DNA of 64,000 nt, taken from the IMG/VR virus record IMGVR_UViG_3300047322_000556, positions 25,362 through 89,361 of that record. One strand, given 5' to 3'. Below are positions 1 to 64,000 of the stretch, piece after piece (positions within the stretch are counted from its first letter, which is position 1; each line of letters opens with the position of its first letter). This DNA is from a virus. A model generated the notes under the pieces. That model saw only the letters and a list, made by a program, of their open reading frames with translations, made no database searches and was not told where the DNA came from. The position numbers and the translations under genes are program-made.

Positions 1-1
1 G

Positions 2-133
2 AAGGACATTCAAAAGGTCTGGAATCACATGCACAAGGCGGCGACGCCGGGCGCTGTCGGCAAGCCGCAGACGATGGCTGACTACGACGCAATCGACTAT
101 CACAAGGGGATTAAGGCTGATGGCACGTTCTGA
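2..133 (+). CDS. 3' end of probable phage replication initiator (partial)
   Basis: Open frame from the window edge ending ...ADYDAIDYHKGIKADGTF*, overlapping the start of the DnaC-like gene; the call is positional. Confidence 0.5.
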   Translation, partial: KDIQKVWNHMHKAATPGAVGKPQTMADYDAIDYHKGIKADGTF

Positions 134-923
134 CGATTTTCAGCCGGTGGCTGCGATGCTTGGCAAAGTCGAGATGGAGCGCCGCGACGCGGTGTGCGCG
201 ACGCATGGCGCGTATGTCGAGCTCGCCTCGACGTTCGGTGGCGTCAAGCGATGGGCTGGCTGCATGAAGTGCATGGAAGAGCGAGAAGCGCAGTCGGCAG
301 CGGCCGAAGTCGCCGAGACGATGCGCACCGCGCGCCGCACGAACCTGCTGAGCGGCTGGCAAGGCGCGGAGATTCCGAAGCGCTTCGCCGACGCGTCGCT
401 CAAGTCGTATGTAGTCGAGACGCCTGCGCAGAAGGCCGCGCTCGACGTGTGCGCCGACTATGCGGCGTCGTGGGAGACGGTGCGCGAGACGGGCAAGAAC
501 TTGATTCTTTGCGGCAAGCCCGGCACTGGCAAAACGCATCTGGCGGTGTCGATCGCCCGGCAGATCGCGCGCATGGGCGCTCTGCCGTTCTTCGCCCGGA
601 CGTATGAAGCGGTGCAATTCGTGCGCGAGTCGTATCGGCCGGGCTCGAAGCTCTCCGAGCGCGAGTCGATCGCGAAGTTTGTCGAGCCCGATCTGCTGAT
701 TCTGGACGAAGTCGGCATTCAGGGCGGCGGCGACAACGAGCAAATGATCCTGTTCGCGATTCTCAACGGCCGCTATGACGCGTGCAAGCCGACGATCGTG
801 ATTTCGAATGAGTCGCTCGAAGGCATCGAGAAATACCTGACGCCGCGCGTGGTCGATCGGCTGCGCGAAGGCGGCGGCCGCGTGCATGTGTTCGATTGGG
901 ATTCGTACCGGAGCCGCGCATGA
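120..923 (+). CDS. DnaC/IstB-like AAA+ helicase loader
   Basis: Walker A GKPGTGKT, Walker B LLILDEVG, TIVISN, RVVDRL, SYR; N-terminal Cys/His Zn-binding motif. Confidence 0.9.
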   Translation: MARSDDFQPVAAMLGKVEMERRDAVCATHGAYVELASTFGGVKRWAGCMKCMEEREAQSAAAEVAETMRTARRTNLLSGWQGAEIPKRFADASLKSYVVETPAQKAALDVCADYAASWETVRETGKNLILCGKPGTGKTHLAVSIARQIARMGALPFFARTYEAVQFVRESYRPGSKLSERESIAKFVEPDLLILDEVGIQGGGDNEQMILFAILNGRYDACKPTIVISNESLEGIEKYLTPRVVDRLREGGGRVHVFDWDSYRSRA

Positions 924-1306
924 GCGCATCCGATCTCGTCACGCTGCGCTTTCAGTCGGGCGGTGGTTTGTCCGGTCTGAAGGGCGCGGCGGTGCGCAAG
1001 GGGATCTACTGGACGGACGCCGACGAGTCGGTCTATCAGGCCGCCGCCGCACAGCAGGAGTTCGAAGGGAAGAAGCCGCGCGACGAGGCCGAGCGCGTGG
1101 CGCGCGAGTTCGCGATTGCCTGCGCGTGCGGCCGTCGCTTGAAGGCGGAATTCGAGCGCGCCGCGAAGTGCAAGACGCCGAACGACAAGCGCGCGCTCTA
1201 TCAGGAGTGGGCCTATCTGCTCGGCAAGGCCGCCGCCGACAGGATCGCCGCCGGGTTCAAGGATGAAGCTGAACGGGCGCGCGTGCTCGCGAAGGAGTTC
1301 GCATGA
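920..1306 (+). CDS. hypothetical protein
   Basis: ATGA-coupled to both neighbours; starts MSASDLVT. Confidence 0.7.
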   Translation: MSASDLVTLRFQSGGGLSGLKGAAVRKGIYWTDADESVYQAAAAQQEFEGKKPRDEAERVAREFAIACACGRRLKAEFERAAKCKTPNDKRALYQEWAYLLGKAAADRIAAGFKDEAERARVLAKEFA

Positions 1307-1773
1307 AGGCGATGTTTCAGAAGGTTAAGGGCGGGCTGCTCGCGCCGGTCTGCGAGCAAGCCGAGAAGCTCATGAAGTCGCTCAAGGTGGGCGATGGCGC
1401 GGCGGTCGAAGCGACGAAGATGCGGAATTACAAGTTCCACAAGAAGTTCTTCAAGCTCATCGAGCTCGCCTTCGATGTGTGGGAACCGGCGGACGAACAC
1501 GAGTATCGCGGCGAAAAGCTCTCGAAAAACATCGAGACATTCCGCCGCGACATTCTGATTCTCGCCGGGCATTGCACCGCGAGCTACGGCATCGATGGAT
1601 CGGTGCGGCTCGAAGCGAAGTCGATCAGCTTCGCGAAGTGCGACGAGTTCGAATTCAACGACGTCTACGCCTCGGTGCTGCGCGTCGTGTGGGAAAAGAT
1701 TCTGCGCCATGCGCACTTCGCGAGCGAGCAAGAGGTCGAGCTCGTGGTCAATCAACTTTTGGCGTTCGAATGA
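1303..1773 (+). CDS. DUF1367 / NinB-like protein
   Basis: RNYKFHKKFF, ILAGH, AKSISFAKCDEFEFNDVY motifs. Confidence 0.75.
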   Translation: MKAMFQKVKGGLLAPVCEQAEKLMKSLKVGDGAAVEATKMRNYKFHKKFFKLIELAFDVWEPADEHEYRGEKLSKNIETFRRDILILAGHCTASYGIDGSVRLEAKSISFAKCDEFEFNDVYASVLRVVWEKILRHAHFASEQEVELVVNQLLAFE

Positions 1774-2282
1774 GTCAAGTCGAGTATTTCACGTATCCGG
1801 GCGTCGAAGGCCAGTACTTCGAATGCGCCAAGCTGCGCGCGTCGCTGTCCGTGGATCGGTGCGTCACGCAGTTTCAGGGCTCGCAAAAGGGCGGCGGTTA
1901 TCTCGCCTGCGCGGGCTGCCCGATCGGCGCCAAGCACGCGCACGTCGAAATCAAGGTCACGGCGATCAAGCGCCGGACGTGCGCGCGGTGCCTGACGGGT
2001 GCGACGCGGCTGATCGGCGATCGCATCTGCGTGAGCTGCTACAACCGCACGCTCGAAACGAAGCGCGGCCGCAACGCGAAGGGCGGCCGGCCGCGCAAGC
2101 TCGCGCGCATCGGCACGGCGTCGGTGACGTGCGTATCCGGCGGCCGGGGTGTCGTGCGCAGCGTCGATGACGTCGCGACGAGCATTGAGGCGCTTGTCTC
2201 GATCGCGCGCAGTGATTCGACGTCGATCGTGTTCGGCTGCGCGATTCCGCATCCGGTGTGCGTCCTGCAGGAGCGTGCATGA
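1770..2282 (+). CDS. Cys-rich (Zn-binding) hypothetical protein
   Basis: Starts MSQVEYF by ATGA overlap; CAGC, CARC, CVSC motifs. Confidence 0.7.
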   Translation: MSQVEYFTYPGVEGQYFECAKLRASLSVDRCVTQFQGSQKGGGYLACAGCPIGAKHAHVEIKVTAIKRRTCARCLTGATRLIGDRICVSCYNRTLETKRGRNAKGGRPRKLARIGTASVTCVSGGRGVVRSVDDVATSIEALVSIARSDSTSIVFGCAIPHPVCVLQERA

Positions 2283-2656
2283 CGCAGCAGCTCTTCCTGT
2301 TCGGCGAAGTGTCGGTCGATGGACCGGTGAATCCGCTGCCCAAGCCGCCCAAGGCGGAACGGTGGGTGCTCGTGGATCACGCGTGCCGCCATTGCTTCGG
2401 GCGGCTGCTCGCGACGGGAAAGGGCAAGACGGCGGCCGTGCAGTGCTCGCAGTGCGGTCGGCGCGAAGAGGGCCAGGTCGAAGCGCTCTGCGCGTGCGGC
2501 GTGACGACGCCGAACGGCCGTCATCTGCTGGAGTGCTATCGCAATGCCGAGAAAACGCTCGAAGTGCCGCACGAGATCCTCGTGCGCGTGCGCGAGCTCG
2601 AAGAGCGCGCGAGCGAGATACCGAGCGCGCGCCGCGTGGCAATACCCGGATTTTGA
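2279..2656 (+). CDS. Zn-ribbon hypothetical protein
   Basis: Starts MTQQLFLF; CRHC, CSQC, CAC motifs. Confidence 0.7.
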   Translation: MTQQLFLFGEVSVDGPVNPLPKPPKAERWVLVDHACRHCFGRLLATGKGKTAAVQCSQCGRREEGQVEALCACGVTTPNGRHLLECYRNAEKTLEVPHEILVRVRELEERASEIPSARRVAIPGF

Positions 2657-2676
2657 CGCTCGCAGCGTCATTCTTT
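2654..2676 (+). terminator. probable intrinsic terminator
   Basis: TGACGCT-CGC-AGCGTCA hairpin followed by TTCTTT. Confidence 0.5.
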
Positions 2677-2678
2677 CG

Positions 2679-2694
2679 GTCGTGACGCCATCGT
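2679..2694 (+). promoter_or_regulatory. late promoter motif (GTCGTGAC-N3-A-N3-T)
   Basis: GTCGTGACGCCATCGT upstream of HU/TerS; one of 10 copies. Confidence 0.75.
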
Positions 2695-2736
2695 GAGGGT
2701 GCGGGATAGACCCGCGCAACTCATGAAGGTAGATCC

Positions 2737-3015
2737 ATGCGTAAGGACATGTTCGTGCAAGTGCTCGCCGATCGCGCGGGCGTGAAGCGTGCCGAAGCCG
2801 GTGCGGTGCTCGATGCGCTGACCGGGCTTATCTCGGCGGCAAGCGGCGGCGTCGGCCGCATCCGCGTGCCGGGGCTCGGCAGTTTCGAAGTGACGCAGCG
2901 CGCCGCGCGCCGTGGCGTCAATCCGCGCACGCTCACGCCGATCGATATTCCGGCCCGCCGCAAGGTGCTTTTCAAGCCCGCAATCGAGCTCGTGCGCGCC
3001 GCTGGAGCCGAGTAA
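2737..3015 (+). CDS. HU/IHF family DNA-binding protein
   Basis: GLGSFEVTQRAARRGVNPRT...IPARRKVLFKP signature. Confidence 0.92.
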   Translation: MRKDMFVQVLADRAGVKRAEAGAVLDALTGLISAASGGVGRIRVPGLGSFEVTQRAARRGVNPRTLTPIDIPARRKVLFKPAIELVRAAGAE

Positions 3016-3623
3016 TGGCGAAGCTGACTGACGCCGAATGGGCACAGGCCCGCGCGGTATGGGAAGCGGACCCGAAGGTCAACTTCGTGCATATCGCGGC
3101 CGAATTCAACGTCACGAAGCAGGCCGTCGCACTGCGCGCGAAAAAGGACGGCTGGCAAAAGCAAGCCGACATGCCGCATATCGTGCGCGAGGCGCATCGC
3201 GCGGCTGACGCGAAGAGCAAGCCGCCGACGCCGATCGGCAAGAAGGGCGCGGCGGCCGAGCCCGCCGAGAAGCCGAAGATCGAGCGCACGGCGCCCGCTA
3301 TGCTGCCGACGCCGCAGGACCGCGCCGAAGCCGTCAATCGCGCTGTCGATCATCGCGCCGAGCTGCTGAGCCGTCATCGCGCCGAGTGGGAGGACGTTCG
3401 GCGGATTGTGCAGGCCGCCGTCGATCTGGAGGATTTCGACAAGGCCAAGCTCGGCAAGATCACGAGCGAGGCGACGAAGATCATTCAGGAAGGCGAGCGC
3501 AAGGCGTGGGGTATCGATCAGGACCAAGGCGACGATAAGAGCAAGACGACTATCGTCATCGAGCGCCGCGACGAGAGTACTTCACGGCACGCGCCGCGCG
3601 CTGATCCACAAGCGCCGTCGTGA
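3015..3623 (+). CDS. probable terminase small subunit (PacA-like, N-terminal HTH)
   Basis: W..AR..WE...IAAEFNVTKQAVALRAKKDGW HTH, helical core ending ERKAWGID; behind a late promoter. Confidence 0.65.
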   Translation: MAKLTDAEWAQARAVWEADPKVNFVHIAAEFNVTKQAVALRAKKDGWQKQADMPHIVREAHRAADAKSKPPTPIGKKGAAAEPAEKPKIERTAPAMLPTPQDRAEAVNRAVDHRAELLSRHRAEWEDVRRIVQAAVDLEDFDKAKLGKITSEATKIIQEGERKAWGIDQDQGDDKSKTTIVIERRDESTSRHAPRADPQAPS

Positions 3624-3632
3624 CGCGACGAT
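3617..3632 (+). promoter_or_regulatory. late promoter motif
   Basis: GTCGTGACGCGACGAT, overlapping the TerS stop codon. Confidence 0.75.
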
Positions 3633-3661
3633 GCCCCTCAGACCGTTACTGAGGGGCGTCT

Positions 3662-6600
3662 GTGACTGCTCGCATCATTTTCTTCGTCAATCCCGAGATT
3701 GACTTGCTCAAGGCCACTTTCAAGAAAGAAATGTGGATTCCGGGCTATACGAAACACGACGGCACTTCCGTCGAAGGCCATTACAAGCACGTCAACGTCG
3801 CCGACGATCACGACGATGCGAAGGTGCTGAGCGGCAACGGTTCCGCGACGCAGAAGGACGCGCACAAGCTGCTCACGAAGCACGGCTTTTACGGGCTGCC
3901 GCAAGAGCATCATCTGCCGGTGCTGCTCGCGCACGCGACCGATATGCAGGACGCCGCCGGTATCCGCGCGCGCGCCGCGAAGTTCCGCGTCGCCATTCTC
4001 GGCGGCGCAATGCCGATTCCCTCTCAGACGAAAGCGTATCTGCTGCTCGACGCGGACAAGCAGGCGAAGTACAAAGCCGAGTTCGAAAAGGCGGGCAAGC
4101 TCGATCTGTTCGAACAGGCGATCGCCGAAGGCAAGGCCGCGCCGGACGAACCGGGCGAAGCGCCGCAGAAGCCCGCAGAAGCCGCCGCCGCGCCCGCGCC
4201 CGAAGCGGTGCAGCCGGAAGCGCCAGCGAGCGCGCCCGAGGCCGCGCAGGAGCCCGCATTCAAGCCGCTCGATCACGGCGAGCTGAACATTCCCGGCAAG
4301 ACGAAGAACATCGACGCCGAGCTCGACAAGTACAAAAAGCAGCAGGCCGCCGACGCGAAGGCGAAGGCAAAAACCGCCAGCGCCGAGAAGAAGGAAAACA
4401 AGGCGAAGGCGAAGGCGCTTTTTGACGAGTACATCGACGCGATCAAGGCCAAGCATGGCGCGAAGTACGGCGCGAAGGAAGTCGAGAACATGCTCGACGG
4501 TTGGGTGAAGTGGGAGCCGAAGAAGGCGATCCAGTTCATCGAGCAATTCGTGAAAGAACAGGGTGCCACCTATGAGGCTGCGGCGCCTGAAGTTGCGCCC
4601 GAGCCGACGCCAGTGCAGCAGGCCGCGCCGAAGAGCGACGAGGCGAAGGAAAAAGCCGAGAAGCTCACGTCGATGGTGGCCGATCTCAAGGGCATGGAGT
4701 TCCCTGCAATGGACGAGCTCGCGGACTCGCTGCCGGGCAAGGCGTCGTGGTTCATGTCGGGCATCGCGCAGGCGAATGACGACTGGATCAAGGAAGGTCA
4801 GGCCGCGTGGGACGCGCTCGCGCCCGAGCAAAAAGCCGCGTCGCTGTCGCTGCTCGAAGCGTCGATCAAGCACGATGCGGAATACGACGCCAAGCACGCC
4901 GAGAAGCTGACCGATGACAAGCTCACGGCAGTCGCGCACAAACTCTCGATTCTCAACGGGCTCAAGAAGCAGTGGCTTGTCCCTGCAATCACGAAAGAGA
5001 CGATTGACGATGCGGCCGCCAATGGCGACGTTCAAACGCTTCAGCAGCTCGCGAGCATCTTCGAAGGCAAGGAACAGCTCGGCTCATTGAGCTACGTCAA
5101 GCAGGCGCTCGCGCAAGCGCAGGCCGGGAAGGAAGAGCCGAAAGCCGAAGTGCCCGCTGCCGCATCGAGCGAGCCGGTCAAGCCCGTTCTGCCGGGCAAC
5201 GCGCACCATCTCTGGTTCGATGAGGTTGAGGAAGCATACAAGGCCGGTGACGCCGAGAGTCTGGAGAATCTGGCGCATGCCTTCGGTGTCGATGACGAGG
5301 CGGCGGCTAAAGCGATCACAGGCTACGCGAAGGCGTGCATCGCTGCGCTCGAAGCGAAGAGTGCGCCCACTGCGGCGTCGAGCGCGTCGGTCAAGCCGAC
5401 TATGCCCGACTTCGGCGGCTCGCTCGTCTCTGGTGGCATCGCGAAGAAGATTGCGGCCGAGATGGAGGCTGGCAACGTCCAAGGGCTTCAGGATCAGCTC
5501 TACATGATCGGCAATCCCAATCCGGGGTCGCAGTTTGCCACGCTGAAGAAGTATGCCGAGGATGCGCTCGCCTATGTGAATGGCGGTGGCGCTGCTGCCG
5601 ATGACGGCCCGAAAGAAGGCGACACGAAGGTTATCGACGGCGTCACCTATGAGCTCAAGGGCGGCCGCTGGCACAAGGTCGGCGGCGCTGAAACGGCGTC
5701 CGATACGGTCGGCATGCCGGTGTTTGCTGGCAAGACGATCGAGTATTACAGCAAGGTCGCGGCGAAGCTCAAGGCGCTCTTCGACAAGGGCGATTGGGAC
5801 GGCATTCAGAAGATGATGGACGGCGACGGCAAGACGTGGGCGGGCACGTCGCCGAATAGCAAGCTGCTGATCCAGTACGGCAAGGAATTGCTCGGCGCGC
5901 ACGCCGCGCATGGTGACGCCGCGCCGGTCGAGCAAGCGGCGCCCGAGCCCGCGCTGCAAGCCGCGCCGGAACCGGACGCCGACGAGCCTGAAGCTGATCC
6001 GAGCAAGCCTGAGTCGATCGACGGCTGGCATCAAACCGGCGGCCAGAAGGGTTCGAACGCGGGCGGCGAATTCACGGACGAGCACGGCCAGAAGTGGTAC
6101 TGCAAATTCCCGGCATCCGAGTCGCACACGAAAAACGAGATGCTCGCGGCGAAGCTCTATGAGGCCGCAGGCATCGAAGTGCCGCATCTGAAGCTCGTCA
6201 CGCAAGGCGGAAAGGTCGGCATCGCCTCGAAGATCATCGACGGCGTCAAGAAGGATTCGTCGGCGCTCGCGGCCGGTGTGCCGGGCGTGGCCGATGGCTT
6301 CGCGGTCGATGCGTGGCTCGCGAATTGGGACGTCGTCGGCACTGGCTACGACAACATGCAGATCAAGCCGAACGGGCATGCTGTACGCCTCGACGTCGGC
6401 GGCTCGCTGCTGTATCGCGCGCAAGGCACGCCGAAGGGCGACGAGTTCGGCAACACGGTCGGCGAGCTCCAGACGCTCAAGAACGGCAAGAACGGCTATG
6501 CCGCGCACGCCTTCGGCAAGCTGACCGACGCGCAGATCGCGGAGTCGGCGAAAAAGGTGTCGGCGGTGTCGCCCGAGACGATCCAAAAGCTCGTCATGGA

Positions 6601-8188
6601 GTACGGGCCGGGCAGCCATGACGCGAAGCTGACGTTGGCGGCGAAGCTCATCGCGCGGCGCGAGGACGTGCTCAAGCAAACCGGCGCAAGCGCGCCGAAG
6701 CCGGGCATCGCGTCGGCTGTCGAAAAGCCCGCCGAGTCCGCTCCGCAACCGGCGGCGGCCGCGCCCGCACCGAGCGGCGAGCTGGCGATTCCGGAATTCG
6801 ACGGGCCGAAGGCGGCCGGTTACGCGTCGGCCGCGAAAAAGCTCATGGAGACGGCGGCCGCGCAAGGCAACACGAAGCATCTGCACAAGCTCATGGGCGG
6901 CAAAAAGCATCTGCTCTACGGCCCGAGTCTGTACTCGCCGGGCAAGTACGTGAAGATCGCTACGATCATGGAGCCCGCCAAGACGCCGAACGGCGCGAAG
7001 CTGCTCGAATTCTGGCAGCAGCTCGAAGCGAAGTACGCAGGCCCGAACAAGAAGAAGTCGCCGCCGAAGGTCGTCGCCGCGAAGGAAACGAGCGCCGCGC
7101 CCGCTCCAGCGCAGGCTGCGCCCGCCGAGCCCGCGAAACCCGATCTGCGCAATCTCGCGATCGACACGAACAAGTTGCCGAAGCTGACCGACTTCCACGG
7201 CGGCAACGGTGGCAGTGGCATTTCGAGCAAGGCGCACGTCAACGACGCGAACGCGAAGGATCAGAAGGACGTGCTCAACTTCGCGCTCAAGGGCGACTTG
7301 ATCGCGCTGCGCAAGTACGAATACGAGGCGTTCGACAAGCAAACCGGCGCGTCGCTCGGCATGAAGCCGATCACGGATCACCCTTCGAAGCACGTCAAGG
7401 AATTTTGGGAGGCATGCTGCTCGACGCTGGAGTTGGTCGCATTCCCGCCCGCGCCGCTCAAGGCGTTCGATGAGCATGTATCCGATGACGTCAAGGCGCT
7501 CTCGGACTCGTTCAAGCCGCATCTGTACGGCAAGTCAGTCCACAATGTCGCGGCGAATGAGAAGCTCGGATTCTGGATCGCGCTCGGCGTCGAATCGGGC
7601 TGGAAGAAGTTCAAACCGCAGCAGATGCAAAACGCCGTCGATGTGCCGGGCATCAAAGAGAAGGGGCATGCTCTTTTCGCGAAGTACACTGCGAACGTGA
7701 AGCACTTCATCAAGAGCGTTCAGGCAACCGGGTCGTACAATAATGCTTACCGTGAAGGTAAGGACGTCGATTCATACGGCAAGGCGACGCGCCCGATTCT
7801 TTATGATCTGTACGGTGCCGCTCAGACAAAGCCCGCCGGGACGACGATTACGAAGTGGATGTCAATGCCGGATGAGATGATCGATCAGTTCATGAGCGCG
7901 CCGGACGGGCTCGTGTTCCAGAATCCGGGCTCGATGTGCTGCTCGATGCACCCGACCGGCACGAAGGGCTTCGGCAGTAACAAGATGACGATCCACTACG
8001 CGCCGGGCGCGAAGGCGATCGATACCTTCGGCTCTGGCGGTTTCGCGGGCGAGATGGAAATTACGACGTTGCCGGGCACGCGGTTCATGGTGCTGAGCAA
8101 GAAGAAAACTTCGGACGGCAATCTGCATCTCGAAGTGCTTATGCTCCCGCCGGACCAGACGTATATCGACAACATTCTGACTAAGTGA
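3662..8188 (+). CDS. polyvalent protein with HipA/PI3K-like kinase domain and C-terminal ADP-ribosyltransferase-like domain; probable virion cargo
   Basis: Kinase about 6020-6680: GGQKGSNAGG, WYCKF, NEMLAAKLY, DAWLANWDVVG..DN, VRLDVGGSL. ART about 7700-8188: FQNPGSMCCS, GAKAID, GEMEITTLPGTRFMV. Ala/Pro/Glu linkers. Confidence 0.75.
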   Translation: MTARIIFFVNPEIDLLKATFKKEMWIPGYTKHDGTSVEGHYKHVNVADDHDDAKVLSGNGSATQKDAHKLLTKHGFYGLPQEHHLPVLLAHATDMQDAAGIRARAAKFRVAILGGAMPIPSQTKAYLLLDADKQAKYKAEFEKAGKLDLFEQAIAEGKAAPDEPGEAPQKPAEAAAAPAPEAVQPEAPASAPEAAQEPAFKPLDHGELNIPGKTKNIDAELDKYKKQQAADAKAKAKTASAEKKENKAKAKALFDEYIDAIKAKHGAKYGAKEVENMLDGWVKWEPKKAIQFIEQFVKEQGATYEAAAPEVAPEPTPVQQAAPKSDEAKEKAEKLTSMVADLKGMEFPAMDELADSLPGKASWFMSGIAQANDDWIKEGQAAWDALAPEQKAASLSLLEASIKHDAEYDAKHAEKLTDDKLTAVAHKLSILNGLKKQWLVPAITKETIDDAAANGDVQTLQQLASIFEGKEQLGSLSYVKQALAQAQAGKEEPKAEVPAAASSEPVKPVLPGNAHHLWFDEVEEAYKAGDAESLENLAHAFGVDDEAAAKAITGYAKACIAALEAKSAPTAASSASVKPTMPDFGGSLVSGGIAKKIAAEMEAGNVQGLQDQLYMIGNPNPGSQFATLKKYAEDALAYVNGGGAAADDGPKEGDTKVIDGVTYELKGGRWHKVGGAETASDTVGMPVFAGKTIEYYSKVAAKLKALFDKGDWDGIQKMMDGDGKTWAGTSPNSKLLIQYGKELLGAHAAHGDAAPVEQAAPEPALQAAPEPDADEPEADPSKPESIDGWHQTGGQKGSNAGGEFTDEHGQKWYCKFPASESHTKNEMLAAKLYEAAGIEVPHLKLVTQGGKVGIASKIIDGVKKDSSALAAGVPGVADGFAVDAWLANWDVVGTGYDNMQIKPNGHAVRLDVGGSLLYRAQGTPKGDEFGNTVGELQTLKNGKNGYAAHAFGKLTDAQIAESAKKVSAVSPETIQKLVMEYGPGSHDAKLTLAAKLIARREDVLKQTGASAPKPGIASAVEKPAESAPQPAAAAPAPSGELAIPEFDGPKAAGYASAAKKLMETAAAQGNTKHLHKLMGGKKHLLYGPSLYSPGKYVKIATIMEPAKTPNGAKLLEFWQQLEAKYAGPNKKKSPPKVVAAKETSAAPAPAQAAPAEPAKPDLRNLAIDTNKLPKLTDFHGGNGGSGISSKAHVNDANAKDQKDVLNFALKGDLIALRKYEYEAFDKQTGASLGMKPITDHPSKHVKEFWEACCSTLELVAFPPAPLKAFDEHVSDDVKALSDSFKPHLYGKSVHNVAANEKLGFWIALGVESGWKKFKPQQMQNAVDVPGIKEKGHALFAKYTANVKHFIKSVQATGSYNNAYREGKDVDSYGKATRPILYDLYGAAQTKPAGTTITKWMSMPDEMIDQFMSAPDGLVFQNPGSMCCSMHPTGTKGFGSNKMTIHYAPGAKAIDTFGSGGFAGEMEITTLPGTRFMVLSKKKTSDGNLHLEVLMLPPDQTYIDNILTK

Positions 8189-8649
8189 GGCAGCGAATGA
8201 ATCCGCTGGCAGGACTCAAATTCGACGGGGCGCCCGATGGGCGTCCGTCGCTTGGCGACTATGAGGTCGTCGATCGGCTCGTGACGGGTTTCGCGCAGGA
8301 CGTGCTCAACGTGCGAAAGGACTTCCACGCGGGCAAGCCCGGCGGCGATAAGCCGGTCGAGCGCATCGAAGCGCTCGCGCAGCACTTCGGCGACATTTTC
8401 ATGGGCCGCAACGACGCCTATCAGGCGCAGCCGTGGAATAACCCGATTCGGCTCGGCTCGAAAATCCGCGTGCTGCTCAACGGCACGAGCGATCCGGACG
8501 AAGGCAAGTCGCTGTTCGTGTGGGTCGCGAGCAACGTCGTGCGATCGTCCGAGGCGGTCGAAAGCGGCAGCATGACGGACGAGGCAGCGGGCAAGAAGCT
8601 GCGCGAGGTTCTAGACAGCGTCGTCGCGATGCTGCTCGGTATTCGCTAA
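8185..8649 (+). CDS. hypothetical protein, coupled to the kinase-ART gene (possible immunity protein or chaperone)
   Basis: GTGA overlap with the upstream stop; alternative ATG at 8197. Confidence 0.7.
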   Translation: MRQRMNPLAGLKFDGAPDGRPSLGDYEVVDRLVTGFAQDVLNVRKDFHAGKPGGDKPVERIEALAQHFGDIFMGRNDAYQAQPWNNPIRLGSKIRVLLNGTSDPDEGKSLFVWVASNVVRSSEAVESGSMTDEAAGKKLREVLDSVVAMLLGIR

Positions 8650-8654
8650 AGAAA

Positions 8655-8671
8655 TTTACCCAAAAGGTAAA
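8655..8671. promoter_or_regulatory. 17-bp palindromic operator (TTTAYC-N5-GRTAAA family)
   Basis: TTTACC-CAAAA-GGTAAA in an AT-rich promoter region. Confidence 0.7.
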
Positions 8672-8716
8672 ACATGGGGTAAAGTGTAGCCACTAACACG
8701 AACAAAGGAAAAAACC

Positions 8717-9166
8717 ATGTGGCTCACCTTCTCTGACGCATTCCTCTCCATCGTTTCGATTCCGGGCGACGCCGCGAACCTGAAGGTGCGCGCGCGCCGC
8801 AAGGGCGATATCGAGCGCATCTTCAAGCACTGCGGCGCGGCCGTGAAGGTCGAACGCACGCCGGGCCGTGACTATCTGTATCGCGCGGTGATTCCGCGTG
8901 ACGTCGTCGGCGCGGTCGTGGCCGAGCACGTCGCGGGCATCAGCTATCCGAATTTCAAGAACTCGGTGCGCGACGATCGTCTGCACACGGCATGCAATCG
9001 CGTGTGGCACGTCATGGCCGATCTGCAGGAGATTCCGCCGTATGCGCGCGATCGCCGCCGTGGTCTGTCGCTGTTCGATGAGGCGGATGAATCGACGGGC
9101 TTCGACCCGGTGCCGGTGGTGACGAAGCCGCCGGTCAAGCGCCGCGCGCCCGCACGCAAGTCGTGA
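8717..9166 (+). CDS. conserved-looking hypothetical protein
   Basis: AAGGA RBS; MWLTFSDAFLSIV, LKVRARR, DYLYRA, YPNFK motifs. Confidence 0.8.
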   Translation: MWLTFSDAFLSIVSIPGDAANLKVRARRKGDIERIFKHCGAAVKVERTPGRDYLYRAVIPRDVVGAVVAEHVAGISYPNFKNSVRDDRLHTACNRVWHVMADLQEIPPYARDRRRGLSLFDEADESTGFDPVPVVTKPPVKRRAPARKS

Positions 9167-9175
9167 ATCGATACT
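9160..9175 (+). promoter_or_regulatory. late promoter motif
   Basis: GTCGTGAATCGATACT (one mismatch), overlapping the upstream stop codon. Confidence 0.65.
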
Positions 9176-9200
9176 GATCCCGCATAACTACAAGGCAATC

Positions 9201-10097
9201 ATGGGACTCATTCTCTTCCTCAAGTCGCACATTCCGGGCTACACCAAGAAGGACGGCACTTTCGTCAAGCCGCACGACGACAAGCGCCAGAAGGCCGCGC
9301 AGCCCGCGAAGTGGTCCGGCGCGAAGGCCGCCGAGCACGCGTATTTCGCCGGGGAAGAGAAGGGGCCGAAGGGCTGGCCGTATGCGTCGCAAAAGCCGAT
9401 CGCCTCGAAGCCGAGCGAAGGCGCGAACGCGCATTGGCATCCGAAGCTCGATGACAAGGGCAAACAGGTGCGCGTGCGCTATCCGCATAAGGCGACGGAC
9501 ACGGCGAGCATGCGTCATCCGGACGCGATCGCGACGTTCACGCCGGGCATGGAAAGCATGCCGCACTCGCTCAACGGCGTGCCGTTCAAGGCGTGGATGA
9601 ACGCGCCGACGACGACGGAAGAGTGGGCGAACGTCGCGGGTCAGGTCGATATCGAAGAGCCGCAAATGCAACTGCCCGCGAAAAAGACGGCGGCGTCAGG
9701 CGTGGTCATTGTCGAGCCGGACGGCCGTTACTGGCTCATGGCGCCGACGAATCGCTTCGGTGGGTACCATCAAACCTTTCCGAAGGGCCAAGCCGAGCCC
9801 GAGCTCTCATTGCAGGCGAATGCCATCAAGGAAGCCTACGAAGAGACGGGGCTCAAGGTCGAGATCCTCGGCTTTCTCGGCGACTTCGAAAAGACGACCA
9901 GCGTCGCGCGCTACTACATGGCGAAGCGCGTCGGCGGCACGCCTGCTGATATGGGATGGGAAGCGCAGGCACTTTGCCTCGCGCCGACTGACAAGCTCTA
10001 TTCGCTGCTCAACATGAGCGGCGATCACGCCGTCGCTGAGGCGCTCGGTGCGGGTCCGGCTCCAAAGCCCAAGGCCGCGCCCGGCAAGCTCTTCTGA
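9201..10097 (+). CDS. Nudix hydrolase with N-terminal cargo-type leader
   Basis: Nudix box FPKGQAEPELSLQANAIKEAYEETGL; leader LILFLKSHIPGYTKKDGTFV resembles the N-terminus of the 3662 protein. Confidence 0.88.
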   Translation: MGLILFLKSHIPGYTKKDGTFVKPHDDKRQKAAQPAKWSGAKAAEHAYFAGEEKGPKGWPYASQKPIASKPSEGANAHWHPKLDDKGKQVRVRYPHKATDTASMRHPDAIATFTPGMESMPHSLNGVPFKAWMNAPTTTEEWANVAGQVDIEEPQMQLPAKKTAASGVVIVEPDGRYWLMAPTNRFGGYHQTFPKGQAEPELSLQANAIKEAYEETGLKVEILGFLGDFEKTTSVARYYMAKRVGGTPADMGWEAQALCLAPTDKLYSLLNMSGDHAVAEALGAGPAPKPKAAPGKLF

Positions 10098-10104
10098 TAC
10101 ACCG

Positions 10105-10128
10105 CGCCGCTCACTGAGCGGCGTTTTT
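10105..10128 (+). terminator. intrinsic terminator
   Basis: CGCCGCTC-ACT-GAGCGGCG followed by TTTTT. Confidence 0.8.
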
Positions 10129-10134
10129 CATTGC

Positions 10135-10150
10135 GTCGTGACGCCACCGT
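10135..10150 (+). promoter_or_regulatory. late promoter motif (leaderless spacing)
   Basis: GTCGTGACGCCACCGT; ATG 7 nt after the conserved T. Confidence 0.78.
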
Positions 10151-10156
10151 GACGTC

Positions 10157-11575
10157 ATGGCCTATACCGTAACACTCCCGATCCTCCACGCCGGGCAGCA
10201 GCAGCTCATGCACGAGTCGCGCCGCTATAACACGGCGTCGTGCGGCCGCCGCTTCGGCAAGACGTTTCTCGCGCAAGAAGTGCTGCTCGATGGGCCGCGC
10301 CAGAAAGGCGCGCTCAACGGCTATCCCGTCGCGCTCTACGCGCCGACGTATCAGACGATGCTCGAAAGCTGGCGCACGCTCTGTCGCACGCTCAAGGACG
10401 TCACTGACACGAAGAGCGAACAGAACAAGCGCATCGACTTGATAACCGGCGGCTCGGTCGAGTGCTACTCGCTCGATGATCCAGACGCCTCGCGGGGCCG
10501 CAAATTTGCCGTCGCCGTCATCGATGAGGCCGCGATGATTAAGCGGCTCGAAGAGGCGTGGGAACAGACGATCCAGCCGCTTCTGCTCGACTTTCAGGGT
10601 GAGGCGTGGTTTTTCTCGACGCCCAAGGGCGACAACTACTTCAAGAAGCTCTTCGACAAGGGCAACCCCGCCAATCCGAACCGCGATGACGAGTGGCAGA
10701 GCTGGCAGCTCCCGACGATCACGAACCCGCATATCAGCAAGCGCGACGTCGAGAAGATGAAAGAGGGGCTGCCGCGCCTCGTCGCACTTCAAGAATTCGA
10801 CGCCCAATTTGTCAGTTTTGCCGGTACCTTCGTCAAGGCCGAGCATATCCGCGTCGGTCAGGCGCCGCGCGGCATGCGCCTGTATCAAGGCGTCGATCTG
10901 GCAATCTCGATGAAGCAAAACGCCGACTACACGGCGATTGTGACGGTCGGGGTGGACGATCAGGGGCGCGTGTGGATCGTGGACGCCGAGCGCCGCCGGG
11001 TGGGTTTCCGCGACGCGCTCTCGTTCATCAAAGAGAAGGCCGCCAGATACAAGCCGCAGGAAATCGCGATCGAAGCGGTCCAGTATCAGGCGGCCGTGGT
11101 CGAAGAGCTGCTGCGCTCGACGGATCTGCCAGTTCGGCAAGTCAAGCCGGATAAGGATAAATTCACGCGTGCGCAGGGGCTCATCACGCGCTACGAAAAC
11201 GGGCTCGTGTGGCACAACGAGACGCTGCCGTCGTACTTTGTCGAGGAAATGCTCGCGTTCGGCCCGGACTGCGAACACGACGACTTGCTCGACGCGGCGG
11301 TCTACGCTTACGCGCTATGCGGCGACTTCGGGCGCACGCAGTTCATCCTGCCCGAGCATCAGGTGTATGAGTCGAAGATCGAGATCGTTCGCTCGATGCA
11401 CGGTCTGCCGTCGCAGGTCGCGCAGATGGTCGATACGGGCATGGAGCAGCTCGCCGCAAAGCTCAACGGCGATGCCGGGACGTGCGGCGCGTGCTCGGCG
11501 TTCGATGGGCGAGGGTGTACGTTGCGCGGATTTTCGGTCAACCGTACTGATCCGGGGTGCGAGTTCTACGCGTGA
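10157..11575 (+). CDS. terL: terminase large subunit
   Basis: CGRRFGKT Walker A, AVIDEAA Walker B, FSTP, nuclease GVDLA and HDDLLDA; Cys-rich C-terminal extension. Confidence 0.93.
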   Translation: MAYTVTLPILHAGQQQLMHESRRYNTASCGRRFGKTFLAQEVLLDGPRQKGALNGYPVALYAPTYQTMLESWRTLCRTLKDVTDTKSEQNKRIDLITGGSVECYSLDDPDASRGRKFAVAVIDEAAMIKRLEEAWEQTIQPLLLDFQGEAWFFSTPKGDNYFKKLFDKGNPANPNRDDEWQSWQLPTITNPHISKRDVEKMKEGLPRLVALQEFDAQFVSFAGTFVKAEHIRVGQAPRGMRLYQGVDLAISMKQNADYTAIVTVGVDDQGRVWIVDAERRRVGFRDALSFIKEKAARYKPQEIAIEAVQYQAAVVEELLRSTDLPVRQVKPDKDKFTRAQGLITRYENGLVWHNETLPSYFVEEMLAFGPDCEHDDLLDAAVYAYALCGDFGRTQFILPEHQVYESKIEIVRSMHGLPSQVAQMVDTGMEQLAAKLNGDAGTCGACSAFDGRGCTLRGFSVNRTDPGCEFYA

Positions 11576-11817
11576 AGAAAGGAGACAGTAAACGTCCGAT
11601 TTTATCCGTATGATGGAATTTAATTGCTTAATACAAGCTACGCAAACGGTCAACATTGCGGCGGGAATTTTTCGAAAAAAATGTTTCCGGTTGAAACAGT
11701 GGTTTTTCCCACAGTTCGCTTGTATTATCCACCCAACGGATAAAGTTTCATACGAAATGACAAGGAACTTTTACCGCGCTCCCACTACGTCACAACCAGC
11801 ACGCCCCGCTTAAAAAG

Positions 11818-12048
11818 ATGCCCCACGCACGCATGGATTCGCCTGAAGTCCTCAACGAAGAAGTCGAGCTGCTGCTCGGCGAAATGGAAGTCATGAAGGC
11901 GACGCACAAGGCGGAACTCTCCGCTACTAAAGCGATCGCGCGCCGTGAGGCGATCTCGGAAGTTCGTCGCCTGTTGCTGGAAGGTGACGGAAATCGCGAC
12001 TCGATTCTGCTCGTGCTCGATGAATTGCAGAGCAAGGCCATTCATTGA
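11818..12048 (+). CDS. small hypothetical protein
   Basis: 76-aa helical acidic ORF after an AT-rich intergenic region. Confidence 0.55.
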   Translation: MPHARMDSPEVLNEEVELLLGEMEVMKATHKAELSATKAIARREAISEVRRLLLEGDGNRDSILLVLDELQSKAIH

Positions 12049-12119
12049 TGCGTCAAGTAAAGATTGCGAACGTCCGTTCGCGATTCGTCGGACGAAAAGC
12101 AGCGCCAAGTAAAATAAAT

Positions 12120-12161
12120 TTTATCTCTGAGGTTGACATTTATCCCGTTAGTGCCTAACAT
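12120..12161 (+). promoter_or_regulatory. sigma70 promoter with two overlapping operators
   Basis: TTGACA(12133)-17 nt-TAACAT(12156); TTTATC-N5-GGTTGA over the -35; GTTAGTGCCTAAC over the spacer and -10. Confidence 0.75.
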
Positions 12162-12268
12162 TCAGTCTTGTGCAGTGCGGTAGACGCACAAGCGAGTGTT
12201 ACCAGTCAAGGCGTTACGTTTTGAGGGTTTCCACTAACGCCGGGGAAATCGGTTTACCTGAGAGAGAT

Positions 12269-12607
12269 ATGGCAATCACGTTCAATACCCAAGTGTCACA
12301 GGTGCGCATCGACGCGATCCTCGAAGCGCTGTCGGAAGGCCCGATGACGACGATCCAGATCGCCGGGGCGGCCGACTGCTCGGAGACGACTGTGCGCCGC
12401 TATATCCCGTATCTGACGGGCGAAGTGAAGCTGGTTCGCGAATGCGCCTTCGTGGACGGCAAGCAGGCGTATGCGCTGCGCGACGGCTTCGAGATCGCGC
12501 CGCGCGTAACCGGTGGTCGCATCTATTCGCAGTTCGCGCGCCATGACGTGCCGCAGCCGGTCATCCGGCGCGATCCGATGGTCGCGGCGTTCTTCGGGGG
12601 TGTGTGA
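12269..12607 (+). CDS. winged-HTH DNA-binding protein
   Basis: ILEALSEGPMTTIQIAGAADCSETTVRRYIPYL. Confidence 0.75.
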   Translation: MAITFNTQVSQVRIDAILEALSEGPMTTIQIAGAADCSETTVRRYIPYLTGEVKLVRECAFVDGKQAYALRDGFEIAPRVTGGRIYSQFARHDVPQPVIRRDPMVAAFFGGV

Positions 12608-12732
12608 TGCGCGCGCTGCGTCTGGTGCTGTGGTCTGTGCGCGCCGCGCTCACCGCGCCGCTCATGCTGGTCGTGTGGATCGCGGCGAAGCTCGTGCGCA
12701 CGCTTGCGCGCCTGCTCGGGAGTGCCGCATGA
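12607..12732 (+). CDS. small hydrophobic protein (41 aa)
   Basis: MRALRLVLWSV...; TGATG and ATGA coupling on both sides; not in the ORF track. Confidence 0.5.
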   Translation: MRALRLVLWSVRAALTAPLMLVVWIAAKLVRTLARLLGSAA

Positions 12733-12944
12733 AGCCTGCCGCCTTCCTTGTGACGTGGGCTAATGGCGAGCGCTCGCTGAAGTTCGCCGAGACGTTTGGA
12801 CCGTATTTGCGCGCTGGCGCGATCTCGCGCGGCGCAGTGGTGACACCGCTCGGGGCTATCGACTATGTCGAGCCGAAGAGCCTGCCGCATCGAATTGAAG
12901 TCGGAATGGCCGATCCCTACGCGTTCTATCGGCCGACCGCGTAA
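12729..12944 (+). CDS. hypothetical protein
   Basis: MKPAAFLVTW..., GGAG RBS. Confidence 0.55.
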   Translation: MKPAAFLVTWANGERSLKFAETFGPYLRAGAISRGAVVTPLGAIDYVEPKSLPHRIEVGMADPYAFYRPTA

Positions 12945-12962
12945 CACTCGTTGGAGTTGGAA

Positions 12963-13085
12963 GTGAACGATCAAGTTTTTGTCGCGCTCGCCTGTCTCGT
13001 GGGCGCGGTGCCGGTGGTGTGGGTCGCGGCGCGCATGGTGTTGCGCGATGCGTCTGCAATTCGTTCGATGATGGAAACACAATGA
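12963..13085 (+). CDS. small membrane protein (40 aa)
   Basis: GTG start after GGAG, one transmembrane segment, ATGA overlap with dut. Confidence 0.45.
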   Translation: MNDQVFVALACLVGAVPVVWVAARMVLRDASAIRSMMETQ

Positions 13086-13525
13086 AAACAAAATTCAAGA
13101 AGGTTCATCCGCTCGCGGTCGCGCCGCTCTACGCGACGCCGGGCGCGGCATGCTTCGATCTGGTGGCAGTCGATCACGGCACGCAGCACAAGCGCGATTC
13201 GCTCGCGATCGTGTACCGAACCGGGCTCGCCTTCGAGATTCCGGCGGGGCACGTCATGCTCGTCTACTCGCGCAGCGGCCACGGCTTCAATCAGGGCATC
13301 CGGCTCTCGAATTGCGTCGGCGTCATCGACTCGGACTATCGCGGCGAAGTCATGGTCGCGCTGCGCGACGACGGCGCGCGTGGGGCAATGATTCCGATTC
13401 CGAAGGCGGGCGATCGCGTCGCGCAGGCGATGATCGTGCCGGTCGATCGCGTAGAATTCGAAGAGGCCGACGAGCTCAGTGAAACGGCGCGTGGTGCGGG
13501 AGGTTTCGGCTCGACGGGGAACTAG
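13082..13525 (+). CDS. dut: trimeric dUTPase
   Basis: GAACFDL, SRSGHG, GVIDSDYRGE, GDRVAQ, RGAGGFGSTG motifs. Confidence 0.96.
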   Translation: MKTKFKKVHPLAVAPLYATPGAACFDLVAVDHGTQHKRDSLAIVYRTGLAFEIPAGHVMLVYSRSGHGFNQGIRLSNCVGVIDSDYRGEVMVALRDDGARGAMIPIPKAGDRVAQAMIVPVDRVEFEEADELSETARGAGGFGSTGN

Positions 13526-13527
13526 GG

Positions 13528-13752
13528 ATGATGATGGTCGAACGGGAAAGGGAGCGCGTGAGTGGCGCGGATCGCGTCGCGAAGCATCGTGACAAGGTGA
13601 TACGGGAGGGCGGCAAGCGCACGACCGTCACGATACAGCCCGACGCGGTGCGAGCGTCCGACGAGCTGATCGAGCTCGGTTACGCGGACAATCTCACTGA
13701 AGCCATCAACAAGTCGCTGCTCGAAGCGCGACGAAAACACCGCCAAGCCTGA
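13528..13752 (+). CDS. small ribbon-helix-helix-like DNA-binding protein
   Basis: ADRVAKHRDK..GGKRTTVTIQPD; paralogous to 21686-21886. Confidence 0.6.
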   Translation: MMMVERERERVSGADRVAKHRDKVIREGGKRTTVTIQPDAVRASDELIELGYADNLTEAINKSLLEARRKHRQA

Positions 13753-13755
13753 TCC

Positions 13756-13780
13756 AAAGCCCGCCGCGTGCGGGCTTTTT
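13756..13780 (+). terminator. intrinsic terminator
   Basis: AAAGCCCGC-loop-GCGGGCTTTTT. Confidence 0.85.
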
Positions 13781-13788
13781 GCTATCCG

Positions 13789-13804
13789 GTCGTGACGCAA
13801 GGAT
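13789..13804 (+). promoter_or_regulatory. late promoter motif
   Basis: GTCGTGACGCAAGGAT upstream of the portal gene (AAGGAGG RBS follows). Confidence 0.75.
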
Positions 13805-13826
13805 TCCTCTATCAAGGAGGAATTCG

Positions 13827-15701
13827 ATGAGCAAAGCCGAAAATGTGGCGTTCGACGCCAGCGCGCCCGCCGACGAGCGCGGGGATGCGCTCGGGCAGCT
13901 ACAGAAGGCTCATGCGCCGACTGCACTCTCTAGCCTGCTGCCGAACGACGCCGTGCGCGACGTCATCTCGTTCATTCAGGACGGCTTCGAAGAGGCCGCC
14001 ATGAACAAGGCGATCAACCCGAACATCGTGCCTTTCCCGTCCAAGCGCTCGCGCGACGGCGAGCCGGGCGTGCAGTCGGTCACGCTCGATGAATGGCAAG
14101 TGCAGGTTCAAGGCCAGTATTGGGACCGGCCCGGCGCGCTCTCGTTCGATTCGCTGCGCGCGATGGTCGATCAGACGCCGATTCTGAACGCTGTCATCCT
14201 CACGCGCATTCGCCAAGTGCAGCGCTTTTGCCGCGTGGCCGAGTCGGGCGACGACAAGCCCGGTTTCGAGATCCGCCACGTCGATAAACACCACAAGCTG
14301 ACGGAAAGCGAGCGCGAGTCGATCCAGTTGCTCAACCGTTTCATCGGCAACTGTGGGTGGGAGTTCAAGCCGCGCCGACGCAAGGCGCTGCGCCGCGACG
14401 CCTTCAGTCAGTTCATGGCGAAGTGGGTGCGCGATACGCTCTCGATGGACTCCGCGCCGATCGAGCTCGAATGGAAGCGCGACAAGGCGCTCGGCATCGA
14501 CGGCTTCTACAGCGTGGACGGTGCGACCATTCGCCTCTGTACAGAGGACGGATACGAAGGCGACGACGAGGTTTTCGCGCTTCAGGTCGTGCAGGGCCGC
14601 ATCTCGACGGCATATACCTTCGATGACTTGATCTACGAGCCGCGCAACCCGCGCACGGACGTGAGCGCTTCGGGCTACGGCATCTCCGAGACGGAGCTGC
14701 TCATTCGCATCGTGACGGGCTTCCTGAATGCGCTGACCTACAACATCAAGGGCTTCGATTCGAACGCGATTCCGAAGGGCATGCTGCATCTGAGCGGCAA
14801 CTACACGCAAGACGATATCGCCAGCTTCAAGCGATATTGGAATTCGATGGTGAAGGGCATCAACAATGCATGGGCGCTGCCCGTCATGGTGTCCAAGGAT
14901 CAGGAGTCGCGCGCGGGCTTCGAGAAGTTCGGCGTTGAATACAACGAAATGTACTTCGCCAAGTGGATGACCTTCTTGACCAGCATCATTTGCGCGGTCT
15001 ACGGCATGAGCCCGGCGGAAATCAACTTCGACGCCTTCAGTGGCGGCGCTACGTCGGCGCTCTCGGGCTCGGATACGGGTGAGAAGCTCGCCGCGTCGAG
15101 GGACTCGGGGCTCATGCCGCTGCTTTCGCATGCCGAAGGCATCATCACTGACTACATCATCGGCGACTTTTCCGACAAGTTCGCGTTCCGCTGGACGGGC
15201 CGCGATCCGGAGGACGCCGACCGCAAGCAGAAGAAAAAGGAGCTCATTCTCACGGTCGATGAGATGCGCTCGGAAGAGAGTTACGACCCGCATCCGGACC
15301 CGCTTATCGGTGGTGCGCCGCTCAACGGCCAGCTCGTCGCGCTCTACACGCAATCGAAGCAGCCGCAGCAGCAGGAGGACTTCGGTGCGCCGGGCGGCGG
15401 TGCGCCGGGTGAAGGCGGTGAGGCGCCGGGCGACGGCGACTTCGGCGGGCAAGGCCCGAATGGCGACTTCGGCAAGGGCGATGATCCACAGCCGGACTTT
15501 GGCAAGCCTGACGCCGTGGGCGACGCGGGCAAGCCGGGCGACGTCGCGAACGCGCCCGCTGATCCAGCGCTCGGCGACGACGCGACGGGCGACGAAATTC
15601 CTGGAGACGGCACGCCCGACGAGCCCGCCGACTTCGGCAAGCAGGCCGGTGAAGAGGACTTCGGCAAGGCGCTGCCGACCATCTACTCGCTGGAGGACTG
15701 A
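13827..15701 (+). CDS. portal protein with acidic DFGK-repeat C-terminal tail
   Basis: VDGATIRL, RNPRTD...YGISETE, IPKGML, ICAVYGMSPAEINF, LTVDEMR portal motifs. Confidence 0.9.
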   Translation: MSKAENVAFDASAPADERGDALGQLQKAHAPTALSSLLPNDAVRDVISFIQDGFEEAAMNKAINPNIVPFPSKRSRDGEPGVQSVTLDEWQVQVQGQYWDRPGALSFDSLRAMVDQTPILNAVILTRIRQVQRFCRVAESGDDKPGFEIRHVDKHHKLTESERESIQLLNRFIGNCGWEFKPRRRKALRRDAFSQFMAKWVRDTLSMDSAPIELEWKRDKALGIDGFYSVDGATIRLCTEDGYEGDDEVFALQVVQGRISTAYTFDDLIYEPRNPRTDVSASGYGISETELLIRIVTGFLNALTYNIKGFDSNAIPKGMLHLSGNYTQDDIASFKRYWNSMVKGINNAWALPVMVSKDQESRAGFEKFGVEYNEMYFAKWMTFLTSIICAVYGMSPAEINFDAFSGGATSALSGSDTGEKLAASRDSGLMPLLSHAEGIITDYIIGDFSDKFAFRWTGRDPEDADRKQKKKELILTVDEMRSEESYDPHPDPLIGGAPLNGQLVALYTQSKQPQQQEDFGAPGGGAPGEGGEAPGDGDFGGQGPNGDFGKGDDPQPDFGKPDAVGDAGKPGDVANAPADPALGDDATGDEIPGDGTPDEPADFGKQAGEEDFGKALPTIYSLED

Positions 15702-16219
15702 TGACGCGCGAATTCAACGTGAAGCAGCCGCATAGCGTCATCGAAGGCGACGAGCTCTACTTCCAGCATCCGACGCGCGGCGTGAGCTGCGCGGCCGTGC
15801 GCTCGGTGGGCAAGCACGGCGTGCGCGTGAGCGATGACGAGGCGCCTGACGGTCTGCCGGTGCGGTGGGAGCATGTACTTGGGCACAAGGCGCGCGCGCA
15901 GCGCAAGCTCGTTGTCGTGGACAAGGGCGAGGACGGCTCGATCGCCGAGGACGAAAGCGGCAAGCGCGTCTATATCAACGGGCGCATTCCGGGCGAGGCG
16001 CCGAGCGCGCCGCTCGCGAAGTCATTCGAGCTCGGTGCGGTCGCGACGCCGGACGATATCGAGCCGGTTCTGCTCGCCGCGCTTGAGGCCGGGCGCGGTT
16101 CCGCCGAGCTCGCCGCACTGATCCATCAACTCATCGAACGCACCGCGCGCACTGAGGCGCTGCTGCTGGCGCTCGTCGCGAAGTTCGGCATTCAAACTGA
16201 CACTGGAGTATCCGCATGA
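15701..16219 (+). CDS. head-associated protein with SH3/Tudor-like beta module
   Basis: GDELYF..VRSVGKHGVRV..VRWEHVLGH; similar to the C-terminal half of the next gene. Confidence 0.7.
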   Translation: MTREFNVKQPHSVIEGDELYFQHPTRGVSCAAVRSVGKHGVRVSDDEAPDGLPVRWEHVLGHKARAQRKLVVVDKGEDGSIAEDESGKRVYINGRIPGEAPSAPLAKSFELGAVATPDDIEPVLLAALEAGRGSAELAALIHQLIERTARTEALLLALVAKFGIQTDTGVSA

Positions 16220-16629
16220 CCACGATCGTGTTTTTCAAGTCGATTCGTCCGGCTGACGACAAAGAGCAGCTCGGCGCGAAGCCGGGCGAAAAGCCGCAGG
16301 AGCCCGCAGGCGACGCCGCTGCTGCCGCACAGAAGCCCGCGCCCAAGGAAGCGCCGCAAGCCGCGCAGAAGCCGCAGGGTGAGCCGCGCGAAGGTGGTGA
16401 AGGTGAGGAAGGCGGCGAAGGCTTCGGCCCGCACAACGTCGAAGCCGGGCATCACGTCGCGTTTCACGCGGGCGAGTTCAAGGGCGCGGGCAAGGTGACG
16501 GCTTCGGGTGAGGACGGCTGCACGGTCGCGGATAAGAGCGGGCGCGAGCATCGCGTGCATTGGCACGAGGTCAAGGGTCATCACGACGGCGCGGCTGAAG
16601 GTGCGGCCGAGAAGGGTTCGGCCGAGTAA
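16216..16629 (+). CDS. head-associated protein with cargo-type leader and SH3/Tudor-like module
   Basis: MTTIVFFKS leader; GHHVAF..VTASGEDGCTV..VHWHEVKGH. Confidence 0.7.
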   Translation: MTTIVFFKSIRPADDKEQLGAKPGEKPQEPAGDAAAAAQKPAPKEAPQAAQKPQGEPREGGEGEEGGEGFGPHNVEAGHHVAFHAGEFKGAGKVTASGEDGCTVADKSGREHRVHWHEVKGHHDGAAEGAAEKGSAE

Positions 16630-17792
16630 TGGCGCTCCTGCTCGACATTGGTCCGATCTCGTGTGGCTGCACGAATCACGCGCTGGAGCTCTTTTCGAAG
16701 GCAATGAGCGGTGAGGACGGCTCGGACGAAGGCATCTGGAAGCCGCACGATTCGCCGTTCGTGCGGTATCTGATCGAGCTCTTCACGTCGAAGGGCTTGA
16801 CGATGCTGTCCGACGTGCAGGCCGAGCTCAATGCGTGGATCGAAGGGCAGCGCTATCAGCCGAGCCCGCAGCCGGTCGAGAAGCCGCAGCCGCAGCTCTA
16901 TGCGCAGTGGACGCCCGCCGAAATGGATCTTGTCGAGCTCTACCTATCGAGCCTCTCGCGCATGCAGTTCACGCTCGAAGATTGGGGCTTGCTGATCGAC
17001 TTCCTGATTCAGCGCTATATGCCGCTGTCCGATCTTCAGAAGCAGGCGACGGCGCTCGCCGTGCGCGCCGCGCTCATGGGCAAGGCGCAAAAGATCATCG
17101 AGACGATTCCGGATGATGCGGCCGCGAAGGTGGTCGAGTCCATGCCGCAGAGCTACGCGGAAGCGCGCGAGCTCTTCGGCGGCCAGAAGCTCTTCGACTC
17201 GGTCATGGAATACGGCACGCTGCGCGCGTGCGAGAACGTGCAGCAGTTGAGCGACGAAGTACGCCATCGTATGAAAAGCACGGTGCTCGCGTCGGTGTCG
17301 CAAGCGCAGCAGGGCGACGTGTGGGCGGTCAGTGCGCTCCAGCAAAAGCTGCTCGATGACTTCGCGACGATGAACAGGGATTGGCGTCGCATCGCCGTGA
17401 CCGAAGCCGGTGAGTGCGCGAATCAGGGCTTCATCGCGTCGCTGCCGCTCGGCACGAAGGTCAAGCGCATGGAGATTTATCACGGCGCGTGCTCCTACTG
17501 CCGAAAGATCAACGGTCGTGTGATGACGGTCGTCGCGGCGAACGACCCGAACAAGGACGGCGACACGGACGTGTGGCCGGGCAAGACGAACGTCGGGCGA
17601 TCCAGCGCGCGGCGCAAGCGCGTCGGCGACGAGCTCATCGAGCGCACGCCTGAAGAAATGTGGTGGGTACCGGCGGGCACGGTGCATCCGCATTGCCGGG
17701 GCATCTGGCATGTGCTGCGCAAGATTCAGACGGCGGGCGACGAGAAGTTTACGGCGTGGCTCGCGCAGCATTTGGCGGGTCCGGATAAATAA
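16629..17792 (+). CDS. MuF / SPP1 gp7-like head morphogenesis protein
   Basis: RDWRRIAVTE, CSYC, HPHCRG motifs; follows the portal gene. Confidence 0.85.
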   Translation: MALLLDIGPISCGCTNHALELFSKAMSGEDGSDEGIWKPHDSPFVRYLIELFTSKGLTMLSDVQAELNAWIEGQRYQPSPQPVEKPQPQLYAQWTPAEMDLVELYLSSLSRMQFTLEDWGLLIDFLIQRYMPLSDLQKQATALAVRAALMGKAQKIIETIPDDAAAKVVESMPQSYAEARELFGGQKLFDSVMEYGTLRACENVQQLSDEVRHRMKSTVLASVSQAQQGDVWAVSALQQKLLDDFATMNRDWRRIAVTEAGECANQGFIASLPLGTKVKRMEIYHGACSYCRKINGRVMTVVAANDPNKDGDTDVWPGKTNVGRSSARRKRVGDELIERTPEEMWWVPAGTVHPHCRGIWHVLRKIQTAGDEKFTAWLAQHLAGPDK

Positions 17793-17794
17793 AA

Positions 17795-17847
17795 ACTACC
17801 TACCGGATAAAAAGCACTTGTATCTCCGAGATAAAGTGTTTTAAGAT
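17795..17847 (+). promoter_or_regulatory. promoter with tandem 17-bp operators
   Basis: ACTACC-N5-GATAAA (17795) and TGTATC-N5-GATAAA (17819); TTGTAT-18 nt-TAAGAT. Confidence 0.6.
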
Positions 17848-17887
17848 TGCTCCCACTGAGACGCAGCAAACAACACAGGGGAACGAG

Positions 17888-18034
17888 ATGAAAAACGCAG
17901 ACTTCGGATTCGCGCATCGCAAGGCTTTTCTGGCTGAAACGGCGCGCAGCGTGGCTTCGCGTGTGTTTGGCGCGGCGCTCGGAATCATCATCTGCGGCTC
18001 GATCACTGGTGCGATGCTGGCGGCTCGGGGATAA
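17888..18034 (+). CDS. small membrane protein (48 aa)
   Basis: MKNADFGFAHRK..., C-terminal transmembrane segment, GGGGA RBS; not in the ORF track. Confidence 0.55.
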   Translation: MKNADFGFAHRKAFLAETARSVASRVFGAALGIIICGSITGAMLAARG

Positions 18035-18088
18035 ATCTACCGGGTAAAGTCGGTGCAACTCCATCTCTTCACGAAGGAAATTAGTCGC

Positions 18089-18502
18089 ATGGGTTTCGTT
18101 TCTGCAATTGAGCTGCAAAAGCCGATCGTTCGCAATCGCATCAAGAAGGGCGTCGCGATTTCGACCATCCGCAACAATGACGAGGCGTATCTTCAGGTGC
18201 GCATCGACAACGAGACGCTGAAGGAAGCGCGCTTGTTCGTCGGCGATCGCCTCGATGTGCTGTTCGATAAGGAAGGCCGCCTCGGGCTCGTCAAGCGCGT
18301 GAAAGAGGGCGGCTGGCAGTTGACGACGGCAGGCGATAAGGCGGGCCGTGTTCGCGTGCGTTGGGCTCCGGGTCTGCCGCATACGAGCGAGTTTGTCGAA
18401 ATTTTTGACGTGACGGCCGATGAAACTGAGGGCGTCATGTTCCAGTTGCCCGAAGCTGTGACTTTCGTCGGCTCGCCGAAGTTTTCGGAAGCCAAGGCAT
18501 GA
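18089..18502 (+). CDS. hypothetical beta-rich protein (AbrB-like appearance)
   Basis: AAGGA RBS; LQVRIDNETLKEARLFVGDRLDVLFD. Confidence 0.7.
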   Translation: MGFVSAIELQKPIVRNRIKKGVAISTIRNNDEAYLQVRIDNETLKEARLFVGDRLDVLFDKEGRLGLVKRVKEGGWQLTTAGDKAGRVRVRWAPGLPHTSEFVEIFDVTADETEGVMFQLPEAVTFVGSPKFSEAKA

Positions 18503-18765
18503 AGCGCATGGCTGTTGCGGCGATTCTCGCGATCGTTACTGCGACTGCGCTTGCGAAGGGCGGCGGCGGCGGTGGTCACGGTGGTGGTGGCGGTCATGCG
18601 AGCGCAAGCGCGCATCCTTCCGCCTCGGCGCATCCGGTGACGTCCGCGCACGCTGTCGAGTCGCCCGCGCCGCATGCTTCGACGTCGTCGGGCAGTCGTC
18701 CTTTCTCTTGGTTCTTCGGTGGATCAAGAGGCTGCGACAAGTCGAAGCAGCAGGATTGCAAGTGA
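18499..18765 (+). CDS. small secreted Gly/His/Ser-rich protein
   Basis: Signal peptide MKRMAVAAILAIVTATALA, poly-Gly tract, terminal Cys pair. Confidence 0.7.
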   Translation: MKRMAVAAILAIVTATALAKGGGGGGHGGGGGHASASAHPSASAHPVTSAHAVESPAPHASTSSGSRPFSWFFGGSRGCDKSKQQDCK

Positions 18766-18769
18766 TTCC

Positions 18770-19779
18770 TGTGAAGAGGGAGAGTCGCCGGACTTAAATC
18801 GGGGAGTGGCTCGCCTAACGAGCCGCCTCAGAAGAGCGGCCCGCCGTCGTCGCGCCGACGTAAAAGTGGCCGTAGCTCCGTATGTCGATAGGCAAGGGTC
18901 TTTAGCTCGCGTTTGAGCCCTTTCCGTACACAGGGCCGCTCTTCTGAGGTTGCGCGTGGTGTGCAAAGCCGCGCGCGAGCTTCGAATGACTGGCGTAACC
19001 AGTTGGGCCGCCGACCGGCGGTGAGGGGCGCAAGTCGCTTCACCGTCAGCCCGGCAACGAATTCTTCCTACGGGTACTCGCGCGAGCGAGTTTGGAATGC
19101 TGGCAGATATCCCGTTGAATGATCCAGCCCCCGGCGATGCGGGTGTAATCATCAGGTGGCCGTCACCATGAGCATCGTTAATCCTCGGCCGCGTGGCTCC
19201 CGTAAGGAGCCGCCCGCAAAGCGCATTCGCTGAGTGCTCTTTGCGGGTCTGGATGACTACCTTTCAAGACGGACCCTGTAAATGTCCACGAAGGCGCGAT
19301 CAGCTCTGCGTTACATGCGACGACTGACTGCCGTAAGCAGTCATCTCACGCGAAGCATTTGGGTCGGTGCCACCAGCAGTATGCCGATCTCCCCGACCGA
19401 TCAGCGCGAACACGTCATCGGTTCAAATGCTTCGACGTGAGATTAAGCGGTCGCAGCCGCTCGGAAACGTCGCGAGACGCTCCTGACTGCCGGGAAAGTA
19501 CCGGCCCAATTTTGTGTGACCCGCGATGTTGGGAACTACGACCGTAGCCTCGGCGGCCCTTTCGGGGGATAAACGAGGACGAGGATTAGCAGGCGAGTGC
19601 CTCGGCAGCAAAACCCTTGCAGCACAGCACGACTATCCTAACCGCCGTTTCGCTCTAGCTTCGAGCGCGGTCGTCGGGGCTGATCGACGCGAGAGACGAG
19701 AACGGCGTCGCGCGTTCGTTTGCCGAGTGGCTCCCGTAAGGGGCCATGCCCGACTTGCCGCCGTAAGTGGCAGCCCTTC
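18770..19779 (+). ncRNA. candidate large structured non-coding RNA(s)
   Basis: No credible CDS; dense hairpins, six C[GC]TAA pentaloops, GNRA/UUCG tetraloops and long-range stems; abuts tRNA-Tyr. Confidence 0.65.
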
Positions 19780-19866
19780 GCGTGGGTAGTCCCGTAACGG
19801 TATCGGGGGGAGACTGTAAATCTCTTGCCTTCGGCCTTGGTGGTTCGAATCCATCGCCACGCACCA
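19780..19866 (+). tRNA. tRNA-Tyr (GTA)
   Basis: Acceptor GCGTGGG/GCCACGC, anticodon arm GGAGA-CTGTAAA-TCTCT, long variable arm, GGTGG-TTCGAAT-CCATC T arm, encoded ACCA. Confidence 0.92.
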
Positions 19867-19882
19867 TATTTTCGGAGTCTGA

Positions 19883-20371
19883 ATGTCTCGTCGCGTCAAG
19901 CTGGTGCTGCTCGGTGTGGTCGTGTTCATCGCGATCGCGATTCTCTTCTCGTCGTGCAGCTCGCGCGAGTACTCGACGGCATACGCGCCGCAATATGCGC
20001 CGCCGGTCGTCGCGCAAGCGCCGATCATTCAGCCCGCGCCGATCGTCCAAGCTGCGCCGGTCGTCGTGCAGCAAAACGACGGCTTCATTCATGGCCTTCT
20101 GCTCGGGCACATGATGAGCGGCGGCGGCAGTCATTCGGTCGTCCATCACTACGATGCGCCGCGCCCGGCATACGTCGCGCCGCGCACGACAGTCGTCAAT
20201 AACACGACCGTCATCAATCGCCCGGCCGCGCCCGCATACGTGCCGCCAAAGCCCGCTTACGTCTCTCCGAGGCCCGCATACGTCGCGCCGCGCGCAACGT
20301 CCTACGCGGGCTCCTATGCGTCGCGATCGAGCTATTCGTCCGTGACGTCGCGCGCAGTCTCACGCCGGTAA
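19883..20371 (+). CDS. membrane-anchored or lipoprotein-like Pro-rich protein
   Basis: N-terminal hydrophobic segment ending FSSC; (R)PAYV repeats; GGAG RBS. Confidence 0.75.
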   Translation: MSRRVKLVLLGVVVFIAIAILFSSCSSREYSTAYAPQYAPPVVAQAPIIQPAPIVQAAPVVVQQNDGFIHGLLLGHMMSGGGSHSVVHHYDAPRPAYVAPRTTVVNNTTVINRPAAPAYVPPKPAYVSPRPAYVAPRATSYAGSYASRSSYSSVTSRAVSRR

Positions 20372-20388
20372 CGCTCAAGGGGCATCGC

Positions 20389-20508
20389 ATGTACATGACC
20401 GATCTATTCGAAAGCCTGAGCATGTGTATGAACGCCTACGCGCGCGCCGCGTGGCTGTGGTCGATCGAACTGGATCGGCTTTCGGCGATGTGCTCGACGC
20501 GCAAGTAG
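20389..20508 (+). CDS. small hypothetical protein
   Basis: MYMTDLFESL..., AAGGGG RBS. Confidence 0.35.
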   Translation: MYMTDLFESLSMCMNAYARAAWLWSIELDRLSAMCSTRK

Positions 20509-20670
20509 GGCTCTGACGTATCGCGCCGGGTGTCGTTCAGCGCGTAACAGGGGTGGACTTCAGTGATGACCCGACCCGGCGCGATACGCGAGAGTCCAAT
20601 GCAAGGGTAAGAGCGGGTGAGTGCATCAATATCCCGCCGCTCTCAACCCAATTTCAACGAAGGAGCCGAT

Positions 20671-21069
20671 ATGTCGGACGTGCAAGACAACACCGCAGCG
20701 CAAGACGCTGATATCGAACAAGCCGCGCAAGCCGTGGATCAAGCCGCCGCGACGGAAGTGTCCGCAAGCGACGAACCGGCTGTGACGGCTGACGCATCGG
20801 CTGAAGTGCCGGTCGATACGGCGCCGGACGCTCAAGCGCCCGCGACCGATGCTGACGTCGGCGAAGCTGCCGATGCGGCGAAGGACGATGGCGACGCCCT
20901 GGCGGGCGATGTGCTCGACGCGGCCGAAGAGCTGATCCATCCGGCAGTCGGCGAGCTGAACACGCTGCGCGCGACGATCCGCGCCGAGCTCAATGCGATT
21001 CTGACGGGCATCAAGACGCGCGTGCATAACGGCGAAGCGCATCTCGAAGCGCTGATCTCGCGCCTGTGA
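20671..21069 (+). CDS. acidic low-complexity hypothetical protein
   Basis: AAGGAG RBS; Asp/Ala-rich N-terminus, helical C-terminus. Confidence 0.75.
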   Translation: MSDVQDNTAAQDADIEQAAQAVDQAAATEVSASDEPAVTADASAEVPVDTAPDAQAPATDADVGEAADAAKDDGDALAGDVLDAAEELIHPAVGELNTLRATIRAELNAILTGIKTRVHNGEAHLEALISRL

Positions 21070-21160
21070 AGCGTTTAGACGTCCAGCGATGGGCGTCTCT
21101 CAAGTCTCTGTCCGCTTCGGCGTGATGGAGCTGGTTGCCGATCCACAAACGCGGCGGACT

Positions 21161-21184
21161 GGCCGCCCTAAGCGGCCTTTTTTT
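21161..21184 (+). terminator. intrinsic terminator
   Basis: GGCCGC-CCTAA-GCGGCC followed by a T tract. Confidence 0.75.
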
Positions 21185-21195
21185 ACGACTATGGG

Positions 21196-21681
21196 GTGAC
21201 GATGTTTATTCGAAGTGTGCTCGCCGAGATAGGCGCGTATTACGGCACTCGGCGCGGCGTGGGGCATACGACGTGCGCTCTGCGCGGCATGGGCGAGCGT
21301 GTCGAGGCGGCGACGATCAAGCCGCTCATGGTGGTCGGCACGCATCAGCACGGCCGCATCATGGCCGGTCAGATCGGCCGCAATTTCACGACGCTCGGAA
21401 ATATTGAAGGCGGGGCGCTGCGCGGTATCGACCGGCCGCTCGTGTGGGATAACCATGCGATCGCGCTGCTGGCGATGAATTCGTCGCAGGAGATTGAGCG
21501 CGCCGAGCGGGAAAAGTTGGACGCGCTCGCGATGGCCGAGCGAACGCGCATGGATCTAGTTTCGGCGCGTCGTGAGCTCGTGGCCGTCGAACAGAAGTGC
21601 GCCGAGCTGCGCGACGAACTCGCGACGGCGCGCGCGAACGCGGCGAAAGCCACGTTCACGAAAAAGCGCGGAAAGCGCTGA
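21196..21681 (+). CDS. hypothetical protein with C-terminal coiled coil
   Basis: 161-aa ORF with typical codon usage. Confidence 0.65.
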   Translation: MTMFIRSVLAEIGAYYGTRRGVGHTTCALRGMGERVEAATIKPLMVVGTHQHGRIMAGQIGRNFTTLGNIEGGALRGIDRPLVWDNHAIALLAMNSSQEIERAEREKLDALAMAERTRMDLVSARRELVAVEQKCAELRDELATARANAAKATFTKKRGKR

Positions 21682-21685
21682 TCCA

Positions 21686-21886
21686 TCAGCCCTTCGCGCT
21701 GTTAATCAGCCATTCGATGACACTCGTCGCGGTTGACGAGTGCTTCTCGATTAGCCGATTGAGCTTGTCGTTCGTCTCGGGCTGCAGGACGATCGTGAGG
21801 CGGCGGCCGCCAGCGGCAAGCGTTTTCTCGCGGCTCTTGGCGACGCGCTCGGCGTTCGTGGTGGTGCGTTCAGTCTTTGCGGGCAT
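21686..21886 (-). CDS. small ribbon-helix-helix-like DNA-binding protein
   Basis: NAERVAKSREK..GGRRLTIVLQPE; paralog of 13528-13752. Confidence 0.6.
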   Translation of the reverse strand: MPAKTERTTTNAERVAKSREKTLAAGGRRLTIVLQPETNDKLNRLIEKHSSTATSVIEWLINSAKG

Positions 21887-22190
21887 GCGTTGATCCATCG
21901 GTGATAGGTAAGTCGTAGTGGGCGATCGCGCGGCGCAGCTCCGCAAGCGTGAAGCCGAGCATCTGGCCTTCGTTCAGTATCTCGCGCATGACGATGCTCG
22001 CGTTGCGGTTGATGAGGCCCATCTCGCGCGGCGTCGCGGGCAGGATGCCGTCGCGCCCGATCGGGCCGGTGCATACCGTGCGGTCGTAGGCTTCGGTGCG
22101 CTCGTGATACGCGCGCGCCAGTGAGAAAAGCCGCGCATCAGGCGGCGGAAATTCGCACTTAAACATGGATCGAAGTTCGCCGGGCGTCAC
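21870..22190 (-). CDS. hypothetical protein
   Basis: Coupled ORF in the minus-strand early array. Confidence 0.6.
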   Translation of the reverse strand: MTPGELRSMFKCEFPPPDARLFSLARAYHERTEAYDRTVCTGPIGRDGILPATPREMGLINRNASIVMREILNEGQMLGFTLAELRRAIAHYDLPITDGSTHARKD

Positions 22191-22561
22191 GGTTTCGCCT
22201 TGGCGATGAGCGTGTCGATTTCGTGCTCTTCGACTCGGTTGATGTAGCGATGCTTGCGAGCCATGCGATAGCGCGCCGCGTCGCGCGCATCAGCTTGCGC
22301 GGCATGGTGTCCGATCTGAAACGCTGCGCGCATTCCATCGAAGCCGAACGATGCGCGCCTCGCTGCCTGCTCATTCAGCCCGTATTCCGACGTCATCCAC
22401 GCGTCGAATGTGCCGAACTCGGACGTCTGCTTAGCGGCGCTCGCCGCCTGCGCGCGCAAGACTGCTTCGATCGCCTCGGGCGACACAAATTGCATTTCAC
22501 GCGGCGTCAGTTCGTTCCAGATCGCCGCCTCGGCGTCCGTCATCTCGTTTTGTTCGGTCAT
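22187..22561 (-). CDS. hypothetical protein
   Basis: MTEQNEM...; C-terminal RDAARYR module common in phage early proteins. Confidence 0.6.
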   Translation of the reverse strand: MTEQNEMTDAEAAIWNELTPREMQFVSPEAIEAVLRAQAASAAKQTSEFGTFDAWMTSEYGLNEQAARRASFGFDGMRAAFQIGHHAAQADARDAARYRMARKHRYINRVEEHEIDTLIAKAKP

Positions 22562-22615
22562 TGCGTTGATCCAAGGTGAGAAAGTACGGGAGCCGCATCG
22601 CACGGCTCCGGGTCG

Positions 22616-23419
22616 TCATCGCACTTCGGACGCTATCGCGTTCGGGTAGTGCTTCGCGAGGATGAGATTCATCTTATCGACTAGCTCGGGCCGCTTGAAC
22701 GTCAAGTGCCCGTTGCCGTTCTTAAACCATTTGACCGTGAAGTACTCCAGCTCGATCGTGTGGTTGCGCTCCGTCGCGGCGCGGCTCAGGTGGTGATACA
22801 TGCCGTTGCGGTGGTCGGGCTCGGGCTTTCCGTCGAGAACGCTGAAAACCCGCACGAGGTCGTCCAGCTCGTTCGCGTTGCTGTGGTTGACGTGCTGCAT
22901 CCAGTTGCCAGTCGCCTTGTGATACAGGAACGAGACGACTAACCGCTTGCCGAACTTGAAGGGCTGGTTCGTCTTATAGCTCCAGCTTAGGCGCCTGAAG
23001 CAATGGATCACGCCGCGTTCGAACAGCTCGCCGCGCCCGTCGCGAAGCATCGTGAACGTCGAAGTCACGTTCGCCGCCGTAAGCTCGGGGGTCTTGAACT
23101 CGTGAACGCCATTGGCCCATTCGTCGCGGGCCTTCGCATCCATCAGGGAGCGCAGACCCGATTCCTTCATCAGGTGATTCCAGCCGGTCGCGTCGATGCG
23201 CTTGCGCATGGATTCGATGAAGTCCGGGGCGCCGATCGGGGCGCCGCTTGAGCGGCCGTACTTGTCGCCGATGTGGCCGCTGACCGTGCCTAGTCCGGCG
23301 GCGGCGCCGATCGCGTCCGCCTCGTCAATCAGCGCCTTCGCTTGCGTGATGCGCTCGATAACCGCGTCGCGCTGACGCAGCATGTTCTCGACGCTGATGC
23401 TTTTCACGAGCTCGTTCAT
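22616..23419 (-). CDS. DUF4942-like protein
   Basis: FERGVIHCFRRLSWSYKTN.PFKFGKR, LDDLVRVF.VLDGKP.PDHR, FKNGNGHLTFKRPELVDKMN. Confidence 0.8.
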   Translation of the reverse strand: MNELVKSISVENMLRQRDAVIERITQAKALIDEADAIGAAAGLGTVSGHIGDKYGRSSGAPIGAPDFIESMRKRIDATGWNHLMKESGLRSLMDAKARDEWANGVHEFKTPELTAANVTSTFTMLRDGRGELFERGVIHCFRRLSWSYKTNQPFKFGKRLVVSFLYHKATGNWMQHVNHSNANELDDLVRVFSVLDGKPEPDHRNGMYHHLSRAATERNHTIELEYFTVKWFKNGNGHLTFKRPELVDKMNLILAKHYPNAIASEVR

Positions 23420-23625
23420 TGTGCGCCGCCTTTCTTCTTCTGGAAGTCGATCGCGGTCTGTGCGCGAATCCGCTGGAGCACGAGCAAGCCCGCGACGTCG
23501 GCGAACTGGCGGCACATATCGCGATCGCCGAATTCGAGCGCGTTGCGGATGGTGCGCGCGCTGCGATTGTGCGCCTTGCAAAGCGCGCCGATCGTGACGA
23601 TGCGGGTAACTTCGTTGTGGGTCAT
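23416..23625 (-). CDS. hypothetical protein
   Basis: MTHNEV..., AAGGAG RBS. Confidence 0.6.
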   Translation of the reverse strand: MTHNEVTRIVTIGALCKAHNRSARTIRNALEFGDRDMCRQFADVAGLLVLQRIRAQTAIDFQKKKGGAQ

Positions 23626-23635
23626 GGCGGGCTCC

Positions 23636-23977
23636 TTAGACGTTGCGGTAGCTGTAGACCAGCGCCGAGAATTCACGGCCCTTCGTGCGCGTCACGTTGC
23701 TCGCGCTGCCTTGCCAGTGGCCGCAGCAGTCGTATGAGCAAGTGCAGCCGAAGCGCGACGCGTCGTAGATCGCATCGACCGCGTCCTGCTCGCTCACGCC
23801 GCGCGGCGCGACGAACGTCACGCGCTGCTCTGCGTGATCGCCGTACTGGTCATACACGGCCGGGCGGTTCGATTCGAGCCGCTTGAACACGCCGACATAC
23901 TGGCGCTCGTCGTGCTGCTTCGCGCCGTCGCGATACTTGAACGTCTTGCGCGCGTAACCGTGAAATTTCGTCGCCAT
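23636..23977 (-). CDS. hypothetical protein with CxCxxDCCGH motif
   Basis: First gene after the promoter at 24011; GGGAG RBS. Confidence 0.7.
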   Translation of the reverse strand: MATKFHGYARKTFKYRDGAKQHDERQYVGVFKRLESNRPAVYDQYGDHAEQRVTFVAPRGVSEQDAVDAIYDASRFGCTCSYDCCGHWQGSASNVTRTKGREFSALVYSYRNV

Positions 23978-24010
23978 CTTCGTGCTCCCGTTGTGTTTGT
24001 CGATGGAGCT

Positions 24011-24074
24011 ATATTAGTCGCCTAACGACGAACGCGCAAGGGGTAGATGCAAAAAAAGTTACCCGCCAGATAAA
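24011..24074 (-). promoter_or_regulatory. early sigma70 promoter with two operator types
   Basis: TTGCGC-17 nt-TAATAT; TTAGTCGCCTAA at 24014-24025; GTTACC-N5-GATAAA at 24058-24074. Confidence 0.8.
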
Positions 24075-24075
24075 C

Positions 24076-24100
24076 AAAAAGCCCGGCGCGGGGCCGGGCT
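24076..24100 (-). terminator. intrinsic terminator (repeated at 25270)
   Basis: AAAAAGCCCGGC-GCGGG-GCCGGGCT on the plus strand. Confidence 0.8.
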
Positions 24101-24104
24101 CGGA

Positions 24105-24344
24105 TTAGGCGTTTCGCCGCGCGGTGACTGACGCATTGGGCCGCACCTTCGTCTTGCGCTGGATCGCCGCGTAGAACATATCGGCGGGTGCCGCGCTGGC
24201 GTTCTTCGGCGGCCGATAGCCGCTCTTCTTTGCCTGCTCGGCGACGATTCCGACTTGCGACTCGCTCAGCGAATTGAAATTCGCCTTCAAGTCGATGCCT
24301 TGGATCTGCAACGTGTCTGCGGCGTGTTTCCAGTTGACGGCCAT
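24105..24344 (-). CDS. hypothetical protein
   Basis: MAVNWKHAAD..., GGAG RBS after a UUCG hairpin. Confidence 0.65.
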   Translation of the reverse strand: MAVNWKHAADTLQIQGIDLKANFNSLSESQVGIVAEQAKKSGYRPPKNASAAPADMFYAAIQRKTKVRPNASVTARRNA

Positions 24345-24393
24345 GCTCTTGTGCTCCGTTATTGAGCCCGCCGAAGCGGGCTGGGTGGATCTG

Positions 24394-24585
24394 TTACTTG
24401 CTCGCCTTCTGACTGGCTTCAACGACCGAAAATAGGGTATCGCCCCATCGCATCAAGCCGTTCCAGTTGCAGTACTCCGAGAAGAACTCACGCGCCGTCA
24501 TTGCGCGGATATCGTCGTCAGAGTAGCCGCGCTTACGCACGTCCTGCAGCGCGTGCGCCGGGATTTTTGACAGGTCAAGTGCCAT
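24394..24585 (-). CDS. hypothetical protein
   Basis: MALDLSKIP..., GGAG RBS after a UUCG hairpin. Confidence 0.65.
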   Translation of the reverse strand: MALDLSKIPAHALQDVRKRGYSDDDIRAMTAREFFSEYCNWNGLMRWGDTLFSVVEASQKASK

Positions 24586-24625
24586 TGCTTTGCTCCATTG
24601 AGCCCGCCGAAGCGGGCCGGGGTGG

Positions 24626-24916
24626 TTATTGTGCGCGCGGCTCGATCGCGACGATGTGGCGGCGGTTGCCTTGGAAAAACCAGTCGCGTTCGGGGCCGAA
24701 GTAACCCTCGACCACTTCGCCGCCGAGCCAGCGGCCGCGCGGCATAGCGACGGGCGACGGGCCGACGAAGTCGTTGAAAGAGTTGTTGTACGCTGCCACG
24801 CCGTCGATGTGCCCGCGCGATTCGCCAGTGGACACAATTTCGAATTGCGCGCCGTGGAACAGGGCGACGTCGCCCGCGTGAAGCTCGGTGACGGAGACGT
24901 ATTGGACGTTTTTCAT
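24626..24916 (-). CDS. hypothetical protein
   Basis: 96-aa ORF in the early cassette array. Confidence 0.65.
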   Translation of the reverse strand: MKNVQYVSVTELHAGDVALFHGAQFEIVSTGESRGHIDGVAAYNNSFNDFVGPSPVAMPRGRWLGGEVVEGYFGPERDWFFQGNRRHIVAIEPRAQ

Positions 24917-24961
24917 GGCTTGCCCTTGTGAAGAGGAAGCCCGGCGGGCCGGGCGTGTCGG

Positions 24962-25168
24962 TTAGATTGCGATGATGGTCTGAATGCCGCGCTTGCTCGC
25001 GAGGGTGACGGCGATCGTGTTCTTGATCTGCTGGAGGTCGCCGCAGCCCGCGCCGAACTTGCCGTTGAAGCGGTAGCCGACTTTGCCGCTCGCGAAGGTG
25101 GTGCGGAACACTTCGAAGCCGATTTGGCCGCTCTTCGTCAGATACTTCGCGATCAGTTCCGTTTTCAT
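24962..25168 (-). CDS. hypothetical protein
   Basis: 68 aa, GGAG RBS, first gene after the promoter at 25202. Confidence 0.65.
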   Translation of the reverse strand: MKTELIAKYLTKSGQIGFEVFRTTFASGKVGYRFNGKFGAGCGDLQQIKNTIAVTLASKRGIQTIIAI

Positions 25169-25201
25169 CTCTGCGTCTCCGCGTGCGTTGTCGATGTAGA
25201 G

Positions 25202-25264
25202 ATATTAGTCGCCTAATACATGGAGCGCAATAGGGAATCGAAAAGAATTTAGCGGGCCGGTAGA
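25202..25264 (-). promoter_or_regulatory. early sigma70 promoter with two operator types
   Basis: TTGCGC-17 nt-TAATAT; TTAGTCGCCTAA at 25205-25216; TTTAGC-N5-GGTAGA at 25248-25264. Confidence 0.8.
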
Positions 25265-25269
25265 AAAGC

Positions 25270-25291
25270 AAAACCCGGCGCGGGGCCGGGT
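25270..25291 (-). terminator. intrinsic terminator
   Basis: AAAACCCGGC-GCGGG-GCCGGGT on the plus strand. Confidence 0.7.
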
Positions 25292-25294
25292 CGG

Positions 25295-25444
25295 TTACTG
25301 GCGGTTGAGGCTTTGCAGGTATTCGAGTATCGGAACGGCTTCATATCGCGCCGTGTTGAGCGCGTCAACCGTGCGCCGCTCGAATGTCTCGCATATCACG
25401 CGGCCGGTGGCTTTCTCGCGGATGATCCAGCTCGCCGTTCTCAT
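25295..25444 (-). CDS. small hypothetical protein
   Basis: MRTASWIIREKATGRVICETF...; ATGA overlap. Confidence 0.6.
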   Translation of the reverse strand: MRTASWIIREKATGRVICETFERRTVDALNTARYEAVPILEYLQSLNRQ

Positions 25445-26442
25445 GCGCGCGCCTCGGCTGCGACGCGCGCGCTGAGAGTGTCGATTCCGTGCTGAGAGGC
25501 CCGCCACGCAGAAAGGACGTCCAGCGTGAAAACTTCGGTCCAGCCGTTCAGCATAAAGGCGTCGCCGTCGTAGCATTCATCCCAAGCATCGCTTTTGTAG
25601 GCTCGTTTGATGTGCGCCTCTGCCTCAAAACATGCGCGGCCGTCATCAAATCGATATTCCGCAAGCACGGTCGCGGTCCACTCTGGATCGAGCCCATACT
25701 CCTTCGCGCGCTCGGCGGCGGCTCTGTTCGTGATGCCCGCCTTCCAAGCGCGTTTCCCGTTTGGGCCGCTGAACTCTACGAAATAGAGCGTGCCGGGTCT
25801 ATCGGGATTGAAGCCGCCATTGCCGCGATCCATGTGGGCGCAAATAGATTCGAAAAAGTCGCTTCCACGGTTTTTCGCCGTAACGTATTCAGTTTTGCGG
25901 GCCTTCGCAAACTCGCCTCGCCTAGTGAACTGAGCCGCGCACGCGCGCAGGCAGTCGTCTGTATAGGCGGTTTTAAGGGTCGCCATATGCGAGCAGATAT
26001 CTTCAAAAAACGCCTTGCCGCGCTTCCGGGCGGCGTTGTGCGCTCCTGACGCGCGCGCCTTGAATTCCCATCGTGTAGCGAAGCCTTTTGCGATCGCTCG
26101 AAGCTCATCATCGGAAAAGGCGAGAGACTCCATGTGCGCGCAAATGGAGGCCATGAATGGTTGCCCCCGATTGACGGCGACAGAGTATGCGCCGCGATTG
26201 CCCCGCTCGAATGCCTTCCGGGTAGCGTAGCTGCTGGCGATCACGCGAAGCTCGTCGTCGGCGTATGGATCATGCTTGATGATTTCCATGTGCGCGCAGA
26301 TATCGGCCATGAATGCTTTCCCGCGCCTGCACGCGCACTGATACGCGCCTGAATTGCTCGCTTTGAACTCGCGGCGCGTTTGGTATTTTGCTGCCTCCGC
26401 GCGAAGGGATCCTTCGGTATGACGTTGGTAAGGTGCGCGCAT
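25441..26442 (-). CDS. GIY-YIG/T5orf172-like endonuclease with four N-terminal ~50-aa tandem repeats
   Basis: Four repeats ending F..IC[AS]HM; C-terminal GFNPDRPGTLYFVEF..KAGITNR..R..E..GWTEVF; codon usage differs from flanks. Confidence 0.75.
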   Translation of the reverse strand: MRAPYQRHTEGSLRAEAAKYQTRREFKASNSGAYQCACRRGKAFMADICAHMEIIKHDPYADDELRVIASSYATRKAFERGNRGAYSVAVNRGQPFMASICAHMESLAFSDDELRAIAKGFATRWEFKARASGAHNAARKRGKAFFEDICSHMATLKTAYTDDCLRACAAQFTRRGEFAKARKTEYVTAKNRGSDFFESICAHMDRGNGGFNPDRPGTLYFVEFSGPNGKRAWKAGITNRAAAERAKEYGLDPEWTATVLAEYRFDDGRACFEAEAHIKRAYKSDAWDECYDGDAFMLNGWTEVFTLDVLSAWRASQHGIDTLSARVAAEARA

Positions 26443-26518
26443 CGTAAGCCGGAATGGTCTGGTGCGGCGATGATACTACCCCACAGATAAAAAAGTTCGC
26501 TTATCTGTGGGGATTCGC

Positions 26519-27049
26519 TCAGCCTTCGATGGCTTTGTGAAGCTCCGTTCGCTCGATGCCGCGCATCATGCGCCGGATGGCGGCGAGTTCCGCCTCGCTG
26601 CGCTGCTTGGCAGGCTTGGCGTCGTCGTCCTCGCGCGCGGGGCCGGTTATGTCGTTCTTGTGGATGAAGGCGACGAAGAGATGATCCATCTGCTGCGCGA
26701 GCTCGCGCCGATAGACGGCATATCGCATCTCGACTTCAAGATGCTGCGCCTTCGTCATCTCGACGTCGAAGCCGCGCTTGCCTCGCGTATGCCATACGGT
26801 GAGGTTTCCGGTCTGGAGCACGCTGAATAGGATCTGATTGAGCAGGCGGTGCTCGACGTCGGTCTTGTACGTGAATTTGAAGCGCTGCGTCGCGCTCGCG
26901 GCGTCGTCCAAGTCGGCGATCGTCATGCCGTGTTTGGCGAGCTGCTTCTCGAGGAAGCGCTGCGCGTTCTCGCGCTCGCCGTGCTCGCCGCGTTTCGCCA
27001 GCTCGTACAGCTTCATCAGGCGGGCGTGGATCTTGTCGTTGTCGGTCAT
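26519..27049 (-). CDS. DUF2786-like protein
   Basis: KIHARLMKLYELAKRGEHGERENAQRFLEKQLAKHG N-terminal motif. Confidence 0.75.
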   Translation of the reverse strand: MTDNDKIHARLMKLYELAKRGEHGERENAQRFLEKQLAKHGMTIADLDDAASATQRFKFTYKTDVEHRLLNQILFSVLQTGNLTVWHTRGKRGFDVEMTKAQHLEVEMRYAVYRRELAQQMDHLFVAFIHKNDITGPAREDDDAKPAKQRSEAELAAIRRMMRGIERTELHKAIEG

Positions 27050-27051
27050 GG

Positions 27052-27354
27052 TCAGGCTGCGTATGCGGTGGTGGTCTTGCGCTTCTTGTCGGGCTCGCCA
27101 AGCGCTTGTCGGGCTTGGTCAAGTGCTGCGGTCCATTCGGCGCGCGGGGCGCGCTCAGCGGCGATCAGGCGCATCAGCGCGGCGCGCAGCTTGTCGTGCT
27201 CATTCCAGCGGCGCGCGAGCTCGGCGGCGTCGGCGGCGTCTGTCGCCGCGCGCATGTGGCCGCACAGGATATGCGTGCCGACGATCGCGAAGGAAATGCC
27301 GAGCTCGGGCTTCCAGCGCGCGCGCGGCATGGCGGTGAGGGTGGCTTTGGTCAT
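27052..27354 (-). CDS. hypothetical protein
   Basis: MTKATLTAMP..., GGGGA RBS. Confidence 0.6.
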   Translation of the reverse strand: MTKATLTAMPRARWKPELGISFAIVGTHILCGHMRAATDAADAAELARRWNEHDKLRAALMRLIAAERAPRAEWTAALDQARQALGEPDKKRKTTTAYAA

Positions 27355-27448
27355 GGGTTCCCCGTTGAGATGCGCGGCGCGTGCCGGGCGATTTGTGGTG
27401 AAGCGTATTATGTATCTTGCAGGTTGATTCATCCGCTAGATATGCGAA

Positions 27449-27664
27449 TTAAATGCCAGCGAGCTTCTTGCGGAAGAGCGTCTCGGCGTCCATGTGCGCG
27501 CGGTGCAGCGCGTCGCAAATGATCCGGACTTCGGCTTGCGCCGCCGGTAGCGTCGTCGCGCCCATGATGGCGCGCTCAAGCTGCTTGATCGTCGCGCGTT
27601 GCAGCTTGCGCATGCTCTCGCAGTGCTGAAGCGTAAGAGCGGCTCGGGTGGTCGCTTTAGACAT
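27449..27664 (-). CDS. hypothetical protein
   Basis: MSKATTRAAL..., GGGAG RBS. Confidence 0.6.
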   Translation of the reverse strand: MSKATTRAALTLQHCESMRKLQRATIKQLERAIMGATTLPAAQAEVRIICDALHRAHMDAETLFRKKLAGI

Positions 27665-27699
27665 GGTGGGGCTCCCTGTTCTTGTTGTGGATCGGCGGG

Positions 27700-27900
27700 C
27701 TATCGGTCGGCGCGGTAGATGCGGCAATGTGCGTTGAGTGTGGCGCTTCCGATGTGGATTGCGCCGTCGCGCCGCGTGACGGTCACGCGCAGCTCGGGCT
27801 TCGCGCGCCGGTTGCCGCGAATGATCTTTGCTGCGATGTGGCGATCCATCGGCATCGCGGCACCGTCGCGCCACTGAAACATGATTGCGGGCTTGGTCAT
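27700..27900 (-). CDS. hypothetical protein
   Basis: MTKPAIMFQW..., GAGGA RBS. Confidence 0.6.
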   Translation of the reverse strand: MTKPAIMFQWRDGAAMPMDRHIAAKIIRGNRRAKPELRVTVTRRDGAIHIGSATLNAHCRIYRADR

Positions 27901-27913
27901 ATCGGCGTCCTCG

Positions 27914-28312
27914 TTAGTGGCTGCGAAACGCTGCGCGCTCGCTGAAACGGTTGAAGCGATCCACAAAGCGCCGGGCGCGGCGAAGGTTCGCGTAGTGGCG
28001 AACGGGCGGCCGGTCGTCCAGCTCCACGCTCACGATGTAGCCGCGCTTGTGGTTGTGGCCTTCGATGTAGAGGCGCTTGGGCTCGACGTGGACTTGCACG
28101 GTGTCGGCAATGCGTGCGGTCGTGCTGAAGCGGCGGCATACGCTCACGCCGACGACGGCGGGCTCGCCGATGATCGTCTTGAGCTTGACGGCCTCGAAAA
28201 CCGTCGTGTTGCCGAGCAGGCGGAACTTGTCGCCGATCGCGAGCTTGTCGTTGAGGATCAGCGGGGGCAGCGCGCGCCCGGTGCGGGCGTCAGTGCGGGG
28301 GATGGTCTGCAT
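27914..28312 (-). CDS. hypothetical protein
   Basis: 132 aa, AAGGAG RBS. Confidence 0.65.
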   Translation of the reverse strand: MQTIPRTDARTGRALPPLILNDKLAIGDKFRLLGNTTVFEAVKLKTIIGEPAVVGVSVCRRFSTTARIADTVQVHVEPKRLYIEGHNHKRGYIVSVELDDRPPVRHYANLRRARRFVDRFNRFSERAAFRSH

Positions 28313-28322
28313 GGCTGGCTCC

Positions 28323-28481
28323 TTACTTCGGTTTGCGGGCGCTGACGACGAACGTCTCTTCGGGCTCGTCGCGGCGAAAGATGGCGAGCCATTGCTCGGC
28401 CGTCTCGGGCGTGACGTCGCGCGCGATGCGCCACAGGCCGCTCGTGCGGCTCTTGCGCCAAAGGTGAAGAGGTTTCGTCAT
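28323..28481 (-). CDS. small hypothetical protein (52 aa)
   Basis: MTKPLHLWRKSRTSGLW..., GGAG RBS; not in the ORF track. Confidence 0.6.
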   Translation of the reverse strand: MTKPLHLWRKSRTSGLWRIARDVTPETAEQWLAIFRRDEPEETFVVSARKPK

Positions 28482-28494
28482 GGTGGGCTCCGGG

Positions 28495-28791
28495 TTAGGC
28501 GGCGGCGCTCATGGCCGCTTCGATCTTGTGGGCTGCCTTCGCGGCTCCATCGAGAGTCGCGAACGCGCTGCGATAGGTGCGCATGCCGGTATGGCGGCTG
28601 TAGACGACGAAGGGACGCTCGCGCACGTTGCGATAATCGGCGGTGTACTTCTCATACGAGATGACGACCGTCGCGTCATTGGCGGTGATGCCGGTGCGGT
28701 TGATGGCGATGCCGAGCGCCTTCGCGCGTTCGTCTTGCTGCTGGCGAGCGTCGTCGGTCTTTGCTGCGCGCGGGTGGAAGTAGATCGTCAT
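28495..28791 (-). CDS. hypothetical protein
   Basis: 98 aa, GGAG RBS. Confidence 0.65.
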   Translation of the reverse strand: MTIYFHPRAAKTDDARQQQDERAKALGIAINRTGITANDATVVISYEKYTADYRNVRERPFVVYSRHTGMRTYRSAFATLDGAAKAAHKIEAAMSAAA

Positions 28792-28842
28792 GTTCGGCTC
28801 CGGTGTCTGGTACCGACAAAGCCCGCTTGCGCGGGCTACTGC

Positions 28843-29067
28843 TTACTGGAGCGTCTCGATCACGGTGTCGAGACGGTTGAATCGATCGCCGCCGGGGTGC
28901 GTCAGGCGCACGCGCTCGCCGTCCTCGTGGTTGTGGTGAATCAGGGTGAACGCGACCGAGTAGGCGGTGAGCTCGCTCGCGTCTCGCACGATGGCTCGGC
29001 CCGCCTCGGTGACGGTGTATGTGCCGCGCGTTGCGTTCTCTTTGATCTCGATTCGGGTCGATGCCAT
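28843..29067 (-). CDS. hypothetical protein
   Basis: 74 aa, GGAG RBS, first gene after the promoter at 29108. Confidence 0.65.
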   Translation of the reverse strand: MASTRIEIKENATRGTYTVTEAGRAIVRDASELTAYSVAFTLIHHNHEDGERVRLTHPGGDRFNRLDTVIETLQ

Positions 29068-29107
29068 GTTTTTGCTCCGGTTTGTTAGTGGTTGCGTCGA
29101 TGTAGTG

Positions 29108-29172
29108 ATATTAGGCGACTAACCAGACGAACGCAAGGGGTTAGAGCAACTTTATTTTACCCCATAGGTATA
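29108..29172 (-). promoter_or_regulatory. early sigma70 promoter with two operator types
   Basis: TTGCGT-17 nt-TAATAT; TTAGGCGACTAA at 29111-29122 (flipped relative to the other copies); TTTACC-N5-GGTATA at 29156-29172. Confidence 0.8.
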
Positions 29173-29208
29173 ACTATTGACCCGGCGGAAAGTCGTGATA
29201 CGGGCTCG

Positions 29209-29224
29209 GTCGTGACTCGAAAAT
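29209..29224 (+). promoter_or_regulatory. late promoter motif (leaderless spacing)
   Basis: GTCGTGACTCGAAAAT; in-frame ATG at 29232. Confidence 0.72.
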
Positions 29225-29231
29225 GGACGTC

Positions 29232-32200
29232 ATGACCTATCAAACCGATTCCGCCTATCAGCTCCGCGACGGTGCGCTCGCGTTCTCGTTCGCTGTGTCA
29301 TTAACCAATCAGTTAAAAAGCTCAGACGTCGCGCGCGTGCTGGCGAATGCCGATGCGTGCGGGTGGCTCCATAAGAGTGAGCCGGGTGCCTTCTGTGCGC
29401 GGTTGGTGGTGGCGGCGGGGGATGAGGCCGTCGAGCTCATGCCGGTGCCCACGGTGGGAGAGATTGCCCATAGGCGGGTGAATCACTTCGAGCCGGTGCG
29501 AATGCTCGCGAAGGCTGAGGCGGGCGAATTGCCAGCGCTCACGCCGTATAAGGGAAGCGATGCGGACACGCCGCACATTGGCATTCCCTTCGATTGGTCA
29601 GTCCTCGCGCCGAAATATCCGGATATGGCCGTACAGCCGCGTCAAGCCGTCGAGCCGCGCTTCGTGGTGGATGACGCCGGGCGGATTCGGCTAGGGTCAA
29701 ATTTGACGCCTGAGGCCGAAGAGGGCCATTCCCACAGGGGGGAGATACTCCAGAAGGCAGAGGGGGGCACAGAGGCGATTCCGGCGGGGGCTCGCTGGAT
29801 CACAGTCCATCCAAACGGCGAAGGCTCCAAGGGTGTGCCGGTGCTCGTGCAGGAGACTCACCACGGCTCGGGGGTGATGCACGTTATCGGTGGTGCGGGT
29901 GGGAAGCTCAACTACCTGAAGCTCAAGGGCGTCAAGTCCGAAAGCGAATATCGACAAGAAAGCGCTGAACGACAAGCCGCCAATAGGGAGGCGCGACAAG
30001 CTCAGGTCAAGCAGGACAAGCTCAACGGCACGCACGACGCCAAGCAGCTTGCTCGCCAGTCGATAAAGGATCAGAAGCGCCAAGCGGAAAACGACTTCAT
30101 CTCGACTGTTGCTGAAGCAATGGGATGGGACGCGGGCGCGCTGTCACTGCCTGCTGCTCAGTTGCAAGGCTTGTCCGACAAGGCGGTAAAAAAGGCGTCG
30201 GAGGCTTATCACGCCGAGCTTCTGGCGAAAGCGAAGGCCGCTGTCGGTCTCCAGAGACAAGCGCTGTTGGCTGATCCAGAGCAAATCGACAAGGCATTCG
30301 GGCCGGACGTGCCGCTTGTCAGTGACGACGCGGCGGTCTTGTCGGTGGCTGATCTTGATCCAGTCAAACCGGTGAACGAGAACGGGCTCGCGCCGGATTT
30401 CAAGGTGCGCGCGGAAAAAGCCGGGCTGACCGATGAGGCGCTCGCTGACGAGGTCAAGGAGATTCAGGGCAAGGACGACGTACAGGCGGCCGCCGAACAG
30501 AGCGCGCAGGATTCCAAGCAGCTCCAAGCCGAGAAAATCGACGCGGAGATTGCAGCCGCGCAGCTCCAGAAGCCCGATCTGAAGCCGCAAGTCGTCCAGG
30601 CGAAACAGGCGGCGGCGCTGCTGGTCGCGCAGAAGAAGTACCAGGCGGTCGTCGCGGCCGCGCGCAAGGCATCGCGTGACGTGGATCAGGCGCGCGACGT
30701 CGAGCCGCAGGCGTATGTGCTCGAAGTGCATCCGGCGACGGCTCAGCAGGCGCAAGACGCGCTCAAGGATGAGCTCGCGACGCTGTCCACGCGCTCATTC
30801 CTCGCGGAAGTGAGCAAATCGACCGAAGAGACGCTCGGCACGCACGCGGCGGCGGGTGCCTTCAATTCGCTCAATGCGCTGTCTCAGGCGGCCGCAGGCG
30901 CGTCGCTCGTGGATCGCTCGGTCGTGGACGTGCTCGGCATGGCCGGGGCCGCTCAGGTGCTCGCGCGTCGCTTGCGGGCGGATCTCGGCGACGATCGCGC
31001 CGATGAGATGGCGGAACAGTTCGCCGATTTCCACAAGCAGCGCTATATGACGGTCGCGGGCGCGGCGCTCGATCAGGTCAAGCAGCTTCACGAAGAGGCC
31101 GCCAAGCTCGAAATGCAGGCCGCTGACGGGCCGGACGACGTCGTGACGAAGGTCGGCATCAACAAGCGGCGCACAGAGGCGCTCGCGGCCGCCGACAAGG
31201 TGCTCGGCATGTCGCTCGGCGAGATGGAAGCCAATGCCGCGCTCGTGGCGGCGATGAAAGAGCGCCAGCGCAACACGCTTACGGTGTCGCTCGGTCGCGC
31301 GCCGCTGGAGTCGGCCGTGCGTCAGGTGCGCGCGCTCGGCATGGTGCCGGGCGACTACAAGCTCGAAAGAACCGGCGTGAACGTGTTCCTGTCGCTCAAT
31401 GCGTCGGGGCTCGACAAGCTCGCGCGCAACGTGGATCAGGAAGGCATCGCGCGGGTGAGGCGCAATCTCGACATCATGGAAGGCAAGCACGACGAGGCGA
31501 ATTGGTTGCCGCAGGGCTTCGCCGATCGCGCCGATCTGGCGCTCAAGTCCGAGCCGGGCGTCGCGCAACGGCTCGCGCAGCCGTTTGACGGGCACGCGAA
31601 CGATCTGCAGGCGGCGCTGCGTGACTACATCGGCGGCCGATACGCGGACGGTGACGCGCCCGCCGATATCCTGTCGGACGTCCAATCGGCCGCGTTTTAC
31701 GACAAGGTCGGGGCCGCGCGCAGCGAAGAGTATCGCGCCGCGCTCGATGCGGTCGCGCCGAACAAGCTCGAAGGCAAGCAGCTCCAGCGCGCCGAGCAGC
31801 TCGCACCGCTCTTCGATGGCTACGCTGACGCGTTCGTCGCGTCGCATTGGGGCGGGCAGCGCTCCACGTTGAACGCTCAGACGTTCGACGCCAGCGACAA
31901 GGCGCAAGATGCGGCGCACAGGGCGCTCGCGGCGATTCCTGAAGGTGTTGTCGCCTACAAGGCGATCGGCAGCCTCACGCGCGCGGATCGGGCCGCGCTG
32001 CGCTCATGGTTTCACAAGAACATCGCGCACGATTCGCCGGAACGCGCCGCGATGCTCGCGCAGTACGACAAGCTCATGCAGGACGAGCCCGAAAAGACGG
32101 TCGCGGATATGTTCGGCGAAGAGTCGGAAAATCCGAGCTGGTCGGCGTGGACGTCGGCGCGCGACGAGCTCGCGGGCAACATCAAGGCCGCCGGGCTGAC

Positions 32201-34280
32201 GTGGGACGACTACGCCAAGCAGCTTCGCAGTCAACCGAAGGCGTATGAGGCGGTGCAAGACTTGATCCGCTCGCGCGTGACGGACGAATTCGCGAAGGCA
32301 TACAACACGCTGCACGCCGACGCGCCGCTCAAGGTCGGCCGCACGGTCATCCGCAACAATCTGAACCATCTTGACGCGGTCGATCCAGCGGCGCGCGAAG
32401 AGCGCATCGCGAAGGAAAAGTCGCTCATGGCCGGGCTCCAGAAGGGCGCAGACGGCAAATTCCAGTCGGGCAGCGTGAAGGACAAGCTCGACGCGGTGAA
32501 GGAACAGAAGGCCGCGTTCGAACAGGCGCAGATGGGCTTTTTCAGCTCCGACGACGAGCCGGAAGCGCACGAGGACAAGCCGCTCGCGGCCGATGAGCGG
32601 CGCACGATCGGGCACGCAGCCGAGAACAAGCTCGCGAGCGTCATTCAGGCGATCGGCGGCGGCTTCAAGCCGGGGCAGCCGGTGAAGCTCTTCCACGCGT
32701 CGATGAGCGGGCCGGAAGGCGCCAAGCGGCAGCGCGCTATCAAGATGGTCGGCGCGAACAAGCGCGTCGCGCTCGGCTTCGGTGTCGGCTCGGGCAAGAC
32801 GGGCATCGGGCTCGGTGCGTTCGCGCAGCTCCACGGCGAAGGCAAGGTCAAGAAGGGGCTATTCGCGGTCCCGTCGATCGTTCAGGGTCAATTCGGCGCT
32901 GAAGCGCTGCGCTTTCTGAAGGCGGGCGCGTTCAAGTGGCATTGCGAGCCCGGCGGGTCGCGCGAAAGCCGCATGGCCGCCTACAAGGACGCGGGCAATC
33001 ACTTCACGGTCGTCACGCATCAGGCGCTTCGCGATGACGTGCTGCACATGGCCGCCGAGCATGACGGCATCACGCCGGAAGCGGCCGCCGAGAAAATGCG
33101 CGGCATGGATCGCGCCGAGCGGGCCGCCTACGTGCGCGGCGCGCTCGCAAAGCACGGCATCGACTTCGACTTCATCATGGCCGATGAGGCGCACGGTCTG
33201 CTCGATCGCGAGGGGAAAGAGGATTCGACGCTGTCGCACACGGTCGCGGCGCTGACCGATAAGCACGGCGACGCCGAGCCGTATTACGTCCACGCGACGG
33301 GCGATCCAGTCAAGAATGACGCGTCCGAGATTTTCAGCCTGCTTCAGAAGATGGACCCGGCGCGCTACAACGATCGCGGCGCCTTCATGCGCATGTATGG
33401 CGGCGATACGATCGCGGCGAAGGACGGGCTCAAGCGCGAGATGGCGCGGCATCTCTACACGGCAAGCATCAAGCCGGACGTGCCGGTCACGCGCAGCGAG
33501 GCGCACACGGACCTATCCGACGCGCAGCACGCCGCGCTCAAGACGCTCGACTCGAATCTCGGCAAGGTGAAAATCAGCCGCCTCATGGGCGATCTGGACG
33601 TCGGCGCGGTCAAGGCGCTCGCGCCGCACATGTTCGACGGCGTGCCGGACGATCAGCACGAGGCGATCGCGCGCGAGCTCGGCAAGTCCGCCGGTCTGCT
33701 GCGCAATGCCGCCGAGCGATCCATCATCTACGATCATCCGCAAGCCGCCGGTCTGGATCGCGTCGCGCAAGAGGCGGCGAAGCGTAAGGGCAAGCCGGGC
33801 GTCGTGTTCGCCACGTCGCGCCGCGCCGTCGAGAATCTGCGCAAGCGGCTCGAAGCGGAAGGGCATCGCGTGGTGACGATTACGGGCTCGGATTCGAGCG
33901 CGGACAAGGCCGCCAAGATTCAGGCGTTCAATCCGGATAGCGGCGAGCGCAAGGCCGATATCGTGGTCTGTTCGGACGCGGCCGCCACTGGCGCGAATCT
34001 CCAGTCGGGTAACTGGCTCGTTAATTACGACACGCCCGACACGGCGATGGTGCACGCGCAGCGGCAGGGACGGATTAACCGAATCGGACAGAAGAACGCG
34101 ATCGAGCTGATCGACCATGTGCCGCGCCATGCGTCGGTGTCGAAGGCGCGCGAGCGGCTGGCGAAGAAATACGTCTTGCGCGAGCTCATGACGTCGCCGC
34201 TCGAAGGCATGGACGATACCGGGCTCGCGTCGTTCCTGCACGCGAAGAAGGTAGACGAAGAGCAAGCGTCGCTCTTCTGA
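29232..34280 (+). CDS. large SNF2/SF2 helicase-domain protein (DarB-like, probable virion cargo)
   Basis: GFGVGSGKT, VPS, IMADEAH, ATGDPVKND, SDAAATGANLQ, QRQGRINRIGQ; long helical N-terminal region with RWITVHPNG module; ORF-track start is 29223. Confidence 0.85.
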   Translation: MTYQTDSAYQLRDGALAFSFAVSLTNQLKSSDVARVLANADACGWLHKSEPGAFCARLVVAAGDEAVELMPVPTVGEIAHRRVNHFEPVRMLAKAEAGELPALTPYKGSDADTPHIGIPFDWSVLAPKYPDMAVQPRQAVEPRFVVDDAGRIRLGSNLTPEAEEGHSHRGEILQKAEGGTEAIPAGARWITVHPNGEGSKGVPVLVQETHHGSGVMHVIGGAGGKLNYLKLKGVKSESEYRQESAERQAANREARQAQVKQDKLNGTHDAKQLARQSIKDQKRQAENDFISTVAEAMGWDAGALSLPAAQLQGLSDKAVKKASEAYHAELLAKAKAAVGLQRQALLADPEQIDKAFGPDVPLVSDDAAVLSVADLDPVKPVNENGLAPDFKVRAEKAGLTDEALADEVKEIQGKDDVQAAAEQSAQDSKQLQAEKIDAEIAAAQLQKPDLKPQVVQAKQAAALLVAQKKYQAVVAAARKASRDVDQARDVEPQAYVLEVHPATAQQAQDALKDELATLSTRSFLAEVSKSTEETLGTHAAAGAFNSLNALSQAAAGASLVDRSVVDVLGMAGAAQVLARRLRADLGDDRADEMAEQFADFHKQRYMTVAGAALDQVKQLHEEAAKLEMQAADGPDDVVTKVGINKRRTEALAAADKVLGMSLGEMEANAALVAAMKERQRNTLTVSLGRAPLESAVRQVRALGMVPGDYKLERTGVNVFLSLNASGLDKLARNVDQEGIARVRRNLDIMEGKHDEANWLPQGFADRADLALKSEPGVAQRLAQPFDGHANDLQAALRDYIGGRYADGDAPADILSDVQSAAFYDKVGAARSEEYRAALDAVAPNKLEGKQLQRAEQLAPLFDGYADAFVASHWGGQRSTLNAQTFDASDKAQDAAHRALAAIPEGVVAYKAIGSLTRADRAALRSWFHKNIAHDSPERAAMLAQYDKLMQDEPEKTVADMFGEESENPSWSAWTSARDELAGNIKAAGLTWDDYAKQLRSQPKAYEAVQDLIRSRVTDEFAKAYNTLHADAPLKVGRTVIRNNLNHLDAVDPAAREERIAKEKSLMAGLQKGADGKFQSGSVKDKLDAVKEQKAAFEQAQMGFFSSDDEPEAHEDKPLAADERRTIGHAAENKLASVIQAIGGGFKPGQPVKLFHASMSGPEGAKRQRAIKMVGANKRVALGFGVGSGKTGIGLGAFAQLHGEGKVKKGLFAVPSIVQGQFGAEALRFLKAGAFKWHCEPGGSRESRMAAYKDAGNHFTVVTHQALRDDVLHMAAEHDGITPEAAAEKMRGMDRAERAAYVRGALAKHGIDFDFIMADEAHGLLDREGKEDSTLSHTVAALTDKHGDAEPYYVHATGDPVKNDASEIFSLLQKMDPARYNDRGAFMRMYGGDTIAAKDGLKREMARHLYTASIKPDVPVTRSEAHTDLSDAQHAALKTLDSNLGKVKISRLMGDLDVGAVKALAPHMFDGVPDDQHEAIARELGKSAGLLRNAAERSIIYDHPQAAGLDRVAQEAAKRKGKPGVVFATSRRAVENLRKRLEAEGHRVVTITGSDSSADKAAKIQAFNPDSGERKADIVVCSDAAATGANLQSGNWLVNYDTPDTAMVHAQRQGRINRIGQKNAIELIDHVPRHASVSKARERLAKKYVLRELMTSPLEGMDDTGLASFLHAKKVDEEQASLF

Positions 34281-34285
34281 TTCAC

Positions 34286-34315
34286 TTTACCGGCACTTTA
34301 CCTATCAGGTAAAAT
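34286..34315 (+). promoter_or_regulatory. promoter with overlapping 17-bp operator
   Basis: TTTACC-18 nt-TAAAAT; TTTACC-TATCA-GGTAAA at 34297-34313. Confidence 0.65.
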
Positions 34316-34322
34316 GCCGGGC

Positions 34323-35453
34323 ATGAAAGCTATCACATTCGGCTCGGTGTGCAGCGGCATCGAAGCCGCTTCTGTGGCGTGGCATCCGATCGGCTGGCGG
34401 GCATCGTGGCTCAGTGAGATTGAGCCGTTTCCGAGCGCGGTGCTCGCGCACCATTACCCGAACGTGCCGAACCTTGGCGATATGACCAAGATCGCGGCGC
34501 GCGTCGCATCAGGCGAGCTCCACGCGCCCGATGTGCTAGTCGGTGGCACGCCATGCCAAGCATTCAGCGTCGCCGGTCTGCGCAAGGGTCTATCCGACGC
34601 GCGCGGTCAACTCACCCTGTCTTACGTCCATCTCGCCAATGCCATTGATTCAGCTCGATCTGTTCGCGGAGAGCAGCCCGCCGTCCTCGTATGGGAAAAC
34701 GTGCCCGGCGTCCTCAATAGCGCCGACAATGCCTTCGGGTGCTTTTTGGGAGCGCTTGCCGGGGAAGATTGCGAGCTCGTCCCGTCAGGGCGCAAATGGT
34801 CGAACGCTGGTTGTGTGTATGGACCCGAAAGAACAGTCGCGTGGCGAATCATCGACGCCCAATATTCAGGAGTGGCCCAACGACGCCGCCGTGTGTTCGT
34901 TGTCGCAAGTGCTCGAAAAGGATTCGATCCATCCACGGTACTTTTTGAGTTCGACGGTGTGCGCCGGGATACTGCGCCGCGCCGAGACGCGCGGCAAGGC
35001 GCTGCCGGAACCGCTGCGAATGGCGCTGGAGCGGGGGACTCAGTAGTTTGCGTATTCGATCCGAACCAAGTAACGAACGTCCACAACCGCAGCAAGCCGA
35101 CGCCTGAGCTTGCACACACTTTGCCCGCTTCCGTCAAGCCTCCGGTCGCATACTCGGTCGCGCTGCGCGGGCGAGAAGGCGGCGCTACTGCCGAGCTTGG
35201 CGGCGACATAGCCGGGTGCCTTCGAGCGTCAACCGGCGGCGGCGACAAGCCGCATGTGCTGTCGAGCATGGCCGTGCGCCGCCTCACGCCGATCGAATGC
35301 GAGCGGCTGCAGGGCTTCCCGGATGGCTATACGGCGATTCTGGTGAGGGGCAAGCCCGCTGCCGATGGTCCGCGCTACAAGGCGCTCGGCAATAGCATGG
35401 CGGTGCCGGTTATGGCGTGGATCGGTCGGCGGATATATGCCGCATTGACTTGA
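34323..35453 (+). CDS. dcm: DNA (cytosine-5)-methyltransferase
   Basis: SVCSGIEA (motif I), GGTPCQAFS (IV), WENVPG (VI), QRRRRVF (VIII), RRLTPIECERLQGFP, YKALGNSMAVPV (X). Confidence 0.95.
   Translation: MKAITFGSVCSGIEAASVAWHPIGWRASWLSEIEPFPSAVLAHHYPNVPNLGDMTKIAARVASGELHAPDVLVGGTPCQAFSVAGLRKGLSDARGQLTLSYVHLANAIDSARSVRGEQPAVLVWENVPGVLNSADNAFGCFLGALAGEDCELVPSGRKWSNAGCVYGPERTVAWRIIDAQYSGVAQRRRRVFVVASARKGFDPSTVLFEFDGVRRDTAPRRDARQGAAGTAANGAGAGDSVVCVFDPNQVTNVHNRSKPTPELAHTLPASVKPPVAYSVALRGREGGATAELGGDIAGCLRASTGGGDKPHVLSSMAVRRLTPIECERLQGFPDGYTAILVRGKPAADGPRYKALGNSMAVPVMAWIGRRIYAALT
34639..35046 (+). CDS. nested +1-frame ORF within dcm (EcoHK31I beta-polypeptide-like)
   Basis: MPLIQLDLF...CSLSQVLE..YFLS..CAGILRRAETRGKALPEPLRMAL. 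Confidence 0.6.
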   Translation: MPLIQLDLFAESSPPSSYGKTCPASSIAPTMPSGAFWERLPGKIASSSRQGANGRTLVVCMDPKEQSRGESSTPNIQEWPNDAAVCSLSQVLEKDSIHPRYFLSSTVCAGILRRAETRGKALPEPLRMALERGTQ

Positions 35454-35529
35454 CAAACCGGGCCGCCTCAGTGCGGCCCGTTCGCTATTCGCGAATCACG
35501 AATTGTCGTCTCAGAGCGGCAAGACGTTG

Positions 35530-35997
35530 TCAAGCGTCGGGCACAGTATCGCCGAATTTAGACGCGACGAACGCGCGCATGGCGGCGATGAGAAGCGTCG
35601 GTCCTACCTGAACGTGATTCATCTCGGGATTGCCGCCTTCGGGGCCGTCGTCGCAATACCACGCCTCCCACGGCTGATCCTCCCATGAGGAAAGCCCTTT
35701 GTGCACGCCTACGTGCGCATTGCGCCCGCGATCGCGCCAGCCGATTGCAGCGCGCTCGATGATTGGGCCGCCGTCGCTCCATGTAGTCGAAGGCGAAAAC
35801 ACGCCGTACAGGTCCGGTCCCCAACGAATCAGCTTGCGCGGCTCGCTGCCGGGTTCGTCGCCGATCCATTTGTCGTCGGTGAGCCATGCCGTGTTTTCGC
35901 GCGCCTTCGCGAATTCGGCCGCTGGCACAATAGTCGCACCGTCTGCCTTCGCGACCCATAGATCCAGCATGACGCCGGTAAGCTCAGAGACTTTCAT
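35530..35997 (-). CDS. DUF2591/NinX-like protein
   Basis: MKVSELTGVMLDLWVAKA, FSPSTTWSDGGPIIE, GPTLLIAAMRAFVASKFG. Confidence 0.8.
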   Translation of the reverse strand: MKVSELTGVMLDLWVAKADGATIVPAAEFAKARENTAWLTDDKWIGDEPGSEPRKLIRWGPDLYGVFSPSTTWSDGGPIIERAAIGWRDRGRNAHVGVHKGLSSWEDQPWEAWYCDDGPEGGNPEMNHVQVGPTLLIAAMRAFVASKFGDTVPDA

Positions 35998-36367
35998 CGG
36001 GAACCTTCGGGCCGTATTTGTGGGAAACAATCATGCGCATGGCGGCTTCGAGATGCGTCTTGCCGCTTTGCATATCGGTGCGGTCCCACACGAACGCCCT
36101 GTAGAAGCGTCCGACGTAGGGCTGGCCGGGCGTGCCTCTCGGCGAGTCGCAAAGCACGAAGCCGATTTCATGCTTCTCGATCAGCGGGCCGCCGTCATGC
36201 CAGCGCGCCGAAGGAATATAGCTCTCGTGATACAGGCGCGGGATAGGGCCGCCGTGCGATCGCGTGATGATCGCGTGCGTCTTATCTTCGCTCAGCCGCA
36301 CGGTCAAGCCTTCGGCCTTCGCGACCCAATAGTCGAGCATTGCGCCCGAAATTTCATCGACTCTCAC
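35984..36367 (-). CDS. DUF2591/NinX-like protein (tandem paralog)
   Basis: VDEISGAMLDYWVAKAEG, PSARWHDGGPLIE, GKTHLEAAMRMIVSHKYG. Confidence 0.78.
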   Translation of the reverse strand: MRVDEISGAMLDYWVAKAEGLTVRLSEDKTHAIITRSHGGPIPRLYHESYIPSARWHDGGPLIEKHEIGFVLCDSPRGTPGQPYVGRFYRAFVWDRTDMQSGKTHLEAAMRMIVSHKYGPKVPDESL

Positions 36368-36582
36368 CACTGTCCTCCCAATCCGTTGAGTTTGTGAAGC
36401 ACGCCGCGCGCGTTGAAGTTGCACGCGTAGGCGCCGTGTTCGTTGCCTTGCGCGCGGTATCGATGCACGTCGCGCGCGAGATTCGTGAGATAGGCGCGCT
36501 GCGTGACGCGCGTCCATGCGTCGAGCTCGGGCTGCGTGGCCGGAATCTCGACTTCCTCGATCGCGAAGAGGTCGCCTGTCAT
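36364..36582 (-). CDS. hypothetical protein
   Basis: 72 aa, coupled to both neighbours. Confidence 0.6.
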   Translation of the reverse strand: MTGDLFAIEEVEIPATQPELDAWTRVTQRAYLTNLARDVHRYRAQGNEHGAYACNFNARGVLHKLNGLGGQW

Positions 36583-36989
36583 GCCTTCTTCGCCTCGCGC
36601 CGACGCAGTGCGATCGCCTTGTTGACGAGCCCGCGCCCGAATCCGTCAGTCGGGAAAATCGCCTCGCTGCAATGCGGGCAGTAGGGAACCATCGTGCGGC
36701 TTCGCCACGCCTTTTCGACGTCCTGCGCGGCCTTCGTATGGATCGACTTTTCGGCGGCTTCCTTGAGCGCTTCCTCGCGGCGTATGAGGGTGTCGCGCTC
36801 GCGGCGGAATGCGTCGAGATAGTGATTCAGCGTCCACCATGCGCTGAGCTGCTTCTTGCAGTCGTCGCAATGGATCGTCTCGCCGTTGCTGTCGAGCGTG
36901 ATGCGCATATGTCTGCACTCGGGCGACGGCCGATAGGCGCGCGTGTCGCGCGTTATGCGCATCTCTTCGATGTTGATGACGTTGTTCAA
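36579..36989 (-). CDS. Zn-binding hypothetical protein
   Basis: CRH, CDDC, CPHC motifs; TTG start overlapping the upstream stop. Confidence 0.7.
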   Translation of the reverse strand: MNNVINIEEMRITRDTRAYRPSPECRHMRITLDSNGETIHCDDCKKQLSAWWTLNHYLDAFRRERDTLIRREEALKEAAEKSIHTKAAQDVEKAWRSRTMVPYCPHCSEAIFPTDGFGRGLVNKAIALRRREAKKA

Positions 36990-37195
36990 TCCTTCTCCCA
37001 CTTGCGCGAGTGCGTGACGAACTTCACTTCTTTGACGTTCAACAGGCTTACGGGCACGCCCTTCGTGCGCATGTTGCCGAGAATCTGCTTTCCCTCGCGC
37101 ACGGCTTGCGCTGCAAGCGCGTCGAACGTCGATCCCGAATCCCACGTATCGACGGTGACTTCGACTTCGCATATGAGTCGGACGGTCGTGCTCAT
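36986..37195 (-). CDS. hypothetical protein
   Basis: MSTTVRLICEV..., ATGA coupling. Confidence 0.6.
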   Translation of the reverse strand: MSTTVRLICEVEVTVDTWDSGSTFDALAAQAVREGKQILGNMRTKGVPVSLLNVKEVKFVTHSRKWEKD

Positions 37196-37641
37196 GCGTG
37201 GATCTCCGTCAGCTCGGCGATCGCCGCGCGCAGCACGAGCGAGCCGCTCGGAATGTTCTCGCACAGATAGTCGGCGGGGTCGCGCGTTTTGCCTTCCCTC
37301 ACGTAGCATCGTTCAATGTCGGCGGCCGTCGCCTCGCGCAGCTTGAGCGTCACGCCGGGGCAGACGTCATGCCACCATCCCAAGCTCTCGCGCGGAATGT
37401 CGAACTCCATCTGCTCGCGCGTTTTGAGCGTCGCGCGGTAGAGCTTCGGCTTCGGCGCCTCGAAGCGCTGCCAGTGCGTGATCGACACGTTTTGAAGGCC
37501 CGTATGCGCCTCAATGAATTGCTCCATCTCCTTGACGTGCTCGACGTGAGTGAGAGGGCCGTCACGGCTGATCTGAGCGTTTCCGTGCGTCAGTATTGCG
37601 TCGTCGGCGGCGACGTAGGATACGAAATAGTCGATGCTCAT
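37192..37641 (-). CDS. hypothetical protein
   Basis: 149 aa, coupled. Confidence 0.65.
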   Translation of the reverse strand: MSIDYFVSYVAADDAILTHGNAQISRDGPLTHVEHVKEMEQFIEAHTGLQNVSITHWQRFEAPKPKLYRATLKTREQMEFDIPRESLGWWHDVCPGVTLKLREATAADIERCYVREGKTRDPADYLCENIPSGSLVLRAAIAELTEIHA

Positions 37642-38288
37642 AGTGCGCGAGTCTCCAGTGCTTTAAGCGCGCGGGCGCGCATGGTTTCGACTTCTCCGAC
37701 CGTGGGGCGTCGCGAGTCGGCGAAGTGCAGATTGCCGTTCTCGCGCGCCGGGATATAGACGTCTGATTGCGTGCGCGTGTCGGCGAATTGAACGAGCCCA
37801 AGCATGACCGGCTCGCGCGGGATGATGAGCGTATGCACTTCGTCGGGCTCAACCCAATACGATTCGCGGATATAGTTGCCCGCCTCATGCAAGCGGCTGC
37901 TGCGCACGGCGATTTCGCAGTCGTCCTCGTTGTGCATCGCGCGCGTCTCTGCCTTGTAGCTCCAGCGCTCCCATGCGCCGAACGCGTTGCGCTCGACGTG
38001 GAATCGCGCATGCCGTAGTTCGCCCGCGAGCACGATCGTATTGAACGCATAGCGGTGCGAATGCGGCGCGACGAGAAACTCGCCGGGCTGCTTGCCGGTG
38101 CGCGCCGGGTCGATGAAATAGAGCTTGGCGGTGAGCGCGTCCGTGCGGTGCAGGCACAGATAATCGAGCCCTTCGACGTGGTGATTGATGGTCGAGTGCG
38201 GCACGGCGGCGGCCGCGTCGAGCTCGGTCAAGAGCTGCTTGAAGAAGCGTTCGTTCATGGGCGGGTTTATTGTTGTGAACCCGTCCAT
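37638..38288 (-). CDS. cupin-like metal-binding protein
   Basis: PHSHRYAFNTIVLAGEL and a later EVHTL His motif. Confidence 0.65.
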   Translation of the reverse strand: MDGFTTINPPMNERFFKQLLTELDAAAAVPHSTINHHVEGLDYLCLHRTDALTAKLYFIDPARTGKQPGEFLVAPHSHRYAFNTIVLAGELRHARFHVERNAFGAWERWSYKAETRAMHNEDDCEIAVRSSRLHEAGNYIRESYWVEPDEVHTLIIPREPVMLGLVQFADTRTQSDVYIPARENGNLHFADSRRPTVGEVETMRARALKALETRAL

Positions 38289-38305
38289 TTTACCTAAGAG
38301 GTAAA
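38289..38305. promoter_or_regulatory. 17-bp palindromic operator
   Basis: TTTACC-TAAGA-GGTAAA fills the entire intergenic gap. Confidence 0.7.
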
Positions 38306-38542
38306 TTATTTACCAGTGGAGCCGCGTTGCTTTTCCATCGCATCGGCGAGCGCGATCACGTCCTTCATCTGCTTCGCGTCGATGCGCATGCGCAGCTCCA
38401 CGTCCACGCCGAGCATGTCGCTGAAAACCTGCGCGAGCGCGTTCGATGCCTCGTGAATGTCGTCCAGACCGGCGTTCGTGCGGTGGATCAGGCGCGCGAC
38501 TGCGACCGAAAGCCGCCGCTTGTTGGCGATTGCGTTGCTCAT
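38306..38542 (-). CDS. hypothetical protein
   Basis: 78 aa, GGAGG RBS. Confidence 0.65.
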   Translation of the reverse strand: MSNAIANKRRLSVAVARLIHRTNAGLDDIHEASNALAQVFSDMLGVDVELRMRIDAKQMKDVIALADAMEKQRGSTGK

Positions 38543-38862
38543 GCTGTCCCTCCGGTGGCCTTGGCGATTGCGGCGCGGGCTTTCTCTTTGAATTCGTATC
38601 CGTACACGTCGGATACGAGACGATCGCCAATCATGAAAACTTCCTGCAGCGCTTCAAGCAGTTCGGGCGCGGCGGCGATTAGCGCGGCATTGGCTCGCGT
38701 TTCTTCGACTTCGCGCTCATGCTGGTCGTCATAGCCCGCATTCATCACATTTGCGATCTTGAAACGCCTGCCGAGCCGGGTGCCGCGAATTCGCACATAA
38801 GGGTTATCGCATTCCTCGGGAAGTGCAGTCCACGGTCCCGGTGTGTGTTTGTGCTTACTCAT
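38539..38862 (-). CDS. phage early protein (HTPGPW...ANAxLIAAAPELLEAL family)
   Basis: Recognisable recurring phage module. Confidence 0.7.
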   Translation of the reverse strand: MSKHKHTPGPWTALPEECDNPYVRIRGTRLGRRFKIANVMNAGYDDQHEREVEETRANAALIAAAPELLEALQEVFMIGDRLVSDVYGYEFKEKARAAIAKATGGTA

Positions 38863-39224
38863 GCCGTCCTCGGAAACACGTTGTGAAAGTTCATCGCGTT
38901 CTGGCTGTTGAGGTATTCGCCGCCGGGCTGGAACGCCGTCGCCGGGAGATTCGCCTTCAACCACGCTTCGATCATCTGGTGATCCACGACTTGACTCGTC
39001 GGATCGATGAAAAGCAGCTTGTGCCCGTCGATCTTGTGGACGAAGAGACTGAGCACGACCGGGCGGCCGTCGAGCTTTCCGATCGTCGGCAGATAGCCGC
39101 CAAGCCCTTGCTCCCACGTCTTGCCGCGCTTCTCGTGCCACTCTTTCCAGAGGCACATCGATTCATACGAGTTCGCCTCGACCACGCCGACGACGCCTTC
39201 GAAAAAGTCCGCGAATCGGCTCAT
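38859..39224 (-). CDS. hypothetical protein
   Basis: 121 aa, coupled. Confidence 0.65.
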   Translation of the reverse strand: MSRFADFFEGVVGVVEANSYESMCLWKEWHEKRGKTWEQGLGGYLPTIGKLDGRPVVLSLFVHKIDGHKLLFIDPTSQVVDHQMIEAWLKANLPATAFQPGGEYLNSQNAMNFHNVFPRTA

Positions 39225-39472
39225 TCGTCCCTCGCTTTCAGCATGGCATCGGCCAACTCATAGGCGGTAATCGCGAGCCCTTCGTTCAATGCTTCGTACC
39301 GCCCTTGCATATCGATATGCGAACCGACGCGAGCGATTAGCGCGGGGAGCGCCTTCGCCGCGAAGTAGTCACGCAGGGTTGCGCCGTTTGCGTGCGCCCA
39401 ATTCGTGTGTTCAAGATCGACGTGTGAGTGCGCCAGTGGAAATGCCGGGCCGCCGTTGTTCTTTTCGCTCAT
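39221..39472 (-). CDS. phage early protein (GGPAFP...TLRDYFAAKAL...AYELADAML family)
   Basis: Recognisable recurring phage module. Confidence 0.75.
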   Translation of the reverse strand: MSEKNNGGPAFPLAHSHVDLEHTNWAHANGATLRDYFAAKALPALIARVGSHIDMQGRYEALNEGLAITAYELADAMLKARDE

Positions 39473-39771
39473 GCCTTCTTTTCCTTCTTTTGTCGGATAT
39501 TCTTCGCGATGCACTGCGCGGTGGTCGTCGCGTAGACGAAGCTGTTCTCGGCGATGCTGGCCGCCTCTTCAAGCGCCGCGTCGCGCGCAAGATGCGCGAA
39601 GGCGCGCGCGTCCTTCAGTTGCGTCTCCAGCGTGCGAATCTGCGCCTGCAGGACGGCTTCGCGGTCGATCGCGTCGTCGGCATAGACGTATGCACCATCG
39701 GCCGCCGGAATGCGCTCGTGCGCATCGTTTGGGTCGATATCGAAGCGCTCGAATTGGAATGTCTTGCTCAT
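39469..39771 (-). CDS. hypothetical protein
   Basis: MSKTFQFERFD..., RDAALEEAA module, GAGGA RBS. Confidence 0.6.
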   Translation of the reverse strand: MSKTFQFERFDIDPNDAHERIPAADGAYVYADDAIDREAVLQAQIRTLETQLKDARAFAHLARDAALEEAASIAENSFVYATTTAQCIAKNIRQKKEKKA

Positions 39772-39901
39772 TGCTTCCTCGATTTGACGAGCGTTCGCCG
39801 CCCGTCGTAGTGGAATCGCTGCTTGCCGAACGTCATCACTTCGCAGTGGCGCTCGACAAGCCAGAGATAGATGAACGCGGGAAGAAGCCGCGTCCACGCT
39901 C

Positions 39902-40327
39902 TCATTCAGGCTCAACCTTCGTGAACGTGCGGTGGATGATCGTGCGCGGCTCTTCGGTCACGGTCACGTCGTAGGCTTCTTCGATCCAGTCGATCGCCTC
40001 GGGCTCGGCGTGCTTTCCGCCGCCATACCAATATGTCCAACCGATCCATGAGCCGTCGAGATACTGCATCGCGACCGATTGCGACTCGTAGTAGCTCAGG
40101 CCGCGCCCTTGCCACTCGACCGGCACGTCCGTCTCATGCTGGCCGCCGCGCAGCTCGTTCTTCGCGTCTTGAAGCTCCCAATCCTGATTATTCGCCTCGA
40201 AGAGCTCGTCCACGTTCTCGGCGGTCACTTCTTCGGTGAGCGGCTCGATGTACTTCATCTCGACGGCTTTCAGCAGGATCAGGTGCTTGAGCTTGTGCTC
40301 GGCGTTCATCTTCGTTGCTACGGTCAT
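39902..40327 (-). CDS. hypothetical protein
   Basis: YYESQSVA...DGSWIGWTYWYGGGKHAEPE motif. Confidence 0.7.
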   Translation of the reverse strand: MTVATKMNAEHKLKHLILLKAVEMKYIEPLTEEVTAENVDELFEANNQDWELQDAKNELRGGQHETDVPVEWQGRGLSYYESQSVAMQYLDGSWIGWTYWYGGGKHAEPEAIDWIEEAYDVTVTEEPRTIIHRTFTKVEPE

Positions 40328-40336
40328 GCGGTCCTC

Positions 40337-41305
40337 TCAATAGGCTGAGCCGGGCTGTCCGGGCTCGTTGGAATCGGTACAGGTGTTGCGGTGGTCGTTC
40401 GCGTGCGGGCAGCGCTTATTACTGCACTTCGCGCAGACGATCATTCGCGTCATTTCGACGGGCATTGCGCCGAATCCGGTATCGACCGTCTTGCCCTTCA
40501 GGCACGCGCGGCACTCGCACGGCGTCGTCGGCGCGAAAACTTTCGTGAGCGCGGCGCGCAGCTTCTCTTGCTGCTCGGGCGTCATGCCGGGCTTCGGCGT
40601 GCCGTCCGCATTGAAGCAGTAGAACCCGCCTTCGCATCCGATCGACGCGCAGCCGCCGGGTTTGCAGTCCGGCACGAGGAACTCGCGCATCTGACTAATC
40701 GTGTCGCCGCTCGCATACTTCATCGAATGGCAGTTCCCGCATGTGCCGGGGTCGTGCGCCATGATGCTGTCGCCGCAATCGACGCACTCGGGCCGCGCGG
40801 CGGCCGCCTCGACGCGCGACTTGTGGAACGCATCGGCGTACTCGCGCATCTGATCCATCGTGTAGAGCGCGTCGGCTGGCGGATGCGCATAGAGCTCGTG
40901 GCGGCCCTTGCCGAGCGTCGCGCGGCCGTGCTCGTTGAGCGACATAAACGAGATGCCGGTCAGACTGTCGCCGGGCTTCGTGATGGTCACGCCTGCGACC
41001 GGCTGCGAGCGCTCATGCGCCGCTGTTGCGATCGCCGCATCCTTGCGGATCGACTCGGCAAGCGAAAGCTCGCCGGTCAGAACGCTTCGCGCACCGTTCG
41101 GCTCCCATACGCCGCCGACTGCGACGACGAACGCGGCGAGCTGCTTGTTCTCTTCGCGCAGTCGCTCCAGCTCAGCGCGCGCCGCGTCGCGGTCATCGAG
41201 CGCATGGCTCCATGATCCAGCGGACCATTTCGGGTGTTGGCCGATCTCGCGCGCCTCGTCGGTCGTCACGTTGCGAAAAACGGCGGTGAATACCTTGTCG
41301 GTCAT
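40337..41305 (-). CDS. mosaic Cys-rich hypothetical protein
   Basis: MTDKVF...; several Cys modules ending MIVCAKCSNKRCPHANDHRNTC. Confidence 0.7.
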   Translation of the reverse strand: MTDKVFTAVFRNVTTDEAREIGQHPKWSAGSWSHALDDRDAARAELERLREENKQLAAFVVAVGGVWEPNGARSVLTGELSLAESIRKDAAIATAAHERSQPVAGVTITKPGDSLTGISFMSLNEHGRATLGKGRHELYAHPPADALYTMDQMREYADAFHKSRVEAAAARPECVDCGDSIMAHDPGTCGNCHSMKYASGDTISQMREFLVPDCKPGGCASIGCEGGFYCFNADGTPKPGMTPEQQEKLRAALTKVFAPTTPCECRACLKGKTVDTGFGAMPVEMTRMIVCAKCSNKRCPHANDHRNTCTDSNEPGQPGSAY

Positions 41306-41640
41306 GCTGTTTTCAATCCTCCGATTGCCTTGATTACCCATGAGATAGCGGTGTGTGCGCGCTCGTTCGACTCGCTCGTCCAATGTGCGGATTCATTCAT
41401 GGCCGCGCCGATCGCCTCGTCAAGCGCCGCGTTGCGTGCGCCTGCGGTGTCGGGCGTCGGGCGCTTGTTCCACGCGACGATCGCCGCGCCTTCGTCCTTC
41501 ATCAGCGGGCCGCGCGCGAAGCACGTACCGCAAAGCCCTTGAAAGTAGCTGCCGACGCGCGAATAGCCGCCGCGCCGCTTCTCGGTGATTCGTGCCTTCC
41601 CTTGGCAGTGCGGGCAGGGCAGAAGTGTGATCGTCGTCAT
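41302..41640 (-). CDS. Lar-family restriction alleviation-like protein
   Basis: LLPCPHCQG...CGTC.ARGP...AIVAWNKR. Confidence 0.7.
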
Positions 41641-42056
41641 GCTTTTTCCTTCGCCGCGTTGTGCTCGGCGATGATCTGATTGCACTGGTCGATGCACTCA
41701 TTGCAGATAGCGGTGTCGCGCTCGCCCGCGATGATCTTCTCGACTTGCTCCTGCGTCTTGTTGCAGAAGTCGCACATGAAAAACTTGCCCCACTTCTCGG
41801 GCGGAATCGGCGGAACGGGCTTCACGTCTCTCAGCAGGCGGCAATTCGGCGCGTCGGTGCCCTTGTAGACAACGTCCACGAATACGCGGTGATAGACCGG
41901 ATTGCCTTCGAGACTTCCCTCGACGTGATAGCCGGTCACGGTGCACATGACGAGCCCCGACGAGTTGGTATCGATAAGCACGTCGGTGCCGACCGGCGGC
42001 AGCCCCTTGCCGTCCCATGACGGCGTCGGTTCGATTGCGCGTGCGCTCATGGTCAT
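41637..42056 (-). CDS. protein with C-terminal ClpX-type C4 zinc finger
   Basis: [11 protein letters not shown]-terminal module; [32 protein letters not shown]. Confidence 0.8.
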
Positions 42057-42367
42057 TCGCTTTGCGTAGTGATGGATTCGACTTTGTGCCGCGTGCAGTT
42101 CTTGCCGCAGTTCTCGGTGTATGAGCGATCGGTCTGCACGGTGCTGTTCGGGCAGCGCGTGAAGTAGTGCCATTCGCCCGTCTTGAACGCGTACACCTTG
42201 CATCCGTCAGCTTCGCGAATGACGTGCGGCGTGCGGTCGGCGCGATCCTGCGCTTCGTGCCTTTCTTGAATCTCCTTGGCGGATTCGGAGAAAAACATAA
42301 AGTAGATGAAGCCAGCGGCAGCGGCGAGTCCAATGAGCCATTGAATAAGCGTGATGACGCGGATCAT
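42053..42367 (-). CDS. membrane-anchored protein (DUF4884-like)
   Basis: N-terminal transmembrane segment; [10 protein letters not shown]...HYFTRC. Confidence 0.6.
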
Positions 42368-42963
42368 TCCGAGCGCTCCCGCTTGCGCCACGTCTTGACG
42401 CGCGCGACGTGATTGCCCATTGCGAACGGCGGCACGCTCACGCGCTCGACCGTTGCGAAGATGCTGCGCTTCTCGAAGTCCTCGATCAGCTCTTGCAGTT
42501 GGCGGCCCGCGTCGGACGGCTTCAGCGGGCGGTCGCGCTCGGCAGCCTGTTCCATGCGCCAGAGCGCGAGAACCTTCGCGAAGCGCTGCGCGAGCGGCAG
42601 ATCCAGAATGCGCTGCTGGCACGTCTCGACTTCATACTCGCGCATATGCGAGCCGTGCAGCACTTCGAGCGGGGAAAGCTCGTTGAGCGAGTCATCGGCC
42701 GTGACGAGAAATTGATAGTCGAATCGCATGCGCAAGTCGCTCATCTGAAGCGTCTCGACGTCTTTCGGCACGCGCTTGCGCTTCTCTGCCTCGATCGCGT
42801 CGATGCTCTGCACGAGCTCGCGAAGGTGGCCTTGCCATTCCGGCGGGAAAGCGTCAGTCGGCGGCGGCGTCAGGCCGGTGAGCCTGCCGATGAAGGTTGC
42901 GATCGCGCCGACGAGCGCGGGATTCAGGTCGTCGGGGAATGCCGGTTCGTTGTTCTGGTTCAT
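42364..42963 (-). CDS. hypothetical protein
   Basis: MNQNNEP..., coupled. Confidence 0.6.
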   Translation of the reverse strand: MNQNNEPAFPDDLNPALVGAIATFIGRLTGLTPPPTDAFPPEWQGHLRELVQSIDAIEAEKRKRVPKDVETLQMSDLRMRFDYQFLVTADDSLNELSPLEVLHGSHMREYEVETCQQRILDLPLAQRFAKVLALWRMEQAAERDRPLKPSDAGRQLQELIEDFEKRSIFATVERVSVPPFAMGNHVARVKTWRKRERSE

Positions 42964-43021
42964 GTTAGCTACGTGCGAAGGCAAGTGAAGAGCGCCGCGT
43001 GATACGGCGCTCGCAGTGTGT

Positions 43022-43375
43022 TCAGTTGGAGTTATTGCCCATTTGAGAGAACAGGCGCTTTCCCGCTGCGGTGATGGTCACGCCGTCAGCGCGATAGAAG
43101 CGCATCTGGCCGTTCGCCCACGTGACTTGAAGGTTCGGCTCGACATACTTGTAGCAGCCGAGCATGACGGCGTTTCCTTGCGCGTCCGTGATGGCCGCGC
43201 TGAGTCCATCCATGCGCTTGAGCTTCGGAAAGCCGGTGATCTTCGAGCACGCCATATCCGAGAACTGGATAAGGCCGCCCGCCTCATTGTTGGCGTACAT
43301 CAGGAACTCGGCGTGTGCGGTGGCCGCGCCGATTGACAGAAGGGATGCGACGAGAACTGATAGCGTTTTTTTCAT
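43022..43375 (-). CDS. secreted/periplasmic protein
   Basis: Signal peptide MKKTLSVLVASLLSIGAATAHA; own promoter. Confidence 0.75.
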   Translation of the reverse strand: MKKTLSVLVASLLSIGAATAHAEFLMYANNEAGGLIQFSDMACSKITGFPKLKRMDGLSAAITDAQGNAVMLGCYKYVEPNLQVTWANGQMRFYRADGVTITAAGKRLFSQMGNNSN

Positions 43376-43403
43376 TTGATTTCCCCCGTGAAGTGGTGAG
43401 AGG

Positions 43404-43458
43404 ATATTAGCCGCCTAACCGTAGTGAAGGCAAGCGTTTTATTTATCTATCGGGTAAA
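43404..43458 (-). promoter_or_regulatory. early sigma70 promoter with two operator types
   Basis: TTGCCT-18 nt-TAATAT; TTAGCCGCCTAA at 43407-43418; TTTATC-N5-GGTAAA at 43442-43458. Confidence 0.75.
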
Positions 43459-43484
43459 CCTATACAGGGGAAACGTGGGGATTG

Positions 43485-43844
43485 CTACGGCTTCGGCGGT
43501 GCGCCGAGCTGGTCGATCAGACCGAAAATGATCGCATCCGCCTGCGAGCGGCTCGCCTCGGGTAGACGATGCACGCGGCCGTCCTCGTCTAGCTCGCCTT
43601 CGATGGCTTGCGCCTTCAGGAGCGCGGCGTAGAGCTCGAATTCCCATCCGCTGTTGCCGTAGGGGCGCTTCCCGCTGAATCCTTCGCCGTCATTCCAGAG
43701 CGTCCAAAGGAGCTTCACGAGATATTCGCGGATGGTCAGATCGCGATCCAAGTCCTCGGAAAAGAAAACGAAGTCCAGCAGCTCGGGCTTCTCGCAAGGT
43801 GTTGGCGCGGGCACATAGCGCACGCCGTCGATGACTACGTTCAT
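43485..43844 (-). CDS. hypothetical protein
   Basis: 119 aa; TIREYL..LW.DGEGFSGKRPYGNSGWE. Confidence 0.7.
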   Translation of the reverse strand: MNVVIDGVRYVPAPTPCEKPELLDFVFFSEDLDRDLTIREYLVKLLWTLWNDGEGFSGKRPYGNSGWEFELYAALLKAQAIEGELDEDGRVHRLPEASRSQADAIIFGLIDQLGAPPKP

Positions 43845-43853
43845 AGTGTTGCC

Positions 43854-44204
43854 TCAGGTGGTTGCGGCGCGCGCTTGACGCCGCTCGTTGAGATTGTCGG
43901 AAAGCCATTGCTCGGCGTCGTGCGGGCTGCCGAGCTGGCCGGTGACGATGCGGCGGCGGTTCATTGCGCCCGCCTGCCGCCATGTTATTTCGACGGCGCC
44001 CGCCGCGACGGCGAGCGAGCGCTTGCTCAGTGCAATGTCGTAGTGGCTGCCGCTGACGGTTTTCTTCGCCGGGTCTTGCCACCATCGACGCGCCACGCCG
44101 ATCGTGTCGGCCATTGCGTGCAGCTCGTCGTCCGAGTCGGCGAGCATGTGGCACATGACCATGCGGCCAAACTTCGCCTTCATATCATCGACATAGACCG
44201 TCAT
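43854..44204 (-). CDS. DUF4031-like protein
   Basis: MTVYVDD, CHMLADSDDELHAMA.TIG, HYDI...R..AVAAGAVEI. Confidence 0.85.
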   Translation of the reverse strand: MTVYVDDMKAKFGRMVMCHMLADSDDELHAMADTIGVARRWWQDPAKKTVSGSHYDIALSKRSLAVAAGAVEITWRQAGAMNRRRIVTGQLGSPHDAEQWLSDNLNERRQARAATT

Positions 44205-44446
44205 ACGACGAGCTTCCGCTTGGCCGCGCGCCGCGCGCGCTTCTCTTCGGCCGCCTTCATGCGCTCGCGGTCCTCGTCGGTGATAACCTGCGCGCGCTCG
44301 GCCGTCTTTCGCTGATCCAGCTCGTAGAGCGCGTCGATGCTGACGTTCACGCCTGCGACGGCGAGCGCCGACGCGAGCACGGCGAGACGCGAGCGGCCGA
44401 GCCGGGAGCGGGCCGGGCTGCCGCCTACGATGACGACGTCTTTCAT
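44201..44446 (-). CDS. hypothetical protein
   Basis: MKDVVIVGG..., coupled. Confidence 0.55.
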   Translation of the reverse strand: MKDVVIVGGSPARSRLGRSRLAVLASALAVAGVNVSIDALYELDQRKTAERAQVITDEDRERMKAAEEKRARRAAKRKLVV

Positions 44447-45063
44447 GCGCTGTCCCTCTGCATCAGGCTCATGAGGGTGTCGCGATAGTCGGCTGCCGTG
44501 ATGCAATGCACGAGTGCCGTCGCGATGCGTGCCGGGCGCGATGCCGCCTGCTCGATCCAGTAGCGGAAGAGCGCGCCGTCGAGCTCCGCGCCTCGCTCCA
44601 GTGCGGGCGTGTAGCGGGCCGCGCGCTTGCGAAACTCATGAATGTCCGAGCGCGAGCTTTTCAGCGCCTCGCTGAACGATTCGCGAGCGTCCGTCAGGCG
44701 CTCTTCCGCCTTGTCTGCTGCGTCCTTGTCATCCGCCTCTTCGACCGCCAGCGTCGCATCGATCAGCTCGCATGCGCAATCGATGAAGCGATCCGTGCCC
44801 GCCGCGAGATACTCGGCGTGCTCCAGAATGCGCGTCGTCGGATACGCGTCGGCCGCCTCGCGCACGAACGTGAAGCTGCCGCGCCAGCTCTCCAGCGTGC
44901 GCGTCCACTGGCGCCCGTCCGGGCCGCGATAGAACACGGTGCGTGGGAATTTCTCGGCCTTCTCGGCGTCGGGCTCGCTCGTCAGGCCGATGACGATGTA
45001 TTCGTCGCCGCCGCGATGCTTCCACGTCGAGCCGGGCGTCGGGAGTCGTTGTAGTTCGCTCAC
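44443..45063 (-). CDS. DUF1653-like domain protein
   Basis: GSTWKHRGGDEYIVIG..VFYR..DG..WTR; GTG start coupled to the upstream stop. Confidence 0.6.
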   Translation of the reverse strand: MSELQRLPTPGSTWKHRGGDEYIVIGLTSEPDAEKAEKFPRTVFYRGPDGRQWTRTLESWRGSFTFVREAADAYPTTRILEHAEYLAAGTDRFIDCACELIDATLAVEEADDKDAADKAEERLTDARESFSEALKSSRSDIHEFRKRAARYTPALERGAELDGALFRYWIEQAASRPARIATALVHCITAADYRDTLMSLMQRDSA

Positions 45064-45257
45064 TGCTGTGCTTCCTCTGCGATTCGCTTGATTCGCCGCA
45101 AGTCGGCGAGTTTGTTTTTCCAGCCCCGATGATCGGTATTCGTGCCGGTGATGGTGACTGTCGCGCCGTAGAACCGATAGACGTCGTGCCTGCCGTGGCG
45201 CACGAACGTGCCATGCGCCTTCAGAAGCGCCGTCACGGCCGCCTTGGGGCAACTCAT
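45060..45257 (-). CDS. HicA-like dsRBD-fold protein
   Basis: LLKAHG.FVRHGRHDVYRF..TVTI.GT.TDHR..KN..ADLRR. Confidence 0.55.
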   Translation of the reverse strand: MSCPKAAVTALLKAHGTFVRHGRHDVYRFYGATVTITGTNTDHRGWKNKLADLRRIKRIAEEAQQ

Positions 45258-45781
45258 GCCAAGAGCCCAGAAAACGGCGTCACGGTCTGTTTGCGCGCCT
45301 TGGCATTGATGACGAGCCGCATCTTCTTGCGATACTTCTCGCTCGCCTTCTTCGGGTTGAATTTGGGCTCGGGCGCGTCCTTCTTGTTGCCGATCGCGAA
45401 AACCGGCCTGTGCTTGCCGGCGCCTTCGGGTGCAATCCAACGGCTCACGTAGATGATCTTCGCCAAGCGGAATTCTCGAAGCCGATTGCGCACGGTGCGC
45501 TCCTTCAGATTGAGCGCCACGCGCAGATCGCGATTCGTCGCCTCGCCTCCCTCGGCGTCGGCGATCGCCTTCAGCATGAGCGTCTGAGTCGGGTGAAGCG
45601 GCTTCTCGGTCGGCTTCGTCTGAGCGCGCTTGTGCCACTCGGTGAGCGAGATGACGAAGGGCGTCTCGCGCGGGCGGCGCACCATGACGTAGCGATCGCG
45701 CACCACCATGCAGACGACCGGGCCGATTTCATCGACGTAACGCGCACGCTGGCGTGGCGGGCGAAGTTCTAAAACGGACAT
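45254..45781 (-). CDS. HTH-domain protein
   Basis: ATNRDLRVALNLKERTVRNRLREF; AAGGA RBS. Confidence 0.7.
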   Translation of the reverse strand: MSVLELRPPRQRARYVDEIGPVVCMVVRDRYVMVRRPRETPFVISLTEWHKRAQTKPTEKPLHPTQTLMLKAIADAEGGEATNRDLRVALNLKERTVRNRLREFRLAKIIYVSRWIAPEGAGKHRPVFAIGNKKDAPEPKFNPKKASEKYRKKMRLVINAKARKQTVTPFSGLLA

Positions 45782-45804
45782 TACTGGTTCCTTCTCGGTG
45801 AATT

Positions 45805-45838
45805 TCTACCGCTTCGGTAGATTTACCTGAAGGATAAA
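45805..45838. promoter_or_regulatory. tandem 17-bp operators in a divergent promoter region
   Basis: TCTACC-N5-GGTAGA immediately followed by TTTACC-N5-GATAAA. Confidence 0.7.
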
Positions 45839-45884
45839 CTATTTTCCTTGCCTTGTGGGTACTTGGTGAGGAAAAATAGCGCCC

Positions 45885-47057
45885 ATGACGAATGAACGCT
45901 ACACCTTGCATCACGGCGACTCCCTTGCTGTGCTTGCCTCACTGCCTGAAAACTCGGTCGATTCGATCGTCTGCGACCCGCCCTATGAGCTCGGCTTCAT
46001 GGGTAAAGCGTGGGATAAAACCGGCATCGCGAACAACGTCGATCTGTGGCGCGCGGCGCTGCGCGTGCTCAAGCCCGGCGGGCATCTGCTCGCGTTCTCG
46101 GGATCGCGCACGTATCACCGCATGGCATGTGCTATTGAAGATGCGGGCTTCGAGCTGCGCGATCAAATCATGTGGGTCTACGCGACGGGCTTCCCGAAGT
46201 CGCGCAATCTTGGCGAAGGGCGCGGCACGGCACTCAAGCCCGCGCACGAACCGATCTGCGTCGGACGCAAGACGCCCGAAGGCACGGTCGCGGCGAACGT
46301 CGAAAAGCACGGTCCCGGCGCGCTCTATATCGATGCGTGCCGCGTCGGCGACGATGTGCGTCACGAACGATTCACTTCGTTCGCTGCCTGTCATGGCAAC
46401 TCGTTCGGCGCTCCCGGTACAGCCGAAGCGCGGCGCGGCACGCAGGGCGACGCGAAGGAATACGTCGGCCGCTGGCCCGCGAACGTCATTCACGATGGAT
46501 CGCCGGAAGTCGTCGCGCTCTTCCCTGAATCGAAAGGGCAGCGCGCCGCTGTGAGCGGCAACGAGCCGAGCTCGAAAACGAACAACGTATTCGGCAAGTT
46601 CGACGGCCGCCCGGCGACTGCGCCGCGCGTGGATCTCGACACGTCGGCCGCGCGCTTTTTCTACTGTCCGAAGGCGTCGCCCGCCGACCGTCACGAAGGG
46701 CTCGATCGGCCCGGCCCGCAATTCAAGAAAGGCACGACGCTGCGCAAGGTGCAAGTCGCCGCCGCCGCTGGCGAGCTCACCGGTAACACGCATCCGACCG
46801 TGAAGCCGACCGAGCTCATGGCCTATCTGTGCCGCCTTGTGACGCCGCCGGGCGGAACCGTCCTTGATCCATTCATGGGCTCGGGCTCGACTGGCAAGGC
46901 CGCGATGCGCGAAGGCTTCAACTTCATCGGCATCGAGCTCGAAGCCGCGTATGTGGCGATCGCCGACGCGCGCATCAAGCACGAGCTGCTCAAGCAAGCG
47001 CCGCCGCCCGCCGACGAGCGCCAGCTCGATCTGCTTTCCTCCCTTTCCGGCTTCTGA
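45885..47057 (+). CDS. N6-adenine/N4-cytosine DNA methyltransferase (beta class)
   Basis: CDPPY precedes HPTVKP and VLDPFMGSGSTG. Confidence 0.93.
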   Translation: MTNERYTLHHGDSLAVLASLPENSVDSIVCDPPYELGFMGKAWDKTGIANNVDLWRAALRVLKPGGHLLAFSGSRTYHRMACAIEDAGFELRDQIMWVYATGFPKSRNLGEGRGTALKPAHEPICVGRKTPEGTVAANVEKHGPGALYIDACRVGDDVRHERFTSFAACHGNSFGAPGTAEARRGTQGDAKEYVGRWPANVIHDGSPEVVALFPESKGQRAAVSGNEPSSKTNNVFGKFDGRPATAPRVDLDTSAARFFYCPKASPADRHEGLDRPGPQFKKGTTLRKVQVAAAAGELTGNTHPTVKPTELMAYLCRLVTPPGGTVLDPFMGSGSTGKAAMREGFNFIGIELEAAYVAIADARIKHELLKQAPPPADERQLDLLSSLSGF

Positions 47058-47060
47058 CCC

Positions 47061-47285
47061 ATGACCGAACAGATCCATTCCCTCATGCGCGAGAACGCCC
47101 GCCAGCTCGCGCACTCGCGCGCGCAAGGTGCGCAACTGCGCCGCGCCGCGCAGGCCGAGCTCGCGCAAGTCGAAGCCAAGCTCGAATCGATGGCGCCCGG
47201 CGGCGTCGTCGCGGACCCGGCCCGTCGCGATGAATACATGACGCTCGTCACGCAGCGCGATCAGCTTCGGCGCGCGGTCGCGTGA
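47061..47285 (+). CDS. hypothetical protein
   Basis: 74-aa helical ORF. Confidence 0.6.
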   Translation: MTEQIHSLMRENARQLAHSRAQGAQLRRAAQAELAQVEAKLESMAPGGVVADPARRDEYMTLVTQRDQLRRAVA

Positions 47286-47383
47286 TGGCGTTCGTTTTTT
47301 TCATGTTCGCCCTCGTCGCGCTGCTGGTCGATTGCCCGTGGTTCGCGCTGCTCTTCGCCATTTTCATGATTAATTCAATCTGA
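47285..47383 (+). CDS. very small membrane peptide (32 aa)
   Basis: MAFVFFMFALVALLVDCPWFALLFAIFMINSI; TGATG coupling at both ends. Confidence 0.45.
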   Translation: MAFVFFMFALVALLVDCPWFALLFAIFMINSI

Positions 47384-47727
47384 TGATCCATCTCCATCTG
47401 ACGTTCGCGCAAATGTGTTTCTGGATGATCGTGTTGCACATGGTCGCCGACTATCCGCTGCAAGGCGACTTTCTCGCGACCGCGAAGGATCGCAACACGC
47501 CGCTCGGCAAGCTCTTCTGGCCGCACGCGCTCGGCGCGCATTCGCTAATCCATGCGGGCTTCGTCGCGCTCGTGACGGGCTCAATAGTGCTCGGGCTGGC
47601 TGAAGCAGTCATTCATGCCGTGACCGATTTTTGTAAGTGCGAGAAACGAATCTCGCTCAACGTCGATCAGGCGATTCACTTCGCCTGTAAATTCCTTTGG
47701 GCCGCGATCGCGGCAGGAGCTCTGTAA
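47383..47727 (+). CDS. DUF3307-like membrane protein
   Basis: HMVADYPLQ, HSLIH, HAVTD..K, VDQAIH motifs. Confidence 0.85.
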   Translation: MIHLHLTFAQMCFWMIVLHMVADYPLQGDFLATAKDRNTPLGKLFWPHALGAHSLIHAGFVALVTGSIVLGLAEAVIHAVTDFCKCEKRISLNVDQAIHFACKFLWAAIAAGAL

Positions 47728-48221
47728 TGAAAAAACTGTTCTACGGTGTCTTTCTCGTCGTGGCGCTCGCCATGATGGCATTCAACGTCTACACGGCCGC
47801 TCAGGACGTGCAGGCGGCTCGCGGCTGGCCCGCAACGTTTCACGCGCTCATGACGCTGCTGTGGCTCGTCTCGGCGCTCGACGCCGTGGGCGCGCTCGTG
47901 CCGCGCTTCAAGACATGGATGAAGGCACGATGGCGCGCGCTGCAGTTCGTGCTCGATGAATACCGCCTGTATCGCGAGATTTGCTATGCGAGCGCCTTCG
48001 TCATTCCGGTGCTTGCCTTGCCTCTATTGGCCTTCGCCGTCGTCGTAGTCGCGCTTCTGACGCCGTTTCATTACGCCTATTGCTATGTGCGTGACGAGTG
48101 GATCAGTACACGCAATGCCCGACGTGAAATGGAGCGCAGCTATCGAATCAGCCGCGAAGCGTTCGCCAGAGCCAAGGCCGCCACAAGCGACGTGCTCCCG
48201 AAAGCCGCCACAAGCGCCTAA
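47727..48221 (+). CDS. membrane protein
   Basis: MKKLFYG...; three hydrophobic segments; TAATG coupling. Confidence 0.65.
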   Translation: MKKLFYGVFLVVALAMMAFNVYTAAQDVQAARGWPATFHALMTLLWLVSALDAVGALVPRFKTWMKARWRALQFVLDEYRLYREICYASAFVIPVLALPLLAFAVVVVALLTPFHYAYCYVRDEWISTRNARREMERSYRISREAFARAKAATSDVLPKAATSA

Positions 48222-48240
48222 ACGCTCACCGCGCAGAAAC

Positions 48241-48264
48241 AAACCCGCTACGGCGGGTTTTTTT
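48241..48264 (+). terminator. intrinsic terminator
   Basis: AAACCCGC-TACG-GCGGGTTT followed by a T tract. Confidence 0.85.
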
Positions 48265-48277
48265 ACGCCCGCAAAAA

Positions 48278-48293
48278 GTCGTGACGACACGAT
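48278..48293 (+). promoter_or_regulatory. late promoter motif (leaderless spacing)
   Basis: GTCGTGACGACACGAT; ATG 7 nt after the conserved T. Confidence 0.78.
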
Positions 48294-48299
48294 GGGCGC

Positions 48300-49187
48300 A
48301 TGACGAATGCAGCCGATCAATCGCTTCTCGACGCGCTTCCCGCGTACCTGAGCATCTCAGACATGCTCAAGGCGACGCCTATCACGGAAGGCGCCGATCG
48401 CTTCATCTATCTCGAAGCATCGAACGAGACGACCGACCAACAAGGCGAAGTCGTGCTCGCGAAGGCGCTTTCGGATTCGGCCGCGTACTACCTGAAGTTC
48501 GGCAATCTCGATATCGACCACTTCACGCAGATCGGCGCGAAGCAGGGCATCCCCAATTACGAGCTATTCGAGATTGGGCGCCCGGTCGCCGTGCGTGCGG
48601 AGAAAGGCGCGACGTTCGTGAAGGGGCAGATTTACGCGGGCACTGGCGCAGCCGCCGAGAAGGCGAACGCGTTTTGGGCTTCGCTCACTGAGCTCAATCC
48701 GCCCGCGCGCTGGTTCCCGTCTGTGGGCGGCGCCATTCAGGAAAAGGAAGTCGGCATCGACCCTGCGACGAAGGCTCGTCGCGCGCTCATTCGAAAAGTC
48801 CGCTGGACAAACATCGGCTTCAGCAAAACCCCCGTCAATCCCAATCTCGCGACCGTCAGCACGGTTCCGTTCGGAGCACTCACGAAGTCGTGGGGCTCGG
48901 GCGGCTTCGATCTGACGAAGGCGCTGAGCGCGGGTTACGGCACAGATTCCGCGTCGCTCACTGGTGGAGCGGCGATGCGAGTGCAGTCACTCGATCGCAC
49001 TTTGCACTCGTATTGGGATATGCGCGATCACGTCGCGAAAAAGATTCTCAAGGGCGCGCTCAAGCCGCGCGCTGACGAGATCCATCGCGAAGCTCAAACG
49101 CAATTCGGTTTGTCCGCTGACGAAGCGGGCGACTTCGCCGAACGGTTTTTGGGTGACTTGGAACACAACCTTAAGGAGAGGAAATGA
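48300..49187 (+). CDS. prohead protease
   Basis: EASNETTDQQGEVV, GNLDIDH, IGRP, FPSVGG, TPVN (HK97-type fold); precedes scaffold and capsid genes. Confidence 0.8.
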   Translation: MTNAADQSLLDALPAYLSISDMLKATPITEGADRFIYLEASNETTDQQGEVVLAKALSDSAAYYLKFGNLDIDHFTQIGAKQGIPNYELFEIGRPVAVRAEKGATFVKGQIYAGTGAAAEKANAFWASLTELNPPARWFPSVGGAIQEKEVGIDPATKARRALIRKVRWTNIGFSKTPVNPNLATVSTVPFGALTKSWGSGGFDLTKALSAGYGTDSASLTGGAAMRVQSLDRTLHSYWDMRDHVAKKILKGALKPRADEIHREAQTQFGLSADEAGDFAERFLGDLEHNLKERK

Positions 49188-49843
49188 GTTTCAAAGCTCT
49201 GTTGGAGCGTTTCGAGACGCTGCAAAAGTCGCTTCCGGCCGAAGGCTCGGAGGACGACGACAAGATTGCGGCCGCTGCCGCCGCGTCGGGTGACACGCCC
49301 AACGGTGACGACAACGGCGAAGGCGGTGAAGGTCTGTCCGCTGGCGAGGGCGAAGGCGAAGGCGAAGGCGAAGGCAATGAGCCGATGAGCAAGTCGTTCT
49401 CGATCACGCTGGACGACGGCACTGTCATCGACGCGCAAGACGGCACGGCGCTCGTCAAGTCGCTGACCGAACAAGTCGGCGCGCTGCAAGGCCGCATCGA
49501 CGCACAAGTTTCGGAAGGCGAAACGATGGCGAAGGCGCTCGAAGCCGCCTGCGGCGTTATCGAAAAGCAAGACGCGATGTTCAAGTCGCTGTCGGCAAAG
49601 GTCGATGCGCTTTCGAAGCAAGGACGTGGCCGTGCATCGGTCGTGAACGTCAACGAAAAGCCCGCTGCTGCCGCCGTCACGAAGCCCGCAGTCGAAGGCG
49701 TGAAGCCCGACGACTTCATGGCGAAGGCGATGGACAAGTTCAACGCTGGTGCTCTCACAGGTCGTGACGTTGCAATTGCTGAAAACGCACTTGCAGTCGG
49801 GCGCGCTGTTCCGGCCGAGATCGTTTCGAAAGTTTTGTCCTAA
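49184..49843 (+). CDS. scaffolding protein
   Basis: Acidic and coiled-coil; seven [LMF]-x-K-[AS]-like motifs; between protease and capsid genes. Confidence 0.75.
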   Translation: MSFKALLERFETLQKSLPAEGSEDDDKIAAAAAASGDTPNGDDNGEGGEGLSAGEGEGEGEGEGNEPMSKSFSITLDDGTVIDAQDGTALVKSLTEQVGALQGRIDAQVSEGETMAKALEAACGVIEKQDAMFKSLSAKVDALSKQGRGRASVVNVNEKPAAAAVTKPAVEGVKPDDFMAKAMDKFNAGALTGRDVAIAENALAVGRAVPAEIVSKVLS

Positions 49844-49859
49844 TTCAAGGGGATTTTGA

Positions 49860-51317
49860 ATGATTAACCCGGCAATCCTGCAAGGGCTTCAAAGCGGTCA
49901 AGTCGTTACCGGCGACATGACCTCGACGGACGCCGAAGCGCTGCAAAAGGCGCTCTCGTCCGGCTACGGTACCGACGTTTCGACGCTGACCGGCGGCGCT
50001 GCGCTGCGCATTCAGTCGCTCGACAAGACGATGAAAACCGTCATTCAAGAGAACAAGCACTTCGTTCTCTTTAACGAACTCGCCAAGTCGAACGCGACGG
50101 CGACCGTTGACGAATGGACCGAACAGTCGGGCGTGGGCGGCTTCCTCGGCGGCTCGACCAACACCGAACTCGGCGGCATCAATCAGGCAACCGGCCAGTA
50201 CGCACGTCGCGTCGGCATGGTCAAGTTCCTGATGACCCAACGCCAAGTTTCGTTCGTGCAGTCGATCACGAACAACATCGTGGAAGCTGAGGCAGTCGAA
50301 GCCCAAAACGGCGCGCTGCAACTGCTGACCGATGCGGAATACCTGTCGTTCGAAGGCGATTCGACCATCGTTCCGACCGAATTCGACGGCATCGGCGCGC
50401 AAATCGCGAGCCTGAACTCGGCTGACCACGTCATCGACGCGCGCGGCGGTCCGGTCAACCAGATCGATATGATCGATCAGGCTGCGGCAACGATCGCGGG
50501 CTTCGGCAACTTCGGCACGCCGACGCACTTCTTCAGCTCGCAACTCGTACAGAGCGATCTGAATACGAAGCTCGACCCGGCTTTCCGGGTGAACCTGACG
50601 AACGTCGGCGCAGGCGGCATCGAGCTCGGCGCTCCGGTGGTCGGCATGCGCACGTCGTGGGGCGATATCAAGAATTGCCCGGACGTGTTCATTCGCGACG
50701 AAAAACAGATGACGTGTTTCGAGCTGCGTTATCCGGCTTTCGCCACGGCGAACAACGCATTCAAGCCCGCAGGCGTGGCTGTTGCGGTGAACGCAAGCGG
50801 CGGCGCATCGAGCCAGTGGGCGACCGGCCAAGACGGCAACTACTACTACGCAGTAGCAGGCGTGAACGCGAACGGTGAAAGCCAAGCGGTCGTGTCCGCG
50901 CAAGCGGCGGTTACGGTTGGCGGCAACGCTGTGCTGACGATCACGCGCTCGACTTCGGCGACGGAAACGGGCTACGTCATCTATCGCGGCCGCAAAAACG
51001 GCACGTCGGATCTGTCGGATCTGCGCTTCGTCAAGCGTATCCCGGCTTCGGGTGGCGCGACGACCGTGTTCACCGATCTGAACGCGGACATTCCGGGCAC
51101 GACCAAGGCGTATATCTTGAATATGCGCTCGGGCGCGGACGCGATCAACTGGCGGCAGTTGTTGCCGATGACGAAATTCGCGCTCTACCCGACGAACGCG
51201 GCCGTCATTCCGTGGGCGCAGTTGCTCTTCGGCTATCTGCGCATCGCGAAGCGTCAGCAGCACATCGTCGTGAAGAACATCGTCGCGACGGGCCAACTGT
51301 GGAAGCCGTTCGGCTAA
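49860..51317 (+). CDS. major capsid protein (A511/K/SPO1-like, with FN3/Ig-like insertion)
   Basis: KALSSGYGTD..GAALRIQSLD N-terminus, EFDGI, VIDARG, YYYAVAGVN..GES, GYVIYR. Confidence 0.9.
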   Translation: MINPAILQGLQSGQVVTGDMTSTDAEALQKALSSGYGTDVSTLTGGAALRIQSLDKTMKTVIQENKHFVLFNELAKSNATATVDEWTEQSGVGGFLGGSTNTELGGINQATGQYARRVGMVKFLMTQRQVSFVQSITNNIVEAEAVEAQNGALQLLTDAEYLSFEGDSTIVPTEFDGIGAQIASLNSADHVIDARGGPVNQIDMIDQAAATIAGFGNFGTPTHFFSSQLVQSDLNTKLDPAFRVNLTNVGAGGIELGAPVVGMRTSWGDIKNCPDVFIRDEKQMTCFELRYPAFATANNAFKPAGVAVAVNASGGASSQWATGQDGNYYYAVAGVNANGESQAVVSAQAAVTVGGNAVLTITRSTSATETGYVIYRGRKNGTSDLSDLRFVKRIPASGGATTVFTDLNADIPGTTKAYILNMRSGADAINWRQLLPMTKFALYPTNAAVIPWAQLLFGYLRIAKRQQHIVVKNIVATGQLWKPFG

Positions 51318-51403
51318 TCACACGATGAGCCGGGGAAACCCGGTGCGCTGATTAAAAATCGGGCCGAGCGTCAAACCTCGGCCCGATTTACAGGAGAAAG
51401 AAC

Positions 51404-51661
51404 ATGGCTATCAAAGTCATCTGCACACTGCCCAACGCATCAACGAATATCAACGGCGTGGCCTTCGAGCGCGTGGGCGAGCACGTCCATTCGGTCGATG
51501 AGCTCACGCAAGAGCATCTGGATCACTTCGCATCGATCGACGGCTTCGAAGTAGTCGATACCGACGCGGAACCGGCCGCAGACGGCCAGGATGATCCAGA
51601 CGAGCCCGCGCAAGACGCGAGCGCGCCCAAGCCTGCGCCACGCCGCGCGGCGCGCAAATAA
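51404..51661 (+). CDS. small virion-associated protein
   Basis: AGGAG RBS; follows the capsid gene. Confidence 0.7.
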   Translation: MAIKVICTLPNASTNINGVAFERVGEHVHSVDELTQEHLDHFASIDGFEVVDTDAEPAADGQDDPDEPAQDASAPKPAPRRAARK

Positions 51662-51683
51662 CGATTTCAGGGTGGGTGACTTT

Positions 51684-51708
51684 GGCGGGCTTCGGCCCGC
51701 CTTTTTTT
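51684..51708 (+). terminator. intrinsic terminator
   Basis: GGCGGGC-TTCG-GCCCGCC followed by T7. Confidence 0.9.
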
Positions 51709-51709
51709 C

Positions 51710-51725
51710 GTCGTGACGCAACACT
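51710..51725 (+). promoter_or_regulatory. late promoter motif
   Basis: GTCGTGACGCAACACT. Confidence 0.75.
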
Positions 51726-51750
51726 TCATGCACATCACACGAGGCTTTTC

Positions 51751-52515
51751 ATGACCGTCTTGTTCCCGATCGCCGACGCGCTCACGCAGTTTCGCGCCGA
51801 TCAGCTCCCGCTGCTTCAGGCGAATTTCGCGCTGCCGGTCGCGCCGTCCGATGGGCTGCTCACGCGCAAGTTTGAGGCGGCCGAAGGCGAGCTTCAGCGC
51901 GAGCTCGGCGTCTATCTCGCGCCGACGATGATCTTCGGCGGCGTCGATCCAACGGATGAGCAAATTGCCGCGCTCAACGGCGCTCCGTATGCGATCGAGT
52001 CGGGTTACGACATGACGCCGGATTTCTTCAGCGTCGGGCAGTGGGGCACGCTCATGCTGCGCTCGCGCCCGGTGAAGTCCATCACGTCGATGAAATTCAT
52101 CTATCCGACGTTGAACGCGCAAGTCATCGACATGCCGACGAGCTGGATTCAGCTCGACAAGCGCATGGGGCTCGTGAACGTCGTGCCGGGGCCGGGCGGG
52201 CTCAATATCCCGCTGAATATCTTCGCGATGCAGGCGATGAATACGGGCACGACGGTGCCGAACATGATCCGCGTGCAATACACCGCCGGGCTCGACCCGA
52301 CGCACTTCATGTATGCCGACGTTCAAGACGTGTGCATGCGCCTCGTGGGGCTGCGCCTCATCAAAGACACCTTCACGCCGCAGTCGGGCTCTATCTCGGC
52401 TGACGGGCTCTCGCAATCTCAATCTGTGGATCTGGCGAAGTTTGCTGACGGCATCAAGGACGATATCGCCGCGATGCGAAGCAAGCTGCTCGGCCCGGTC
52501 ATTGGAGTGTTCTGA
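51751..52515 (+). CDS. head-tail adaptor protein
   Basis: L..RPVKSI, PNMIRVQYTAG, SISADGLSQS; GAGG RBS before the ATG at 51751. Confidence 0.75.
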   Translation: MTVLFPIADALTQFRADQLPLLQANFALPVAPSDGLLTRKFEAAEGELQRELGVYLAPTMIFGGVDPTDEQIAALNGAPYAIESGYDMTPDFFSVGQWGTLMLRSRPVKSITSMKFIYPTLNAQVIDMPTSWIQLDKRMGLVNVVPGPGGLNIPLNIFAMQAMNTGTTVPNMIRVQYTAGLDPTHFMYADVQDVCMRLVGLRLIKDTFTPQSGSISADGLSQSQSVDLAKFADGIKDDIAAMRSKLLGPVIGVF

Positions 52516-52694
52516 TGGATCAACCGCAATTTGGCGCGATCGTGCTGCATATGGGCCGCATGTGCCGCTTCCTCGGCGGCGGCCGCTATGAGCCGATCGA
52601 GACGACGCTTGAGAAGCAGCAAGGCGTCGCGGACGGCGAGATGACGGCGGGCATGCGCTCGGCGCTCGACAAGCTCAACCGCGAGCCGCGCTGA
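52515..52694 (+). CDS. small hypothetical protein (59 aa)
   Basis: MDQPQFGAIV...; TGATG coupling at both ends. Confidence 0.55.
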   Translation: MDQPQFGAIVLHMGRMCRFLGGGRYEPIETTLEKQQGVADGEMTAGMRSALDKLNREPR

Positions 52695-53335
52695 TGCAGC
52701 TCAGTCCCGAACGCTTCAACCGCTTTCTCGACGGCATCGGCCAGCTCGTAACGTGGGCGCGCGGCTATGCGTGCCCCTGCGTGAATCCGAATTCCGGATC
52801 AGCCAAGCCCAATTGCCCGTCATGCGGCGGCAAGGGCCGGACATGGGACACGCCTGTCGAGTGCAAGACGGGCGTCGCGGGCCGCAGCGCACATAAGGAT
52901 TGGGCCGCCTTCGGCATGTGGGACGGCGGCGACGTCGTGCTCTCGATTCCGTCCGACTCGCCGCTCTACGCGATCGGCCAGTATGACCGCGTCGTCATGG
53001 TCAATCGTTCCGAGCCGTTCTCGATGAATCTCGTCGCGGGCGTGAACGACAAGGCGCTCTCGCACATGACGTTCGTCTCGGTCGATCGCGTCGCGTATTT
53101 CAGCCCCAACGGCGGGGCGCTCGTGCTCGTGACGCCGCCGGTCGTCAATCCGGACGGCACGCTCACATGGCCCGATGGTGCGCCGCCTGTGGGCATCACG
53201 TACTCGATGAGCGGCCGCCGCCGTCAAGAGTACTTCTGCTTCAACGACATGCCGTGGGACCGGCCGCATCATGCGGGCGCGACCCTGCCGCGCAATGTCG
53301 TGCTGCGTCGCTTTGATCTTTTCGGGAGAGGGTAA
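52694..53335 (+). CDS. head closure/neck protein with Zn finger
   Basis: CPC...CPSCGGKG; position in the neck module. Confidence 0.7.
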   Translation: MQLSPERFNRFLDGIGQLVTWARGYACPCVNPNSGSAKPNCPSCGGKGRTWDTPVECKTGVAGRSAHKDWAAFGMWDGGDVVLSIPSDSPLYAIGQYDRVVMVNRSEPFSMNLVAGVNDKALSHMTFVSVDRVAYFSPNGGALVLVTPPVVNPDGTLTWPDGAPPVGITYSMSGRRRQEYFCFNDMPWDRPHHAGATLPRNVVLRRFDLFGRG

Positions 53336-53859
53336 TGATCGGTTTCTATGCGCTCGTGTGGCTCGTGCTCGCGCTGCTCGACATGCTTTTCACGCTCGTG
53401 TCGTATCCGCTCGCGCCGCTCGTCGCCGCGTTCGCGGACAAGGACGGCAATCTGCCGCGCGCGCTGCGCTGGTTTCAGACGTTCGATGCGTCGCTCGATG
53501 CGGGCTGGCGCGACGGCTATTTCTCGTTTCACTGCCCGAAGCGCCCGTTTGAACTCTGGTGGTTGCGCACGCGCTGGCTCTGGCGCAATCCGGGCTATGG
53601 CTTCGGCTATTACGTCGCGGGCATTGCCTTCGACCCGGCCGCATGGCGCGTCGTCTATTTCAAGACGGACGGCACGAGCTCGACGTTTATTGCGACCGAT
53701 GGGCGGCACTTCAACATCGCGCTCGGGCGATCGCACTTGTCGCTCAAGCTCGGCTGGAAGGCATGGAATTACTTCGAGCCCGACTCGCGCACGTTCCGCG
53801 CGACGCCGTGGGGGCCGGAAATGCGCACGATGATCTGCTCGACTTTCCGGCCGTGGTGA
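53335..53859 (+). CDS. aromatic-rich hypothetical protein
   Basis: LPRALRWFQT.DASLD, WLWRNPGYGF, LGWK motifs. Confidence 0.7.
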   Translation: MIGFYALVWLVLALLDMLFTLVSYPLAPLVAAFADKDGNLPRALRWFQTFDASLDAGWRDGYFSFHCPKRPFELWWLRTRWLWRNPGYGFGYYVAGIAFDPAAWRVVYFKTDGTSSTFIATDGRHFNIALGRSHLSLKLGWKAWNYFEPDSRTFRATPWGPEMRTMICSTFRPW

Positions 53860-53860
53860 G

Positions 53861-54673
53861 ATGAGCGCGCAGTACAAAATCAGCGTCGAGCTCGCGCCTG
53901 TTCTGGACATGCTTCAGGCGCAGGCTGAGACGCTGCTCGGGCGCGTCGCCGAGACGGTGCAGACCTTTGGCGAAGCGGCCACGCAGCAGTGGAAGGGCGC
54001 CGTCATGAACGCGCCGGGCATCTGGGTCGGCGAGAAGCAGGCATACGCCAAGTCGATCGAGTGGTACAACAGCGGCCCGTTCGAAGTGACGGTCGAAGCA
54101 GGCTATGCGAAGGCCGACGAGATTGAAAACGGCCGCCCGGCGCGCGATCTGAAGGACGCGCTCAAGACGTCGCTGCGCGTGCGCGTGGCGAAGGGCGGAA
54201 AGCACAAGGGGCAGCGCTACCTCATTATTCCTTTCCGGCACAACACGCCGGGCTACGACGCGCATGCCGACGCCATGCCCGCCGATATCTACGAAGTCGC
54301 GTCGCAAATGAAGCCGTCGCGCATTACCGGCACGCGCATCGTCGCGAATCAGCAGGGCGCCGTTAAAAACGGCTTCCCGGTGATGATCCATCGCAATAAA
54401 TACAAGTGGGGCGAAAGCCTTCCGTCCGGGCTCGTGCCGAAAAAGAAGAGCTATCATGCGACCGATATCTATGCGGGCATGGTGCGCATGAAAACGAACG
54501 CGAGCGAATCGCCGACGTCGAGCGCCTATCTGACGTTCCGCATCATGGGCGAGTGGTCGAGCGGCTGGATCAGGAAGCCCGAACCGGGCCGCTATATCGC
54601 GAAGGGCGTCGCTGACGCGCTCGGGCCGAAGTTCGATACCGCGATTCAGAAAGCGCTGGAGATGGGCGGCTAA
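53861..54673 (+). CDS. neck/tail completion protein
   Basis: IENG..ARDLK, YLIIPFRH, YLTFR..G..S.GWI. Confidence 0.7.
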   Translation: MSAQYKISVELAPVLDMLQAQAETLLGRVAETVQTFGEAATQQWKGAVMNAPGIWVGEKQAYAKSIEWYNSGPFEVTVEAGYAKADEIENGRPARDLKDALKTSLRVRVAKGGKHKGQRYLIIPFRHNTPGYDAHADAMPADIYEVASQMKPSRITGTRIVANQQGAVKNGFPVMIHRNKYKWGESLPSGLVPKKKSYHATDIYAGMVRMKTNASESPTSSAYLTFRIMGEWSSGWIRKPEPGRYIAKGVADALGPKFDTAIQKALEMGG

Positions 54674-54678
54674 AACAA

Positions 54679-54694
54679 GTCGTGACGCAACAGT
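54679..54694 (+). promoter_or_regulatory. late promoter motif (leaderless spacing)
   Basis: GTCGTGACGCAACAGT; ATG 7 nt after the conserved T. Confidence 0.78.
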
Positions 54695-54700
54695 GGCGTC

Positions 54701-55516
54701 ATGATCTCGTTCCTTCTAGCACTCGCGGCAGGCAATGCCGTATCGGTCATTCTTCAGCCGCCGCAAGGCGCGCAGAAGTGTTCGGTGCTGCGCAAGGCGA
54801 CCAACGATATCGCAGGACTTTCGGACCCGGCGGCGACGCTCGTCTATACCGGCTCCGACACTTACTTCGTAGATACGTCCGGGCTCATCGACGGGCTCAC
54901 GTACTTCTATCAGCCGTTCTATTACGACGGCGCGCAATGGAGCGCTGGCGCCGTCGCATCGGTGGTGCCGCAGTGCTCCTTCGAATTCATCCAAACGGAC
55001 GTCCAGACGTTTCTGCGCGATCGCATCGCCGCAGGGCTCGATGCTGCCGTCGCGCGGCAGGCGATCTACCCGCAAAGCGGCGTGATTCCAGTGCTCACCG
55101 CATCGCCAGTGTTTGAGGACGTGAGCTTCCCGGTCGTGACGGTACACCTTCAATCAGACGGCTCTGCTGAGCGCGCGGTAGGCGAAGTGATTGGTGCTGA
55201 TGCGCGCGACGAAAGCATCGGGCAGTTCGAAGGATGGCTCAGCCGCTACCAGATCGCGATTGCGATTTCGAGCTTGAGCTCCGACGAGCGGATCACGTTG
55301 CGCAATCTCGTGAAGTCGATCGTGCAAGCCAACTTGCAGGTTTTTGAAGCCGCAGGGATGGAGTTAATCGATCTTCAGTTCTCCGATCAAGAGGATTTCA
55401 CGACTTACAACGTGCCGATGTTTCAGTCGCTCGGCGCCTTCTCGTGCGTGGCTCCCGCCTCGATTCAGGCAACGGTCGCGCCGATCGAAGAGATCGAATC
55501 CAACTATCAATTTTGA
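54701..55516 (+). CDS. tail terminator-like protein with N-terminal FN3-like domain
   Basis: FVDT.GL..G.TYFY; FPVVTVHLQSD; upstream of the sheath gene. Confidence 0.6.
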   Translation: MISFLLALAAGNAVSVILQPPQGAQKCSVLRKATNDIAGLSDPAATLVYTGSDTYFVDTSGLIDGLTYFYQPFYYDGAQWSAGAVASVVPQCSFEFIQTDVQTFLRDRIAAGLDAAVARQAIYPQSGVIPVLTASPVFEDVSFPVVTVHLQSDGSAERAVGEVIGADARDESIGQFEGWLSRYQIAIAISSLSSDERITLRNLVKSIVQANLQVFEAAGMELIDLQFSDQEDFTTYNVPMFQSLGAFSCVAPASIQATVAPIEEIESNYQF

Positions 55517-55525
55517 CGAAAGGGA

Positions 55526-55822
55526 ATGTCCATGCCCAAGGCTGACGACACCACGAGCACGGCCGATATCGCTGCCGCCGCGACCGTGACGCAAGACGCC
55601 GCGCCCGCCGCGACGACCACGCTCTACACGAATACCGGCCCGGAGACGGTGACGGAATTCGCTCAGGGCATCGAAGAATTCTGCGCGAATTTGTCCGCGA
55701 CTGACCGCCGCATCGAAATGATCGGCGCGTTCTATCGCGTCGAGATGGCCGCCGGTCGAACGCGCGCGCTTCCGTCCGAATTCAAGGACCGCTATTCGGC
55801 GTTCCTGACTCAGCCCGCTTAA
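55526..55822 (+). CDS. small tail-associated protein
   Basis: 98 aa, directly before the sheath gene. Confidence 0.65.
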   Translation: MSMPKADDTTSTADIAAAATVTQDAAPAATTTLYTNTGPETVTEFAQGIEEFCANLSATDRRIEMIGAFYRVEMAAGRTRALPSEFKDRYSAFLTQPA

Positions 55823-55835
55823 CCGGAGACTCCTT

Positions 55836-57554
55836 ATGAGTGGTTTGTTTTTCAACGGGCGGCTTTACACGAGCCCGGCCGTCGTCAGCGCAGTTGACGA
55901 TTCGGCAATGAACGATCAAGGCGCCAGCGTTGGTAACTCGCTGCTGCTGATCGGTCAATCGACGGGCGGTGCGCCCAACACCGTGCTCAAGTTCGGCTCG
56001 CCCGCCGAGGCGATCGCGGGCTTGCGCGGCGGCGAGCTCATGGAAGCGTGCCGCAAAGCGTTCTCGCCGAGCGCAGAGACGGGCGGCCCGGCTACGGTCT
56101 ACGCGATTCGCGTGAACCCGGCCGTGCAATCCACGCTCACGCTCAACGACGCGACGAGCACGCCGACGATCGGCCTTTCGACGGACGACTACGGTCTTTA
56201 CACCAACAATATCAAGGTGAAGATCGAAAACGCGACGACGAAGGGGCTCAAGCTCACGACGCAGCTCGGCAACGATTACACGTCGGCCGACAACGTCTAT
56301 CGCGATGCGTTCTCGGTGCAGTACTCGGGCACACAAGCCAGCGCGACGATGACCGTGACGGACTCGGCAATCACGCTGTTCGCGCCCGCCGCGACGCCGG
56401 TGCAGACGATCGATCTGACGCAATTCCCGACGATTCAGCAAGTCGTGGATCGCATCAATGCCGTGAACGGCTTCGCGGCGACGGTGCTCGACGGTAACGG
56501 CTCGCTGGCGGCTCTCAACGGTCTGGACTCGGTCGCGACGCAAGACGTCAAGACGGCGCTCTACACGGCTTCGGCGAACCTGCAGGCGGTCATCGACTGG
56601 TTCAATAGCGCATCGAGCCCGTATGTGAACGCATCGCGGCTCGCTGGCTCGGGCAAGGTTCCGGCGATCATGCCGTTCGCCTATCTGTCGGGCGGCTCGG
56701 ACGGTATCACGACCAACTCCGAATGGTCGGACGCCTTCACGACGGCGCAAACCGCCGATGTGCAATGGCTCACGCCGCTGTCGAGCAATCCCGCGATCGC
56801 CGCGATGGCTGACGCTCACGCGCAGTACATGAGCTCGGTCGCACGCATGGAACGCCGCGCAATCAACGGCACGGCACTCGGCACGAGCGATACCGCCGCT
56901 GTCACGGCCGCCAAGGCGCTCAATTCCGATCGTTCGGGCCTCGTGCATCTCGGCCACTACGGTTACGACATCAACGGCAACTACGTGCTGTTCCAGCCGT
57001 ATATGACCGCTGCGCTCGTCGCCGCTGGCTTCGCCGGTCTGTCGCCGGGCGAAACGATGACGAACAAGTCGCTGTCCGTCTCGGGCTGGGAGCGCACGCT
57101 GCGCAATCCGACCGATACCGACGCGCTGATCTTGGGCGGCGTCATCCCGGTCGAAAGCAACTCGCGCGGCTACATGGTCACGAAGGCGGTTTCGACGTGG
57201 CTCACCAACAGCAACTACAACCGCGTCGAGCTGTCGTGCGGCGCGGCTGTGGACTACACGCTGCGCAGTGTTCGCGATGCAGTCGCGCCGATGCTCGGCA
57301 AGGGCGGCACGCCGCTCACGCTCGCGGCGATCCACGCGCGCGCCGAGTCGGCTCTGCGCCTGTGCGCGACGCCTGCGCCGGGTGGTCCCGGCGTGTTGGT
57401 CGGCGATAAGGCTAATCCGGCCTACAAGAACCTCACGGTTTCGCTCGCGGGCGACAAGGTGGCGATCAGCTTCCAAGCAAGCCCGGTGATTCCGGTCAAT
57501 TACGAGTCTGTGCTCATGTACGCGGTTCCGTACAGCGGCACGGCGTCGGCATAA
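55836..57554 (+). CDS. contractile tail sheath protein
   Basis: LLIGQSTGG.PN, A...LRGGEL, YLSGGSDG, RMERR, TNK; 572 aa. Confidence 0.92.
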   Translation: MSGLFFNGRLYTSPAVVSAVDDSAMNDQGASVGNSLLLIGQSTGGAPNTVLKFGSPAEAIAGLRGGELMEACRKAFSPSAETGGPATVYAIRVNPAVQSTLTLNDATSTPTIGLSTDDYGLYTNNIKVKIENATTKGLKLTTQLGNDYTSADNVYRDAFSVQYSGTQASATMTVTDSAITLFAPAATPVQTIDLTQFPTIQQVVDRINAVNGFAATVLDGNGSLAALNGLDSVATQDVKTALYTASANLQAVIDWFNSASSPYVNASRLAGSGKVPAIMPFAYLSGGSDGITTNSEWSDAFTTAQTADVQWLTPLSSNPAIAAMADAHAQYMSSVARMERRAINGTALGTSDTAAVTAAKALNSDRSGLVHLGHYGYDINGNYVLFQPYMTAALVAAGFAGLSPGETMTNKSLSVSGWERTLRNPTDTDALILGGVIPVESNSRGYMVTKAVSTWLTNSNYNRVELSCGAAVDYTLRSVRDAVAPMLGKGGTPLTLAAIHARAESALRLCATPAPGGPGVLVGDKANPAYKNLTVSLAGDKVAISFQASPVIPVNYESVLMYAVPYSGTASA

Positions 57555-57568
57555 GGAGGGCGCGATAG

Positions 57569-57991
57569 ATGCGTACCAACGTTAAGACGCGCAGCGGCAA
57601 CCGGGTCGTCGTGCAGTTCGACGGCAACACGGTCGGCTTGCTGCAAAACATCCGCATGTCGGATGACTACGGCTTGCAAGAAGCAAGCGGCATCGGCGAT
57701 ATCCACGTCATCGAGTGGGTGCCGGGCATGGCGCGTCACCAAGTCTCGGCCGAGACGATGGTGCTCTTCAGCGGCGCGCTGCGCGATTTGGGCCTCGCGC
57801 CCGAAAACGGCGACGCGGTGCTCGAAGGCGCGGTTTTCGACATTTGCGTTATGTCGAAGGACGACGGCAGTGTGCTGCGCAAGATCGTTTCCTGCTCGTT
57901 CGCGAGCGGTGACACGACCGTGAGCAAGCACGCGATCATTACGACCAACTGCCAGTTCAACGCGCTCGACGTGTCGGGCTCGAAGCTGTAA
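57569..57991 (+). CDS. tail tube protein
   Basis: SGNRV..FDG..VG..Q...DDYG....GIG.I...E; follows the sheath gene. Confidence 0.85.
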   Translation: MRTNVKTRSGNRVVVQFDGNTVGLLQNIRMSDDYGLQEASGIGDIHVIEWVPGMARHQVSAETMVLFSGALRDLGLAPENGDAVLEGAVFDICVMSKDDGSVLRKIVSCSFASGDTTVSKHAIITTNCQFNALDVSGSKL

Positions 57992-58005
57992 CGGTGGGGG
58001 CGCGA

Positions 58006-58308
58006 ATGAAGAATACTCTTCGTCGCGCCCGGCATGATTGGCGACTGTGGGCGCTGCTGATTCCGGCAGCGCTCATTTTGTTTACCAACGTGCCGGTCGC
58101 ACTCACCATCGGCTATTCGTTCGCCGTCGTCGTGTTTTTCGCGGCCGCGTCGCATGTGCTGCGCAAGGTGCTCTTCCCGTATGTGGATCTGCGCCAGCTC
58201 GTAGAAATGGCATCGAATCAGCCGCTTCCTTCCGCGATCGTGTTTCTCGCCGTCGCGCTCGTGCTCAGCAGCATTTTCATCGCGAACGCGATATGGCTGT
58301 CGCACTGA
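58006..58308 (+). CDS. probable holin
   Basis: Three hydrophobic segments, HVLRKVLFPYVDL; precedes the endolysin. Confidence 0.75.
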   Translation: MKNTLRRARHDWRLWALLIPAALILFTNVPVALTIGYSFAVVVFFAAASHVLRKVLFPYVDLRQLVEMASNQPLPSAIVFLAVALVLSSIFIANAIWLSH

Positions 58309-58931
58309 CGCCGCCGGACGCCTCGCTCGCCTATCTGCCCGTCGTGCGCGCCGAGCTCGTCGTGCTGTGGCCGGATCATCCGCATCCGGCCTATATCCCC
58401 GCGCAGATTGAGCAAGAGACGTGTCCGTCGCTCAAAAGCAAGCTGTGCTGGAACCCGCGCGCCGAGCTCAAGACGTCCCGCGAGTACGGCTTCGGGCTCG
58501 GGCAGCTCACTGTCACGTCGCGCTTCAATAACTTCGAAGAGTCGAAGAAGTGGGACAAGTCCCTGCGCGACTGGCAATGGAGCGATCGCTTTGACGCGAA
58601 GTATCAGGCGCGCGCGCTCATCGCGTATGACCGGCTGCTCTTTCGTCAGGTGAGGGGTGCGGCCGACGCCGAAAACCAGTATGCCTTCGCGCTGTCTGCG
58701 TACAACGGCGGGCTCGGCGGGCTGCTGAAGGATCGCGAGCTGTGCCGCAACACGCGCGGCTGCGATTCGTCGCGCTGGTGGGGCAACGTCGAGCACACGA
58801 GCCTGAAGGCGAAAACGGCCGTCAAGGGCTACGGACAGAGCTTTTTCAAAGTCAATCGCGACTACGTGGTGAACGTCATGCGCCTGCGCGCGCCGCGCTA
58901 CGAGTCGTCCATGAAGGAGATTCGCAAATGA
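58293..58931 (+). CDS. endolysin, SLT-type lytic transglycosylase
   Basis: QIEQET (catalytic Glu), GLGQ, AYNGG, NRDYV. Confidence 0.88.
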   Translation: MAVALTPPDASLAYLPVVRAELVVLWPDHPHPAYIPAQIEQETCPSLKSKLCWNPRAELKTSREYGFGLGQLTVTSRFNNFEESKKWDKSLRDWQWSDRFDAKYQARALIAYDRLLFRQVRGAADAENQYAFALSAYNGGLGGLLKDRELCRNTRGCDSSRWWGNVEHTSLKAKTAVKGYGQSFFKVNRDYVVNVMRLRAPRYESSMKEIRK

Positions 58932-59467
58932 TCTGGCTGGCTATTGTGCTATCCGTCGCGGCGCTCGCCGCGCTGCGCTGGCTGTGGGCTGTCCCGCTCG
59001 CACGCCGCGCGCTCATCGCCGTGCTCATCGGCGCCGTGCTGGCCGTGTGCGGCTACGTGCAGGGCGCTGCGCACGTCACGAAGCAGTGGAACGAGGCGAA
59101 GGCGAAGCAGGCCGCCGCCGTCGCGAAAGTCGAAACGAAGCAGGCCGAGGCGACTGTGAAAGTCGTCACGCAATACGTCGATCGCGTGCAAGTGGTGCGC
59201 GAGAGAGGCAAAACCATCACTCAACAGGTGACGAAATATGTACCGCTATCTGCTCCCGCTCTGCCTTATGGCTTCCGGCTGCTCCACGACGCTGCCGCAA
59301 GCGGTGTGCCCCTTCCCGACGCCGCCGCAAGTCTTGATGGCCCGTCCGTCTCCGCTCAAGACGTTGCCTCAACCGTCTCCGACAACTACGCCAGTTGTCG
59401 CGCCGAGTACGAAAAGCTGACGAGCCTGCAAGACTGGATCAGCGAGCAACAGGCGGCGACGAAATAG
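58928..59467 (+). CDS. Rz-like inner-membrane spanin
   Basis: N-terminal transmembrane segments, VVTQYVDRVQVV, GFRLLHDAAA, NY..C. Confidence 0.85.
   Translation: MIWLAIVLSVAALAALRWLWAVPLARRALIAVLIGAVLAVCGYVQGAAHVTKQWNEAKAKQAAAVAKVETKQAEATVKVVTQYVDRVQVVRERGKTITQQVTKYVPLSAPALPYGFRLLHDAAASGVPLPDAAASLDGPSVSAQDVASTVSDNYASCRAEYEKLTSLQDWISEQQAATK
59238..59420 (+). CDS. Rz1-like outer-membrane spanin lipoprotein (embedded)
   Basis: Lipobox MASGC, Pro-rich, nested in another frame of the i-spanin. Confidence 0.8.
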   Translation: MYRYLLPLCLMASGCSTTLPQAVCPFPTPPQVLMARPSPLKTLPQPSPTTTPVVAPSTKS

Positions 59468-59477
59468 CACGCGCCAA

Positions 59478-59493
59478 GTCGTGACTCGACACT
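59478..59493 (+). promoter_or_regulatory. late promoter motif
   Basis: GTCGTGACTCGACACT. Confidence 0.72.
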
Positions 59494-59494
59494 G

Positions 59495-59523
59495 AAAGGG
59501 CGATCAATCCGATCGCCCTTTTT
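59495..59523 (+). terminator. intrinsic terminator of the lysis transcript
   Basis: AAAGGGCGATC-AATCC-GATCGCCCTTTTT. Confidence 0.75.
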
Positions 59524-59534
59524 GCATCTGAAAC

Positions 59535-59741
59535 ATGGATCAATTCGATCGCGCATCCGAGCTGGAAGAAAAGACCCGCGCCGCTGACATAGCTGCCGCG
59601 CTTGCCGCGAAGAAGCTCAAGCCGACGCATTACTGCCACTACTGCTACGAGCCGGTCGAAGCCGCGCTGCTCTTCTGTGATACGGGCTGTCGCGACGACT
59701 ATGAAAAAGAAGCGCGACATAAGCGCATCAACGGCCGATAA
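59535..59741 (+). CDS. DksA/TraR-like C4 zinc-finger protein
   Basis: MDQFDRASELE acidic tip, CHYC..FCD..C. Confidence 0.7.
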   Translation: MDQFDRASELEEKTRAADIAAALAAKKLKPTHYCHYCYEPVEAALLFCDTGCRDDYEKEARHKRINGR

Positions 59742-59750
59742 GGACACCCC

Positions 59751-60164
59751 ATGCGTCAACCATCCGATACCGATTTTTACGTGGAAGTGCCGAACGTCGG
59801 CACGTTTCGTTTCGCGCGCCGGACCTACGGCGACAAAATCCGCATTCGCTCCGAATACCTTCGTCTCGTGAAGGACTTCGGCGACGACGATCCGGACATT
59901 CGCGCGCAAGCCGCGATCATCTCCGCGCACAAGGCGCTCTGTGTCGAAGCGCCCGCCGGATGGGAGGACTTGGAGCATCTCGATATGGCTTCGGTGCCGG
60001 ACGCAGAGGGCCGCGTGCTCGACGTGTACCTCGCGCTGAAGGCAAAGGAGGACTCCTTTCGACGACCCGCGCGAGCAAACCCGCCGGGCGAAGCGAGCGG
60101 CACGGCAAACGTACAAGACGATCTGCTTCTGGTTCCGTCAGAAGTACAACCTGTCGCCTCGTGA
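59751..60164 (+). CDS. tail assembly chaperone (short form)
   Basis: Lies before the tape measure gene; contains TCC TTT CGA at 60054-60062. Confidence 0.8.
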   Translation: MRQPSDTDFYVEVPNVGTFRFARRTYGDKIRIRSEYLRLVKDFGDDDPDIRAQAAIISAHKALCVEAPAGWEDLEHLDMASVPDAEGRVLDVYLALKAKEDSFRRPARANPPGEASGTANVQDDLLLVPSEVQPVAS

Positions 60165-60351
60165 CCCGCGCTTTCTGGAGCTGACGCCCGAAGAAGTCGA
60201 AACCGAGTACTACGCGCATGAGTTCGCCTCGCGCCCGCCTGCGTCGGAAGAGTTTGAAGACGACGACTTCGATACGGACGACATTCTTGAAACGCTCGAA
60301 GCGAATGACGGTGATTGGGAATCCCTCATAAATGACCAATACGCAGATTAA
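60058..60351 (+). CDS. tail assembly chaperone frameshift extension (+1 frame)
   Basis: Frame without an ATG start: FDDPREQ...WFRQKYNLSPRDPRFLELTPEE...; opens just after a stop at 60037-60039. Confidence 0.75.
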   Translation, partial: FDDPREQTRRAKRAARQTYKTICFWFRQKYNLSPRDPRFLELTPEEVETEYYAHEFASRPPASEEFEDDDFDTDDILETLEANDGDWESLINDQYAD

Positions 60352-63300
60352 GTTTTCGGCGGATGCGTCGGCTGTAACGGCCGCGCTTCAAGCCGTCAAC
60401 GACAAGGCCGCCGAAGTCAACAGCACGCTCAACGCGGGCACGGTTGGCATCGATACCGACAAGGCGCAAAAGCAGCTCGACAACCTGCTTGATACCGTCG
60501 AACAGCTCACGCAGGCGACGCAGGAAGCGGCGAACGCCGGGCACGAGCTCGACTTCGATGACGTCGCCAAGTCGGCCGCCGACGCCGCGAAAGCGGCCGA
60601 AGATCTCGCCAATGCGCTCAACAGTCAGGGCGGTGGCGGCGGCTCGTCTGCGGTCAAGCAACAGGTCAACGATCTGAAGGGGCTCGCCGACACCATCGAG
60701 CGCGTGCGCAAGGTGCAGGAAGTGCTCGCGCAAGAAGGCATTCAGCTTTCTCGCCGTCAGACGATCGAAGCGAAAAAGCGTTACGACGAATGGCGCAAGT
60801 CGGGCGCGGCCGGTAGCGGCAAGATCAAAAACGTCGGCTTCGATGACTTTGTCGATGGCGGCTGGCGCAAGATGGCGCTCGCCGAAATTGATGCGCGGCG
60901 CTTCCGCCGTCAGGTGCTCTCGGCATCGGGCATCGACGTCGCGCCGATCACGCCGGGCGCCGCGCCCAAGGAACCGGCTGCGCCGCGCGAGCCGCGCGCA
61001 CCGCGCGAGCCGAAAGAGCCGACGCCGAAGCAGGTCAAGACGCTCGCGCAGTTCGCTGCGGGCGCAGTGCAAGACGCGATGGGCGGCGTCATGAATACGG
61101 CCGTGCCGGGCGGTGGCGGCATCGGCGGGCGCATCGTGGGCCGGGGCTTCGCAGAAGCGGCCGGAAGCGAAGGCGGGCTGCTCTCGGCCGGCGGGCTCGG
61201 TCGCATGGCGGCGGGGCTCGGCATCGGCGCGCTCGCGTTCGGCGCGGTGAAGGCAGTCGGCGCGATCAAGGACAAGGTCGGCGACGCGCAGGACGAATCG
61301 ACCGCCTATTCCGATCTGCGTCACGCGATGGGGCAGACAACGACCGATTTCGACACGCTGCGCGCTTCTCTGCGCGACGCCGCGCACGGGCTCGGTGTGG
61401 CGAATAACGAAGTCGTGCAGCTCGGCAGCCAGTTCGCCAAGATCGCGGGCGTCGCGCCCGGCCACGAGCGCGGGCTCGGCGACGACGTGCGCACGAGTAT
61501 CGGCTTTGCGCGCAGCTACGGGCTCGATCCATCGCAAGGCATCGGGCTTTTCGGGACTGCGCGCCACTTCGGCGCGACGAGCAACGATTCCGAGAACCGG
61601 CGGCTCGCCATGATGATCGGCGACGCGGTGGCGAAGGCGGGCAGCTTCGCAAAAATGGACGAGATGATTGCCGCCGTGACGGGCTTCACTGAGCGTGCCG
61701 CACGCTCGACGCTCGGCGCGGCGCCCGACATGAGCGCCTTTCTCGATGAAATGTCGAAGCTCACCGGGCTTCACATGAACGGGCTCGACACGAAGGGCGC
61801 CGCGAATATCGTCGGGCAAATGACGAATACGTGGCACGCGGGCGGCGGCATGGGCGAAGCGTCGAAGAATTTCCGCATGCGCTCGTTCACGAACGCGCTG
61901 CCGGGCTTCACGGCGTTCGATCTGGATTACGTCAATGCGATGGACCCGAATTCGACCGTCGCGCAGGCGTTCGGGCACGACTCGTCGGCCTATCGCATCG
62001 CCAGCACGCGGCACGACAAAAAGCGCATGGCGCAGCTCGACACCTACGTGAAAAAGTCGGGCAATCGCCGCCTTCAGGATATCGACGTCGATAGCATCAT
62101 CTCTGAGTACGGCAACGACACGACGCAGCTCGTGAGCGCGATCGCAAACCATACCGGGCTGAGCATTCCGCAGGCGAACGCGTATCTCGAAGCGCGCTCG
62201 TCGGGCCGCACGATCGGCACGACTGAGGCGCGACTGCGCTCGGCGGGCGTCGATCCGTCGTCTGTGCATGGCGACTATTCGATGCTCGCGCAGCTTACGG
62301 GCGCCGACGCGAAAGGTCTGCGCGACACGGCGCGCGGCTATCTGAAAGACGAGTCGCTGCCCGCCGGGCTGCGCGGCAAGCTGCAGGGCATCACAAACGA
62401 TGCGACGGACGGCAACGAGCAAGGCATCGAGACGCTGCGCACGGCGCTGATCCAGATTGCGGCGGCCGTATCGGCGCCGAAGGACGAAGGCCAGCGCGTG
62501 CGCGAAGCCGTCGTTGATCTGAAAAACGTCACGCAGGATATGGCGGCGCATCTCGTGCCGATGACGAACGACGTGCGCGAAGGCATTCTCGCGATCGCGC
62601 AGAAGCTCGCGCCGGACAGCGATCGACTGAAGGAAGTCGAAGCGCGCGAATTCACGCCGCAAGAGCGCGATCTGAAGTCGCAATACGAAGAGGCGAGCGC
62701 CGCGCGCGACGCTGCGATGCAGAATTCGGGCGCGGCGAAGGCGGCCGAAGTCGATGCGCAGATTGCCGATTTCCGCAAGCATCACAAGGGCAATGACCCG
62801 GCGACGAACGCGACGCTCAAGCGGCTCGAAGCGCAGAAGGCGCAATACCTGTCGTCCGAGTACTCGGCCAAGCAGCAGGCCGCGCTCGATGAGGCGAACC
62901 GCAAGCTCGCGGACGTGCGCGAGAAGGCCGCGAAGGACGCGCAAAACAGCGGCGTCTACTTCAAGGATTGGGCGACGCGCATCGCGGGCGGCGGCAGTGG
63001 CGCGGACGGGCGCGACGCGCGCCTCGGCGAACTCGCCGATCATCTCGGCGTCGGCGCGAACGCGCGCAGCGGCGGCCCGAACGGCAACGTCGCGGCGTTC
63101 AAGAAGCAATACGGCCATGCGGCCGAGATTGCAGCGAAGGAGCTCAAAGTCTCGCCCGACGTCGTGCTCGGCATGTGGGGCAACGAAACGGGGTGGGGCA
63201 AGCATATCGTTCCGGGCACGAACAACCTTGGCAACGTCAAGCAGTTCGACGGCGGCGGGGTGGAAGCGATCGACAATATGACCGGATCGCTCGACCGGTA

Positions 63301-63736
63301 CCGCAAATACGGCTCGGACGTCGATTTCGCGAAGCAATGGGCTGAAATGCTCAAGCGCAAATATCCGGGCGCGGTGGGCGCGGGCGGCGACGCGCGCAAG
63401 TTCGCGACGGAGCTCAAGCGCGGCGGCTACGCCACAGACCCGGACTACGTCAGTAAGCTGGTCGGCTCCGCCTACAGCGTCTCAAACGTTCCTACCGATC
63501 CAGCCGCGCCCGCGCGCAAACCTGGCGGTGACTTCGGCGCGATGCCGCTGCCGTCGAATTCCGCTGCGCTTTCCGGGCCGAATGGCGCGATGACAGGCGG
63601 GGCAGCAAGCGGCGTGCAGAAATTTGCCTTCGAGCACAAGGTCGTGCTCGTGGATCAGCTCGGCCGCCCGCGCGCGGCGCCGGTTTTCACGACCCAATAC
63701 GGTGAGCCTTCGCCGAGCGGGGTAGCAAAATCATGA
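60332..63736 (+). CDS. tape measure protein with C-terminal GH73/FlgJ-like peptidoglycan hydrolase
   Basis: Ala/Gly-rich helical 1134 aa; NETGWG, NNLGNVK, YRKY, GGYATDPDY. Confidence 0.88.
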   Translation: MTNTQIKFSADASAVTAALQAVNDKAAEVNSTLNAGTVGIDTDKAQKQLDNLLDTVEQLTQATQEAANAGHELDFDDVAKSAADAAKAAEDLANALNSQGGGGGSSAVKQQVNDLKGLADTIERVRKVQEVLAQEGIQLSRRQTIEAKKRYDEWRKSGAAGSGKIKNVGFDDFVDGGWRKMALAEIDARRFRRQVLSASGIDVAPITPGAAPKEPAAPREPRAPREPKEPTPKQVKTLAQFAAGAVQDAMGGVMNTAVPGGGGIGGRIVGRGFAEAAGSEGGLLSAGGLGRMAAGLGIGALAFGAVKAVGAIKDKVGDAQDESTAYSDLRHAMGQTTTDFDTLRASLRDAAHGLGVANNEVVQLGSQFAKIAGVAPGHERGLGDDVRTSIGFARSYGLDPSQGIGLFGTARHFGATSNDSENRRLAMMIGDAVAKAGSFAKMDEMIAAVTGFTERAARSTLGAAPDMSAFLDEMSKLTGLHMNGLDTKGAANIVGQMTNTWHAGGGMGEASKNFRMRSFTNALPGFTAFDLDYVNAMDPNSTVAQAFGHDSSAYRIASTRHDKKRMAQLDTYVKKSGNRRLQDIDVDSIISEYGNDTTQLVSAIANHTGLSIPQANAYLEARSSGRTIGTTEARLRSAGVDPSSVHGDYSMLAQLTGADAKGLRDTARGYLKDESLPAGLRGKLQGITNDATDGNEQGIETLRTALIQIAAAVSAPKDEGQRVREAVVDLKNVTQDMAAHLVPMTNDVREGILAIAQKLAPDSDRLKEVEAREFTPQERDLKSQYEEASAARDAAMQNSGAAKAAEVDAQIADFRKHHKGNDPATNATLKRLEAQKAQYLSSEYSAKQQAALDEANRKLADVREKAAKDAQNSGVYFKDWATRIAGGGSGADGRDARLGELADHLGVGANARSGGPNGNVAAFKKQYGHAAEIAAKELKVSPDVVLGMWGNETGWGKHIVPGTNNLGNVKQFDGGGVEAIDNMTGSLDRYRKYGSDVDFAKQWAEMLKRKYPGAVGAGGDARKFATELKRGGYATDPDYVSKLVGSAYSVSNVPTDPAAPARKPGGDFGAMPLPSNSAALSGPNGAMTGGAASGVQKFAFEHKVVLVDQLGRPRAAPVFTTQYGEPSPSGVAKS

Positions 63737-64000
63737 GGACATTCGAGCCCAAGTGCGAAGTGCGGCTCATCAAGGCGCGTGCGCGCGCCGAGATTGTGAC
63801 CGGCAAGCAGGCAGCAGCTTCCCGCTACGGCGGCAACTTTACGGGCGCCGATCTGACGCCGTTCCTGTCCGATTCCGGCTCGGTGACGGTGTCGAAGTCC
63901 GTGCGCGATGCGGCGGGCGGCTTCTCGATCACGCTGACCGATCGCCCGACGATTTTCGGCGAATCGCTCTACGCGATGATCGAGCCGATGGACATTATCG
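63733..64000 (+). CDS. baseplate hub/tail protein, 5' part (partial)
   Basis: ATGA overlap with the tape measure gene; VSKSVRDAAGGFSITL; runs off the window. Confidence 0.6.
   Translation, partial: MRTFEPKCEVRLIKARARAEIVTGKQAAASRYGGNFTGADLTPFLSDSGSVTVSKSVRDAAGGFSITLTDRPTIFGESLYAMIEPMDII

Follow-up and report, generated by a model that had tools for sequence, protein, structure and literature searches.

A viral tRNA-Tyr gene is preceded by what is probably a mosaic of small structured RNA modules

The tRNA cluster of phage T4 encodes small, stable, structured RNAs that are not tRNAs; they share the orientation of the tRNA genes and are presumably matured by host tRNA-processing enzymes. Small riboswitch aptamers and small self-cleaving ribozymes are compact pseudoknots with conserved loops. 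GOLLD and ROOL are described, in passages of PMC5737381, as ornate structures of hundreds of nucleotides that often occur in phages or prophages and close to tRNA genes; their co-transcription with tRNAs is suggested. From IMG/VR, 10,006 candidate structured RNAs of viruses and phages have been compiled, and passages of that report mention tRNA-like and tRNA-overlapping candidates (PMC10690425).

We have analysed here a 64,000-nucleotide stretch (the window) of an IMG/VR virus record that is 97% complete and has a portal gene resembling those of Pseudomonas phages. On the + strand, a structured non-coding block at 18766-19779 lies upstream of a tRNA-Tyr gene (GUA, with a long variable arm and an encoded CCA) at 19780-19866, and together they form an island at 18766-19866. 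ARAGORN calls the tRNA at 19784-19866, in agreement with the adjoining tRNA-Tyr named in a sequence-only reading of the window, and its blastn matches include annotated tRNA-Tyr genes of phages; the Rfam tRNA-Sec model covers 19780-19862 at 29.8 bits, below threshold. The island is like GOLLD and ROOL in its size, in the tRNA-Tyr directly downstream and in its origin in a virus record, but unlike them it has no large architecture that is conserved whole: the order of modules is reversed in a Caballeronia prophage (L007), and a module is swapped in a relative (L137). Membership in either family, both of which the sequence-only reading cited as occurring beside tRNA genes, is not borne out, there being no Rfam hit to them at the gathering threshold in the window, nor at E values up to 10 in 18400-20100. 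At E values up to 10, Rfam 15 gives no group I or II intron, RNase P RNA, 6S, riboswitch, small ribozyme or CRISPR repeat match in 18400-20100 or 19185-19320, and the weak matches there are confined to microRNA models and the lambda thermoregulator (12.6-14.7 bits). Possible look-alikes, namely group I intron cores, HDV-like folds, guanidine-III, pistol, CRISPR repeats, nut/boxB and Y RNAs, were put aside when Rfam gave no hits to them.

The + strand island at 18766-19866 is without protein coding, and its helices are kept by selection. GC content by codon position is flat over ~18800-19760 (maximum minus minimum mostly <=0.13, with a single window at 0.24), compared with spreads of 0.3-0.5 in the flanking genes, and the indels that distinguish 18843-18932 from its counterpart in a relative (L033) are 2, 6, 10 and 5 nt long, a non-triplet pattern. 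There is no coding signal at 18766-19779, the stems listed earlier are present, and the gene-free, structured stretch proposed earlier is confirmed, although its description as the largest gap is only roughly true, as a crude GC3 filter returns three other low-GC3 stretches of 1.1-1.35 kb, each of which overlaps a long ORF. MFE z-scores are -3.6 at 18800-18949, -2.8 at 19100-19324 and -4.1 at 19325-19474, those of the flanking coding windows being mostly -1.3 to +1.9; the 3' third (19475-19850) has a z-score of ~0 despite the known RNA and the tRNA inside it. The fold energy is -463.4 kcal/mol for the + strand and -435.5 kcal/mol for the - strand, and a 23-nt repeat, 78% complementary, connects 19179-19201 with 19566-19588; together with the long-range pairs of the MFE fold, it could let the stretch fold as one unit in this particular lineage.

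Comparison with relatives supports a structured non-coding RNA locus beside the tRNA-Tyr, as the sequence-only reading had supposed, through both conservation and compensatory changes. An 80%-identical relative (L033/L137) is 85% identical in its RNA part and 67% in the adjacent ORF; likewise, 18766-18842 is 91% identical to L033, whereas the upstream ORF (18499-18765) is 67% identical. Five base-pair changes relative to L033 are fully compensatory, and these, with the covarying pseudoknot stem described below, are the outcome of the covariation check on homologs that had been suggested. The contig of this relative stops near the equivalent of 19240. Covariation over 18766-19063 comes from one relative and does not extend to 19064-19185, 19444-19541 or 19625-19726. 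Searching with the 387-aa upstream protein gave four viral loci, one of them (L032) identical throughout the RNA and two too distant for alignment, and alignment of this protein against metagenome contigs gave no match. Apart from the two relatives already known, an exact 18-letter word (19017-19034) retrieved three sequences, all chance matches within coding DNA. Four DNA runs yielded contigs identical to the window and short unrelated pieces, with no natural variants, and a look-up of RNA runs for 18600-20000 returned none.

The 5' part of the island opens with a leader containing a purine-rich run (18766-18805), where identity to L033 marks the start of the conserved block. Beyond a short hairpin lies the 17-bp long-range stem of the sequence-only reading, recovered here as an inverted repeat (18826-18842/18933-18949; z-score -3.6) with a 90-nt variable domain inside, the whole spanning 18826-18949; three neighbouring pairs of this stem, 18831-18833 with 18942-18944, are fully compensated in L033. 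In the 10-bp hairpin that follows (18950-18979), the same relative has 18956 G>A offset by 18972 C>U, and its 18951 U>C replaces a G-U pair by G-C. A branched helix at 19006-19063 is near-identical in L033, is the final segment that the window has in common with L033/L137, and carries a hairpin capped by the predicted GCAA loop (19030-19033); the other loops noted earlier are also present, GCGA at ~19082 and ~19472, and a UUCG-type loop readable as UUUCG at ~19561. The segment at 19064-19185 is lineage-specific: among the loci retrieved, blastn matched it only in the near-identical contig.

The most widely shared element is a pseudoknot of ~55 nt at 19244-19300, in which two helices cross: P1 (19245-19251/19270-19276) and a variable stem (~19260-19264/19290-19294), joined by invariant loops. 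We collapsed 59 instances to 39 distinct copies by merging duplicates, leaving out one cut by a contig end (L050); pattern matches in three further loci (L020, L025, L026) were discarded as chance, nothing past the pattern having aligned. The copies come from phages, prophages and metagenomes, the carriers being phages or prophages of Burkholderia, Stenotrophomonas and Xanthomonas, and Acidobacteria MAG contigs. All seven pairs of the variable stem show two-sided changes among the 39 copies, a covariation score matched by none of 500 shuffles, and G-U pairs within this stem place the fold on the + strand. P1 is nearly invariant, so that covariation tests only one of its pairs (G-C in 28 copies, A-U in 6). 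A local hairpin in the core (GGAC/GUCC, 9-nt loop) was set aside, as its closing base is unconstrained (C, U, G, A), and covariation of the base after GGACC with the base before GGUCUG favours P1 over it. Alignment columns 13 and 54 could form a tertiary pair (A with G in 29 copies, G with C in 6, other in 4). The adjoining long hairpin at 19214-19247, which the sequence-only reading had placed at 19213-19247 and which we recovered as inverted repeat I3, has strands that co-vary across homologs in alignment A2 as read by eye.

Our own model of the pseudoknot finds one match in the window (68.8 bits; the runner-up has 10.3 bits and an E value of 0.16) and likewise a single match when run on the entire 89-kb genome. 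Neither the pseudoknot (19185-19320, against Rfam 15) nor the pentaloop hairpin described below matches an Rfam family, and literature searches gave only unrelated primer matches to the motif strings and nothing on the motif in work on small stable RNAs of phage tRNA clusters; either element may already be among the candidates of PMC10690425, which are listed only in its supplementary tables. Same-strand tRNA genes lie within 2 kb of the pseudoknot at 11 of the 21 loci checked, with none on the opposite strand, and seven of the 21 have a tRNA-Tyr nearby. No protein neighbour is common to the pseudoknot loci, whose neighbouring proteins form three small clusters, each drawn from three loci and one being SSB. 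The T4 RNAs can be likened to those of the island by description, but the pseudoknot is common to phages and MAG contigs of very different hosts. Its likeness to small riboswitches and ribozymes is one of kind only (~55 nt, crossing helices, conserved loops), and it is unlike riboswitches in that it does not consistently precede any gene and its variable stem lacks any constant sequence able to mask a ribosome-binding site. About 26 bases, mostly in P1 and the joining loops, are invariant across all hosts represented, from which the pseudoknot would most likely bind something universal or act on itself.

Two tRNA-like readings of the island were considered and rejected. With the relaxed ARAGORN setting -ps75, the pseudoknot region (19242-19321) gives a weak tRNA-Tyr-like fold that disappears at default settings and has no Rfam tRNA match; its cloverleaf conflicts with the covarying stem, and its 'anticodon' positions vary among homologs. 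A two-piece (permuted) tmRNA at 19514-19866 likewise appears only at -ps75, re-uses the 3' half of the tRNA-Tyr and is reported with 'Tag not identified', and there is no Rfam tmRNA match in 18400-20100.

A second recurrent element is a small hairpin with a short conserved 5' lead, a 7-8-bp stem and a C(G/C)UAA pentaloop. Six copies occur in the 1-kb stretch and one in the other 63 kb, with none on the - strand, and each of the six is followed, at a distance of 0-6 nt, by a longer helix or by the tRNA acceptor stem. Hairpin 1 (18806-18826; 8-bp stem, CCUAA loop) is identical in L033, and hairpin 2 (18987-19005; 7-bp stem) has a closing pair, 18993/18999, that is inverted in L033 (C-G for G-C) with no change in its loop, which is CGUAA as in hairpins 3 to 6. 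Hairpin 3 (19193-19213; 8-bp stem) opens the Burkholderiales-type pseudoknot module, and its type precedes the pseudoknot in Burkholderia phage Mica and in L004, L007, L016, L017 and L027, with a varying stem and a constant loop. Hairpin 4 (19325-19343; 7-bp stem) has a homolog 3' of the pseudoknot in Mica. Hairpin 5 (19727-19747; 8-bp stem) is of a type found 3' of Proteo-phage-1 in 20 aligned loci, with two-sided changes at four of five pairs, and hairpin 6 (19755-19773; 7-bp stem), 6 nt before the tRNA, is a 96% match to a hairpin of L007.

Between these hairpins lie further helices. The bulged 19-bp stem of the sequence-only reading (19343-19361/19424-19443) was recovered through its core, 19351-19361/19424-19434, as inverted repeat I4; it encloses ~60 nt, has a z-score of -4.1, and the first part of the region (19343-19443) aligns with Mica. 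A terminator-like hairpin followed by a U-run (19489-19515, hairpin 19489-19505) comes from a consensus scan, in which it is the sole such site in 17700-20500, a count no higher than in shuffles. Of the two nested stems proposed earlier, 19643/19707 stands, within a hairpin domain at 19625-19726 read from the sequence; 19601/19727 is doubtful because it re-uses bases that the Rfam alignment puts in the second hairpin of Proteo-phage-1. By analogy of position, the 19625-19726 domain may be the counterpart of a covarying hairpin located 3' of Proteo-phage-1 in 20 loci of Pseudomonas type.

The Infernal cmscan against Rfam returned Proteo-phage-1 (RF03044, typed by Rfam as an sRNA gene) at 19542-19624 with 57.6 bits against a gathering score of 42 bits (E = 8.9e-08, model positions 1-82 of 82). 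It comprises two hairpins, the second with a conserved 15-nt loop, and an A-rich tail that closes with a conserved GCAGC, all of which recur in the L007 copy. The suspicion of an undescribed class thus does not extend to this segment, although it holds for the pseudoknot and the pentaloop hairpin in so far as they lack an Rfam family. The setting differs from that of 63 other pattern-matched Proteo-phage-1 loci: here the RNA is embedded in a larger island, 155 nt upstream of the tRNA, whereas only one of the 63 has a same-strand tRNA within 1.5 kb, judged by eye to be a chance match, and none has a hairpin cluster. In the 20 Pseudomonas-type loci, conserved covarying structure runs ~100 nt past the Rfam model and includes the pentaloop hairpin, which suggests that the model represents only the 5' part of a longer RNA; the extension is present in the window in diverged form. 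In Pseudomonas phage PS-1 the extended RNA fills a 440-nt gap in a same-strand operon, with endonuclease and Bet genes beyond. The name appears in no searchable full text, and this RNA goes undiscussed in the main text of the 224-motif paper.

Beyond close kin, relatives were found only for 19186-19300 (~110 nt) and 19538-19630 (~90 nt), and these segments are combined differently from locus to locus. In L007 the order of the window is reversed, with Proteo-phage-1 standing ~690 nt 5' of the pseudoknot. L137 has 18766-19063 in common with the window and diverges from 19064, where it has a different module with two T-arm-like hairpins that is also present in L007. Such differences in order and combination speak for an array of small RNAs and against a single giant one, and of the two forms left open by the sequence-only reading, a large RNA or an sRNA cluster, the cluster fits better. 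We therefore favour, with a probability of roughly 60%, a mosaic of at least four to five separately evolving structured RNA modules that ends in tRNA-Tyr and forms a small-RNA array. Such an array would be read through from the upstream + strand genes as a single precursor and cut by the host nucleases that mature tRNA and rRNA precursors, with the 17- and 19-bp stems perhaps as targets of RNase III and the tRNA as that of RNase P, to leave several stable small species, each of ~80-250 nt. The pentaloop hairpins could serve as punctuation, either protecting ends or providing recognition sites for a processing or binding factor.

There are several other models to consider. A single ornate RNA of ~1 kb working as a unit in the manner of GOLLD and ROOL, with the pseudoknot as its conserved core, the other helices as a fast-evolving periphery and the CGUAA loops as tertiary or multimer contacts, would account for the match in size and tRNA adjacency to the description in passages of PMC5737381. 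It would also suit the long annotation-free gaps around the pseudoknot (~500 nt in Mica, ~930 nt in Stenotrophomonas phage Piffle and, by our own sequence reading, >1.2 kb in L007), the six identical loops on differing stems, which could be repeated docking elements, and the long-range pairs in the MFE fold of the entire stretch. We nonetheless consider it unlikely: large-RNA models give no match even at E values up to 10, module order and content change in L007 and at 19064 in the 80% relative, Proteo-phage-1 mostly occurs apart from the other modules, and by crude ORF calls the nearest ORFs of >=70 aa flank the pseudoknot only ~150-230 nt apart at L010, L056 and L060. A little less probable still is that these are cis-acting elements of a + strand operon, making polymerase resistant to terminators or stabilising mRNA, and not free sRNAs. 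The put RNAs of phage HK022 render RNA polymerase terminator-resistant, and lambdoid phages have antitermination sites at a place comparable to that of the PS-1 element. The island does sit among successive + strand ORFs, a consensus scan of 17700-20500 gave no promoter-like site, and a hairpin of the pentaloop type with a U-run lies between two downstream genes (21161-21177). Against this, in lytic phages the pseudoknot occurs inside tRNA arrays without an ORF directly 3' of it, no tie to a particular gene was found, and Proteo-phage-1 is classed as an sRNA gene.

Phages also carry RNA decoys of an anti-defence sort, and the modules might mimic parts of tRNAs or CRISPR repeat hairpins and soak up nucleases or Cas proteins. 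The association with tRNAs, and with tRNA-Tyr at a third of the loci checked, is in keeping with this, as are the weak ARAGORN fold, the T-arm-like hairpins of L007 and L137, and the resemblance of repeated short hairpins with a fixed loop to protein-binding repeats; the clash of the tRNA-like fold with the covarying stem, its varying 'anticodon' and the lack of Rfam CRISPR repeat or tRNA matches for the hairpins and the pseudoknot make it a distinctly poor prospect. Poorest of all, and very improbable, is degenerate or unannotated coding sequence whose stems are a by-product of high G+C. Although + strand ORFs of 44-87 aa can be drawn across the stretch, codon-position GC gives no signal, indels break the frame while helices stay compensated, the stretch is more conserved than the neighbouring real gene, and part of it is a curated RNA family.

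The small-RNA array that we prefer can be taken further, in a form that we regard as speculative and rather unlikely as a whole. The pseudoknot would be a new class of functional RNA, whether a ribozyme that cleaves or processes itself or a molecule serving as aptamer or decoy for a universally conserved component of the cell. Phages that infect Proteobacteria, and probably those of Acidobacteria, would place it within their arrays of tRNAs and small RNAs; the C(G/C)UAA hairpin would mark unit boundaries for a specific factor as a dedicated punctuation signal, and the island would be a programmed 'RNA operon'. Conservation of this degree in so small an RNA usually marks catalysis or the binding of a universal partner. 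The pentaloop hairpin connects two otherwise unrelated RNA families and offers a testable handle on the maturation of multi-RNA precursors in phages, and experiments are feasible because cultured phages carry the modules, namely Burkholderia phage Mica with the pseudoknot and pentaloop hairpins, Stenotrophomonas phages Piffle and Paxi with the pseudoknot in a tRNA array, and Pseudomonas phage PS-1 with the extended Proteo-phage-1. The tRNA regions of phages are usually annotated as tRNAs and empty spacers, and these spacers can hold several RNAs that are under selection.

The locus at window positions 18766-19779 is a real feature, a non-coding, plus-strand set of structures under selection, situated between a small plus-strand ORF (18499-18765) and a tRNA-Tyr(GUA) gene. 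It is a new combination of elements that includes a known family, a well-supported motif absent from Rfam, and a recurrent hairpin; the sequence-only reading is thus right in calling this a structured RNA locus, and only in part right in suggesting an undescribed class. The window forms the final 64 kb of an 89,361-bp IMG/VR virus record (97% complete by CheckV), with a G+C content of about 62% and a portal gene similar to those of Pseudomonas phages Jeremy and Dolphis. The tRNA-Tyr is the sole tRNA in the window, and is placed at 19784-19866 by ARAGORN and at 19780-19862 by alignment to the Rfam tRNA-Sec model; the 5' ends thus disagree by 4 nt, and the 19780 start gives a G-G mismatch at pair seven of the acceptor stem. 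The general Rfam tRNA model, scanned over the whole window, falls below threshold for this tRNA, as it does for the tRNA-Tyr of Stenotrophomonas phage Piffle.

The lack of a credible CDS is borne out by the codon-position GC curves: between about 18800 and 19760 all three stay close to one another, compared with a split of 0.3–0.5 in the flanking genes. An inverted-repeat search recovers the 17-bp stem, the hairpin at 19213-19247, and the bulged stem's perfect core, and the tetraloops reported with them are legible in the sequence. The other stems proposed from the sequence are also present, although that pairing 19601 with 19727 is doubtful because it draws on bases of a Proteo-phage-1 hairpin. 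The plus strand folds better than the minus strand by 28 kcal/mol, and the folding energy exceeds that of dinucleotide shuffles at 18800-18949 (z = -3.6), 19100-19324 (z = -2.8), and 19325-19474 (z = -4.1). No excess over such shuffles is seen at 19475-19850, despite the curated RNA and the tRNA there, and the z-score is therefore an insensitive test in this region. Strong plus-strand structure is likewise present in the next intergenic gap, at 20372-20620 (flanked by ORFs 19883-20371 and 20617-21069; MFE -115.2 kcal/mol, z = -3.89, with 0 of 200 shuffles folding as well), which contains a long, almost perfect hairpin at about 20515-20590 (z = -5.85 for the 150-nt window 20450-20599).

Selection is evident in comparison with a contig of about 80% identity (L033/L137), which covers 18766-19063. 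Its non-coding part is 85% identical to the window (91% in 18766-18842) versus 67% for the upstream ORF, and the differences keep the helices intact. Three adjoining pairs of the 17-bp stem are swapped on both strands (18831-18833 with 18942-18944), pair 18956/18972 has become A-U instead of G-C, the hairpin at 18987-19005 has kept its CGUAA loop with C-G in place of G-C as the closing pair, and two more changes alter or retain wobble pairs. The domain enclosed by the 17-bp stem has indels of 2, 6, 10, and 5 nt. Over the whole RNA, a second contig (L032) shows no difference from the window and is uninformative. The ORF at 18499-18765 encodes a product that is hydrophobic at its N-terminus and has repeats rich in Gly, His, Ala, and Ser, and is fast-diverging with in-frame indels in L033, unlike the adjoining RNA.

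The motif absent from Rfam lies at 19244-19300. In blastn comparisons with phage genomes, 19194-19351 has a 73% match in Burkholderia phage Mica, where a pseudo-tRNA and the integrase gene flank the unannotated gap that holds it, and 19246-19294 has 86% matches in Stenotrophomonas phages Piffle and Paxi and Xanthomonas phage PB119, that in Piffle sitting in a 930-nt gap within a tRNA array. Scanning contigs from viruses, genomes, and metagenomes with a pattern gave 59 instances with 39 distinct sequences, leaving out three chance matches and one truncated copy; among the sources are Caballeronia pedi, a Herbaspirillum MAG with two copies, an Aquaspirillum MAG, and two Acidobacteria MAGs. From its 5' end, the core consists of a variable base, GGUCUG, GAUG(A/G), a variable 5' strand, CAAGA, CGGACC, a further variable base, two to three free bases, UAAAUGUC, a spacer of about four bases, and the variable 3' strand. 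The alignment has 26 invariant columns. All seven pairs of the variable stem show changes on both sides, and the nearly invariant crossing helix P1 (GGUCUG/CGGACC) has an outermost pair for which 28 sequences show G-C, six A-U, and one G-U. The observed covariation score was reached by none of 500 shuffles, and sliding the partner columns as a control reduced pairing from 85% to 22–51%. Taken together, the covariation of the variable stem, the P1 pair, and the controls indicate that the motif is a pseudoknot with conserved joining loops.

A covariance model finds exactly one copy in the window (68.8 bits; the runner-up scores 10.3 bits, E = 0.16), and likewise a single copy when run on the full genome. 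Among 21 loci examined, 11 have a tRNA within 2 kb, always on the strand of the motif, and tRNA-Tyr is among these in seven; at one locus (L031) the pseudoknot begins directly 3' of a tRNA-Tyr. No protein family accompanies it among the neighbouring genes. On a 131-kb contig of a Candidatus Acidiferrales MAG (L015), genes for tRNA-Met (+93), tRNA-Asp (+838), and a tmRNA (+1268) lie 3' of the pseudoknot and on its strand.

The known family is Proteo-phage-1 (RF03044), the sole above-threshold Rfam 15 match in the whole window (19542-19624, 57.6 bits versus a gathering score of 42). Nothing else of substance was found at E up to 10 in 18400-20100 or 19185-19320, and models for introns, RNase P, tmRNA, riboswitches, ribozymes, and CRISPR repeats gave no match at that threshold. 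GOLLD and ROOL, with which the locus had been compared, are located near tRNAs and in prophages with possible co-transcription, according to PMC5737381; our locus adjoins tRNA-Tyr but matches neither model at E up to 10 in these two intervals. The main text of that paper does not discuss Proteo-phage-1, and the name was found in no paper with searchable full text.

Many Pseudomonas-type Proteo-phage-1 loci have a hairpin with a C(G/C)UAA pentaloop about 95 nt 3' of the Rfam motif. In an alignment of 20 such loci (L084:1134-1328 and 19 similar) this hairpin covaries at four of its five pairs; another hairpin, situated between the Rfam motif and this one, covaries too. As both are conserved, the 82-nt Rfam model seems to cover just the 5' part of the natural RNA, which appears to be longer by at least about 100 nt, and 19542-19773 looks like a diverged copy of the longer form. 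A long stem beginning GCAUCGGAG comes after the CGUAA-type hairpin in the aligned loci. Apart from the window, 63 loci fit the Proteo-phage-1 pattern and are pattern matches only, about a third of them by eye chance matches in coding sequence; the hairpin cluster is absent from all 63, and a same-strand tRNA lies within 1.5 kb of only one, itself likely a chance match of this kind.

The cluster comprises six pentaloop hairpins within 18806-19773 on the plus strand, with 7–8-bp stems and the loop CGUAA in five and CCUAA in one; the other 63 kb holds one more (21161-21177) and the minus strand none. The stems differ, and the shared features are a short conserved single-stranded lead, in which CGA and U are separated by one free base, and the C-G/C-U-A/U-A loop. 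A longer helix begins 0–6 nt 3' of each hairpin, or the tRNA acceptor stem for the last copy. A pentaloop hairpin is also found 5' of the pseudoknot in Mica, in a Caballeronia prophage (L007), in two Herbaspirillum contigs (L016 and L017), and in loci L004 and L027. The copy at 21161-21177, with a 6-bp G+C stem, a CCUAA loop, a 'gacu'-like lead, and six U residues directly after it, resembles an intrinsic terminator; ORFs 20617-21069 and 21196-21681 lie on either side.

These elements could form one large RNA, as had been considered, or separate units. Beyond near-identical contigs, relatives were found solely for 19186-19300 and 19538-19630. In the Caballeronia prophage, Proteo-phage-1 is followed by a pentaloop hairpin with a long stem, a pair of T-arm-like hairpins, a further pentaloop hairpin, and lastly the pseudoknot, so that the two main modules stand in the order opposite to the window. 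L033/L137 retains 18766-19063, followed by the prophage's T-arm-like module in place of window 19064 onward. L016 and L017, from one Herbaspirillum frisingense MAG, place two pseudoknot copies in a single genome bin, and their flanking segments are 84–97% identical at differing offsets from the pseudoknot, indicating that modules have been shuffled. At some loci just 150–230 nt or so separate the nearest ORFs of at least 70 aa around the pseudoknot, by crude ORF calls. A set of portable modules fits these facts better than a fixed 1-kb architecture, and in this phage they may work jointly. The T-arm-like module (L007:7972-8100 and the final 130 nt or so of L137, reverse strand) has two hairpins whose loops are of the GGUUCGAUUCC type, with an acceptor-like strand 3' of each. 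The module shows weak tRNA-likeness (19.3 bits to the tRNA-Sec model), ARAGORN finds no tRNA in it, and it may be a degenerate tRNA or tRNA mimic. IMG/VR was also the basis of a catalogue, published in 2023, with 10,006 candidate RNAs from viruses (PMC10690425), and its supplements may already include the new motifs.

We propose that transcription of the upstream genes would read through into the locus; no promoter-like site was found near it, and the sole terminator-like site (19489-19505) is no more than expected by chance. Maturation would fall to the enzymes that cleave tRNA and rRNA precursors; the two long stems enclosing 60–90-nt domains resemble processing stems. The pentaloop hairpins, exactly at the unit-to-unit junctions, could be punctuation, giving end protection or a recognition site. 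A rival in which the elements act in cis, for example in antitermination or stability, is kept alive by Pseudomonas phage PS-1 (L133, record 8901-9250), where the extended Proteo-phage-1 occupies an unannotated 440-nt gap within a same-strand operon that extends from a transcriptional regulator gene to the endonuclease and Bet genes, and lies upstream of the latter two. For the pseudoknot, conservation across hosts points to a universal partner or to self-action.

Follow-up and report, generated by a model that had tools for sequence, protein, structure and literature searches.

A short hairpin with a nearly constant C(G/C)UAA loop, which in other phages normally occurs as a single-copy, phage-specific element, is multiplied in the virus studied here, where six copies occupy a 1.02-kb ORF-free stretch within a + strand operon that carries a tRNA-Tyr gene at the end of the stretch. 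The hairpin stands at the joint between structured modules that are shuffled among phages, and it is most likely an end-marker rather than a protein sponge. The reading that best accommodates its sequence and surroundings, to which we assign a probability of roughly 0.4, is that of a terminator-type hairpin lacking the U-tract, which would mark unit boundaries for RNA processing and stabilisation and would have been multiplied to punctuate an island of stable RNAs. In annotations, the tRNA regions of phages usually appear as empty gaps. The one examined here is instead a mosaic of conserved structured RNAs, joined by a single hairpin element that is also present in phages of Burkholderia, Bordetella, Pseudomonas and uncultured soil hosts.

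Six hairpins and a terminator in one operon

In the window, the 64-kb stretch of the 89,361-bp virus record analysed here, six hairpins lie within positions 18806–19775, all on the + strand, with stems of 7–8 bp (G-U pairs allowed) and the loop CGUAA in five cases and CCUAA in one. Stems of 8 bp are formed by H1 (GUGGCUCG-CCUAA-CGAGCCGC, 18806–18826), H3 (GUGGCUCC-CGUAA-GGAGCCGC, 19193–19213) and H5 (GUGGCUCC-CGUAA-GGGGCCAU, 19727–19747, with U-G pairs in the stem), and stems of 7 bp by H2 (UGACUGG-CGUAA-CCAGUUG, 18987–19005), H4 (UGACUGC-CGUAA-GCAGUCA, 19325–19343) and H6 (UUGCCGC-CGUAA-GUGGCAG, 19755–19773). Under the R1 covariance model, H4 scores 41.1 bits, H6 36.9, H1 27.3 (its sequence being in the training set), H2 25.2 and H5 21.2. 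An earlier sequence-only reading had listed these six hairpins, and each of them was recovered at its site and on its strand. In this 1018-nt stretch there are thus six hairpins with stems of at least 6 bp, where 2000 dinucleotide-preserving shuffles gave 0.0015 on average and never more than one. The whole virus record has seven on the + strand and none on the − strand, where 200 shuffles of both strands averaged 0.475 and reached four at most, and the anticipated enrichment of the loop over shuffled sequence therefore holds both locally and genome-wide. The rest of the window contributes two 4-bp matches to the hairpin pattern only, and the − strand of the window none. The same reading had taken the constant loop on differing stems for internal covariation. 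The loop is indeed constant, but the six stems make up only three sequence families, GGCUCC (18806, 19193 and 19729), GACUG(G/C) (18987 and 19325) and UUGCCGC (19755), so that the internal covariation is weaker than was implied. Contigs from four DNA sequencing runs are identical to the window and hence provide no usable natural variation; among the listed runs that contain the stretch, none is an RNA run.

The seventh member of the family is an intrinsic terminator (GACU-GGCCGC-CCUAA-GCGGCC followed by seven U, 21156–21184, + strand; R1 33.8 bits), and the earlier identification of a terminator with a CCTAA loop at 21161 proved correct. The row of + strand genes that holds the ORF-free stretch ends at this terminator. 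As in intrinsic terminators and the 3' stabiliser hairpins that descend from these, a G+C-rich stem of 6–8 bp is formed in the transcribed strand where a gene or unit ends. Unlike such terminators, none of the six is followed by a U-tract, which in this window only the 21161 terminator possesses.

The tRNA-Tyr gene (anticodon GTA, 19784–19866, + strand) was identified with ARAGORN, which detected no tmRNA in the window, and begins 10 nt after the end of H6. No promoter-like site was found within 18300–19780. The nearest upstream + strand candidate, a sigma-70-like TTGACA-17-TAACAT with 10 of 12 consensus matches only (12133–12161), places the six copies 6.6–7.6 kb away from a promoter-like site. 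Searches for a boxA-like 12-mer with at most two mismatches yielded four matches in the window, not above shuffles, and none in 18.7–19.9 kb. Eight neighbouring ORFs compared with Pfam and PHROGs gave no Pfam match, one PHROG of unknown function and no candidate RNA-binding protein or nuclease.

Conservation and contexts of the element in other phages

The hairpin element was found in 63 IMG/VR loci and has the consensus 5'-C-GA(C/G)-U-(6–7 bp G+C-rich stem)-C(G/C)U(A/U)A-(stem)-3', followed by A or G and then C, spanning about 27 nt. Foreign copies were mostly retrieved with a pattern that fixes five of the seven stem pairs, so that stem diversity is under-sampled. Comparison across phages reveals genuine compensatory changes: among 49 distinct copies the share of paired cells is 98.8%, and both-sided changes occur at 5 of the 7 pairs, values reached by none of 500 shuffles, while sliding the partner strand along lowers pairing to 15–52%. 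Of 50 distinct copies, 46 also pair at the two stem positions that the search pattern leaves unfixed. Individual window hairpins show the same behaviour. A homologue of H3 is present in all six Burkholderiales-type loci, with both-sided changes at three of six pairs (a 6-bp helix being predicted on the alignment), and H4 has a homologue with a different stem in Burkholderia phage Mica. H6 shares a 24-nt match with locus L009, and the same hairpin is found in Pseudomonas phage IME307; near-identical 27-nt copies are shared by otherwise unrelated phages. G-U pairs occur in the hairpin stems on the + strand only, and every copy is co-directional with the flanking genes and tRNA.

The loop and the flanks are constrained as well. 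Among copies on one fixed stem (n = 44), the loop is CGUAA in 26, CGUUA in 8, CGCAA in 3, CCCUA in 2, CGAUA in 1 and other sequences in 4; it is kept across phage loci, as would be expected of an element conserved in related phages. The base 5' of GACU, which was left free in the search, is C in 53 of 54 contexts, and the first base 3' of the hairpin is never G (0/54), which keeps the helix from extending. In the commonest form (16 of 43 foreign copies) a U precedes a G-C first pair and A-C-C follows the stem. A run of at least four T after the hairpin is seen in 8 of 54 foreign copies and is absent from the remaining 46. A conserved loop (CGUAA or CGUUA) and a 5' CGAC flank shared by unrelated phages are not required of generic terminators. 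Since loop and 5' flank are constrained while stems covary, recognition by some factor is plausible. The sequence-only interpretation is supported in part, in that the hairpins form a selected, strand-specific element of RNA type; the analogies offered for it are not supported.

The first of these analogies, with the CsrB/RsmY sponges, draws on the repetition of one loop in several hairpins of a single untranslated stretch. The Csr/Rsm determinant is a GGA in hairpin loops, and no loop here contains one. Furthermore, large unrelated structured modules separate the hairpins, the stretch lies within a + strand gene row rather than behind a promoter of its own, and each of five near-complete phage genomes carries one copy only (with a loose pattern). 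In these five genomes the copy lies 3' of major-capsid or integrase genes, ahead of tRNAs or flush against a long helix, and single copies beside capsid, integrase or tRNA genes are neither a sponge-like nor a nut-like distribution. Bacterial genomes yielded one and three matches in two cases, those visible lying on contigs with the core motif described below, and none in three others.

Across the 54 contexts, annotated upstream genes (n = 20, from crude ORF calls in G+C-rich DNA) include seven major head proteins and four integrases. Downstream genes are mutually unrelated and often moron-like, such as glycosyltransferases, methyltransferases and a ParB-like nuclease, and the hairpin also occurs as a solitary element between protein genes. 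In mRNA contexts it lies nearer to the downstream start codon (often at 6–35 nt) than to the upstream stop, a spacing with which a 5'-UTR role in translation, antitermination or 5' capping is equally compatible. Literature searches with the hairpin sequence returned unrelated papers only, and neither a paper describing the element nor one on capsid-gene stem-loops was found.

Structured modules and their joints

Besides the Proteo-phage-1 RNA motif, the stretch contains at least two conserved structured modules, and at least two of the RNA motifs exposed here, the core and the helix of the hairpin+M4 unit, are absent from Rfam 15. All lie on the + strand. Directly 3' of H1, module M1 (18827–18950) folds into a perfect 17-bp outer helix around a branched interior; H1 and M1 together reach a minimum free energy of −74.4 kcal/mol (z = −5.98; equally stable shuffles 0/200), and no M1 homologue was found among the fetched loci. 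H3 is the 5' neighbour of the P1 hairpin (19212–19248), which abuts it and shows compensatory changes at 5 of 16 pairs in an RNAalifold analysis of six loci, and of the conserved core motif (19249–19295). The core (CUGGAUGA/CAAGACGG/UAAAUGUCC) is present in 22 distinct loci, frequently within tRNA or tmRNA clusters, and consists of a single-stranded UCUGGAUGAYU segment, helix P2 (19260–19265 with 19290–19295), an internal loop with the sequence CAAGAC in it, and helix P3 (19271–19274 with 19284–19287), whose loop ends in UAAAU. A looser core pattern matched at least 119 loci, nearly all by chance (106 of 128 pattern matches over all loci have no downstream half), and added one locus only, L048. 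By eye, the core motif has been likened to tmRNA 5' ends, RNase P, the hammerhead core, C/D boxes and group I P7, and the hairpin to type I-F CRISPR repeats; Rfam backs none of these likenesses.

Module M4 (19344–19443; z = −6.57), a long irregular helix of the form UCUCACG...CGUGAGA, follows H4 directly. The hairpin+M4 unit recurs in nine other loci, frequently after integrase genes, and in seven of the ten units the next helix begins 1–2 nt before the last base of the element, taking in its terminal A. Linker-less abutment is seen three times in the window (H1/M1, H3/P1 and H4/M4). The Proteo-phage-1 motif (Rfam RF03044, 19542–19624) scores 57.6 bits against a gathering score of 42 and includes none of the six hairpins; it is the only family above gathering on 18600–20000, where nothing else relevant appeared even at E <= 10. 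M1, the H3-core segment and M4 are all much more stably folded than their shuffled counterparts, and the folding energy of three other inter-hairpin segments is unremarkable (z = +0.5 to +0.7). Literature searches found nothing for Proteo-phage-1 by name and only unrelated papers for the core sequences. The main text of PMC5737381 is silent on Proteo-phage-1, and its supplements, which presumably describe the motif, may bear on the undescribed status of the modules.

Up to the hairpin, loci L132 and L133 are almost the same in sequence; right after it they part, and the reverse is seen at a second copy. Proteo-phage-1 lies downstream of the core in the window and upstream of it in L009, and flanking modules are differently ordered between phages and also found singly.

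Proposed boundary marking and competing readings

Under the boundary reading, the element with a U-tract is an ordinary intrinsic terminator, as at 21161, which shares the GACU-GGCCGC...GCGGCC sequence, whereas RNA polymerase would read through the six copies without one. The folded hairpin would then persist in the transcript, marking a fixed end and resisting nucleases. The long untranslated precursor would be cut by RNase P at the tRNA, and probably by RNase III in the adjacent 17–20-bp helices, and the hairpin would halt exonucleolytic trimming and cap the neighbouring module, so that each structured RNA would be freed with defined and stable ends. The island of about 1.0 kb, inside an operon of about 9 kb, would accordingly comprise M1, the P1-core RNA, M4, Proteo-phage-1 and tRNA-Tyr as stable RNAs, and the identical 27 nt or so at every border could serve as recombination joints, through which module order would become shuffled between phages. 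We infer that the active form is RNA, with a role in processing or stabilisation, and that a conserved factor recognises the constant loop and the CGAC flank; a pure exonuclease barrier would need neither a fixed loop nor a CGAC flank, which points to a specific partner. A precedent for the proposed cleavage may be found in lambda int-sib/tI and the T7 RNase III sites, which the arrangement of hairpin and long imperfect helix directly downstream of integrase genes in L159, L184 and L192 resembles, although we know of no sequence relationship between them and the element. By this analogy the long helices could be RNase III sites whose cleavage leaves a protective hairpin. The unit in the window, unlike lambda int-sib/tI, is not beside an integrase, and no integrase gene was found in this phage genome, so that an integrase-linked reading of M4 does not apply here. 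If the element is a defined processing or stability signal, it would help to predict where phage non-coding RNAs begin and end, would explain the exchange of RNA modules between phages and would supply a compact insulator part for synthetic operons.

A rival reading takes the hairpins for factor-loading sites of processive antitermination; the boxB analogy was the second one drawn by the sequence-only reading. In a boxB- or put-like scheme, the loop and the CGAC flank would recruit a phage or host protein or act directly on RNA polymerase, allowing it to cross the Rho-exposed island and the terminators downstream, and anti-Rho protection would presumably help a long untranslated stretch in an operon. 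As in the boxB of lambda-type nut sites, the loop has five nucleotides, the stem is short, and loop identity is kept while the stem varies; the element is found in 5' leaders near start codons in many phages, as three tandem copies 3' of a promoter-like site in L153, and in an early-operon leader with a boxA-like sequence further upstream in IME307. The boxB pentaloop, however, adopts a GNRA-like fold with G as its first base and A as its last, whereas the loops here start with C, and CGUUA is incompatible with such a fold. The island holds no boxA-like sequence and six copies in 1 kb, far from any promoter-like site, and a sigma-70-like site ending 0–20 nt upstream was found in none of the 54 contexts under a strict search, which misses weak −10 boxes such as that seen by eye in L153. 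Elsewhere the element often follows capsid or integrase genes or precedes tRNAs. N-type arginine-rich peptides escape recognition, being too short and divergent, and a small RNA-binding protein common to the phages did not emerge: the candidate from phage Mica, a small 'putative RNA binding protein', lacks a confident Pfam match, gave no tblastn match in this genome and, among the fetched loci, matched only Mica itself and L184. The boxB analogy was thus not upheld, and we regard antitermination as unlikely.

An unlikely role, too, is co-transcriptional attenuation, in which the hairpins, as pause sites or as terminators that are weak or depend on a factor, would grade expression along the operon with no post-transcriptional function. 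The kinship with the bona fide 21161 terminator and the T-runs of the eight foreign copies speak for it, as does the share of major head genes among upstream genes (7/20), the site after such genes being a classic place for attenuation. Against this, no window copy has a U-tract, and with six attenuators in 1 kb the tRNA and the two or three genes that follow would be shut off. Pausing, moreover, needs neither the linker-less abutment of helices nor a conserved loop.

The position of the element exactly at the breakpoints of shuffled modules also raises the prospect of a DNA-level function, in which a single-stranded DNA hairpin or short repeat would promote the recombination or mobility of cassettes and RNA folding would be incidental. 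PeSLs are composite promoter/terminator stem-loops of T4-like phages (PMC2839356), in which PeSL-mediated shuffling has been documented (PMC4122927). The present element shares with PeSLs the form of a short repeated intergenic stem-loop where swapped modules meet and genetic exchange takes place (L132/L133; window/L009). It differs in that no early promoter is joined to it (0/54), in that the exchanged modules include non-coding RNAs, and in being common to very different phages rather than repeated within the hyperplastic regions of one lineage. The presence of near-identical copies in otherwise unrelated phages and the moron-like character of many downstream genes are likewise compatible with a mobile repeat. 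In the REP/RAYT system a conserved tetranucleotide lies 5' of an imperfect palindrome; the 4-nt flank conserved here, CGAC, is a different tetranucleotide from that of REP. Few or no copies are present in bacterial chromosomes (1, 3 and three times 0). The G-U pairs would be A-C mismatches on the opposite strand, orientation is strictly co-directional with transcription, and the element is embedded in RNA structure backed by covariation. Homologous recombination at any conserved functional RNA element would, in addition, yield the same junction pattern, and a DNA-level function as the primary one appears quite improbable.

A broader version of the boundary reading would make the element the universal connector of a modular RNA-cassette system of phages, bounding structured RNAs, tRNAs, tmRNA and moron ORFs, and acting both as a processing signal for a conserved host enzyme and as a recombination joint for the swapping of non-coding RNA modules. 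The form with U before the G-C pair and A-C-C after the stem has the layout of an RNase P minihelix substrate, and the whole would resemble tRNA punctuation combined with an integron-like system for phage non-coding RNAs. We consider so general a role a distinctly outside chance; if it were real, the most expanded case would be the 89-kb phage studied here, which packs six copies into 1 kb.

Very unlikely, finally, is a single large ornate RNA of about 1 kb in which the C(G/C)UAA loops would be tertiary docking modules, as the sequence-only reading had also suggested: a long, ORF-free, hairpin-rich stretch adjoining a phage tRNA does recall the phage and prophage setting of GOLLD and ROOL next to tRNAs (PMC5737381, main text), and three of its segments are exceptionally stable, but no GOLLD, ROOL or other large-RNA family matches even at E <= 10, the architecture is a shuffled mosaic rather than a fixed one, with modules whose order differs between phages and which occur singly, the hairpin also stands alone between protein genes, UUACG, the loop complement that a kissing-loop partner would carry, has 0 occurrences in the stretch, and three segments have z-scores near or above 0. 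Nor is the neighbourhood of a tRNA a general property of the element. A tRNA or tmRNA lies within 600 nt in only 6 of 54 contexts, the random figures being 1.9 on average and 5 at most, which indicates that the element is not tRNA-specific. In Bordetella phage PHB04 the hairpin is placed between tRNA-Asn and tRNA-Pro, 8 nt 5' of tRNA-Pro, in an island that includes a permuted tmRNA.

The hairpins of the window and their setting

All the hairpins listed by the sequence-only reading are present, as verified by reading 18500-21400 and by a stem-loop scan of the whole window with G-U pairs allowed. Six cluster on the + strand, namely H1 at 18806 (GUGGCUCG-CCUAA-CGAGCCGC), H2 at 18987 (UGACUGG-CGUAA-CCAGUUG), H3 at 19193 (GUGGCUCC-CGUAA-GGAGCCGC), H4 at 19325 (UGACUGC-CGUAA-GCAGUCA), H5 at 19727 (GUGGCUCC-CGUAA-GGGGCCAU) and H6 at 19755 (UUGCCGC-CGUAA-GUGGCAG). 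The terminator at 21161, which has GACU-GGCCGC...GCGGCC as in the hairpin element with U7 replacing the A-C tail, is the only further such hairpin of 5 bp or more, whether in the window or across the entire 89,361-bp virus record, and none was found on the - strand of either. The loop is enriched over shuffled sequence, with six hairpins in 1018 nt, where 2000 dinucleotide-preserving shuffles averaged 0.0015 and never exceeded 1. The stems vary, as had been claimed, but they belong to three sequence families, making internal covariation alone weaker than proposed. A covariance model of the element (R1) scores the seven window copies at 21–41 bits; these were part of its training alignment and match by construction, so that what is informative is their separation from the rest of the window, which reaches at most 12 bits. 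The CGUAA word of the loops also occurs in the D-arm region of the phage tRNA-Tyr (CCGUAACGG, 19795-19808).

No credible ORF spans 18766-19783, and ARAGORN places tRNA-Tyr(GTA) at 19784-19866, starting 10 nt past H6. Proteo-phage-1 (19542-19624; 57.6 bits against a gathering score of 42) is the sole Rfam family above threshold, and a permissive Rfam search of 18600-20000 yielded no further relevant family. All flanking genes lie on the + strand, with the closest promoter-like site of that strand at 12133 and the strongest terminator-like site at 21161, which suggests that this island is probably an untranslated stretch within a ~9-kb transcription unit. Three of its segments fold far better than shuffles: H1 with the module M1 (18827-18950; z = -5.98), H3 with P1 (19212-19248) and the conserved core motif (19249-19295; z = -4.0), and H4 with the module M4 (19344-19443; z = -6.57). 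Each consists of a small hairpin and then a long helix, without linker; three other segments fold no better than shuffles (z = +0.5 to +0.7). M1 is closed by a 17-bp perfect helix (18827-18843 with 18934-18950) that, stacked on H1, is long enough to be considered a candidate RNase III substrate.

Related loci and the order of modules

The hairpin is conserved in related phages. A copy lies 47 nt upstream of the core in all six Burkholderiales-type loci (the window, L004, Burkholderia phage Mica, the Caballeronia pedi prophage contig L009, L132 and L133), with CGUAA and CGUUA loops in three loci each and four different stems, and H4 has a counterpart in Mica on another stem. For these six loci RNAalifold predicts the pre-core hairpin along with P1 and the core helices P2 and P3, with compensatory changes at 11 of 32 predicted pairs, including 3 of 6 hairpin pairs.

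Non-coding BLAST matches among named phages were obtained in Mica, the N4-like Stenotrophomonas phages Piffle and Paxi, and Xanthomonas PB119, all of them in a gap adjoining tRNA genes. The shared block of ~50 nt, the core, comprises a single-stranded CUGGAUGA-type segment, a variable P2, a CAAGAC internal loop and P3, a 4-bp helix whose loop ends in UAAAU. Pattern scans and BLAST over the fetched loci place it in 22 distinct loci (window 19249-19295; L002-L012, L048, L056, L120, L129-L133, L199 and L203). Pairing in P2 is kept although its arms differ in 20 of the 22: a helix of at least 5 bp forms in 18 of 22 matched pairs, but in 40% of mismatched partners. There are tRNAs within 1.2 kb of the core in 9 of the first 18 loci, and L203, L120 and L131 carry further tRNAs and a permuted tmRNA. 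The core has no family in Rfam 15, the hairpin element has no Rfam family, and neither sequence was found in the papers searched; Proteo-phage-1 and its surroundings are presumably described in the supplement of PMC5737381. Hosts of the core are phages of Burkholderia, Stenotrophomonas and Xanthomonas, and contigs in Acidobacteria, Aquaspirillum and Herbaspirillum MAGs, often within tRNA or tmRNA clusters; two alternative P3 pairings (GGAC/GUCC or AGAC/GUCU) suit different members. A module of the form AACACCUUAAACGUGAAU...GCCGGAAACCGGC... is conserved 3' of the core in L203 (5310-5400), L056 (1650-1750) and L120 (about 250-330), and ends in a clear intrinsic terminator, so that some RNA arrays appear to be self-contained transcription units.

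A hairpin followed directly by the M4 helix was found at ten loci (window 19344-19443; L001, L009, L159, L169, L170, L177, L184, L192 and L199), and the outer 9-10 bp covary. This outer helix (ACCUNCACG/CGUGNAGGU type) starts on the element's final base and encloses a variable interior of 48-110 nt, which in L159 contains a T-arm-like hairpin. In L159, L184 and L192 the unit follows an integrase gene, a position that recalls lambda sib/tI.

Proteo-phage-1 lies downstream of the core in the window and upstream of it in L009. Furthermore, L132 and L133 have in common a ~150-nt module through the hairpin and diverge immediately after it, while at another hairpin copy they differ before and agree after. 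By this comparison, therefore, the island consists of separable modules with the hairpins at their joints. M1 and the H2 region had no homologue among the fetched loci. Between island modules, L009 (7990-8100) has two isolated T-arm-like hairpins (GGUUCGAUUCC type) with partial acceptor-like tails, which may be tRNA remnants or tRNA-like elements.

The wider element and its interpretation

Beyond the loop, the element has the consensus (C)GAC-U-GRCYGC-CGUWA-GCRGYC-A. With two stem pairs left free, 63 IMG/VR loci match it, where chance would give, by a rough estimate, ~3; 46 of the 50 distinct copies in these loci have complementary bases at the free pairs. A search with the loop free on a fixed stem, the commonest one, returned 44 loci, whose loops are CGUAA (26), CGUUA (8), CGCAA (3), CCCUA (2), CGAUA (1) and others (4). 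Aligning 49 distinct copies gives 98.8% paired cells and changes on both sides at 5 of 7 pairs, with none of 500 shuffles as high, five of the stem pairs being fixed by the search pattern. At unsearched positions, C precedes GAC in 53 of 54 contexts, and the first base past the hairpin is C in 37 and G in none. T runs of four or more come after only 8 of the 54 copies, and no copy has a consensus-type promoter just upstream.

The element is intergenic and oriented as the neighbouring ORFs. Annotatable upstream genes (n = 20) include seven major head proteins and four integrases, the rest being an HNH nuclease, a methyltransferase and unknowns; the downstream genes (glycosyltransferases, methyltransferases, nucleases, endolysin, structural proteins) are mutually unrelated. 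Five near-complete phage genomes hold one genuine copy each under a loose pattern. R1 detects two copies each in Mica, L009 and L133, one in other positive loci and none in distant core-bearing loci; the six copies in 1 kb of the window form the largest cluster seen. Of five bacterial genomes, two have one and three matches and three have none, the matches lying, where visible, on contigs that also carry the core.

These data accord with a terminator-type hairpin at unit boundaries, since the stem-loop is that of a real terminator, is placed after highly expressed or terminal genes, before tRNAs and flush against long helices, and has its stem extension selected against. Copies lacking the U run would be read through by transcription and would then serve as protective end-markers of processed RNAs. 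RNase P would make the cut at the tRNA, and RNase III may cut within the helices of 17-20 bp. The main weakness of this explanation is that the constancy of the loop and of the CGAC flank implies recognition by a specific partner, which keeps protein-binding models alive. The particular analogies drawn from the sequence alone fail on the features that define them: no loop contains the GGA of a Csr sponge, and, for boxB, the loops begin with C, no boxA-like sequence lies nearby and the hairpins are not promoter-proximal. Tertiary docking loops, as in a single large RNA of the GOLLD/ROOL kind, are argued against by modules that are separable and differently ordered between phages. The G-U pairs, and an orientation that strictly follows transcription, count against a primary role in DNA-level recombination, although recombination at the repeated element, as described for the PeSLs of T4-like phages (PMC4122927), would explain the module shuffling. 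On this reading the element is a conserved, sequence-specific hairpin with a putative boundary role; the phage stable-RNA island around it is unusually rich and includes further undescribed motifs.

Neighbourhoods of the element in three phages

In Bordetella phage PHB04 (L209, record 45076-47783) the hairpin stands with tRNA-Asn on one side and tRNA-Pro on the other, within a 2.7-kb gap. This almost unannotated gap, for which the annotation lists neither tRNAs nor tmRNA, contains tRNA-Met, tRNA-Asn, the hairpin, tRNA-Pro, about 500 nt unassigned and a permuted two-piece tmRNA (tag ANDDYIRAAA). In Pseudomonas phage IME307 (L210, locus 1090-1180) a promoter-like TTGCAT-17-TATAGT follows the repressor gene, with a perfect rrn-type boxA-like sequence about 60 nt past it and the hairpin about 330 nt further, flanked by two copies of another repeated hairpin (GAUUUCUCAGAUGC...). 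Lastly, in Xanthomonas phage DIBBI (L211, locus 1498-1610), the 5' half of a degenerate hairpin copy (GAUUGGCCGCC) has exactly the sequence of the 3' end of a tRNA-Asn that comes 35 nt after it, a hint at a possible relationship between the element and tRNA acceptor ends.
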